This document shows, one piece after another, positions 1 to 64,000 of a stretch of 64,000 nucleotides of DNA. The position numbers were made by a program, and so were the translations under genes. This DNA comes from Trichoplax adhaerens (lineage: Eukaryota > Animalia > Placozoa). Under the pieces are notes generated by a model, which did no database searches, was not told the origin of the DNA, and saw only the letters and a program-made list of their open reading frames with translations. Each line of letters starts with the position of its first letter. Position 1 is the first letter of the stretch. Location of the stretch: assembly GCF_000150275.1 (NCBI RefSeq), contig NW_002060978.1, positions 62,001 through 126,000 of the forward strand. The letters are read 5' to 3'.

Positions 1-471
1 AGGCAGTTGACTATATTATAAGTAATTTTTGTGTTTTGCGCAATATAAACATAAATTTTTAGTAAGAGCATTTGCACATTACCATAAATACAAAATGTAG
101 ATATAGTCTGGTCTATATACGGGTATTTACCACGATAAAAGAGTAAAGTTACTCTGACTATCTACGATTATTTTTGCGAAATATAAAATGATATTATTAT
201 AAGTGTGTTTACTTGTCTTATCAGATAGCTAGTGTAGTTTATTCTAAGAATGAATATTTTGCAAATATATATGAATAAAGTCTCATTTCGGATACGCTTA
301 CTTGCCTTGAGAAATACTTGATGTAATCTGCGGGTATTTTTTGTCAAACATGAATACGACTCTTGAGTTGGAATATTAATTTGTCACGGCAAATACAATA
401 TAAGCCGAATAGTCTAGCCTATCGATCAGCATTTGCAGTAATTAAAAATCATCTTTCTCGTCGAATTCTAG

Positions 472-3400
472 ACCATGAACCTCCACAAATGATCGTGCCT
501 GCATCTATTAACGTAACGGTTGGCTCTACGGTTTCTTTTACTGTTACTGCTTCAAGCAATAATGGATATAGCATCAATTTTACGATATCAGGTCTGCTAC
601 CTACTGGAATAACATTCTCTAATGGTAGCAGCAATGGTAGCTTTGTCTGGAATGCTACATCAGCCAGTCCAGTATCCCTAACATTTATCGCTACTGATAG
701 CAGAGGTAGGTCCTCCTCCGTAACACCAATTGTCAATATGTGCAATTGTACGAGCAATGGCCAATGTATGTTTAATGCTGCCGTTGGAGAAGCGTTTGCT
801 GTGGTTCCGTGCAAGTGTTCTGCAGGATATACTGGTCTTCGATGCGAGAACAATATTGATGCATGCCTAGCTAATCCAGATGCATGCTATCCAGGAGTAA
901 AATGTACAGATCAACCCCCTCCAGCTGGAATAAATGGCTTTACTTGCAGTCCATGTCCTGCAGGGCTTACCGGGAATGGAAGTACATGTACAGGTAAGCC
1001 ATGGTTTACAATAATCGTTACCAATTAACGAGATAGTTGTTAGGAATCGTTTTAGTAACGTAGAAATTGTAGCAGGATAGAGTTAGTATAAATGAGAAAG
1101 GGTAATGAGAATGATCTTTATGAGCAAACCTGCTGCTGAAAATACAAGAGTGTTGAGGAACTGTAATTCATTAAACTTAGGAGAATTTTTAGTGATACAG
1201 CTCATAAATGACTTATTGCAGACATTAATGAATGCCTGCGATCTCAGCATAAATGTAATCAAACTTGTGTCAACCTGGTTGGCTCTTATCGTTGTCAATG
1301 TCGATCTGGATATCGCTTAAATGCTGATGGCAAGGGGTGTCAAGGTAATGCTTCGATTCTGCCTTTAATTTGATTAATTTGAAATCGTTTCTCTATTCTA
1401 TCAAGTAAAAAAGACGATAAACAATAGATTTCTGAATTAAAGTTAATTAATTTATGTGTGTAAATCATATCTTAAGATATAAATGAATGCATTGGACTAA
1501 ATAACTGTCAGCAAACATGCATTAATCAGCCAGGTGGTTTTCGGTGTTCTTGCTTCGCCAATTTTATCCTTAATGTTGATGGTCGGACTTGCAGAGGTTA
1601 TATTAGTTTTCTCTCTTTGATAGTTCTTACTCTTAATAGATATTATGTTATATTGCTACATATGGTAGATTTGAAAACTCAATTACTTTTTGCACGTATT
1701 CCAAATAGCAAATAATTCTTGCCCTCAACCGAATGTATGTGGAAATAACCTTTGCCATCTAGAAGGCACTGCTGAAATTTGTACTTGCAAAAAAGGCTAT
1801 CGATTAACTGGTCCTAATACCTGTATAGGTTAGTTTGCTACAACATCAATGCGGTAATGATGAGATTGAAATTTTTCAACTATGAGTTCTATAGGCTAAT
1901 TTTCTTGTCCGGAAATGATACAGATATCAACGAATGTTTGGCTAACAACGGTGGCTGTTCTCAACTGTGTGACAATACCGTCGGAAGTTTTCGTTGCATG
2001 TGTAGAAAAGGGTATTTACTGGATTCTACTGAATTCTGTAGAGGTAAGAACACCTATTTATGATAAATGGTGCATTACCTACGGAAATTGAAAGGAATGT
2101 TAGCCACATTACTTGTAGGATCTTGTTTATCATGACGAATATTAGATTTGTTAACCCGAAAGAAGTACTTCATTCTGATAAATATGCAGTTTTCCAATAT
2201 TATTTCTATGTCACTATATTAATTTCCATCTTATTCTTTCTACTATTAAGATATTGATGAATGCTCTAGAAGTGATGATTTATGCCAGCCAACACAAATT
2301 TGCCGAAATACACCATCAAATTATTACTGTATTTGTCGTCCTGGGCTAGTATTCATGAATGGAAGATGCCAACTACGTAAGATTGTAGAACAAATGCTGA
2401 TGGAGAACATTGATTTATCTACCATTAGTTCCAAACATACAGCTATTTTCAAGTGTAATTACTTAGGATGTGGTTCTTTGGTCTTTTTCTGATTTATAAC
2501 TATCTTTTTGGTTGTTTAGCTCCGTCCAATTATGTTCCACCAACTCAACCTCCACCGAATGCCGATCAGACCCAGAATTCCGTTCAAGCTCTATTTCAGT
2601 ATGGTAGTGCAACACAGGTTGATCATTCGTCCAAATACAACTGGCATCTTCATTCTGTAATCTGATTACATCGATTTTATTGCATATTCTTATCTTATCT
2701 TTTCCTATTTTTTATTTATTTGGGTTATGATTGCAGTGGAATATGAATACCAATAATGCATTTAAAGCAGCTTTAGCTGTGATTGTAACCAATTACTGTG
2801 CCAGTCAAAGTCAGAATTGCATGATCCAGAATCGAAGGTATAGTCTAAATTTTGAAACTCGTAGAGAAGATGTCAATCCGGAACAGAGTTACGAGCAGCA
2901 CTAATAGCACCATGATTTATGCTTAGCGACAGTTATTTTAATTGGAGTTGTTTTTTCGGATTTTCCTGTTATAGCTCCATTTTTACGCAAGGTGACATCC
3001 AAATCCAGCCAGGCTATCCTAAAGCCAATGGGTATATTATACCATTTTGCAGCTACATTTTAAATTCTTTCATGACTCGTAAAATACATCTAACCAATTA
3101 TCACTAATGCTATATGATATTAGCAATAATAACCTCGTCATCTTCTACGTCAACCTACCGCCAAGTGCTCAATCAGTTGGAGCTTCCAAAGTTGTTCCTT
3201 CAACTGTTCTTGTTAATATTGTAAGAAATAATTCGATCCATATGGCAGCTGCGGTTGGTGCTCTACGAGTCACTACTATTTCACAAGTTGCAACATCGCA
3301 ACCTACTATGGCTACAACATTATCTACGGTATCTTCGAGAGATAATTTGATAATTGGCTTAACGTTAGGTATTGGTGGTGGTGTGGTGTTATTATTATTT

Positions 3401-5212
3401 GCATTTGCTGGGTAAGATTCTAATATACTCAAAGCTTCGATATTACTAGGTTTTACGATTTTAGATTATGATTGCTATATGGAGTCAAAGACTTGTAATG
3501 TATTTTTTATTAATTATGTCAAAAGTTTTTACACATACTAGCTCACATAGCCAATTGCAGATTGCTGCATGATCACTATGTATTTACCTGTACTCATAAA
3601 ATATTAGTGAGGAGAGTTATCAAGTGAGATTTCAAGTAAGTCTTCCATTTTTCTCTCCTACTAGTCCCTGTAATCTTGAGCTCACTGTCCATATTTGTTT
3701 ATATGATATTTTATGCGGAGTGCAATTTGATCGCCGACGATTTGCATGTACTGCTGCAAGATTCGCTAGAATAGATGTTATGTGTGACTTTAATGGGGTT
3801 TTAATAGGGTGCCAAGTGAGATTTCAATTCAGTCTCCCATTTTTACTCCTACTAACCCATGTATCGTAGGTTTATTGCCAATATTTGATTTTATGATGTC
3901 TTAAGCGGATTGCCATCGATTTGCTTAGACAGCTTCAAGACTAGCTAAGAATATTTAGAATAGATCAAGGTGGTCTTTACCAGATCTAGCAGTTATAACT
4001 CCTGTTCGCACACACTTTTGCGCTATCATAGATTACCATTACTTCACGATAGTCTTCAATATATTTCATGGGATATTAATGAGATGCCATTCTATATTTT
4101 TATATAATAGCTTTCCATCCTAAAATTTATCAGGTTTTAATGGAAAAGTCTTATCACGAATTGCGCTTGCTCACATGAAATTTATTATGATAAATGATTT
4201 ATTACGCTAAAATGTTCAAGTATAGCTTTAATTAAGTCTAACAACTTTACTCATACTGGCCAACATAATTTTGATCCTGCTTGCTGCATGATAGTAATAA
4301 ACTTTTTGCATATGCTGGTGAATGGTAAAGATATCAAATAAGTTTTTAATAATAGCTGAGTGTTATAAATCTTACTTATGTTAACTCGTACTGTTGGATC
4401 TATATGCATTGATGGAAAATCAATTGATATTAATATCTACTTATCTCATAGATTGGTTTTAATAGTATCATAGAATTCTCACCCATATTATCTGATAACA
4501 TTAGATTTCCTTGCATTGATGTTCAATTAGTAAAGATAGAATGATAGACAGTATAATAAGCGTGGTTTTAGTAGTATCATAAAGCTATTGCTCATACGAC
4601 TTCATAACTTTAGATTTCCTTGTACTGATATCCGATTAGTAAAGATAGAATGATAAATAATATTGGGTATGGTTGTAACAGCATCTTACAGTACTCACCT
4701 TCAGTATACTAGACTGATAACCTTAAATTTTCTTGTACTGTATATCCGATTAGTCATGATATGTTTGATGTTATATCAGATGGTTTTAATAAGCCCACAT
4801 TATCTATACTGCTGCTAGATCGCTATAAATATATATGCAAAAGCTTAATAGATGATTGATTTCATGTCTAGCTTAATCAAGACTTAAAATGGCTTTTTCA
4901 AACCAAATTATAAGATTTGGGATTATGATTACTGTTTATTGTTATAGGTTTACGATGTATCGTTTGGATGGAATTAGTTTATAGTTGTACTGGTCTAGAC
5001 AAGCTGACATTATAATTCCAATTATTATACTGTTACATAGCTGAATCTATTTTGTCATTGCAACGCAATCAAGAGCCTTATTTAAATCTATTTGGTATTA
5101 CGCTTGTAGATATTACTTTAGGAAAGGTAAAAGGCCTGACGCGGCAGAAGGTCGAAAATCCAAGCTGTATTGCGAGAAAGCGAGAGAATTAACCAAACTA
5201 AATGACTTGTAA
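472..5212 (+). CDS. MUC4/SUSD2-like EGF-rich type I membrane protein, copy 1 (5' part lies upstream of window)
   Basis: Spliced exons approx 472-993 (DHEPP..Ig-like, CNC..EGF, EGF), 1222-1344, 1477-1597, 1710-1828, 1924-2043, 2251-2375 (DINEC/DIDEC cbEGFs), 2520-2617, 2737-2838, 2974-3030, 3124-3411 ([24 protein letters not shown]), 5110-5212 (tail [33 protein letters not shown]). Exon-for-exon match to copies 2 and 3. Confidence 0.88.
3620..4800. repeat. Degenerate intronic duplications in last intron of copy 1
   Basis: CAAGTGAGATTTCAA..TCT(T/C)CCATTTTT at about 3621 and 3812 (~190 bp period); GGTTTTA.TAGTATCAT..TTAGATTTCCTTG..ATTAGTAAAGATAGAATGATA units of ~110 bp at about 4454, 4564 and 4670. 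Confidence 0.7.
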
Positions 5213-5390
5213 TTTTGCTTGTCAACTTTCATGTCGTCAGGGGTAACCTATTTTATTACTATCGTCTTTACATTTGTAGAAGTAGTTTACCAATCGTTTG
5301 GCCTTTATTCAACATAGGATTTTATTTTTAGGCCACTATTTTATCAATATTGTTTTATTTTGATTACGTTACGTAAAATATTATACAGAA

Positions 5391-5503
5391 ATCCAATTTC
5401 TTACGGCAGATTCTTGCGTATAGGAATTTTTAATTACTTTGTTTATGATGCAGTCTACGGCTTGAAAATTGGATGCAAGTACTACAGCGGCATTTGGTAG
5501 TCC
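5391..5503 (+). promoter_or_regulatory. Conserved structured element downstream of stop codon (putative 3' UTR RNA element), copy 1
   Basis: Invariant GCAGATTCTTGC and ATGATGCAGTCTACGGCTTGAAA (5445-5467) shared with 14543-14655 and 28507-28618; ATCCAATTTC pairs with GAAAATTGGAT. Confidence 0.7.
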
Positions 5504-6836
5504 GTTAGAATTAGAAGTCTATGATTACAAATTATTTTAAATATTTGAAATGAATTTTTGCTATGTTTATCTCCATGATGCTTGATGATTCAGAATTAGA
5601 CGCTGTAAGGATTATCAAAACTAGGATGATATTGCTTAACTCTAGTTCTTCAAGGTGTATCATGATTGCTATTCCAACCGCATTTATTTAATCATCAGCA
5701 ATCAATTCATCTATGGCAGCCTTGAAATTCATTTTCTAACTGCCCGTACTGTACGTTCATTTACTTGAAATGACTGCATCATTTTACTCTTGCTGTATTC
5801 TACAATAATCGTTAAAGGAATAAAAAGGTGTGATTTAAAATATCAAACTTTATGTGCTTGAAGTAAATAAGTGTCTGTGACTTATTTGCCTAACGAGTAA
5901 AGCAGGAAAAAATTTACTATATAAGCAACAAAGATGCTCAGTACTGTGGCCGTAAAAAGAGAATGATCAGGGTTACTTTACTTTGTCATGCCAATTAGCA
6001 TATAAACTATTTTGATGAACTAATTACACATCAACAACGTCAGTTATTGACAATCAAGTGATCCAATGCCGGTAATCCATAGGATGAAGAAGAGATGGCG
6101 AATACAATTTTAAATGCACAGTAGAAATAGAAGAGTTTCCTTTTTTTCGCTATTTTTTAACTTGCATCGCTCTGGGTTTCAATTAAAGTAAGTCGATCTA
6201 TTTTTATACAATTCGTCGAGCTGATATCATTATTTCCATGATTGTTGAAGAATTTTATTCCATGCAGAGACTAATAGGCGTGTTACGTCAAGAATTCTTC
6301 AGAATAAAGAAGTAAACTATTCCAAATTGAATACAAAAGCAAGCATCAACGAGTATGGTTACCAGAATGGCAACATCGATTGTTTACCAGTTATGTTCCC
6401 AATCTACATAAGAATAGCAGATCATGGTAACTGTTTGAATTGATTAGTTATTCTCTATCCTTTCTATGAATGCAGTAAAACTAAGTCTTTGTTGATTACA
6501 AGAATAGCCTAAGGCAGCAACTTTGGGTTGGGCACGGCATGACTAATGCATTGACGTCGATTCCACACCTAAGCCGCATTTTGTCGGCGGCGATCAAATT
6601 TACTCATCATTGGACGGCCTGTTTTCACTGTTGGGTGGTAACGGCGCCGACATTAACTAAATTTACTTGGTTAAAGCTCCCTGCTAAGGCAAATTAATTC
6701 GTTTGCTTTCCATCCTAATAAGAAGTCCGATCGAAACGATCCGTTGTATTATATTTAGATCCATCTTGATTGCCCATTAGATTTTCTAACCTTCATTTTT
6801 TTAGTGTTTGAACTTGATTAAAAGACAATCTTCACC

Positions 6837-9800
6837 ATGCTGAAATTGGCGGTTTTAGCCATCGTCTTGGGCTGTTTTACAACAGCACCGGTTTCTGCTC
6901 AAGAATCTATGTCACTCTTCCTTTTTAGTGACTCTGACGTCTTGATTACAGAATCTACCGCTGTGGTTGTTACATCTTCCATTACAACTGGTTTTGAAAG
7001 TACTATGAGTATGCAAACAACGATGATGTTTTCCTCCAGCATTGCACCACCAACTAATCCTACCTCTACCTTAACCCCGCAACCAACGCCAGCTAGCGGT
7101 AAGATCGACGTTAGAAAAAATTTGTAGGCCAGATATTAATGATAAACTGTCTAGAGATGGTCTGCGATGCGAAAAAAAATTACTATAATCCTTTGCTATA
7201 ATTAATCTGTTGGACTATAATGGAATGGCGGCGGGGTAATGCGATCCTTGCTCTGAGAAAAACACCGGCATAGAATTAAAATACTCTGAAATATATGAAA
7301 TAGGAAGATTGCTATCTTTTTCAACCAGATACCATTATTCATTTAATAAGATTTCTTGCAATTTCGATAAACTGTAGATGATAAAGTTTGTAACTTCATT
7401 TTTTTTAACTGAAAGCAACAGTAATAAATGATAAAATTTAATACTATCAGCTACCTTCGATCAGATTTGATCGCTAACATTGAATTAAATCGAATAATTA
7501 GATAGTGGAAATTTACGTCCATTTTCCAAGAATATGGCTGTCCCATGCGGTGCTACTTGTCCAAGCGTAAATATACCACAATCCATTGGATTACCAATTT
7601 ACGGAAAGTTATACTACAAAGCTTACGTAAGTATCAATATCGTGTAAAAATTGATTTGAATTTTCTCCCCTTATCCTCAGAATCGACGAAGTGGATCGAT
7701 TTATGACTGAGAAAATGACTACAACTTCATATAAATTAATAGAACAAAGAAGGAAGATTATCATATGGGTGTACTTACGGGTAATAACAGTTATTGCTCT
7801 TACAGTAGAAACCGGGTTAGACTAGTGGCAGTAGTGTAATGATTACTTGATCAACTATCTGAAAGCCCTTAGACAACCCCTAATCGAATACTCGTGAAAA
7901 TTAATCCTACACAGGCAACCATCCTATAGATCATTGATTCCAGGAGAGTACCGTTAATAGCACCAATATTGATGGAAAAATTTAATTTTAAATCTTTAAG
8001 CTTACTGTAAAGAGGCCGTTAGACACAGCTAGACCGTCCGGAAGAAAGTAAAAGACGGCTTAAATGATGATCTATTATAATTATACTACGTTAGACACAC
8101 TCATTTCCATTCTCTTTATTCGATTCGTGATCCTTCCTGCCATAGTATCCTACGCAGATAAATCTTTAATTCATATTACCGGTATCCGATTTTAGATTTG
8201 TGGCAATGGCATGGTTACTTTCAACCGAAATTCTTGGATTAAATACCCTGTGCCGTTTGGTAGCTCTGCTGCTATTAGAGGATTGACAGCTATCTCACCA
8301 TTTTGGTGTTTAGCTTCATCTCAACAGCCCAATTGTACTGGTACTTATTACGAAACACTTAGAATGGATTTATTAACCACATACAGCAACGAGATCCGAA
8401 CTGGATTTCAGAAGCCTAATTTTAATGCAACTTGGGGATTACAAGTTACTTGGGAAAACATCTTAGCCGATGGTGCACAGCCCAATTCAACAATGGTAGG
8501 TATTAAAAAAATGATATTCCATAGGTATCATCAAAGATTTAGCAATTTATTATAACTATCTAGAGACCAATCTTAAGCTTCCTATTTCTCAATATATTCG
8601 CAGCAAAATTCCTTCCAATTGCAGTTATTAACCGATGGGATCTCGACTTATACACTCTTCCGTTATCCAAGAAATGGTATTATGTGGTCATTACCCGCTG
8701 ATAATAGCCTGCTAACCAATATAAGAGTTGGTCTACCTGTCGCCGGATGGAGTGCTGGTCGATCAATGCCTGCTCGATATCAAAGTATTAGTAAATCAGG
8801 AACACTCAGAATTTCGCAGGTTTTAACCGGCATGAAGACCAACACTGGCCAACGTGGCTACTGGAGATTTGCGTAAGTAATATTGCTATATTAACATATT
8901 CCACGAGTAATGAGTAGATATAAAGAAGATATAAAGATGTAGAAAAACTCATCTTTGAAAATTGTTCTTGCTGCTAGTAAATTAAATAATTGAATGTTGA
9001 TGATGACCGTAATATTGTTATTAATTGCTATCATTTTGACCTTTAGGCTTACTAATGCTACTCGAAGACTTAGCGAAGGTTCCTGCAGAGCATTCTTAGC
9101 TCAAGCAACACCAGTTGGCAATCCACTTCGATGTCCTTGTTCATTTGGACAAATTCTTTTTGATCGACGTTTCCAATTCGATGCTTCTATTGCTAATCAT
9201 ATCTGCTATCGAACAAGATTTATTCGCAATGGCCTTAGTCGACGATGCTGCTATCGATTAAGGAGGCCAGGATTTGGTGCTTACCAACGAGGACCGACTA
9301 ACATTAATGGAGGATTTGTGGCTCGATTTAGCCAAGGCCGATTAGATACTAGTGGGCATAGTTTCTGTTGTAATTCACAAACACCCATTGCTCTATGCCT
9401 TCAGTTCTACAGGCAGTATCCAAGTGGAAATTGTCGCCGTCCACCACGCCTATGTATGTTGCATCTTTCAAATTGATTTCATTTTACTCGTATAGCAATA
9501 ATTTCGATATACCTTACGAATCGATTTGTTAACTGACAGTGACTGTATTCATTTCTTTTTATTTTTCTTCCATTTAAACACAGCCTGGTTTTGGGGAGAT
9601 CCTCATTTCACTACTTTGGATTCTCTCACCTATACCTTTAATGGACTTGGCGATTTTACCTTGGTCCGCAATCGGACAGCGAGCGCAGTTCCATTCGAAT
9701 TTCAAAGTCGCTGCGTTGAAGTTTCCAACGGTGCTGGTGCAACAGTATTTAATGCTGTTGGTGGTTATGAAGGCAATAGTGGTATAATTGAATTTAAAGC

Positions 9801-12800
9801 GAATAATGTAACTAAACAAGTGGATGTCTACTATAACCGCACATTGCAGATGGTTGGAAATCAATCCGTCACTTTCGGTAATGGTGCAATATACGTTACC
9901 CTAAATGGAACAACCATCACTGCTGAATTTGAGTCAGGTCGGTGTAGGAAGTGTGAAAATCAGTATCGCAGTATTAGCTAAGTTAATGAATATCGTATAT
10001 ATTGCTTTTCGAAATCTATCGAATGGTCTGGTAGTCGATTATGATCTATTCGTATATTGCTTTCGAAAGCTTAGACGCAGAGGAGATGTTAATAAATAAA
10101 TAACTCAACAATTAATAAATTGATCATATTTTCGAATCACATAGGAACTGTAATACAGTCTAGCTTGCGCCCTGATAATATTCTGGATTCATCGATATCA
10201 TTATCGCGAGACTATTTTAACAACACTGAAGGACTGTTAGGTCTATGGGATGGAGTAGCATCCAATGACTTTACAAGTAGCTCAGGCGTACAACATAGCA
10301 TTGCTACTAAAACTCCTCAAGAAATACACGGAATTGGTCTTACGTGTAAGCTACTTACCTTAAATAAAATATATGCGATAACACTCATCATCATCTAACA
10401 TATCTGGAATATTAATATAATAGCAATTTGTCAACATCAATTCTATTCCATTTGCAATTTGTAGGGGCTGTATCTGCCAATCTAAGGCTGTTAGTCGGTA
10501 ATCCTCCGTCATCATTAGATTATCAGCCCGTCTTTACCAACAACGTAAACTTTAGCACACCAGAATTGCAAGGGAACGCAACGGATGTTTGCGGCTCAGA
10601 TCCAGCATGTTTATTTGATGTAGCAGTGACCAATTCTATTGGCGTAGGGAATCAATCCAAAATTGTTGGCCAGACTCTAACCAGAGAAAAGGAAGAATTA
10701 GGTAAGTTTCAATAGTAACTGTTGTATTACTAATATTCTGATACTTGTAGAATTACTCTATCACTTTGTTCCACCAAGAAATACCTTTGTAGTTTATAGC
10801 CGACTCATTACTATAGGTAAGACGGTGACTTTAACTTTGTTATCATTTATTTCTCTCCGCTATGCCTCAGACCATGAACCTCCTAGTATGATTGGACCAT
10901 CATCCATCAATGTCACTGTTGGCTCCAACGAATCTTTCGTCATAACTGCTACTAGCCCGAATGGATACAACATTAATTTTACCTTAACGGGCAATTTACC
11001 GAAGGGAATTAACTTTGTCAATGGAAGCGCTGTTGGTAGCTTTAGCTGGGATGTCTCGTCTGCTAATCCTGTTTCGCTAACTTTTATTGCAACTGATAGT
11101 AAAGGAAAGTCCAGTACTTTTACGCCAGTGGTTAATATGTGTAACTGTTCCATGAATGGCCAATGCATGTGGAATTCTGCAGTTGGAGAAGCGTTCGCTG
11201 CCGTTCCATGCCAATGTTCAGCTGGCTATACAGGATCACGATGTGAAAGCGATATTGATGGATGCGCCGCCAATGCTGATGCATGCTTTCCTGGAGTAAC
11301 TTGTACAGATAAACCAGCGTCAGCTGGATTACCTGGCTTTACTTGTGGTAGTTGTCCTGTAGGATTTTCAGGAAATGGAGTCAACTGTATAGGTTAGTGA
11401 AGATATTCTGCTTGAAAAATAATGCTAACAAAGGCAACATGATCGAATGAAATAATGAGCAAATGTTTATATATCCTTGTAGATATCAATGAATGCCAAG
11501 TATCCAATGGTAATTGCGGTAGTATTTGCGTTAATACTATTGGCTCATATCGATGTACATGTCCTAGCGGATATTATTTGGCCATGGATGGAAGAACGTG
11601 CCAAGGTTTAAAAGATTTAACAATCATGCTTGCTTTTCCTCATTCCCTATTAGATTTTAATACCGTTAGGCTAATATGAAACTTACTGATTGAATGCTAT
11701 TTATGTAGATATAAATGAGTGTAATTCGACCAATGACTGTCAGCAAATTTGTATCAATACTATGGGTGGCTATAATTGTTCATGCAATACCAACTTTGCG
11801 CTGAATCCTGATATGCGAACATGCAATGGTAAAGTTCTATGTAGATGTTGTGAAATAGTCCTACCTAATGTTATAATATGGCATGTATAAGTCACCAGAT
11901 GCAATATTATGAGATACAGTAGATTTAGTAAAATACTGCTGCAATATAGCGTGGGATACTCTCTAGCGTGCCTAGAACATTAATACTTTAGGAATCATCA
12001 TGTAATACTTGATATATTAATGTGGCTTATACAGAGGAATAGTACTGTAGTTATCATTGGAATTTCACCCATTAATAAAATCAATTTTTTTCAGCTACTG
12101 CTCCTTGTCCACAGCCAAATAGTTGTGGCATGCATTTCTGTCAAATGCAAGGTGGAAATCAAGTGTGTACTTGTAGGAAGGGATATAGGAAAGACATGAA
12201 TGGCAACTGTACTGGTAAGTAAACTAGTAAACCTGTGTCATACTTGTGACGATTATTGGTATAACAACTGTATGATCTATCAGAATATTACTAAAATTCT
12301 GCTATTTTTCTATCACTTAAAGATATCAACGAATGTTTAATAAATAATGGTGGTTGTTCGCAAAACTGTAATAATACCAATGGCGGCTACTTTTGCTCTT
12401 GTAGACAGGGATATCAGCTAGATACCGGCAAAAAAAATTGCATCGGTAATAATGATAAATTTGTTAATCTTACAGTTTTGCAAACGTAGCAATGACTTAC
12501 GTCCTAATAGCCTAAGTTTGCTGATTAAAATCTAAATCAACCTTTGAAATTTTCTAAAGATGTTGATGAATGTACCGCTGGTACTGATTCCTGCCAAGCA
12601 ACTGAGTTATGTCGAAATACCCCAACTTATTATTACTGTATCTGCCGACCTGGTCTTGTATTCATGGATGGAAAATGTGAAATAAGTACGTTGAAATAAT
12701 ACCGTCGTATTCGATATTCTAATAGACTAGGAATTGAGCATTCAAGATACAAAATATAAAAAATCACATTTTGATAAAGGCATAAGCTAACTGTATGATA

Positions 12801-14323
12801 TAATTATTGGGTCATTGATGGTAATATATCCTTAATTGATGCACTAGAACCATCAAATTATGTTCAACCAACACCGGCGACTCCAAACAGCAATGAAATT
12901 GCCAATTCTGTGCAAGCAACATTCGAATATTCCAATAGCATACTGGTAGGATAGGATGTTCAATTTGTTTCATTGGAGGGTTCCATTTACTACTTCAAAG
13001 ATTGGATGATTCAATCTTTTATTATGGAGAATAACCTCTTTTAATCCTTGCAATTTGTCACTAATGATGCACTTTGATTTTCTAGTGGGCTAGCAATTAC
13101 CGAGATCAATTTAAAGCAGGATTAGCTATAGTGGTTACTCGCTATTGTCAAAGCCAATACCAGACGTGTTCACTTCAGAATCAAAAGTAAGTAACAAGAG
13201 GCTTGATTTCTGTTCTGGAATTTGTTTTAAAGTCGATATCATGCACTTACGGCAGTTTAATTTTCTGATATAATTAAAATAATGGTAAATCGTATAAGAA
13301 TCCGTTATGAACAACAAATATTGGCCTAATAGTTTAAATTAAGGATAACTGATTAATTTATCCATGTGCTATTTCTCCACGTGATTACTCGATCAATATC
13401 TAAGCACAGTAATAATATTTGATAGAATAGCCAGAGCATGAAGTGACTATAATTTACGATACGGATAAGTTATTGCTATTTCCTGATGGATGTAATGTTA
13501 TATCTATTTTATATAAGCATAAGGACTAACAATGATGCTAATTTATGATAGTGTGGCATTTAATCAAGGCAACGTACATATTCGTCCGGGCTATCCAATG
13601 ATTTTAGGGTAATTTACTTATTTGTTCTGTGCTCTTCAATATAATTTTACCTTGGATATAAACTCAATGATATGCCTTCTTTTATTATGATGGAATAGCA
13701 ACAATAATGTCGTCGAATTCTACGTGAAACTACCTGTTGGTGGTTCAGCAACTGTTCTACCTAGTAATGTCCTGACTAATATTGTCAGTGCTAACCAAAT
13801 GCATCTTTCTGCAGCCGTTAATGCTCTTCGCGTAACTGGTATTCAACAAGTTACTCCAACGCCAAAGCCTACTACAGGGATACCCACTTCTAGACCAACT
13901 ATTGCTTCAACAACTGGATCAGCTAGCAAACCAACTACTAAACCAACTATTAAACCAACGGTTGTTACTGCTCCTAATAGTGATAACTTGATCATTGGCC
14001 TAACATTAGGCATTGGCGGTGGCGTAGTCTTGATCCTTTTTGCATTCTTAGGGTAATTTTATTCATGTTGGTTATGAATTTAGCTTTAAACGAAACTTAA
14101 ACCTACGTTTTAGCTACAAATTCATAGATAGATTGAATAGGATAGAAAAGAAGATATGATATATAAAATAAGGCTAATTTCTCTTTTATATTTTATTTAT
14201 TGTTCTAGGTATTACTTTAAGAGGAGCCGATCACTTGCTCGTCGTGCTAATGAGAAATCTCGAGAATTAACCAGAATATATAGCGAGAAAGCAGAAGAAT
14301 TCACCAAGCTAAATGATCTATAA
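6837..14323 (+). CDS. MUC4/SUSD2-like protein (SP, S/T-rich, NIDO, AMOP, vWD, Ig-like, EGF array, TM), copy 2, complete
   Basis: About 19 exons: 6837-7098 (signal peptide MLKLAVLAIVLG.., S/T-rich), 7502-7626, 8196-8494 and 8604-8872 (NIDO: NGMVTF, AISPFW, QVTWE, FQLQLLTDG), 9047-9453 (AMOP: CPCS..DRRF..CCY), 9583-9937, 10146-10345, 10465-10701 (vWD starting [12 protein letters not shown]; GLLGLWDG..NDF; CGSDPACLFD), 10871-11392, EGF exons 11482-12685, 12848-12946, 13086-13187, 13552-13608, 13699-14052 (PTS stalk, TM), 14209-14323 (tail ..IYSEKAEEFTKLNDL*). Confidence 0.92.
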
Positions 14324-14542
14324 ATTGTCAGAACATATTCATATCGCAATATTCGATAATGCATGATGGATGGTCATGATAATGATGCCATGAATGGATA
14401 AACATGACATGAGCACTTATTTAATTCTAATAAACAAGTCATTTTCATATTTTGATAGCTAATATACTTAGCTAAATATGTTCAGCATGAACATTATTTT
14501 ATAAATGAAATCAATTGTTTTCAAATTATCATTTACTGGTCA

Positions 14543-14655
14543 ATCCAATTTCCTACAGCAGATTCTTGCTCAAAGTTATTGATAACAACTTTGTTTATGA
14601 TGCAGTCTACGGCTTGAAAATTGGATACAAGTACTGTGTTGGTATGTTGTAGTCC
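14543..14655 (+). promoter_or_regulatory. Conserved structured element, copy 2
   Basis: Same element; inner stem CAAAGTT/AACTTTG; AATAAA at 14701 downstream (another AATAAA at about 14429 upstream). Confidence 0.7.
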
Positions 14656-14839
14656 ACTAGGTTTTTAAGCTCATAAGGCCACTTATTTTCCTATTTAATT
14701 AATAAAGAGTTATTTAATTATTGGCTATGCAGTCATTGTTATAGCAATTTTGATATTTTTGTTACGATTTCTCAGACTAGATTTCTTGTAGCTGTAAAAC
14801 ACATATAAATGGTGTTAATAAAAACATTTAAATTAATTT

Positions 14840-15640
14840 TTATAAGGTCGATGATGTAGAGTTGTAGATATTGGCTAAGTTTTACCTTGAAGCTAACCAA
14901 GTATTAAAAAATTTGCACGATTTTGGTTAGAAAGAAATATTTAAATTAATGCTGGTAGGGTTAACAATGAAGAGTTGTTGATATTGACTAAGTTTTGCCT
15001 TAAAGTTAAACTTTAATCAAGCATTAAAATAGTACGATCTTAGTTAAAATTACAGGGTCAGCGATGAAGAGTGATAGATATTGGTTAATTTTTTGTCTTA
15101 AGGTTAATTAAGCATTAAAATTATACGATCTTGGTTCGATATTACTTTACAATGAGAATAATGATGACAGTTATGTTCTTCTAAATCTAAAGTTGATGTT
15201 GATTAGGCATCAAAATTGTATAATATTGATTGAGTATCACTCTATAAGGGCAATGATCATGATGGTTTGCCTTTTTAAACTGTAAATTGAGATTGATCTG
15301 GCCTTAAAATTACATGATCTTGGTGGAATATATCCCTCCAACGACAATGATTGAAATATTTTCCTATTAAAGTCTATCAAATTTAGGAGTATTCTGGCTT
15401 TAAAAGTGCATGGTCTTGGTTGAATGTTACTCAACTAGGGTATGATAGAGACACTATACCATTTTAAAACTATATACCGAGACTGTTGTGACTTTAGAAT
15501 TGTACGATCCTGGTTAAATACTCCTTTACAACTGGAATGATCGCACTATTTTACTTTTAAAAATGCAGTGTAAGTATAATTTGAGATTATTCTGGCTTCA
15601 AAATTGTACAATTTTGGATGAATTTAATATCGCCGTAAAA
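14840..15640. repeat. Degenerate ~100 bp tandem repeat
   Basis: Recurrent GATGAAGAGTTG..GATATTG(G/A)CTAAGTTTT.CCTT and TTAAAA.T.TACGATCTTGGTT motifs, about 8 units, decaying to the right. Confidence 0.7.
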
Positions 15641-15849
15641 GAGGAATAATCCGAACGTTTTTTTCTCAATATACGGCATAAATTAAGATCAATTTATTTC
15701 ACTAATAACTAATGACCATCGATGAAATCTTATCATATATAGCATTCATCTTAACCTATTCTTAAACTAATTTTTAACTTTGATTAGCTTCATTTATGAT
15801 GGTGATTCACTCTTCAATAATATGCATAATCATATCAAGGTGATTAAAA

Positions 15850-17190
15850 ACGATTGAAATAACTTGATCATTTTTGTACTCTTTACAGTATTAGTAATTT
15901 CAGTTTGACTGTAAAATCACTTATCAATTTACTGGCTTGTAATCAATCATAATCAAGTGGATGGTAATGTGATACAAAAACTTGATCGCGAGCCCTTTTA
16001 TACTAATAAGGATCTTTGTATATGACCGTATATCATTTATGAACTTATTAGATTACTATATGTCGAGGTCAGCTGGACACACTAATAATTTAAATATGGC
16101 CATATACATGTAGCTTTTATAAACTTATTGGTCCTTATTCATCATGATCAGCTAGATGGCAATGGATTTTAAAACTCATTTCTTAATTCTTTTACTGCAC
16201 TAATAATTTTGATATGATCCTGTAGGTTTTTTTAAGTCATTTTCTATTACCATTGGTGAATGGTAATGAATTGTAATCGTTTGATCAAATCCTAACTATT
16301 TTACAGTATCGGTACTCTTACTTTCAATATGCTCATATAGTTTTCCTGAACTTATTGGACTATTATCCATTTATGGTGAGGTGAAGTGGATGGTAATTAT
16401 AATGGATTGTGATAACTTGATTATTTTTTGACTCTCTTACAGTACCAATAATTTGGGTATGGCTGATAGAGGACTCGTTGACTTATTGGTCCATTATCTA
16501 TCGTCAGATGGATGGAAATGAATTGTAATCACTCGACTCTATTACAGTACTCATATTTTCAAGATGGTCTTACAGCTTTCATAAACTTATTGGATTACTA
16601 TCCGTCGCGATGAGATGAGTGGTAATCGATTGTATTATCTCGACTATTTCTTGACACTTTACAGTACTAATAATTTGAATATGGCCATAAAACCATTCAT
16701 AAACTTGTTAGACCATTATTTATCATCAGGTGGATAGTAATGAATTTCAATCCCTTTAATTACATCTCGACTCTTTTACAGTACTCATATTTTAAAGATG
16801 GTCTCACAGCATTTATAAACTTATTGGATCATTATCCATTATAATGAACTACCGTAGATGGTAATACATTGTAATAACTTGATCATATTAAAAATTTTTT
16901 TGCAGTATTAATAATTCAAATATGACCATATAGCTTTCATTAACTTATTGGACCATTATCCATCAGATAGATGGTAATCAGTTGTATTCACTCGATCATA
17001 TCTTGGCTCTTTTACGGTACTCATATTTTTAAGATGGTCGTACAGCTGTCATAAACATATTAGATTATTGTCAGTTATGATCAAGTGGATGGTAGTGGAT
17101 TGATCATTTCTTGAATCTTTCATAGTACTAATAATTTGAGTATAGCTATTGCAACATTTATTAACTTATTAGACCATTATCTAACATAAT
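15850..17190. repeat. ~115-120 bp tandem repeat (about 12 units) with alternating A/B monomers
   Basis: Recurrent TTACAGTACT..AAACTTATTGGACCATTATCC..GATGGTAAT; units start near 15884, 16080, 16192, 16300, 16437, 16542, 16659, 16777, 16900, 17012 and 17122. Confidence 0.85.
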
Positions 17191-17980
17191 CCAGGGACGC
17201 CGCTATAACAATACGATCATGATAATCATTAATAGATATTCAAGCGAGGATTATGCATTTGCTTCGGTAGTGTAAATTTGATATCATTAGGCAAACCTAT
17301 AATAAGTGAACCGGAAAGATAATGAAAAAATTGATATTACTAGTAAGATTAATTAACTAATCTTTTATGCAAGCAAATACGCCTATAAACATGTCGGTAA
17401 AGATATGAAACTGATGTCTTACGAAAAATATTAGTTCTTATACCTGCGCGTGGTCTCGGTCTAATTTAGAACTGTCAAGGCTACTGGAGAAATAGTCTTA
17501 AGAGTAGCCTCTAATGACCTATAAGCAAGCTTGTTGGGGATGAAAAAGAGACTTATTATTTTTTGAATAATATACCTTGCATGCGGGATATCTATTGTTA
17601 CATTATTTTGTTTGTCATGGCTATTCTATTCTTGAAATTATCAGCAACATTCCATCGTGTGGCCAACCACCTTTGCCTTTTATTTCGGGTCATCAAGCCA
17701 CAGCGTGAAAGTTTGGGCTGGGTTAGCATTGGTAATTAACAAATATAGCCCATGATGTACACTGAAACGCCCGTCAATTGGATAGTTAAGTAATATTAGG
17801 TCATCAAAATAGCACGATGGTTGCAGTAGTGTTGGACATTGGCTGCAACTAAAGGTGTCGTCCACGCCAAGAAAAAATTTCATCTAGTTTGCACTATTTT
17901 CGTGTTAAAAGCGTTGGACATTACTCAAATCGATTATTATCCCTTGATATTCTCCATCTATTCTACTATTTCGCCTCAAG

Positions 17981-20900
17981 ATGATTCGTTTACCTATTCT
18001 AACGCTCTTTCTAAGCTGTTTTATCTCGGCATTAAGAGCAGAAGGGATTTCTATGATACCTCACAGTGACGAAGTTATCATTCACACTACAATTCGAGAG
18101 ACTGTGTTTTCTGATCTTCCAATGTCGACTTACGATACTGATACTATTACGATGATGACTTCATCAATATTGAAGCCGACAACTGGGCCTGCAGCTACTC
18201 GACAGCCTACGCCAACTCCTACACGCCCTCTTCCATTCGGTAATAGATCAGTAATACCAATTAATTTTGTGTTTGGGAAAAATGATAATTTTCGATATGT
18301 TTGTGATAGTAAAATGAATTAAGTTTAAAACAGGTCAATGATGAAATAACAGCGAACAGTTATTCTCTATCTTCATTATTATGTTAACGATGAATCAGTT
18401 TGTGTTACTCAACTTAAACTTGAAAAGAAAATTCGTAACGACTTGATTATTCTGCTCACCATAATATAAAATGAGCTACGGAAGTTATTACCGTTTTCGC
18501 GAACTAAATATTTTGAGTATTAATCCTTTTGGAGCTACTACCCACATAAGTCTTGATACCAAATGGAATCAAATACATATCGTTTCCATTAACTTCTAAA
18601 AAGACTCTTATACTAGTCATCTAGCCTAGTCTTTGATAACATCTATTAATTTAGTTCTGATCGCAGCAATTAAATCTAACATTTTAGTAATGACTTCGTC
18701 GCTTACGCTTTATTTCAAGACCTGATGCAATATTTTGAAAGTCTCTGCACTGCATATTTCTGATGTAGTAACTATAGGCTTCTTCATCATAATAAAATAG
18801 TTTCATGCCCTTTTCTCTTACAGTAATTGCTAATCTAGTTCGTGACGTTAAAATCATAGCTTTCAAAGTCGTTTTAATTATACATCTATCAATTTAATTA
18901 AGTATTTTGTGCTGTCAAGTAGAGCCTTTAGGATTTTAGTGCAGAATTTCTTATAACGGCTTAAATATGTATAGTGCCTCCTTAAAAATACAATTTCAGC
19001 ATGCTTTGCATGACGAAACAGGTCTGCTAGAAAAAATAGATCTCAGCGTCTTTTATTCCAACACATTTGAAGGAGGTGTTGGTATAGTGTTTGAGTATAA
19101 GCATCTTCTAATATACTCATCGCCTAGCTTAAGATAGAAATTTTCACTGTCTATGCTCAAAGTGTAGGTGCAAAATCTTTCTTGTTATCACTTGTATGAT
19201 ATTACCACTGGTTGTAAATATTTTTTCCTTATTATTAAACTGCAAAAGTCTATCTATTTGAGAGCATTATTTTGCTATATGTACAGTAAACTATACTAGT
19301 TGCTGATAAGATTCCTTTCCAATTAAAGTATCTTTTCTATAATTAACTATGAATGCCTTTATCTTACGGCCATGGCCACTTATACAATACTATACAGTAT
19401 AGGAATGATTTTGGTCATTTCTTAAATCTATCTCATTCATTAATAATTATAATAATTAACTAGTATATACCATCTTATTATTAGACAGTGGAGCTTTACG
19501 ACCATTCTCCCGAAGTAAATCTGTATCACCAGAAATTTTATGTCCGTCAGTCGATGTGCCTGCAACAATCGGATTACCAATTTATGGCAAATTATACTAC
19601 AAGGCGTTTGTAAGTTAATATTTCAATCAACCAGTGCCGTAACATAATCTTTTTATTTAATCAACAAGGGTTGATAAATGCTATTCTAAAGTCTATCACA
19701 CGTGGTAAATGATAAATCATCTTTTACGCGCACAATGAGTTCAGTTTAACTTGCTTATAAGTTGAGTTATTGCAAAGTACTTCATCGATCTGCTTATAAA
19801 GTTATTTGTGGCTAGTATTTTATTCAGTAATTTATGTTTCAATAAATAATAGTACCATTGAATGGGCTACTGATAGTCTCTCAAATTGGTCTTGATTGCC
19901 TTCTTCAACAATTGATCCAAAATTTGAATAATTTCTATTCTATTAATTTTGAGATTAAATTATTTTGTGAATATCGCAATTTATCTTTTACTGCTAATGA
20001 TGTCACAGCGCTTAATGAAGCTGGGGATGAGCGAGCATTTAATTAGAGTAAAATCATGAATATTATAACCATCTCGACATATTGTTTACAAAATTCGCCT
20101 ATAACTATATTCTACGGTACTTCAGTTAATATAATAAAAAGTGAAATGATCAATACTAGGTTTATTTTGATATTATGTCTCTGATCAGTTCGCTTATGGC
20201 TATTTATTGCGATGGTTCTTATTCAAAAATAGCTATTCTCAGAATACCAATCAGATTTGGATGCTTTCGATAGTAGCTGCTAATCGATTCATCGATTGCA
20301 CTCCTATCCCATCGCCAGTATAAAAATAAGCACAGCAATTTCTTGAAGTATTGTTAAGACGTTTACTATTTGCTTTTAATTTTTTTCCAGCACCATCTTA
20401 TTATGAGTTAATGTTGAGAAATTAGTGCATAGCTGCCGTCTTAATATTCTTTCATAACTAATGAGAAAATTCAGTCTAATTATTCGCCTAGATACAAATT
20501 ACGTAATTAAAAAGAATTAATTTAGCGATTTATCCATGAAATCTTGGTTAAACAATGAACAATTTTATTTAGATTTGTAGTAATGGCATGGTGACTTTCA
20601 ATCGATATATCCCTGTTAAATATCCTATACCCTTTGGTAGTGCAACAAGCATTTCTGGATTGGCTGCTATATCGCCATTTTGGTGTTTGGCCGCAACTAA
20701 ACAACCTGCTGGTTCCGGTACCTATTACGAAACTATGTCACCCAGTGAATTAGCTACTTACAGTAATGAAACGCGAGTGGCATTTTCTAGGAACAATTTT
20801 AGTGCGAAGTGGGGTTTGCAAGTAACCTGGGAGAATATAGTGCCAAATTCTAACACCGCAAATGTTTCTTCTCCGGTATGTGTCTCCCCAAATTTCAAAC

Positions 20901-23900
20901 TTGCTCATTGACAAAAATTGTAGATTAGTAAATGATTTCCCTCTGGACTAAATTCTATTTAATTTATGCCAAAATACCTTTCAAGTTTAGACAGTTGCTG
21001 CTAAAGATTATTTTCATGATTCATTTCTATTTGTTTTCTAGAAAAACACATTTCAAGTCCAAATAGTTACAGATGGGATTTCCACTTATACCTTTTTCCG
21101 CTATCCTAGAGATGGCATCGAGTGGATCTTGCCGAGTGAAAATTCCCATTTAAGCAATTCTAATATTGGTTTACCAGTAGCTGGATGGTCTAATGGCAAT
21201 GAAATGCAGCCTATTTATCATAATATCATTATGTCAGGGACAAGTGGACTGTTGCAGTCAGTCACCGGAAATAAATCCAACTCAGGTCAACGTGGCTACT
21301 GGAGATTTGCGTAAGAACTTGCTTATGATTCGTCTTCTATAACTAGCATCGATGTTCCTTTTCTTATTGAATTTCTAGCTATACCATGTTTGTAACTATT
21401 AATGTTCTAAACTGACCTCCATATAATGTGGCATAATTTTCTTGCACTTGTGTATCACACATTAATTATTATTTATGTTTTAGTATTAACGTATGTCCTG
21501 AATCTTTCAATCAGATTATGATCAGAATCCATATCTTATAATTATAATAGGCGATTAGTCTACATAGAAATCGTCTTATCATTTCCTTTTAATGATGCAA
21601 AATATATTATGATCGATATTCCAACATTATAATACGCTTATGATGTAGTTTATCATAAATTAGTAGAAATAAATTACAACCAGAACCCGTTTACTCTTAC
21701 GTTCACTTTCTTGAGACAACATATATAATTATTGTCCATGATTGAACTTTACATTAAGCTAATAAGATTGACGTCTTTCATGACTCTTTTCTGATTAGAT
21801 TGACAAATAGCACTAAAAGATTGAGCGAAGGATCTTGTCGAGCTTTCCTAACTCAACCACGTCCAACCAGCAGATCCATTTTATGCCCATGTTCATACGG
21901 ACAAGCATTATTCGATAGACGTTTTATTTTCAATGATTTTTTTGCTGGACAAATATGTTTACGTTCAAGATTTATACGCAATGGCATTGTTCGGCGTTGC
22001 TGCTACAGACTAGCAAACCCTGGCTTTGGAGCTTATCAACGAGGTCCTCGTAACTTTAATGCTGGATATTTGGCTCGATGGAATGGAGAAAGGCTAGATC
22101 AATCAGGTCATAGTTTCTGTTGTAACAAGCAAACTCCAATCTCTCTATGTGTTGAATTTTTCAAATCCTATCCAAGTGGGGCTTGTCGACATGCACCTCG
22201 TCTAGGTAAGTTCAGTTCTTGAATGAATTTTTCGATATCTGCATAATATGGCATCTAATTCTATTCTAATTACTGGCAATCCTCATAAACATCAGATACC
22301 ATGTCTTTTCCTTTAATATCACCTTTAACTGATCTTTATCCTAGCTTGGACTTGGGGTGATCCTCATTTTACTACTATGGACTTTCAAAACTATACTTTT
22401 AATGGGATTGGTGATTTTATCTTGCTTCGTAATAGCACAACCAGTTTAGTTCCGTTCGAATATCAATGTCGATGCGATGAAATTTCTCCTGGAGCCGGTG
22501 CAACAGTACTTAAATCTGTAGGTGGTTATGAAGGTAACAGCGGAATAGTTGAATTTAAAGCCAATAACTTTACTGGTGAGATCGAGCTTTACTATAATCG
22601 TGCTAAGCAGATGGTAGGAAATGTATCATCCGTACCTTTCGGTAATAATTCGGTTTTAATTACCATGAATGGAACCTCTGCAAGTGTTCAATTCGAATCA
22701 GGTAAAGACTAAAAATTTAAATTTACCAGTCATGATCTTAATAGAGAAAATTTTATGAAAATAAAGTATTGAGATCAGCAAGTTTTTTCATATTTAGGAC
22801 TTGCATGAATACGATAGTTGGATTTCACTATGTAGCATTGTTATACTGTTAGGTAGAACATGAACTGTTAAAGAAAATTGTGATAGAAGGCAGTTTCTAA
22901 TGCAATCTACATCAATTGACTTTCTTCCGTCTTTGTTTTACGTGATTCTAAATTTATCTGGCTACTTTATGTCGCATATTTAGAAATCTATTTAATTGTA
23001 ATACTAGATTACTCAGAGTAGAAGCTGAAATGTAGCTAATAATCCATTTTCCGTTGTTATATTTAAGAGCAAATTGATTGAACTAGTTAAGCATCCAAGT
23101 TAGATCTGACTTATTACATCTAGACCTCAGAAAGGTTCGGTTCGGTTCAACCCGTTATGATCTATATATAAACTCGTATACATATACAGTGTATGGCTAT
23201 ATGTCCAATTAGTTCCATCTTGGCCATACTACATTAATTACATACTGTATATGTAGATTTGAATAATACTATTCTGTACACTTGTTTTGCAGCTATAAGT
23301 TATCTCTGTTTTAGTCATAGAATGGAAAAAAATATAAGCTTTTATAATTAGCTAGGGTTCAGATATGTTAAATATCTGGGTAGTATGAATTCCATAGCAA
23401 TAATATAAAATACCTGAGACAGTTATTGAGAATTGTGCAGTGATCTATTTTGCGCCATTTTTATAAACCATTACAGGAAAAACATCAATGAATAAAGGAA
23501 TTGCCGTGTATTGCATAATTTTAGTCGATATTTAATCCCATACAGATCTTCAATTTTGCTGTAGACAACAAAATCTCGATCAAAATTTGTACTGTATCTT
23601 GTCGTAGTATAAGAAAATATCTGAACTGTTTTATGCTGCATAAATTTAATCGATTCAAAAGCTTAACTAGTAGACAAAACTTAAAGAATAAAATAGAGCA
23701 TTTAAGATTATATAATTTCCATCAATATTAGTACTTTAATGGGATTCTTAAGTGAAGACTTTAATAATAATTCAATTAATATTTAAACATCATTTCCTAC
23801 TTAGGGTCTATATTGGGTGTTATGAAACGGTCAGATGGTATTCTTGATATAACTCTAGCCCTATCTCGAAACTACTATCACAATACTGAAGGATTATTAG

Positions 23901-26900
23901 GAAAATGGGATGGAGTTCAAAATGATTTTGAAAGTGCATCCGGCGTACAATTTTCACTGTCGACTTCCTCAGCTGAACAAATTCACAGTATTGCTGCTAC
24001 CTGTAAGTAGAGATCGATTTGAAATAAGATGAAAATACTATTTGACTCGATAGTGTGGATATAATACGGTAACCATCGTAGTTTAAATACACATTTTCTT
24101 CTTCAGTATATACGATGATGTTCAGTTACAGTTGCAGCGATATCATGAGCGCAGTGTTTTCGTCAACTGTTTGATAAAGTATCTCTATCCAGTTCTTTTA
24201 ATGTATATGAACGTGACCTATTTCGCATACGGTCACATTCATATACATATTCAGTCATCAAATAAAAATAAAGAATATCGGTTCCCACCGTAGTATGACT
24301 GATTTAACTTTTAGCTAGGAAAAGATTTAGTACTGATACTTCAATAAACTAACTGTAAATAGAAATAATTTGCAAATGAACTTTACCCTCATTTAAACTC
24401 TAATGCTGACATGAAAAATATTGCCAAGAATTAGAAGTTAATACTCCGCTATAATTCTGTACAATAATTTTTTATTCGTATTTCATGATATTAGGGAGAG
24501 TGGCTCCAAGCTCTCGCTTGCTAGCTGGTAATCCTCCATCGTTTATCAATTATCTGCCTATGTTTGTCAATAATATTACCTTTAGTAGTGAAAGTCTACA
24601 AAGCAATGCCACAAGAGTTTGTGGCACAAATCTAGCTTGTCTGTTTGATGTTGCTGCCACCAATTCTATCACCGTTGGTGCACAAACCAAATCTACAGAC
24701 GACCAACTAAACAAGGAACGAACAGAATTAGGTTAGAAACAGCAACATACATTCCCTGTTGCATACTATCCCGTAGATTATCTATATAAGATGTTACTAC
24801 AGCGATATATGTATCTATAGTAAATGGCAATGAAACCAGTATATTATTGACTAATCAATTATTCTAACGTCAGCATCTCTTCTCGTTGAATGCTAATTTT
24901 GTAAAACTTTATTGCGATCTTAGATCACGAGCCACCTGTTATAAGTGCCCCCTCGTCCATTAATGTTACTGTTGGCTCCATGACGTCTTTTTTGGTAACT
25001 GCTTCCAGTGCAAATAGATATAGCGTCAATTTTACTTTAATCGGCAATCTACCAAGTGGAATTACCTTTACTAATGGAAGTAGTATCGGTAACTTTACCT
25101 GGAATGTTAGGTCTGCTAATCCTGCTACGCTAATATTTATTGCCACTGACAGTAAAGGCAGATCAAGTACTCATACGCCGATCATCAATATGTGCAATTG
25201 TACACGTAATGGACGATGCATATGGAATTCTTTAGTCGGAGAAACATTCGTGACAGTTCCTTGTAAATGTTCAAATGGCTATACAGGATCAAGATGTGAA
25301 AGTGATCTTAATGTATGTTCAATCAATCCAGAAGCATGCTTTCCAGGAGTAACATGTATTGATCAGCCAGCATCGGCTGGACGACCAGGTTATACATGTG
25401 GCTCATGTCCATCAGGAATGTCAGGAAACGGAACTTATTGCGCTGGTTGGAGACCATATTTAAATTTCCAGTTGTATGGAATAGTATTTATGAAAGGTTA
25501 ATTCAATTTATGCTTGCATATTCTTTAGATATCAATGAATGTCAAGGATCTCGACATAATTGTAGTCATATTTGCGTGAACAATATTGGTTCCTACCGTT
25601 GTACATGCCCAAAAGGATACTATTTGGATGTTGACGGAAAGACTTGCAAAGGTTAGTATATAAAGTTGATGATACAATTCAACAAGATTTTTATCGATAA
25701 CATTCATGACTGCCGTTATAAACTTATGCAATTACTTAACTTAACAAATTCATTCATTGTCATTTAGATATTAATGAATGCAATTCTGCAAATAAGTGCC
25801 AACAAATATGTAATAACTTTCCGGGTGGCTATAACTGCACATGTAATGCTAATTATGTCCTCAATAGTGACAACAAAACTTGCAACGGTAATGGCTAGTC
25901 ATCTTTAATGGCGGTTCAATATTAAAAGGATTATTGCTTTACCTCATTCCTATCGTAATTAACCTATACGTGGAGGATAAAAGTGATTCAAATCGAAACA
26001 TACTTGTCTATTTAAATGGAATATGTGGGATTTATTGCAAATCGATTGTTACAATTTTTCTTATATTGTTGCTAATTTAAATTTTAGCAAGTTCTCCTTG
26101 TCAACAGCCCAATCAATGTGGTATCCATTTCTGCTATGAGCAAGATGGAAATGAAACATGCACCTGCAGAACTGGCTATAATAAAACCAGTGTTGGAACT
26201 TGCGTCGGTAAGTTATCATTTAGTTAATAATCTTATGCTATATCCTGAAATAAATCGTCACCACATGCCTCAATCATACATTTTATTGACATCATCGATA
26301 GATATTGATGAATGCTCGGTAAATAATGGTGGATGCTCCTACAACTGCTTGAACATAGCTGGTAGTTATCGTTGCCTATGTAGACCAGGCTACAAAATAG
26401 ATGCTAACCAAAGAACTTGTGTTGGTAAGCACAAGATCCTGAATGATTAGGAAATTTTTCATGGTTACTTATAGAATTTTGCTGTAGTAATAAATTAGAA
26501 TTTATTGCTAAAGGGCAGATTAAAATAATTTCCAATTTTACAAAATGTCAGAAATATCTTGTATTTTGGTAAGGGTGTGATTATTATTTCGGCATTTATT
26601 CATTCAAGATATAAATGAATGTACCATGCAAACTCATGCTTGCCAACCTAATGAAATTTGTCAAAATACTCCATCTAACTATTATTGCATCTGTCGATCT
26701 GGCTTGGTGTTTATAAATAATAAATGTCAACTACGTGAGTAAATAGCAGTTTATTAAAGTACCTTGATGATACGATAACTCCTTTCTTGAAATACCTGTT
26801 ATTAGTTTATTTCGAACATTGCTTTACTTAGTAGTAGAGTTGATACAAATCTACTTTAACTTTGCATAACTGGAGTTCTATACTATCTTCATGATTGTAT

Positions 26901-28296
26901 AATTGTGATATAGCTCCTTCGAATTACGTTCCTCCTACACCACCAACACCAAATGCTGCCGAGGTTGCAAATTCAGTAGCAGCAATCTTTGAATACCGAA
27001 CTTCTACTCCGGTAATAATTTTAGAGATTGTCGATGCCCATGCGATAATTAACAACAGAGTACAACACCAATCATCATCTACTCCTGCTTCTCTATGCTA
27101 TGCATCACACAGTATTCAATATCATCGATTTTTTTATGTTGATATTCTTTTCGTTATGGTTTAAATATTAGTGGAATGCAGCTTCCATCGCCAGGTTTAA
27201 AGCAGCTTTAGCAAGGGCTGTTACACGTGTCTGTCAAGAAACCTATCAAGAATGCAAACTAAAAAATCATAGGTATCTTGTAAATCGGATCTTAGCCGCT
27301 AATATTACAGATTTATTTTTGCGTACATATTGTCTAACCAGTAGCTCAAGGATCAACGAAATTATGGCTTAAAATTAATTCATTTATACATTACTGAAAT
27401 TTTAGAGAGAGGATAGGAAAGATTTTTAATGGATTGAGATAATTTTATTACTATTGCAATTACTATAATCAATAGTTGTAGATTGCTCTATGAAACACAT
27501 CGAATTAATTTATTCGTTAAAAATGAACTGTATTATAGAAGCCTGCAATATTATACTATGCAAAAATCAACAAAATTGCTTCTTTTTATGTATTTGTAGA
27601 GTTACTTTCAGTGCAGATAATATTAAAATCCGACCCGGGTATCCTTCAATGTCAAGGTAAAATATTAAGACAAATATCGTCTACTATTTCTATTAGTCGC
27701 GGACTCATTGATACTATTTGCTTATCATTTTAATAACGCTATTATCCTTTGGTAGGAACATAAATACTGTAATTTTCTACGTCAAACTGCCTCCAAATGC
27801 TCAAGCAGTTAATGCGTCAGGTGTTCTTCCAGGTGCTGTCCTGTCTGCTGTTTTCAGAGGTAACAATCTGCATATGGTAAGTGCTATGGGAGCAATCCGT
27901 GCAAACGTCACCGCCATTCCTACGCAAACACCAATAACCAAAGCAGCAACGTCCCAAGCTGCAACTAGTACTCCGACAAGTAATTATAATCAAGGATTAG
28001 CCGTTGGTTTAGCTGTTGGTATTGGCTGTGCTGTAATTTTATTTTTTATTATTTATTACACGTAAGTAATGAACCTAACGAAGACGATGAATCTTTCGTT
28101 CATTAATATAATTATAATTATAACCCAAATAAAATGTAGTCTAATAATAACAGATCTAGTAATAAACTATAATAGAATTAAATACTGTTGTCAATTTAAT
28201 TCTTTTAGGGTTAGATGGTACTCAAAGAAACCTCGAAAATCGAAGATATACAAGGAAACGGACTCAGAGCTGATTAATTTAACCGAACGCCAATAA
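17981..28296 (+). CDS. MUC4/SUSD2-like protein, copy 3, complete
   Basis: Same exon architecture with longer introns: approx 17981-18239 (signal peptide), 19485-19609, 20573-20875, 21042-21310, 21799-22205 (AMOP), 22345-22701 ([12 protein letters not shown]), 23805-24002, 24494-24731, 24924-25446, EGF exons 25529-26734, 26913-27011, 27171-27272, 27600-27656, 27756-28061 ([24 protein letters not shown]), 28210-28296 ([28 protein letters not shown]). Confidence 0.92.
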
Positions 28297-28506
28297 TTCA
28301 ACCTGTCATTACAGTATTCAACAATTCTATATCAGGTTTTAGATTGCTAATATCAATGAATGTCCTCTGTTATGGCTATTATAATAGCCTTGATTTCATT
28401 CAAACCGAACAACCTATCAATCAATCAGTTATGTTTCTTGTGTGGTCATACAGACGATCAACATAATAATAATAATAATAATAGTAATAGTAGTTTGCAT
28501 TTTTAA

Positions 28507-28618
28507 ACCCAGTTTCGCATAGCAGATTCTTGCTCAAAGTTGTTAACAACAACTTTGTTAATGATGCAGTCTACGGCTTGAAATTTGGATGCAAGTACTG
28601 AGTAGTATTTGGTAGTCC
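28507..28618 (+). promoter_or_regulatory. Conserved structured element, copy 3
   Basis: Same element; perfect inner stem CAAAGTTGTT/AACAACTTTG. Confidence 0.7.
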
Positions 28619-29956
28619 TGGGATTTAAAGTCAATGACAATGATGTATTAGAAATGGAAATGATATATTTATGTCTGATTTTTACCATTAAGTGAAGTTT
28701 GGAGAAGCTCAGCTAATGCCGAGTAATTCTATAGTTTATAGTGTATTTACTCTAATTTTGACTTTCGATATTACTCTTATTGGACTCAAAATTCAAGTCA
28801 GGATTAATCCTAGCATTGTTTTGCCTCTGTTATTACCATCATTTGGCTGCATTTATGTAATAGATTATTTTAATTTTGTAGTAGATTGGGTGGTTTTGTC
28901 TATCTATCTTCTGACACGATTAATAAATCGACAAGTGTATTTGATGTACTTTTATGCCCAATTGCCTTTTGTAAGGTTATCGCTACTTTCTTGAAGTGCA
29001 TGCATCTAGTATCATTACTTGTGAAGTTGCAGACAAAGCTAGTAGGTGGTTAATAAAACACTGCAGATATGCTGATTATATAATTATTATCTCCTTACAA
29101 AAAGTAGGTTGCTGGTAATGGAAATTTAAAGTATAGAAGATTAGGATTTACCTTTAAATCAAATATTCATGCAGTATTTTCAACTGTTAATATCGTCAAT
29201 AGACTGTTGTTACGAAACTTAAAGCGAGCATCAATGATATAACTAGAAACCAGGCAACAGTATATTCAAATAGATGTCCAGTATATCATTCTGTTGTATC
29301 GGCATAATTTAAGAGACCTCTAGCATGCTCGTATGGTCCCACATGCTTCGTACGCATAAATTTATACATTCGCTATCTCTAAACAAATGAAATGTAAATA
29401 GCGATTTCCCTTTCTCCATACTATAGCTCTGCAAAAGAAATAAATCAATGGTGGAGCGAATCATAGCAATTCAAGTGCCATTAAGAATAACGTAAAGAAC
29501 TCACTCCACCAAATTTTTATATGAAATACGTTATGCAAGTGAGGTGATACACCGGCTAAGAACATAATATTTTGGTGATATTACTTTTTTTGTAGCAAGC
29601 TTAATAAGATCCAACAAATTAGCCACATACACGTATGTCCGATTGTGAAAAGTAGCATGTAGAGTATTAGATCGCTTAGATTAGAGTCATTTATTTAATC
29701 CTCTTACAGATTTGGCCTTCCTTTTTTAATAGAAGGTCCGTATCATATAGTCGATTAGTTATTTTAGGTGATGATGTATTGCATTCTCATCAATGACGAT
29801 ACTTTACATTATATCAAACCATAATTATTAAACCAGGTTATTTACAATAACTTGAATTATCCATTGTTTCCTGTTTTTCAAATAATACTATTTATAGACC
29901 AAGATCTGGAAATCAGGTATCTTATATATATTGCTAATTTATAAGGTACATAATTA

Positions 29957-32900
29957 TCAAGGATCTTTCATAAATCTATTCAGATAGAATCTCAATCCTT
30001 CCACCGAATCATCTCTACATACCATCCCTAAATTTTCCGCAGCTGATAATCTATAAAGATTAAAGAATAATTAATTGTATTGAAAAAGTATTAAGCAGGA
30101 AATAAAATTAAATTTACATAGTGGCGGACTTACCCTTCTTTGGCGACAGTAATGGAGGTTTTTACTAACGGTGACAGTTCTTCCGCAGTTATGCAACCTT
30201 TACTCTTAATCTACAATGAAAGTTAAAGTACTTAGGATAAAGGCTGAAATAAAGCTAATCTAATATGAGGACTTTTGATTTACTGACAATTTTAGTTATC
30301 TTTTCCACAATCACTTCTACACTATGACTTTCCGATTGTACTGCCAGCACTCCACTATCAAATTCTCGTAGTCTAAAGGCAAATACAATATTACATGGAA
30401 CAAAAAATGTAAGACAGTGACAGATGGTTATTGGCATAAATGTAATGCAATACCTGAGAGGCAGCTTAAGTGATTCAAACAATTTGCAAGCAATAAATAC
30501 GTCTTCAGGAGAAACCAGCTACGAGATAGTAAATAAGTGCATTGAGTCAAGAAGTACTACACATAGTGACTCGCTTATAAAATTCTATCGCATTACCTCA
30601 ATACCCCTTGCGCGATTATACATACAGTAAACATCGGTCAAAGTCATCAATCCATCTGATTTCTACACAAAAAATAAAGGAAGGATAGTAATTTTATAAT
30701 ATACTACTCATAAAGGGTTTACCTTTTTATATGTATAAAGGCATTTACCTCGATCAAACTTTTTAGAAATGTCGCAAGTTGTTTTGCTAGCTCTTCATGA
30801 TATTTGTTGCCGTATCCATGCTCCTCTCTATGGTTGAGCAATTCAAAGATTGAAAAGTTATTAGCATTGATAAATTGATACCTTTAAGGTGTTTATTGTG
30901 CTACCTGGTAACGGGATCGTTAATACCCATACTGAGCAAATAAGACTTGAATTGGACCGTCTAGATAAAGATTAATTAATAGTCAACAACGATAACTACA
31001 CAATACTGTTACTATTGGATGATTGTGGCCTACAGGAGCTATTGACTGCTAACCTCGTCATCGGATAGTTGCCCTTTCTTTTCTTCAATTTTCTTTGCAA
31101 CACGATCAGCGATGGCTACCATTTCTTTAGCCTATAAAATGATAGGAATATGGATAATGGAAATTATACGGCTACTTTGATGTTTGTGTATATATACGAG
31201 TATGTGCCAAACCTTGTCCATTAGAGCATTTAAATCAGAAAATGCCTGTAACAAATCAAAACATAAATGCCATTTGATAAGCTTAATTAATACGTATATC
31301 GTATGTTTTAATTAATTAAATCACTCTTCATTAATAAATATTTCACAACCTGAGAAATTGTGCTTTGAGTTTCTTTTTGCTTCTGTTCGATTTTACGTTC
31401 AATTCCAACAATGCCCATATGTCTTCCGCTTGGACGAGTAGCTTGGCGCTGGTTAGTTACTTGAGTAATCCAACGTTTTCGAGACAATTGATTACATAAG
31501 GCAGCATAATACTGATACAAGATCGGATAGGATGTTATTGCATTGCATTTATTTCACCTTTAATGGATAAAGTAATTGATAGCATGACTTTTTTTACCTC
31601 GCTTTGGCCACCAGCGCGAAAAGATAAACGTATATAATTGAATTGACTACTAATCTTTGGCCCAGGCTCTTGGCTTGTAGGTTTTGATTGAAGATACAAT
31701 ATAATTTTCGCACTATTGATAGCATGCAATAATCAAATATGAAGGCAAATTTAAAACAATCAATTTTATTGATTTCATCCATTGAGATATTTTAAAGGTA
31801 TGATATAAGTTAGGTGCACATATAGTATTTCTATTGGAGCATGTTCTGTAGCAGGATTGAGGCTAAAGATCTTACTGTATTTTCACGAGATCCATCAAAA
31901 AATTAGAATTCATTTTAGTTCATATAAACTATACTATCCGTACTAATGTGTTTCCGGGGAAGACTGTTATTCATTCCAAGATAGAAATTAATCCAGGTAA
32001 TTTTTACATAATTTTAGATACTTTACAATTGAATACTATAGTAATAGGTTAAGCGATATGTTGGAATTTTAACACTGTACCATAGATTACTAACTCATTC
32101 ATTAACAAACTATGGACTATCTATCTTTTCTCAGATTCGCAGCATTTCTTACCTTCTGTTAAAACCTGCTATGACTTCCTCCGTTTTTTGCACGAGATTT
32201 AAGCCCAAGGAGATTGTACGATCCTGTTATTAACAATGGTATATCAATGTCATTGATAGAGTAATGGTGGTGCATCTTACGACCTCAATAGTTATATCAT
32301 GGTACATTTGCACATAAAAATATTCTAAACTGCAAAGTATGCTGTATCAATCCACCTAGTAATTACTGTTGCATTAGCAAGCTAAGCCAACATTCAGAAC
32401 ATCGTATACGACACAGACCATAGTCATAACAGTGATTAATAATACAAGGTTGGCTCAAGTGCTTCAATCAATTGAAGAAACACGTCCTATACCATCTACC
32501 TTACTGTATAAGTATAGATTGCTTTTTAATAGAGAAAACTTTACTCACTTGCATCAGTAATGGATCTGCAACTGAGTAATCAGTGCAATCAACATGTACT
32601 CTTATAATATTATTATTACTATGGTAGCGTTTACCCAACTTTGTTAGCATACTGCGTTCGTAAAGAGGGCTTTACTTACTTGCAACTGATCATCCCATAT
32701 AAGTTGATGACTGGTAAGTCTTAATGTCCCGCAGTCGAAATTTGTCTACGAGGAGTTAAAAAGATCGCAATTTAATTCAATTCAATAGTTACGATAGTTG
32801 ATTAATTCATCATATAACAAGGCTATCCATCATCATCACCATCATGATGATCTGGAGGACAGCTAACGTCATTTCAATGAATCGCGATCAGATTCCAACT

Positions 32901-33167
32901 ACACTACAAGGCAGATGATTTAGCCCTGGTAATCTAAAATTGATGTTGTATAACCTATAGTATCCTTTGCTATAGCAGATCTTACGCATGATCTGCCTTG
33001 AAGCAACGTTACAGAAAGATTCCTTTCACTTCGTCAGCCTTGTAATTCGAATAACTGGCCCTACTTACACGATTATCGCCATCATAGATTCGAACGTTAT
33101 GTTTCTGTATAACCTCAAATTCCCCCTTTATCAAGGAGATGGTGGTTACCCACATGAATCGATCCAT
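29957..33167 (-). CDS. VPS36: Vacuolar protein sorting-associated protein 36 (ESCRT-II, EAP45)
   Basis: Exon 1 [33 protein letters not shown]; [17 protein letters not shown]; [18 protein letters not shown] (GLUE domain); [16 protein letters not shown]; [15 protein letters not shown]; [15 protein letters not shown]; C-terminus [21 protein letters not shown]. These match well-known metazoan VPS36 motifs. Confidence 0.95.
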
Positions 33168-33837
33168 GATCAATCAGCAAGAGAACAGTTTTATTCTATG
33201 GAAAAATCAACTTAATCGACGTCAAAGCAAGTAAAAGTGATGGAATTGGCAGTAATGGCAGCCAAGTCGAGAAAGGAGACTGTTTTGTATCTCAGTCGTT
33301 GGCCAATTGATGTCGAAATCCAATACTATGCTCTCATTGGCTAAAGGTAGAGATGGGACAGTATTAATTACTCAGTCCAATTTGCGTACTTTAGGTTCAG
33401 CATCGATATGTTTGCATTGCGTGCTAAAGTCATGTCTGATCAGACAATTGATATCATCATGTATTTTATGGATATTTTAGAGGTGTACAGAGGTTGAGAG
33501 TGATATAATTTTGCACAGCGAACCGGCTTGAAATCAAAAACAGAGAATTATACCATTAGTTGGAACGGATCTTGTCTTTACTATAGTCTTATAAAGAAGC
33601 AAGCTGATTTAATGACTATAAATCGTCTTTGCAGCGACTTTATTGATCATCCAGTAGTCTAGAATCTCAATATACTGTATATCCTGGGATGAATGCAAGC
33701 CATCATTTCATCATGGCTCCTGAATCGATTTTCTCCTACTGTACTAAAATGAAAATATCCCTCGGTAAAGTTATCACCTTTACTAGCGATATATTACATA
33801 TGATCGGTGATAGATACATAGACTGATTCTAGCTAAC

Positions 33838-34340
33838 AATATAAGAAATTGAGTTTAGGCGATTGGAATTTGCAATAATTTACAGCACCTAACAGGTTCG
33901 ACATTTAATGTGCTACCACAGCAACGATGGCTTATTTTGGATTACTATGGTAATAAGTTTAGTGTCTAAGCACACAAGTTGTATGATCCAAGATAGATAG
34001 TGTAAACATACTGTAAACTGATTTTAGCTGGCAATAAGAAATTGAGTTTAAGCGATTGGGATTTGCAATCGTTTAGGTCCTACAGGTTCGACATTAATAC
34101 GCTACCATAGCAACGATGTCTTACATTGGATTACTATAGTAATGAGTCATGTGTCTGAGCATGCGAGTCACTTTTGTATGTGGCTTACTCAAACGAAATC
34201 GTATTAGTCATGTGACTCCTTAGTCATGTGACTTATTAGTCATTTGACTGATACTGTAGCTGGCACTATAGCGCACAGTATCAATAACGGTTGTAGTTGA
34301 AGTTTGTGTATGGCTCGTGCTGATGACGTCATGGAAACAG
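33838..34340. promoter_or_regulatory. Divergent VPS36/AASDHPPT promoter with ~130 bp duplication and clustered TF motifs
   Basis: Direct repeat 33838-33972 / 34032-34161, each with GCGATTGG (inverted CCAAT) and GCTACCA(C/T)AGCAAC (X-box-like); AGTCATGTGACT x2 plus AGTCATTTGACT at 34206-34249; TGACGTCA at 34324-34331. Confidence 0.55.
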
Positions 34341-34606
34341 CCAAAAAGTTGTCTTGCTACTGTACTGAGAAAACTCAATACCTGTTATACTGTGTGTACT
34401 ACTAAATTGGAGTGTTTGAAACAGTTAACTATTCGAACGAACCGCGACTATATTATTTAGTTTCTTGCCCTAACATCAAAATTGCTAGATGATCGCAGAT
34501 CATAACAATCGCTGATCGATTGCATGATCTATCGATGATTAAGTCTAATTTAATAACATATTGGTGTAGACAAGTTTTGCGATCTCATCATCATTTTGCT
34601 AGGACT

Positions 34607-37600
34607 ATGTCTCTTCGTTGGGCCTTTCATTACAGCCAATGGCAGCCAAGTAAAGAGGTTGTAGCTCGCCAAGACGATATTCTAGTTGTGCAGCATGAGC
34701 AACTCAGCTCTGACTGGGTGTGCTTGCTTGCTGCAGCTTTTAATCAAGAACATGATAGTTGTGCTCTTCTATAGCATGGTGGGGACTGCCTTGAGGGGCT
34801 CTCTTCTCTTACTGCAAAATAAGATTGTACTCATCCAGCATAGATGTAAATCAATTTGAAACCCATCGTTAACACTTTCAGTCTGAGAATACGTCATGCA
34901 GGATTGAAATGACAGTCGTAGCTGGGCATCATGACGACCTTGCTAACCGCAGTAGTTAAACCTTGTTATTTTTCGTATTGTTTAGGAATGGATATTGGCT
35001 GCAAGTTGTTTACAAAAAGAAGAAGCAAATAGGATTAGTCAGTTTATGTTTAAGCGTGATGCAAAAGCAAGTTTGGTAAGTAGCTGTCATTACTGAGTAG
35101 TGTGCATACTAGCAAGTTATATACGGATATGCTAAGGTCAATCCTAGATGCATATTCGATTGGCTGTACTGTAACGTCAGCAAATACATCGAAAGAAATT
35201 TTTGTTCCATCTTATTGGTATGCATTAGACAATCATGATGACATAGCAATAAGATTTGTAGTACGGCTGCAATTGCAGAAGCTACGGGGCGACTGCATTT
35301 GCTCGGGCGTTTTTCCCTTCTTTCAGTTATAAAACAGACGCGTACAAACAACTTACAGTATAATCCATTAGGGTATGCTAATACGAATTGCGCTATGATA
35401 GTTCAGTGGGACTGCTAGACTGCTTCGCTTCCGATTTATGCCAGCATATCACAACTTGATGACTAATCTTATTAATTTTTATTTAAATAGTGTGGTCGAT
35501 TGTTACTGAGGAAAGCTGTCCACGATTTATTGCATTTGCCCTATGACAGGATTCGATTTGATAGGACTGATAAGGGAAAACCTGTTCTGGTGAGGTCAAA
35601 ATGACTGCAAATAAATTCTTTAGTTTTGCTATACTTTACTATTCATCAGTAATGTAAATATACAGTATAGGCAATATCACATCTTTGTACTGTATAATAT
35701 GTAATTTTAACTGAAAATGTGGCATCAAATGTTAACGTTCCCATTGTGCGATTTTAATAGTAATCTACGGCTAGATTACAGTTTGCCTCTATTGATGAGC
35801 TATTTATAGAACTACACAGAACATATTATCACTGCAAATTGAGTTTTTAATTGCAATGGATAATAGAATGCTACCCATCACTAAAATTTATACCATAAAC
35901 GTCATTCCTTATGTGTAATGGGTATGATGCAATTTTAACTAAAAGTGTAGTATCAACGTTAATGTCATCATTTTACAATTTTGGTGCTAATTTATATATC
36001 TCGCTCTTGTGAAATGAACACATCTATGTGTATGCGCTGTTTTATTTCTTGTGTATATCGTCCTCATATTTATACTCGCACAGTAGTATCAAATATTAAG
36101 TTCTCATTTTTACGTTTTCGGTGCTTGGCTATAACTAGAGTGTATAATTTTGTTCAAAACTAAAAGATCAGTTTTTAACAGCAATGATCATTTCTATCCA
36201 CTTTGGGTTGTTTATGCTAGGTCGGAGACAATTCCAACTTATCACTCAACGTATCCCATCAGGTGAGGCTCTATTTGAAGCGCATTCCACTATTATGCAG
36301 TAAATAAACGAAACTTGCAGTATTCTGTAGATTTTGATGATGCCGTATATGCCGTTTAAAATATAAAATTATTCTTACGTGATATTAGCCACGAAATTAG
36401 AGTAATATTAGGAATAATTAATTGAATGTATTCATGGAATGCTCAGTGGATTGAAATTCCTGTAAATACCGCACTAGTCATTTGCATAATTAGTCCTTGT
36501 ATCGATTATTTTGAAGTTTAATAATGACGATGAAATCGTAAATCATTATCTATCGATGCTTATATTTAATACGGCTGTACTCATTTATTTAGGGAGACTT
36601 TACCGTGTTAAGTGCATCTTTCCAGTTCGAGAGTAAGTTGTCCATTTTTAGCTATTACAGCGTTAATATTAATGCATTGATATCCAATATTATACCATTT
36701 CCTCTGCATATTTCATAGATATATAGAGACTTAGCCTTAAGTCTAAATCAATCTCTTGTTATAACTGATTCACTATAGTCGCTAGAGAACGCAGTGATAA
36801 GCAACTTTATTATAACCAATATTTTAAATGATATTTTTACCGTTTTCAGCGGGAATCGACGTTATGAAAGTTGATTGGCTTGGTAAGTTACAATAAATTA
36901 TAGGTTCGATTTATGACAAGCTCACTCACTTTTGGTGAAACTTTGCTAGAACTAGCCTACAAGATATTAAGCTGTTTATTTTAATTACTAGGCAAAGAAG
37001 ATCTTGATCAATTTTTTTATACTATGCGGAAACAATTCACGGATTATGAATGGAGGAGCATTAGGAAATTTTTTACTGAAGAGGAACAATTAGAAGCTTT
37101 CTACAGACATTGGGTAAAGACAACCATAAGATGAAAATTGTTTCTGATGATTGATTGCGTAATTTGTTGTAATGATTTTTGCTGAACCATACGTTGATCT
37201 TTGGATTATATCTGTTAGTGTCTAAAAGAAAGTTACGTTAAAGCATTAGGAATAGGTATCGCCAATGATCTTCGTGCTTTTGAGTTTCATCCACAGGAAG
37301 ATGACGTTCCCGAAAAGGTAAATAGTTATTTCATAGTGCAGCTTTTATGCTAATCACTTGCAAAAAATCATTTTGCAAAATGACTAAATTGCCGGTAACT
37401 AATGGTAATGGTATGATACGTCAGACGATGTAAAGTAACAACATTGTGCACTCGTATTATAATTATCGATAGTATCATTCCTGACCTAACTGAAAGAATT
37501 CTAGTATACATTAAGTACATCATCCAAGATTGACAAACCTTCTGTACTATTCAAAAAATTTACTTTATCAGGGTGTTTTAACAAATACGACGCTGTATGT

Positions 37601-38093
37601 GGATGGAAAGCTACAGGAGAAATGGATATTCGAAGAGTCTAAAGTAAACAAAAAGGTATCGCTACACCAGATGAATAAATTGAGTTGTCTACGAATTCAT
37701 TTAACTGCAGGGTCAAATTCTGAGCTATTAAATCAAATTTGCTATTATAGCATTTAGTAGCTGTGGCCCTTCGCCCGCGCGATAGCATTGATGACAGTTC
37801 AACCAATACGAAGGAGTTAGTATCATATTTTAATGTTATTCTATGTGTTTCTACTATTAAAATTAAAGCACAAATCTTAAAGGTTTATTTTTATACAAAT
37901 AAAGCTAGGATCAGATTGTAATGCTAATTTGTTATTATGCTACAATTTCTTTTCTATTTTAAGAAATATTGCGGCTCCTTTGGTTACACTTTCTTTTCAA
38001 GATCTTGTATCGTCCGCTGTACCTTTCAATGTAGTTGATGACAATTACTGGAACAAGTTCTCAGTGAAAAGTGAAAAGCCTAATTTGGCCTAA
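34607..38093 (+). CDS. AASDHPPT: L-aminoadipate-semialdehyde dehydrogenase phosphopantetheinyl transferase (Sfp-type PPTase)
   Basis: Spliced: MSLRWAFHYSQWQPSKE|EWILAASCLQKEEANRISQFMFKRDAKASL|CGRLLLRK..RTDKGKPVL|..NVSHQ|GDF..|GIDVM|..FYRHW|CLKESYVKALGIG|..WIFEES..|HLVAVAL|..FQDLVSSAVP..YWNKF..*. Diagnostic GKP, NxSH, GxD and WxxKE motifs present. Confidence 0.95.
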
Positions 38094-38410
38094 GAATGAT
38101 TTAGCTACATTAAGTGTTCAGCAACAAGAAAAATAATTGTTTACTTCTGACTATAACGTAAACTGGATAACGAAAGAATCGTGCAAAAGCCGCTTTATTT
38201 TCTCCAAAAATAGCCCTAACTGATACATTTAATTTATGCAATTTTACTGTGATGCAAAAAGAATATCCGCTGAATAATTAATAATAATTACTATACTAGA
38301 ATAATTCCTAGCCAACCACTGGACCGAGGATACATGCCCATTTGTTCAATATCCATGATGTATACGAATATTTTGCTTTTGTAGCCTGTTTGGCAGCTAG
38401 AATTTTATAT

Positions 38411-43768
<5,358 letters not shown>

Positions 43769-44055
43769 TTTCAAGTCCAATAAGAAGATTGCTAACGCAC
43801 TTGCTGCTCAATGACTTTTAGCTCGCTCTCATGCAGCCAGCCAAGAATGGTAAGTGATACTTTGGATGGCTCGTTGGAGAGGCGGTGTGACACCGCATCA
43901 CATGTCAACCGACACGGGCGATGTCACTGGCTCTACTGACCGTCAAATTGACGTTCAGGTCTACCGTCAATCCAGTAGACTACAGCCTACCGTTAGTAAC
44001 GGCTGCCTTGCTTGAACGAGTTGAACATCTGTAGCGCCACAGAGGATCATTTGCA

Positions 44056-45160
44056 CATTGTCCTACAGTACACTCCATCGCTGGACTGGACACTGGACAG
44101 TGGACACGGTACGGTAGTGGTATACTGTACTGTAGAGTGAAGGACGGACTACCGTCCACACAGTGTACACTGTACAGTACTGTAGCAGACAAGGAAAATC
44201 CAGCATTGTCCTACAGTACATACTGTACTGTACTGTACCAGAAAAGGAAAATCCAGTTTTGTCCTACTGTACAGTACACGACGTCGTTGGACTGGACTCG
44301 ACAGTGGACACGATGCGGTAGTGGTACAGAGTGAAGGACGGACTAGTGTACAGTACTGTACAGTGTACACCACGTCGTTGGACTGGACTAGACACTGGAC
44401 AGTGGACAGTGGACAGTGAGTGGACACGGTACGGTAGTGGTACAGAGTGAAGGACGGACTACTGTGCTGTGCCAGAAAAGGAAAATCCAGCAGTCGATGA
44501 CATGGACTTCCATCTCTAACACGGACTTCTTCGAGTACAGTACAGTACAGTTGTCTATCGAGTCAATTCCAGTGTCACTGAGGCTCATTGTACTGTACAC
44601 TGTACACTGTACAGCATGTCGTCACACTTCTACAGTATGGTACACTATCTGGGCCACGTAGCATATAGTAATCATACATTTACAGCCAGCACACGAGCAC
44701 CAAAAAAATGAGACGATAGCCATAGACTACTACAAAAGCAAAGTAAAATAAAATGGATCTATCATGTAATCGAATTGATCCGCTACATCTTAGCGATATC
44801 CATTTAAAAGCCATGAATAAACAATCAATCAACAACAGGATTGTACTGTATGCAGCACTGCTGTACAGTACAGTGTATTGTACAGTATGTACTGTACACT
44901 ACAGTAGAGACCCTCTAGGAGAGACATGACAATCTACAGTACTGTACTGTACTGTATTGTTAAAATTAGAGGGTCTCTACAGTACTGTACTGTACACTGT
45001 ACAGTACAGTGATGCATCGAGTACTGTAGTGCACACTAGTCAATGACAGTAGCGTACCGTACTGCAAGTATGAAAAGGAGAATGCAACAGTCTCACAGCA
45101 GGACAGTACTACAGTCTACGGTACCGTACCGGACCGGACCGCACCGGACCGTACCGTACT
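44056..45160. repeat. Composite pentamer-based repeat/palindrome block in the AIFM1-TUSC3 divergent intergenic region
   Basis: Three copies of GGACAGTGGACACGGTACGGTAGTGGTACAGAGTGAAGGACGGACTA-like unit, three AAGGAAAATCCAG, abundant (TACTG/CAGTA)n, inverted repeat 44904-44917/44967-44980, (ACCGG/ACCGT)n at about 45120-45160. Confidence 0.85.
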
Positions 45161-45836
45161 GGGTCTCGACGGTAATGTTCCCCCCTCAAGACTCAGCGTT
45201 CCATCGACTGCTAATTAGGACTGGAAACTCTCCTCGGATGGACGGACTTTGCATACCATATTGGGCCGAAAATGTGGGAAAAATAGTGACTCAGTATGGA
45301 TCTTTCGTGCCTGTTTTCTAAATCACTTGTACTCATTTAAATAACATTCATGATCGAAATAGACTCCTTCTACGTAGAGCTTAGTAACAGGTAATGGAAT
45401 GCAATGTAAAATGAACCGAGTAAAAATCAGTCCTTTCAGAATCCACTCTCTCCATACTAAAGTACTATGATAATGAAGTGTTGGATACCATTTCTTGGCA
45501 AAATCAAGTCCAATGTCTGTCCGTCCAACTGAAGTTCAAGTCCTGGTATGTTTTTTCTCCTACTGTACTGCACATCTTGGATAAATTGTTAGCAAAATGA
45601 ATGTCACTAATACACACTTAAATTGATATAGATAAGCGACATTCTTTTCATCAAGATTGTGGATAAAGAATCTGGCTGGATTGAATATTGGAACAAATCC
45701 ATGAGGAGTCGTTAACCCTTAGCTGTCAATGACTTTGTGTTGAATACCACAGCAAGCGTAGTAATGTATTGACTAGCAAGGGTCTGTTCTAACCGGCCAC
45801 GACAGACCAGTGCTCGTCGATACAAAACTAGCCAAC

Positions 45837-48507
45837 ATGGCGAACAACAAAATCTGGCTAGTAATGACACTTTTAGTCATCATTTCCTTATGGGGCTTGT
45901 CGGATAGTGCTAAAAAGAAAGAAAAGAAAGAGGTAAGCATGGATGCATCCTTGCTAGAAGGATAAAAACAAGACTACAGATGTACAGTAGTTGGCCCAAT
46001 CGGTCGATCGCTACTCTGGCGGGTTATCGATGCTACCGGCAGTTGACCAGTCAGGCCAGTCTGCTCATCGACAAACCTATCTGCCAAAGCTTGATGCGGT
46101 CCTGTCGTTTCCGTGTAAGCCACTCAACTTTTACCATCTTCTTTTGATAGGCTCAATTAAATAATAAAATCAAGCAGTTATTAGAATGGAATATGAGACG
46201 ATCGATTATTCGTATGAATGGCGAAAAGTTTAAAACTTACATCAAAAGTGGACCTCGAAATTATTCCGTCATCGTCATGTTGACGGCGTTAGCTCCTCAA
46301 CGTCAATGCTCCATTTGCAGGTTGTTCACCGTCATCAATTCAATTCAATTCAGCTTATAACATGATAATGAAATCATGATAGAATGAAGAATAACAGTCA
46401 ATCATGTTTGTATATTGCGGAAGAGATTGCTCTATCATACGAGATCATGAAATGCTTTGATCTCTTTAAGTTAACAGTTTGCAGACATGCTCCATTTTAG
46501 TTGCAAAATAATCTTGTAATCAATCTGGATAAAGTACTCTACGTTACAAGTGGTACAATATCTTACTGAGAAAACTCTGGATACTTTGTTTAAAGAATAT
46601 GCAAGTAGTCATAGTTGTATTACAGTAGATTACAGTTAGTATCCTATCTTTACTGACTAGGTTCTGTCTAGTGGCTTATGCTATTCCGATCCGCTTGATT
46701 TGTAATATTCCTTCTACGCTATTTTGCCTATTTCATATGACAGGGTCGCAAACGATGAATATAAGGTTGTCGCTGACTCATGGAGAACGTCGCAAATGTA
46801 TTCTTCTAAACTTTTCTTTGCTGTAGTAGATTTTGATGAGGGCCAGGATGTATTCGCTACGGTAAGGAATACATCATTATCACTTATGACGTATCTTACA
46901 CACTTGTTGGTAGAATCAAAGTGTTGTTAACAAACTGTGGTTGTAAAATGTACATGCACAAAATCTTCATGACGATTCTGTCACCTAAGACCTATTTCAA
47001 CTTTTCCTAATGCAACCCAATTGGATCAAATAGCTCAAGTTACAATCTGCCCCTACCTTTATCCATTTTCCTCCTCGAGGCGGTCGAAAGAAAGCAGATA
47101 CGTTTGATATACAAAGGTAATAATTTGTTATTACTGCTAGCGCTTTACTTCTACTACTACGAAATGATTCATTAGTAAAATGCACATGATAAATTCTTCT
47201 TTACACGAGTGGAAGGATTGAATACATTGTTAGGTCTACATTAACGTAATGATCAAGTGGGGTTCATATAGGGTAGCGTTGTAAACTGCTCCGATGATTA
47301 TGAGACTTGTTGCTGCTGGAGCACTGTTGACTACATTGTAATCAATCACAACCATGGGTGACGGACCTGCTTATCAACATAAGTTTATATTAAACAGGCA
47401 TGGAATATCTGCTGAAGGCATGGCTAAATGGATAGGTGAAAGAACTGACATCCATGTAAGTAACATACTTGTAGGTTATACACTATCAGGTCCAAGTGGC
47501 AATAGAGTCTTCTAACTTTATCATACCATTTCATTAGATCCACGTCTTTAGGCCACCAAACTATGCCGGTACATTAGCTCTCGGTTTTCTTCTCACACTC
47601 ATTGGCAGCTTGCTGTACATGAGGCGAAAGAATTTAGAATTTTTGTACAACAAATCTTACTGGGCTATGGCAGCACTGGTGAGTTGACTTAGCTATTAAG
47701 TTGGTTCACTTTCTAACCAAGTTCTTAATAATCTAGTTAGAGTATTGCGTTCATCGCATTTGATACGATGATCACTTTAAGTACAGTGGTAGCTTCTACG
47801 TTAGATAGATAGCTGACGTTGCTCTCTTATTGTCCTTCATTTAGTTTATCGTATACTGTATGACATCGGGACAAATGTGGAATCATATACGTGGACCACC
47901 CTACGCTCCGCGCAACCCTCAAACCGGAGAAATTTCCTATTTCCATGGTGGTAGTCAGGGCCAGTTTATCGTTGAAACTCATATTGTTGCGATTTTATGT
48001 ATCCTTTTAAATCAAGTTTGAATGTATTCCATAGAGTCTTCAGAAAACTATATGTATTAGTCAATAGAATAAGTTTCCTGAATGGATTGTCTTTACATGT
48101 TGATAAAAGCTGTCTACTAATGATAACTTGCCGAACAATCCTTAACTTCATGTTCCGTAAAGATGTAATATTTTTTTTTGGCGTTTTGATACTGAACGAG
48201 AAAGTGCCGACAACAGACGACTCACGCAAGAAACAACGTAAGCGCATGGACAATTTCGATAATATTTTCATCAGCTGTACGAAACTGATACAGTCTTCTT
48301 ACTATTTCCTATATAGTGTTTGCTATGGCTGGTCTGGGCATCGTGATATTTTTCTTTAGTTTACTGCTATCTATATTCCGATCAAAATATCACGGATATC
48401 CATACAGGTGTGTGATTAAACTAGTTTTTCTCTACTCTGTTCGTGTACGGGTAGAAGAAAGATTCTCATTAGATTTATCATTATTTTTTAGCTTGCTTAT
48501 CAGATGA
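45837..48507 (+). CDS. TUSC3: Oligosaccharyltransferase OST3/OST6-family oxidoreductase subunit (TUSC3/MAGT1 pro-orthologue)
   Basis: Signal peptide; [22 protein letters not shown] (CxxC); [23 protein letters not shown]; [11 protein letters not shown]; FRPPNY; [15 protein letters not shown]; [13 protein letters not shown]; [21 protein letters not shown]. Confidence 0.95.
47999..48162 (+). other. U12-type (minor spliceosome) GT-AG intron
   Basis: 5' site GTATCCTTTT, branch site TCCTTAAC at 48139-48146, AG at 48161-48162; splicing restores [21 protein letters not shown]. Confidence 0.9.
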
Positions 48508-50131
48508 AAATATTTCTGGTGGAAGCCCTAATGCCTATAGGAAGACTTTGTAATAAGTCGTTTATTTGAATCACTTCATTATCAAATTTGATCGTCTATC
48601 AACGGTTATATATCTTTACCTATTAATTAATTCCTCCCCACACTCTATAGCTGGTTGTAACTATATTTGCTGTATATCTGTCCCTGCAATTTACTGTATA
48701 TCTCCTTTTAATAATACAATAACTGTAAGGATGGAATTTTTATATGCACTGAAGGGAAATAAATGCAGTCAAATACCATAAAAAAATGTGGGGAGGTTAA
48801 TACTTCTATGGGTAATGCATACACCATAGTCTTGACTCTTTCCGTTCTGCTGTAGTATTTAATGCCACTACTTTCATGAATGAATAATGTTTATAATGAT
48901 TCCGTTATAAAAATTATTATCCAGCCTCTAGAAGACGCAGTAGACTATCGTCAAATTGACAAAAACAAATTTTTAACGTTAAAACTGTAGCAACATCACC
49001 ATATGCAGCCTATGTTATAGACTAACTAATGGTAATGGAGAAATATAATCACAGATAATAGTAATTTTCTCAAATTTATAAGTTACAGTTTGTTGAATGA
49101 TCAATCATTTTGCCAAAGACTTTGAAATTAGTATCCCTATTGACAAAGTTACTCGTTCATGATATGTGAAAATCCTCATCATTATGTAATATAAATAGTA
49201 TCAGTAATGAATTTGCTCGCTAGCCGGATTGCTTTGGCAAAATATAAATTCTTTGAACTGTAAATTGCTCAGTGGTCACTATACATTATGGATTTCATTG
49301 GATTAATGTGAACATTTATACCCTTCTTAAAGAATCTGGACTGCGAAATAATCACCTACAGTACATAAAGCACATCTAGATTGAACTAACTAATAGTGCT
49401 AGTTATGTAGCGGTTGAATTAAGTAGGGAATAAGTAGGCTAAGATAAACAGGTATTTCTAATTGTCCTCTTAGTAGTCAGGAACCATTCAGAGTAGTCAG
49501 TTAATTTCAGTTCCAATACAGAATTATTATACAGCCATGCACTATGTAGAAATTATTCTGGCGTTTGCAGATTTAGCTGTTGAGTTTAGCATACGTGCAT
49601 ATCATGAAAGTGGGGTGTTAACGCCGACAAAAGTATCCATAATGACTCTTATTTGCTTATGTACAGTATGAAAAATATCAAACTATAAAATAAGAAAATG
49701 AATTTAGTTTTTCAAGCTTTTACTTGATTATAATTACAGATTGATTACAATGCAAGTAGTAATTGATAGCATACGACAATTGTAGAAGAAAATACGCTTA
49801 CACGTGAGACTCTTATCACTTTAAAAGTTATGAATGTAGCAAAAATAATGTAGTACTGTAGAGAATAGTTGTATATAGCGTTGATTTTGCTAGGACCTAA
49901 AAAATACCTGCAACGATCTATCAAAATTTTAAAATTATGTAATACATAAACTATCTTATCTGGGTCAAAATTAATTTTGCCAGTGACCATAGAGCAGTTA
50001 TATATTTAACCAACGCGAGATAAATACATTCTAATATCAAAACAATTCATTAGTACGGCTGATTTCCTTCAATATGAGTATGGATAGGATAGCTATAAGC
50101 TTGTCTTTCATCAGAGTCTCAATAATAGTCC

Positions 50132-53058
50132 TTAAAAGAATAACCAAAATAAGGAAACAAAAATTGGAGCATTCTTTTGCAAATCTTGTTGGCGGGAAAA
50201 ATTTGGATCTAATTGATTTTCGTAGTTCTCCAGAACATCTTTCAATTTACGATTATCGTTTAAAACATTTATGATCTCTTTCTCTTTTTGCTCAATCACA
50301 ATTCGTAATTGTTCTCGTCGCTCCTCTGCATCCACCAACATATCTTTGCATTGGGTTAACATTTGACGACATTGCTCTCCTTCTGTTTTAGCTTCTTGTA
50401 GAAATTCCTGAGTATGTTGTAAAGATTGCATAATGTTGTTGTTATCATCTTTGGCATGCTGTAATTCTTGCATACAACAGACAACTTGCGATTTTAGCTC
50501 ATGATTCTTTTCATTTAATTGATCTATTTTTAAGTCTTTCTCTTTCAATAATGCTTGCAATTGAACGGATTCTTGTTTTTGTAGTTGCAACTCTTCTTCG
50601 CGTTCTATCAAGGTTTCCTTAAGCGCTTGAACTTCTTCTTTATATATTGCATATTCTACTTCTCTTTCATCTGATTCTTTGATTAATGCTTGATTTGTTT
50701 GCGTCATATTGGATAATTCATGCGCTGTCTGCTTTTGTAAAGCTAGTAATTCTTCTTTTTCCTTCTTTATTTGTTCTAATCGTTCCTTGGCTTCTTTTAA
50801 GGATGATCGAAAGCCATCAACGGTATCTTCATGTTCAGTAATGGTCGATAAACCATTACTTGTAGATTGATTTCCATCCGTTAAATCTTGACCTGTGCTT
50901 TGCTCCTTTGAAATATGAAATATTAAGAGGTTATTGGTAGTTACCAAAGGATATTATGAGGACAAAGACTTTGAAATAAACCTAATAGATTCTTAAAGTA
51001 GTATACACGAGATCGAGTAATTCAGTTTAAGAGACTTTCACTCATTAAATTAAATGGTTATTGAGATTTCTTCTTAACGGATGTTTTGCCAACTATTTTG
51101 AGATCATGGTCAGGGCTGATTACAACGGAATCATCTACATAGCGACAATAATTTTAAAGGTGGAACTAGCCATTGCCATAAGCTATGGCAAGTAGCTTTA
51201 AACCATAACTAACCGTAATTATAGCAAGATTACTTGATTTTTTATTTGACTGTAATTTATCTTACGTATTATAACCATAGGATGGGTTATGGGGTTATGT
51301 GAAACACTTGAAATTTATCGATCCTATTGATGATGTTGTAAAGTTTACATCGTATCCTTCTAACTTCTAACTTATCTGTTAATCCCTAAAATACTAATCA
51401 TGCTGATGGTATCTTACTCGATGGAATTGATGATATATATTACAAATTAATGAAGACACTAAGGTTAAAGGCTATATACTTACAATTCCTGATAAATCAT
51501 CAATTTCAATCAAGGAATCATTCATGCTTTTAGTAAGACGAAGACCTTCTTGGGATTCCTATGTTGTTCGAAATAAAAGCTGGTTATCGTTAAAGAACAC
51601 AAATCAGCCATAATAACTGCTTGGCTTCCATAACAAGCTTAACTTTAAATTGAATAACAACTATTTCTGACTAATTTTAACTACCTATGTAAGAGAAGAT
51701 TACAAACAGTATTCTATTGTAGATCATCTGCAGTCCAATCGGAAGCGGGAAATAGAACAAACTTATACTGTTAAACTGCTCGCTTTTCTACTTTATGATA
51801 TTTAAATTATTTTACAGCTTTACTAGCAAGTAGATGATATACCAATATCAGTCTCTACTCGATATCATAGTAAGTTATATACTTTCCGAGGAAGCTAGAT
51901 CGTAAATCAACATAAATAGTTAAACACATCTATTACCGCAACAATCTTGCCTATATACATACTTCGCATCTCAAAAGCTATATCCTTCTTAAGCAACTGG
52001 ATCGTAAACTAACATATTAAAACAAACCTATTTAACCTCTAGGATCTCGCCTATACTCCATACTGTCATAATTTTTATACTTTACAATTTCTAGAAGCGT
52101 ATTTTAGCCTAGCTGCTAGTAATTGGATCTTAAATCAACATATTGAAGCAAATCTACCAAGCCTCCTGATCTTTACTGCAATAGTTATACAATGTATTTT
52201 GATAGCAATTGCATCGTGAACCGACACATGTAAACTACTTTATTTAATACCTACGAACTTGCCCATTCTTCATACTGTAACAGTTATATTGCTATAAGTA
52301 ACTGGATTGTAAATTAGTATATCTAAGCTATCCTATTTGATTTCTATAATCTTACGTATACTCGATATCGTAGTATGTCCAACGATTACTAGACATAGTT
52401 AAGAATTTAGCATATATCTGACTTTATGAACTTGCAAAATATGCCCAGATTCAGCAGCTTTGAATATACAACAATTCTTGTAATTACCAGACTTTACCCT
52501 CATTCTACAGTACTATAGAAATCTTATTCTCAGTTTCATAATATTCATCAGCGCAAGTATCTTACCTCTGGGATAGGGCTGGAAGGGAAAATACCTCCAC
52601 TGCTTCTACTTCGCTTTAACGATAAATCCTATAAGATTTGGCGGTATAAAATCCAGGATTAGCAAGTGAGTTTATTATGTAAAGATTTCTTATTTTGAAC
52701 ATTCGTGCAACATAAAATATACTCCAAGGCGAAACTGCAATAATCACAGATCAATTTCTATTGCTTATGCTATGCAATTCGTCACCGTACATAAAATGGC
52801 AAGTATGAATTACCCTTTGGAATGGCGAACTTTGTACAATCAAAGTCTGCAAAGCGGTATCAAGCCAACCGCTATAGTAGGGAAATATTCATTATATTAA
52901 AAACATACGAAAGAATCCAAGGAAGACATAAGTAATAAGAGAGAAACTCATATTTATTTTGGAAGAGGCTAAGAATCACTAGCCTGTGATACTTACCCAA
53001 GTGGGGATAATTTATTCGCCGATTCTTCGGCTCCGGTATTATCCGAATTACCAGGCAT
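50132..53058 (-). CDS. Uncharacterised coiled-coil protein (~345 aa) with hydrophobic C-terminus
   Basis: Five exons splice in frame at GT-AG sites: about 53058-52997 (MPGNSDNTGAEESANKLSPLG), 52872-52814 (GWLDTALQTLIVQSSPFQR), 52628-52566 (DLSLKRSRSSGGIFPSSPIPE), 51558-51484 (ESQEGLRLTKSMNDSLIEIDDLSGI), 50906-50132 (E/Q/K/L heptad-rich, ending APIFVSLFWLFF*). Confidence 0.75.
51880..52370. repeat. Degenerate ~100-120 bp intronic tandem repeat
   Basis: Recurrent AACTGGATCGTAAATCAACATA-like motif near 51893, 51994, 52120, 52207 and 52300. Confidence 0.65.
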
Positions 53059-55277
53059 AGTATCCTAATATAAAAATTTAAAGAGTCAGAAGCTAAATCT
53101 ATCGATGATACTGAATATACTTAAGAGTTATACTAATATACCCTATAAATAATCGGGAATGAAGACGGAAAGTTCTACTTATTTGTTCAAAGCCTATGGC
53201 TTGGTTATGCCAACGGCTATTGATGTCATTAAATTACTTTAATCTTTTCCTAAAGGATAGATAGGCCGATATTTACATTGGCAGGAATCAACTGATGGCA
53301 TAAGAAAATTTCCTAATTCCCCCTATAATGCTATAGTAACTTTTTACTTGTTGCGACTGCCCATAAATAGAATAAATTCCAATTAATCAGATCGTCACCA
53401 AAGTGAGGATTGATCAATGTTTAAAATTTGATCGGTACAATTGCAGCAGTTGTATGAACAAGCGGATATTGATAGCGGTTGTTACTTCGCCATTCTAAAT
53501 CTCAAAACTACATCAAATTCTTGACTTTGGGAAGTAATCGTACCATATTTTTATATTATTGAATCATACTTCAGGAGTCATCTATAAGATTACGGAAGCC
53601 TGGGTAATTGATAGCTACTCGGTTTAACGACTAAAATTGATACTGTTTCGTTACAGGATAACATATGCTAAGATCATTAAGACTTCCTGATATTCTCTAT
53701 GTACATATATGCATAACCTTTAGAGCGTGAATGTGCTTGCATAGCAGCAAAAGGAGGTACCGATAATATGGAAAAGTCTAATGTCAACTTTGCTAACGTA
53801 CAATATAGTTATTAAACTACTTCAATTTTCAGAGTTATATCCGTCAACTGTAATATTGTAAGTAGGATAACAAAGATAAAATTCTCAAATTAAATAGTAA
53901 ACGCAATTAATAATAAAAATGCTTAATGGATAAATTGATTGGAAAGGAGTAAGAAATTAACTATCGAAATGGATCATCATACAAAATGACTCTGTAGTAT
54001 AGTATACGCAGAAACAAAAAACTTGAATTCTATTTACTTACACAATGAATCCTTGAACTGAACAACAGACGCTTAAAATGACCAGTAATACTGTTGTTAG
54101 GATATCTTAGCGATTGCTTGTAATAATGGAAAGATGTTCATAGATTAGCAATCAGGCTATAAATTAGATTTTTATTAATATCATTGTAATGCTTATGAAT
54201 TTAGTCGTTTAAATTTAATTCAATTTATGCAGCTTCGATACCTCATTAATCCATTCGAATTAAAGAACACCTAAGAAAGAAATAGAAAAGGGCTATTAAT
54301 TTAATCCCATCATGTGACGCTAATTAAAATAACCTTTGAACATCCGATCAAAGTGCAATTTGTTATTTACGCGTCAAAGAATTTTGTTAAGATTCATTGG
54401 ACCTTCACAGACATTGGGAAATTTTTATAAGCTCTTCATCAAGCTGGTCGGATGCTTGCAAACTGAATGCTATTGTTATTATAAGCTAGCATATACAATG
54501 ATAAACTAATCAAAATATAAATATTGTCAAATGATACTTATAGTCTCAGAAAGTTGAGAATGGATTAAATTAGAAATTCTCAAAATAGTCAAGCCAGAGG
54601 GTTATAAGTAGTAGATTTAGGATTTAAAAATTGAATAGTCGCTACTCAATTAGAGAAATGCCAGCCAGCCTCCCTACGAGCAGCGCAGGGGTATTTATAC
54701 TATTGTTAGATGACTCTGATTATGGGTTCATTTCAATAGGTCAGTATAAGATTCTTACTGTACTTTTTACCTCAAGATTTCTTCATGTAAAACGAATAGC
54801 TCTAAGGTAGTAATTTCTACAGAGTACTGATTTTTGAAATAGTATCTGTTATATCACTAAGGGTGGCCACTGGGCCTTTAAGTTATGATTTGATGTAATA
54901 CTCTGATGAAAATTGAATAAACATAGAATCTTTATAGAGTTTTCTACTCAGCCATTTTGATTATTACATTTTTTTATAACGGTTGTTATCGAATACTCAA
55001 GCAATCCTTAGACACATTATAATGATTGGTATAGAATTGACCACAGGACTAAGGGCATTGTACCGCACTGTAGATATCTTACAGTACCTGCTAATCTTAA
55101 CTTGGCATATCCATCACCGTACATTAGTTATCATAATGTGCTTTGGACCATTAACTAATCTTAATATAGCATAGTACATTACTATTACCGGGATATATAA
55201 CATATATATTATCGAATGATAATACTATCTGTTAATTTTATTAACAAATTATTAACAAATGGGTACATTATCGTAAA

Positions 55278-55308
55278 CCGTCAGCAAAGCGACGGGAGTT
55301 TGGACTAG
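55278..55308 (+). mobile_element. Helitron-like 3' terminus
   Basis: GC-rich hairpin CCGTC(A)GC-AAA-GCGACGG, 9 nt spacer, then CTAG followed by T. Confidence 0.5.
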
Positions 55309-56759
55309 TACTGATTAATTCTTGGATCGGTTATGAATTTATAGTATTGAAGGTGATAAATAGGACGCAATAGATAGGTCCAATTAGAGCTTAGCAATAG
55401 CACATAACTCCATATCAGAAATGTACGTGCATATATGAGCTCTATCTGATATGCAACTTTAGCTGCAATAGGGGGTTAGAAACTCATCGAATCAATAAGT
55501 TGCAAGATAGTATGTCTCTGCTATCTTTATTCCTTCTGATCTCAGTAAATTTACCAATCAAAAATTTATTTTTAAATACCGACTACTTTTAAGTCCTATG
55601 CAACCATGTTAGGGCCTATGTAATTCTCATCTATTGACCTGAAATTTTATACAGCTAAAACTGAATGTCGGTGGCGATATCTTTTTTTATTAGATATTAG
55701 ATATCGACTAACTTTAACAACTATAATTAGCAATACTTATTCTGGAGTATCACATGCTTTACCATTATAGATAGAAATCCTTTGCGTGTTACTATGGTAA
55801 AATACTAATATGAAATAGCATTGTTTCAAAGCTAATCTGTTCTATTCATAGCCCAAATTTATCCTGCGTATCTGTAAGTAAAAATACTTACAGCTCCGTA
55901 TTTGGGCTGTTAATATTGGCTGTGAAGACTAAATTATTAATCATCATATTGCAACTGCTCTATTAGAGCTTCCTTAATTTAAATGATGACGATGAGAGTT
56001 TTTTTACGCAAACAAATAAAATTTTATTGCGGATAGCAGTATCGTTCTAACTGTTCTAACTATTACCAGTGTTACTACGATTACAAATTCCTTTCTAGAA
56101 ACCTTATTCGTAAGAGAATTCTTGAAGAATTAATTATAGCTTGAATACAGACATAAAATATTATCAAATATCTTAGTACCGCTGTTATCGTTTGATGTAG
56201 TAGTGGTTATTTTATCAAGTGTTAATTTCCTTCGTCTTCATAGTTTTTCCCAATATCAGTAGCTAAAAGGACGGGTAAGAGATTGAGAAAGGGTTTAAAA
56301 CTTGATTAGTGATCTTAGTACGGGCGTAATTGTTATCTGCTGTATACTGCCATTAATTTCATCAAAAATTAAACAAGTCATCCAGGTGAGACTAATTTTA
56401 CAATCCATAGTCAAATCGAGATCGGCAGGGTATGAAAAATGAACTAAAACTTTCCAAAAGCTGAATAGGCCTATAAGCGTTGATATTATTCTCATCTATT
56501 ATTAGCGGCAAAGTTGTCGAAAAGAGCTCATCAAAGTTTAAAAAGTGAACGAAAACTTGAGTATAGATCTTGGCAATATCTTGTTTGTTTCAATTTGCTA
56601 TAATAGGCGTACATTGCTACCGTCAATACCTTCAAATATTAATAGCATCATTTTAAAAATTTATTCGAATATAATTGCTAAACCCATTTTGCTAGTGTTT
56701 AAACACTGAAGTAAAACTCTATCACAGATAAGAGCATTGCTATTTTACTGAGCCGTATA

Positions 56760-57450
56760 CCAAGTACTTGTTATTACAGGTAAGCTATCCATGCCCTAAT
56801 CGAAACTTTAATTTTAGTGTGAGCGTTTTCATTGCAGATAATAAAAAGTGCATATCCGTGTAATAAAAAAAAATTTTTTAAAGGTATATCATAAATACTG
56901 GCGGGCAGCTTATTCTCTAAGAAGAAAATAGATTCGCCAAGGACTTGTACATCCCCGAGTTAATGGCTTATTAGAGTATTCAAGCGAAGTATACTCTGAG
57001 CTCAAACTTTAATTTCATTATGAGAGCCGTTATTATGGATTATCGTACCGTTGTAAGTGAAAATGGTGACAATAAAAACTTTAATTTCAATCCATGGACT
57101 TTAACGGGCAATTTATCGAAATAGATAATCTACGGATCTATTGAAACAGGCAAGCTCTTCATGCCCTAATTTCAAAGTCAAGTTTTAATATGAGTGCTGT
57201 TATTACGGATTAACGGTACTTGCTATCATAAGTGGGTACAATAACAAAAATATCATCAGTGGTATACCGTAAATACCAAAGGACTATTATCTAGGAAGAA
57301 GGTAGTATCGCAAAGGATTTATTTTAGCAGTTAAGCTGCGCATACTCTTATGTTAAACTTTAGTTTCGAAGCAGGAGCTGTTATTAAAGATTTTTGTTCC
57401 GTTATAAGTGGAAAATAAGGATCTGAAACATTTTAAAGGTATATTATATA
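56760..57450. repeat. Degenerate ~180-190 bp tandem repeat
   Basis: ACAGG(T/C)AAGCT.T.CATGCCCTAAT at about 56776 and 57146; AAACTTTA.TTT..GAG..GTTATTA..GATT at about 56803, 57004, 57180 and 57355. Confidence 0.6.
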
Positions 57451-60400
57451 TATCATCAGTTTATCGCTCATTAAAGTAGAGAACAATATCGAGGACTGTT
57501 ATTGTTGTGCACAAATTAAAATTTTATTGTAGTATTTAAACTGCTATTTTTATGTTTTGGTCTCCTTATCGACCATCTTGAAACAGAACCATAGATACTA
57601 AACAACAAACGTTGATCAAAATTGATCTGCTACACTATCGGGAATTCGTTAAGCTTCCCAAGTGTATAAAATGCACCATCATATTTCCTTTCGTAGCGAT
57701 AAGTCGAACTATTTCGCTTGATTAAGTAAAATAGCTACTCGAAATTGCAATGATATGATCATATGAGGAATAAAAGAAATGATGGCACGTCAAACCAGTT
57801 CCTTCATGTTCAAAAGTAATGCAAGAGCAGCCCTATCGCAATTATTACAATTTATTTGCTAGAATGATTGATAATAAAGTTGAAATAATGCAAATTACAG
57901 ACGGTTGAATACATAAAATAAATAATTACTATGTTTAATACCAAATCGAGATATTAAAATTCAATTATTATCGCATGATAAACATGGTTTACTCTCACAC
58001 TAGTAATAAACACAATTATCTCTATCATTAGCCTGAACAGCAATCAAACTTGTACAAATATTAGCGTATCGTTTGTATCGGATTAATAATTATTATGAAC
58101 ATACGGGCAACACCCAGTTGATAAAAAATTATTTCTAATGACAGGAAATAGCGATTCAGTTATTTCATAGAGAGCATTAGATATTGTAAATTATACAACT
58201 GTGAATGATCATTGCATCATATAGTAACACTAGGGAGGAAATATATTGATGATGGGAATCAGCTTAGGAAAATGACCTTAGTATCTATCACTAAACTATT
58301 GTGAAGAGATTAACATGTAATCTGCTTATTTACTTTTCATCTTCATAAACAATGAAAATTCAATATGGTTAAACGTAGGTGAATGACGAGTAAAACATTT
58401 AGCCAAGGTCGAATAAAGTATTTGCACAAAGTTATTTAGTTAACTTTTAAATGTAACTATAACGACATAAAAATATTTTTATTTCCTTTGATAGAATGCA
58501 ATTTAAGGCTTAAGATAAACCACTACTAAGCTTCAAGGTCAACATCTTGATGAATGAATAAAACAAAATATTTTAAAATATTACGAAATTAAAATATCGC
58601 TGTTTTTAGGTTTATACTTATGAAATTAAATATTTTTATGTTTTCATAAATACTTTATGTCATTCAACTTGAGTAAGATTAAGAAGTTTTTAATTCGATT
58701 TTACCTTCATTTTATAGCTTTGTGTGCCACTTAAAAGAAAAAGTTAATGTTCATAGAATATAGGCTGAAAAGATAATGTTTTTCATTGATGAAGCATGAA
58801 AGAACTATAAGTGTTTTTTGCTGAACTCTTGATTGGATTACATCTAAAGTTTTGTATTTCAGTCTTTCGTTTACTTGTGACAAAATCATTAATGATCTTC
58901 TTAGGATAGTTATAATTAGTATCTACTGTATAAATTGGATACTAGACACAGAAAGAAATTGTAAATATTGAAAAACTTGGATTTACTCTTATTCTATCTC
59001 AATTTTTAGGATCAAAATAGAATTTTTAGTTTATTCCCGGAAACTTTTAATTTACTTAAGTAGAAAATTTAGTAATTTCTAAATGATATCATTGAGCATA
59101 ATATTATGGTAAAAATGTCGTCTGTTATATAAATGTATTCGTTAATCTTCTACTTTACCGTTTATCACATTTTTAGTTTGAAAATAATGAGAGATTCAGT
59201 TATTTATTGATAGAAATCATTTTATAAATGATATCGTGAAATAGTGTTATTAATGATTTTAATGACAATACATTTAGAAATTTTTGGTGCTATAAGTATT
59301 TTAGTAAATTAATGATACAGTCTTCTATCGAGAAATAGATCCCAAACTTACTTACAAATCAAGTGCTAAGAACTATTAACTATTGCACTTTAACCAGAAA
59401 ATTTGGATATCGAATAGTCAATAATTGCGAAGTAAGCTTCACATTTAACATTTATAGCTAGAATATTTTTGCCGGTTTCAGTCCCCTTATCTAAGAAAAG
59501 TAGGAATTCATCTATCGCTATAATTTAGTACGATATATTATTATATTATTAATAATATGAGTTCCAAGAAGTAGAATGCTATTTATTTACGAACTGAAGT
59601 AATTTTATAATTGGTTTATTGGTTTTGCATAGTATGAGAAGCTTAAATTTAAGTTAGTAGTTAGCCAATCATTTTGAAATGAAATAGCATTACATAAGAG
59701 AATTATTGAAATTATATACGAATACATTATTTCGAGAACACTGGCTAATTTATAGACTTTGTTTGGTTGATTAGGCGTGACTTGGGCAGTTAAGATTAAA
59801 GAATTAGTAAACACATGACATTGAAATTAATAAATAGTAAGATGCTGAAAAGCATTTTTGGATTATATTTATACTGCTTCCATAGTAAATTGATTTATAG
59901 ACTGAAATGTGTATACCTTATTGAAAATATGTATTATTCAAATGAAATTGAAAGAATTAATGCATTAATATTAAAATTAATATCAAAGGGCTGCATATGC
60001 AATTCCGTAAACATGTGACATAAATGTAACCTTCATTGCTCTATTTTTACAACGGCCTTTCTCCTAATATTGCAGCGAAATACTGAAAAATAGCCAGCAG
60101 GGGCGAAATATAACAATGAAAACTCCAATTTACTTACAGCTTGAAATTTTTATGATCGATTGCGCCTGTTTAAACTGTTACATAATCTTACTCTAAGGGC
60201 GAATCAAAAAAATATAATCGTTACTGATTAAATACGATAGTTAGATGTCGAATTACATTACATTGTAAATTAATTTTTTTCAATTCACAAAATGATTCAG
60301 TTTAGTCCATGTAGTGTATTTAGTTTCACTGTAGTTTTTAGACATGTTCGTAAATATAGACATTTCGTTATGTTCCGAATATAGATACCTCTAAAGTCTA

Positions 60401-62835
60401 TTTCAACTATGCTTAAATATAGCTTGTCGTATTTAGTAATTTGTAGCACCTACAGTCTTGGCTATTTCCTACACCCATGCACTATTATATAGTCTGTTTA
60501 TGGTATATGATGTATCTAATTCTATAATACTGTTCTCTGCATATGTTCTCTCTCTAAAACTATAAATACTGATGATTTCTGCCTCAGATTCATTCAGTTG
60601 CACTATTGGTCGTAGTAGTACTTCCTCACTTTACTTCACGACGGCTTACACGCTGATCTACCGTAACTACCGCATTGTACCTCCATTACTATCTACAATA
60701 AAGTATTCACCTTTATTAAAATCCCTTGCATATTTTCTGTGAATGGCTACTAAGCCCGTAGCCGCTGATTCATCCAACCCACCATCATAGTCCATATCAT
60801 ATTTAGGCAAATAATAAGGTATATTAGGTAAAAGTAAAAGATTATTATGAAATTTATTAATTAATAAAACTAAAGCTGATTTTAAAATACTGTATAGTAA
60901 AGCTACAGAACTCATCCTAATCAAAGACTATTAAATATTATTAAGAGAAAGTAATATAGTCGAATATACTTTCTCTTTCATAATAACTTCACAAAGAAAC
61001 TACCGGTTTATATTTAATAAACTAACGAGGAAAAATTTTTTCATGTATTAAGTATACATTGAATTTCCTCCTTTCGGTTATTATGTTATTATATTGAGTA
61101 CGTAATCATATCATGAATATTATTGAGCTATATATTTAACTCTATGGCAGAAATATCCATTACTCTATAAATCGATGCTTTCATGCTAGTATCAAATTCT
61201 TGCAAGATTGTTTACAGAAATATGCCTCTTAGTATTTCTATTACAAGATCTATGTTGTATCATAGAACAGAGCTAGATGGCATGCATGTAATGCAAATGA
61301 GAATTTATTTGCCTACTGTCAATATAGAACAACGCTACATTAAATCCTTATCTGGAATAAACGGGTGGGATTAAGATTAGGATAAAAGGAAATCCGTATA
61401 ATTTATCCGCTTTTGATAAAAATGTAAATAGGTTTGCTGAAAATTGTTATCATCTTGACGCCTATACTTATTGACACAGCTGGAGCCAAACCTATTTAGA
61501 TTATGCAAATAGGAAGGTTTCACAATCCAACTTGGTTAGTCTTCTAGACAATGTGAATATCGTATGATCTCGGCAATTGCCTCCATATTAACTTTATTAA
61601 GCACCTAAGGTCACAGTTAAGAATCTCAGTGAAGGTCGATATTGTATCCTGTTGACTATATCAAATAGAATAATGAAGCTCAACTAATAAACAACGTTAA
61701 TTCTAGTTTCTGCTTAGGTCAATTTGATTGTTAAAGTCATGCATCAATCGCCATGGAGTATTTAATTTTTAAATATTCAATATTACCCTACCTGATGACT
61801 GTAGCTAAAGTTAATTATTACCTAAGGTTATCATTTAAAACTGCTATATTTAACACATTAATTTATTTTGCATGACATTAGCTGATGGGCTTGCATGCAT
61901 TTATTTTTGCCTATAAGCTATTATCTATGCTTACCATCTACTTTAAAATTCATGAATTCCATCAGAGATAAATTAAAGGATACCTTGAATAGATTTATAA
62001 TCGGTGTTGACTAATTTATCTTTGTTCATTATTGCTAGACTTATCTTCTATATTATCAATCTAATTTCTACAATAACCGATAGTTGCTATTTTACTTTTG
62101 CATGAGTAATATGTGCAATTTTCTGCTTTAGAAAGATATTTATTGTGTAGAGATCTCTGGTATATAGGCTTTCAGTCGGTACTTTAGTGTCATATTGATC
62201 GTTATCAAGTAATTCAAATTTTATTATTAAAAAATACAAACCGATTTTTAATATCACTATAATCGACGAAAACGAATTTTATTTGCGTGCTAGAGTTTGG
62301 TCTCGACATTAATTTCAATATTTTATCATAGAACTATTCTAAATTAAAAATGCTTTGGGTAGCTTGTTGAAGATAATTTCCCGACTAGACTGCTTATCGA
62401 TTAAGTAGCAGTATAATCCATCAACCATTTAGTTTTCTTGTAATTTGTTGGTGAAATTATCATCTCTGAAGAATTTATTCACATCATTAATTTCTTGACA
62501 ATCTACATCTTTCAATATTTTATTTAGCATAATCCCGAAAAGTTCCATCTGTTACTTCATACCGTCTTGGCTAAGATTTTCTGTCTAATCGTAATTGCAG
62601 TATTGTTATCATCAAGCGACATTGCCAATTTGCTTCCAATCATCGAGATCATAAACTGTATCACACTGCTTTTACTGGAATTTAATTTACTGTTCCTTTG
62701 TGAAAAAAGTAATTGCCTATCTAAAATAATTAAGATAACTTGATATCTTGCTCAAAGTCATATTCAATATATTACTACATAAACCACCAAATAGCATTGA
62801 TTAGAACTGAAACTACGGATTTAGAAAGTAATAAC

Positions 62836-64000
62836 ATGAATGAAAGCCGGAACCCCAACATTTTCATCAATGAAACACTATCTGCTAATGTTCTTCCAAT
62901 ATTGCAGGCATGTTATGCTACTACAGCCTTTCTAGCTGTTACTAGTAATGCCTTAATCTGCTTTCTTCTTGGTCGTCGGAAAAAAATAATGCGTCAATCA
63001 TCCAATAAATTTATCTTTGGTTTGTCAGTCAGTGGTTTAATTGAAGCTTGCATCTTATTTTTAATGCCTTCCTTTATTATTCCAATCGCAGATTACATCC
63101 TTCCAAAAGGATTAGCTGGAGATATATTCTGTCGACTGATATCATCGGAATATCTGCTTCATGTACCATGCTATCTATCAGTGCAGATGATTGCCTCCAT
63201 GGGTATTGAACGTTGGTATGCTGTCGTTAAACCAACTAAATACAAAAGAGTCTTTAGTAGACGCAATACATCTACGTTATTATTTACCCTGGTGGCTCTA
63301 TCCTTTGCTTGGCCAGTCGATTATATCTTACGTGACTCTCATATATCAAATCAATCGAAGTTATACAGCCCATGCCAAATAATTGCTAGACCAATTGATT
63401 TCATGCTATTCTTTATTTTGGAGACTTTCCGTCTCTATCTCCCCTTAATGATAACCATATTCTGTTATGTCGATATTTCTCGACGCACGGGTAAAACCAA
63501 CAGTTTATCTTCGCTAAAAGTCCGTGGCCCGGGTGCAGACTGGATCATGATTCGCAGGAATATTAAAGCAGTAATCAGAAGAAAATTAACTTATATGGCA
63601 TTTATCTCATTTATCGTTTTTGTTGTATGTTGGCTACCTCGCTTAGTATATCAAGTTCTAATTATATTTAAATTGGTCTCACTTAGTGATTACTATATCA
63701 TGAAGCGCGTAGTATTATTGCCAATCGTCTTTAATGCCTTTCTAAATCCCGTCATCTATGCATCTACCAATGATACCATTAGGAAACAGTTAGGTCTGAA
63801 GACATCCTTACGATATCCACGAGTCCGCCAACCAACACATCTACCTATCATCGGTAGTGGTATATTTGGCTTAGGAAATCGTCGTGGATCTATGGCGCCT
63901 CTCTTTAGTCCACAATCACTCGGACGTTTCTCGATTTCGCGTCGTAAGAGACGAATTGACATCATGGAAGCTTTAGATTCTGAAACAAGTACTGTGACTG
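62836..64000 (+). CDS. Intronless rhodopsin-like (class A) GPCR, 3' end beyond window
   Basis: Open frame MNESRNPNIFINETLSANV.. to window end (388 codons, no stop, so absent from ORF track): TM1 ..TSNALI, TM3 FCRL..IERWYAVVKP, TM5 LPLMITIFCY, TM6 FVVCWLP, TM7 NAFLNPVIY; N-terminal NxS/T sequons. Confidence 0.93.
   Translation, partial: MNESRNPNIFINETLSANVLPILQACYATTAFLAVTSNALICFLLGRRKKIMRQSSNKFIFGLSVSGLIEACILFLMPSFIIPIADYILPKGLAGDIFCRLISSEYLLHVPCYLSVQMIASMGIERWYAVVKPTKYKRVFSRRNTSTLLFTLVALSFAWPVDYILRDSHISNQSKLYSPCQIIARPIDFMLFFILETFRLYLPLMITIFCYVDISRRTGKTNSLSSLKVRGPGADWIMIRRNIKAVIRRKLTYMAFISFIVFVVCWLPRLVYQVLIIFKLVSLSDYYIMKRVVLLPIVFNAFLNPVIYASTNDTIRKQLGLKTSLRYPRVRQPTHLPIIGSGIFGLGNRRGSMAPLFSPQSLGRFSISRRKRRIDIMEALDSETSTVT

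Follow-up and report, generated by a model that had tools for sequence, protein, structure and literature searches.

Several described systems resemble the block reported here, a stretch of conserved sequence that follows the stop codon in three mucin-like genes of Trichoplax adhaerens. Stem-loop elements of 3' UTRs (e.g., localisation zipcodes, the Roquin CDE and Smaug SRE-type elements) share its presumed setting on the sense strand between stop codon and poly(A) signal, and the block is likewise common to a set of paralogues and holds a short hairpin amid conserved sequence. However, it has no sequence or model similarity to any described element, is much longer and more invariant (with a 42-nt core), and its structure has no covariation support. 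SECIS elements resemble the block in its presumed 3'-UTR location, and the block contains AUGA, but it has no matching GA partner, no apical AAR geometry and no Rfam SECIS match at E-values up to 10.

The remaining likenesses are to pre-miRNA hairpins and to ultraconserved alternative or poison exons. With the former, the block shares an invariant stretch of ~23 nt on the 3' side of a hairpin-like fold, but it lacks the continuous duplex, the conserved complementary arm and the thermodynamic excess of such precursors. With the latter, it shares nucleotide conservation above that of neighbouring coding sequence, conserved AG motifs and a phase-compatible short open frame. It differs from these exons in lying downstream of the normal stop, in having no peptide-level constraint and in its weak acceptor context.

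Post-transcriptional control in placozoans is poorly known, and a non-coding block of this kind is a rare handle on it. A literature search for conserved non-coding elements in placozoans gave nothing bearing on this locus, and our results support regarding the block as previously undescribed. Judged from sequence comparison, it is an ancient, non-repetitive element tied to the 3' end of a mucin-like gene family. It appears to have persisted through an old gene triplication as well as the separation of diverged placozoan-like lineages, and it is better conserved than the adjacent protein. Its 42-nt core, fixed position and fixed distance to the poly(A) signal make it experimentally tractable, offering a route to its putative binding factor and to the co-regulation of apical surface glycoproteins.

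Host genes and the conserved block

The window, i.e., the whole 64,000-nucleotide stretch of DNA analysed, contains three tandem + strand genes, each ending with a transmembrane exon and then a short tail exon. An earlier reading of the letters by a model (the sequence-only reading) had called these genes MUC4-like, and they do carry NIDO, VWD, C8-3_MUC4, He_PIG and EGF_CA domains plus a transmembrane segment. Because of this domain set and the transmembrane exon/short tail exon ending, "MUC4-like" is a fair label. Their terminal exons are:

5110–5212, + strand: final coding exon of paralogue 1, encoding the cytoplasmic tail, with the stop codon; equivalents at 14209–14323 (paralogue 2) and 28209–28296 (paralogue 3)
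13691–14052, + strand: transmembrane exon of paralogue 2, with a phase-2 donor at its end; equivalents at 3083–~3411 (paralogue 1) and 27712–28061 (paralogue 3)

The last intron is ~1.7 kb long in paralogue 1 (3412–5109) versus ~155 nt in paralogues 2 and 3, and ~145 nt and ~110 nt in homologous genes on two foreign contigs, L004 and L019, respectively. A fourth paralogue, more distantly related than these three, was found 16 kb upstream of the window (G000:C1379:45302-45706, locus L012); it has the same layout of transmembrane and tail exons and a tail that ends in KKLNNF. No copy of the element was found within ~1.5 kb downstream of it.

Repetitive sequence was also seen in the window. Between paralogues 2 and 3, at 15860–17190, there are several degenerate copies of a ~200-nt unit, which give peptide matches of 50–75% identity in + frames and were left unscored by Tandem Repeats Finder. 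Internally repetitive, ORF-like sequence, seen as self-matches on both strands, lies at 43980–44660.

The sequence-only reading had placed a ~110-nt element behind each of the three paralogues. Three + strand copies are indeed found there, starting 179, 220 and 211 nt past the stop codons:

5391–5525, + strand: element copy 1 (5391–5503 in the earlier reading, taken here as the core, with weaker conservation on to ~5525)
14543–14677, + strand: element copy 2 (14543–14655 in the earlier reading)
28507–28638, + strand: element copy 3 (28507–28618 in the earlier reading), with two deletions, one of 1 nt after the core and one of 2 nt beyond it
5406–5417, + strand: 12-mer of copy 1, invariant in all five copies now known and including an acceptor-like GCAG
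5423–5443 (approximate), + strand: variable central hairpin of copy 1, with equivalent positions in copies 2 and 3
5445–5467, + strand: 23-mer of copy 1, also at 14597–14619 and 28561–28583, identical in the three window copies

The three-way alignment runs without gaps over ~95 nt, and the 12-mer and 23-mer are unchanged across the window copies, both as described earlier. The extent needed revision: the ~110-nt core stands, but the block is longer than that, reaching ~5525, 14677 and 28638 in the three copies. It is the sole alignable block in the three 3' flanks, the remainder of which cannot be aligned, again in agreement with the sequence-only reading. Its size is ~115–135 non-coding bases, positioned ~200 bases past the stop codon.

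All five copies have strictly the same orientation relative to the host gene, at a stop-to-element distance of 158–219 nt. The element sits between tandem paralogues and also follows the last paralogue of the array. Its 23-mer includes a second acceptor-like GCAG and carries one substitution in each foreign copy (L004 and L019). The central hairpin is the sole part of the element in which pairs have changed on both sides, and its length differs by 1 nt in L004.

Copies elsewhere and conservation against the neutral background

The association with this gene family held genome-wide. Across 105.6 Mb in 1414 contigs, searches by BLAST, by a covariance model built from the copies and by the 23-mer (up to 3 mismatches, either strand) gave three copies only, each behind one paralogue and on the same strand. 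Matches to the 13-mer outside the three copies were few and scattered. A transposon fragment or MITE was ruled out, as there are no dispersed copies and all three genomic copies lie behind paralogues.

A protein search with the transmembrane exon picked out a 104-residue ORF, located on an ENA metagenome contig of 1.7 kb (L004). This contig has the same transmembrane exon, tail exon and stop, and an element copy at L004:987-1100, ~158–159 nt past the stop. A profile search covering 1.84 billion representative proteins gave three further transmembrane-exon ORFs, one of them on a 6.3-kb Logan contig (L019), where the fifth copy lies at L019:5706-5820, ~194–195 nt past the stop. The host exons on these contigs have low protein identity to the window paralogues (37–76%), so the contigs represent clearly diverged organisms with the same gene architecture. 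Their source is presumably other placozoans.

In a more distant homologue (L018), the element was not found within ~900 nt, and contig L017 was too short for this check. Word-index protein searches with the transmembrane exon and with the transmembrane-exon alignment gave P0001 as the one match. The same kind of search with the big exon gave P0007–P0010, whose contigs carry no element and stop short of the gene's 3' end, and a cluster look-up added no members. Matches to the 21-mer in three JGI metagenomes (L006:3047-3067, L007:4893-4913 and L008:1474-1494) were rejected as chance: they are to one bacterial sequence of 60–63% G+C and not to the element. The bacterial site is a six-codon mini-ORF behind a ribosome-binding-like AGGAGA, and it matches the core 21-mer exactly.

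Identity among the five copies is 77–89% over the element and 88–98% over the 42-nt core; for the three window copies, the corresponding ranges are 80–86% and 93–98%. The best-conserved host exon, in comparison, has a DNA identity of 64–72% and a dS of 0.9–3.0 between paralogues, so neutral sites between paralogues are saturated. The earlier claim that the proteins have diverged more than the element is borne out by these values and by the protein identities of the foreign exons (53–76%). Because it is better conserved than its host proteins, the element is probably functional, and the sequence data place that function most likely in the mRNA tail.

Recent gene conversion could in principle leave a likeness without function. 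However, element identity between organisms (0.77–0.89) equals that within the genome (0.80–0.86, i.e., not higher), and host-exon dS is at least 0.9. Recent gene conversion is therefore excluded, and this explanation, which we grade together with a minus-strand coding exon (see below), is largely refuted and deserves next to no credence. The pattern of identities instead points to purifying selection on the element that began before the duplications, and it supports a constraint that predates both the paralogue split and the organism split.

Coding potential, folding and known RNA classes

Each strand has one frame that stays open through the block in all three window copies, with pN/pS values of 0.46 (+) and 0.53 (−). 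The + frame could be entered in phase from the transmembrane exon, whose donor is phase 2; the − frame has a YAG before the block and a stop directly after it. In L004, the variable centre lacks 1 nt; this deletion, found identically in two assemblies, shifts both frames. The − frame of L019 contains an in-frame TGA, and because the L019 transmembrane-exon donor ends in TG, splicing to the first acceptor would create a TGA stop there as well. The 1-nt deletion of copy 3 falls after the core. Variable columns are spread 8/5/7 over the three codon positions (hand tally, three-copy alignment), i.e., with no three-base periodicity, and four-fold degenerate sites in the core are invariant while neutral sites are saturated.

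These observations rule out coding over the full block. A full-length coding exon on either strand conflicts with the 1-nt indels (L004 and copy 3), the L019 stops and the missing codon periodicity. A full-length plus-strand exon starting from the first GCAG conflicts with the L004 frameshift and with the L019 stop, split as TG and A across the junction. A minus-strand terminal exon would explain the open frame in the window copies, its YAG and stop, and its pN/pS of 0.53, but it is broken by the L019 TGA and the L004 frameshift, beyond which the DNA is still conserved; in addition, no second conserved minus-strand block was found near the element. As far as sequence can tell, the block is non-coding over its full length.

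A shorter coding segment has to be weighed separately. The transmembrane-exon phase-2 donor might be joined to the GCAG in the 23-mer (or to that in the 12-mer), giving an alternative last exon in which a short tail starting LRLENW replaces the normal tail, with the upstream block and hairpin serving as splicing regulators within the intron. Alternative exons are known for high nucleotide-level conservation, flanking intron included. Here, the two acceptor-like GCAG motifs are invariant, each follows a moderately pyrimidine-rich stretch, and a poly(A) signal lies downstream. With the second GCAG as acceptor for this donor, a frame of 10–18 codons stays open in all five copies, as read by hand from the sequences.

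Other features of the same segment speak against such an exon. Of the five four-fold degenerate sites that the putative 10 codons contain, four are invariant despite saturated neutral sites, and four of the five variable exonic sites alter the amino acid, so the alternative-tail peptide appears to be without constraint of its own. If the first GCAG were used, L004 would be frameshifted and L019 would meet a TGA at once. Pyrimidine content before the candidate acceptors is 0.50–0.65 versus 0.65–0.80 at the real tail-exon acceptors, and the profile search of 1.84 billion representatives, a library that may lack records from this genome, found no protein with such a tail. We consider an alternative last exon unlikely; if it were real, gene models of the family would need correcting.

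The sequence-only reading described a long stem with compensatory base changes. The changes it named are present, alongside mismatches missing from its account: in copy 3, the outer helix has C.A and U.U, and the inner helix has U.U and G.A in copy 1 and A.C in copy 2. L004 adds a G.G mismatch in the candidate helices. The claim of covariation did not hold statistically: two pairs are changed on both sides versus ~1.0–1.2 in column shuffles, a count equalled by 119–171 of 500 shuffles, although four or five sequences are too few for a real test. RNAalifold gives a positive covariation term, i.e., a penalty (+0.56 to +0.8).

The + strand minimum free energies of the five copies have z-scores of 1.16, −0.49, −2.16, −0.35 and −0.91 (mean ~−0.5), and on neither strand is the folding energy lower than that of shuffled sequence. 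Since covariation is not significant and folding energy is like that of shuffled sequence, any RNA structure is hypothetical. The G-U changes that had been said to favour folding on the + strand amount to a weak lean (~8 G.U-compatible one-sided changes on the + strand versus 3–4 on the − strand, by hand count), which is not significant.

When 25 more bases are included, RNAalifold picks another fold, in which the central segment pairs with conserved downstream sequence and not with the upstream arm, so both folds are candidates. The apical hairpin keeps a 6-bp stem in four copies, its loop varies in both sequence and length, and it is the sole freely varying part of the element. On these comparisons, the constraint on the element is mainly on sequence, not on pairing.

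Comparison with known RNA classes gave no assignment. No Rfam 15 family reaches its gathering score anywhere in the window; with E-values up to 10, four copies gave scattered chance matches far below threshold, none of which recurs between copies. A box C/D snoRNA was rejected because AUGAUGC is internal rather than 5'-terminal, CUGA occurs only in copy 3, and no Rfam snoRNA model scores above 17 bits, the thresholds being 39 or higher. A check by eye for hammerhead, K-turn, SECIS, Pumilio, Musashi and STAR-type motifs found none conserved in all copies.

The earlier reading had also raised the idea of a small-RNA precursor that yields the conserved 23-nt stretch, and this can be widened to any independent small non-coding RNA gene. 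A compact unit of 115–135 nt with sharp conservation boundaries and a possible hairpin-like fold would be in keeping with that idea. The fit is nonetheless poor: in both consensus folds, the 23-mer lies in 2–4-bp helices and loops rather than in a ~22-bp duplex, and it has no conserved complementary arm. With the 23-mer outside any continuous duplex, the fold is unlike that of a microRNA precursor, and placozoans have been reported to lack microRNAs.

Further points weigh against a small RNA gene. The genome holds no antisense match to the 23-mer at up to 3 mismatches, i.e., no antisense target, and no second locus. The copies have neither conserved C/D nor conserved H/ACA boxes, no conserved promoter block lies upstream, and there is no Rfam match at E-values up to 10. 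RNA polymerase III transcription is argued against by T5 runs inside copy 1 and L004, which would stop the enzyme. We regard a small RNA gene or precursor as very unlikely.

Poly(A)-signal spacing and candidate functions

Distances from the element to the nearest AATAAA motifs bear on whether it lies in a 3' UTR. In the window, the relevant motifs are:

5819–5824, + strand: first AATAAA after the stop of paralogue 1, at +428 from the element start and followed by a GU-rich stretch; presumed poly(A) signal
28922–28927, + strand: first AATAAA after the stop of paralogue 3, at +415 from the element start
14701–14706, + strand: first AATAAA after the element in paralogue 2, at +158 (others at +274 and −114)

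On the foreign contigs, the first AATAAA is at 1417–1422 in L004 (+430) and at 6130–6135 in L019 (+424). In four of the five copies, then, the first AATAAA after the stop is +415 to +430 from the element start, and a GU/U-rich stretch comes after it each time. With null distances drawn from the window, clustering of four out of five within 16 nt has a probability of ~4e-5. Copy 2 is the exception: it does not keep the ~425-nt spacing, and one AATAAA precedes its element by 114 nt.

The distance from stop to element is more variable than that from element to AATAAA. The ~290 nt between the element and the AATAAA cannot be aligned, and no conserved block, shared open frame or consistent folding signal was found in this interval. 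The sequence data hint that spacing to the poly(A) signal is itself under constraint. From this spacing, the element would lie inside a sense-strand 3' UTR of ~600–650 nt in most copies. The shared strand, narrow stop distance and conserved AATAAA distance all fit a location in the 3' UTR of the mRNA strand.

The reading that we favour, while holding it tentatively, is that the block acts in cis, through its sequence, as a regulatory element of the sense-strand mRNA 3' UTR in the placozoan NIDO-VWD-EGF transmembrane mucin-like gene family. This keeps part of the sequence-only reading, which had proposed an undescribed cis-regulatory RNA: the tie to gene 3' ends, the non-coding nature and the sense-strand position stand, but in the five sequences neither covariation nor unusual thermodynamic stability has statistical support. 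A short hairpin, unconstrained in sequence and loop length, would sit between two nearly invariant stretches (the 12-mer region and the 42-nt core), and a 9–10-bp helix could close the whole unit. A trans-acting factor, most likely an RNA-binding protein, would recognise the invariant, largely unpaired sequences and thereby place the gene family under shared post-transcriptional control (of stability, translation or localisation). Transcription across the element, action at the RNA level, the fold and the factor are all parts of this explanation that we infer.

Some observations count against a 3'-UTR element. The AATAAA upstream of the element in copy 2 is one, the two conserved GCAG motifs that allow an alternative-exon reading are another, and neither an RNA-binding-protein motif nor an Rfam family was recognised in the block.

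A function in DNA would fit the sequence conservation equally well. At the gene's 3' end, the block could then be a 3' enhancer, a site for a transcription factor or a boundary, or an element for pausing or termination. That sequence rather than pairing is conserved, that neither strand gives a thermodynamic signal and that the element is located between tandem paralogues are all in keeping with this, and the conserved poly(A)-signal spacing could mean coupling to termination. However, enhancers and boundaries do not need the fixed orientation and narrow stop distance seen in five copies, one copy also stands behind the last paralogue of the array, and the one-sided substitutions lean to G.U on the + strand. 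A DNA-level role is in our judgement improbable, to about the same degree as the alternative last exon.

A more specific form of the 3'-UTR reading is suggested by the change of fold described above. The central GAAAAUUGGAU could pair with AUCCAAUUUC upstream of it or else with the GUCC...UUU segment downstream, and the element might thus be a placozoan-specific RNA switch, held ~300 nt from the poly(A) signal and governing 3'-end processing, translation or localisation across the whole mucin-like family. We think this quite unlikely. If true, it would mean that a whole family of mucin-like surface proteins is controlled in this way in an animal lineage reported to lack microRNAs. Both complementarities of the central segment, i.e., that to the upstream sequence and that to the downstream one, are conserved.
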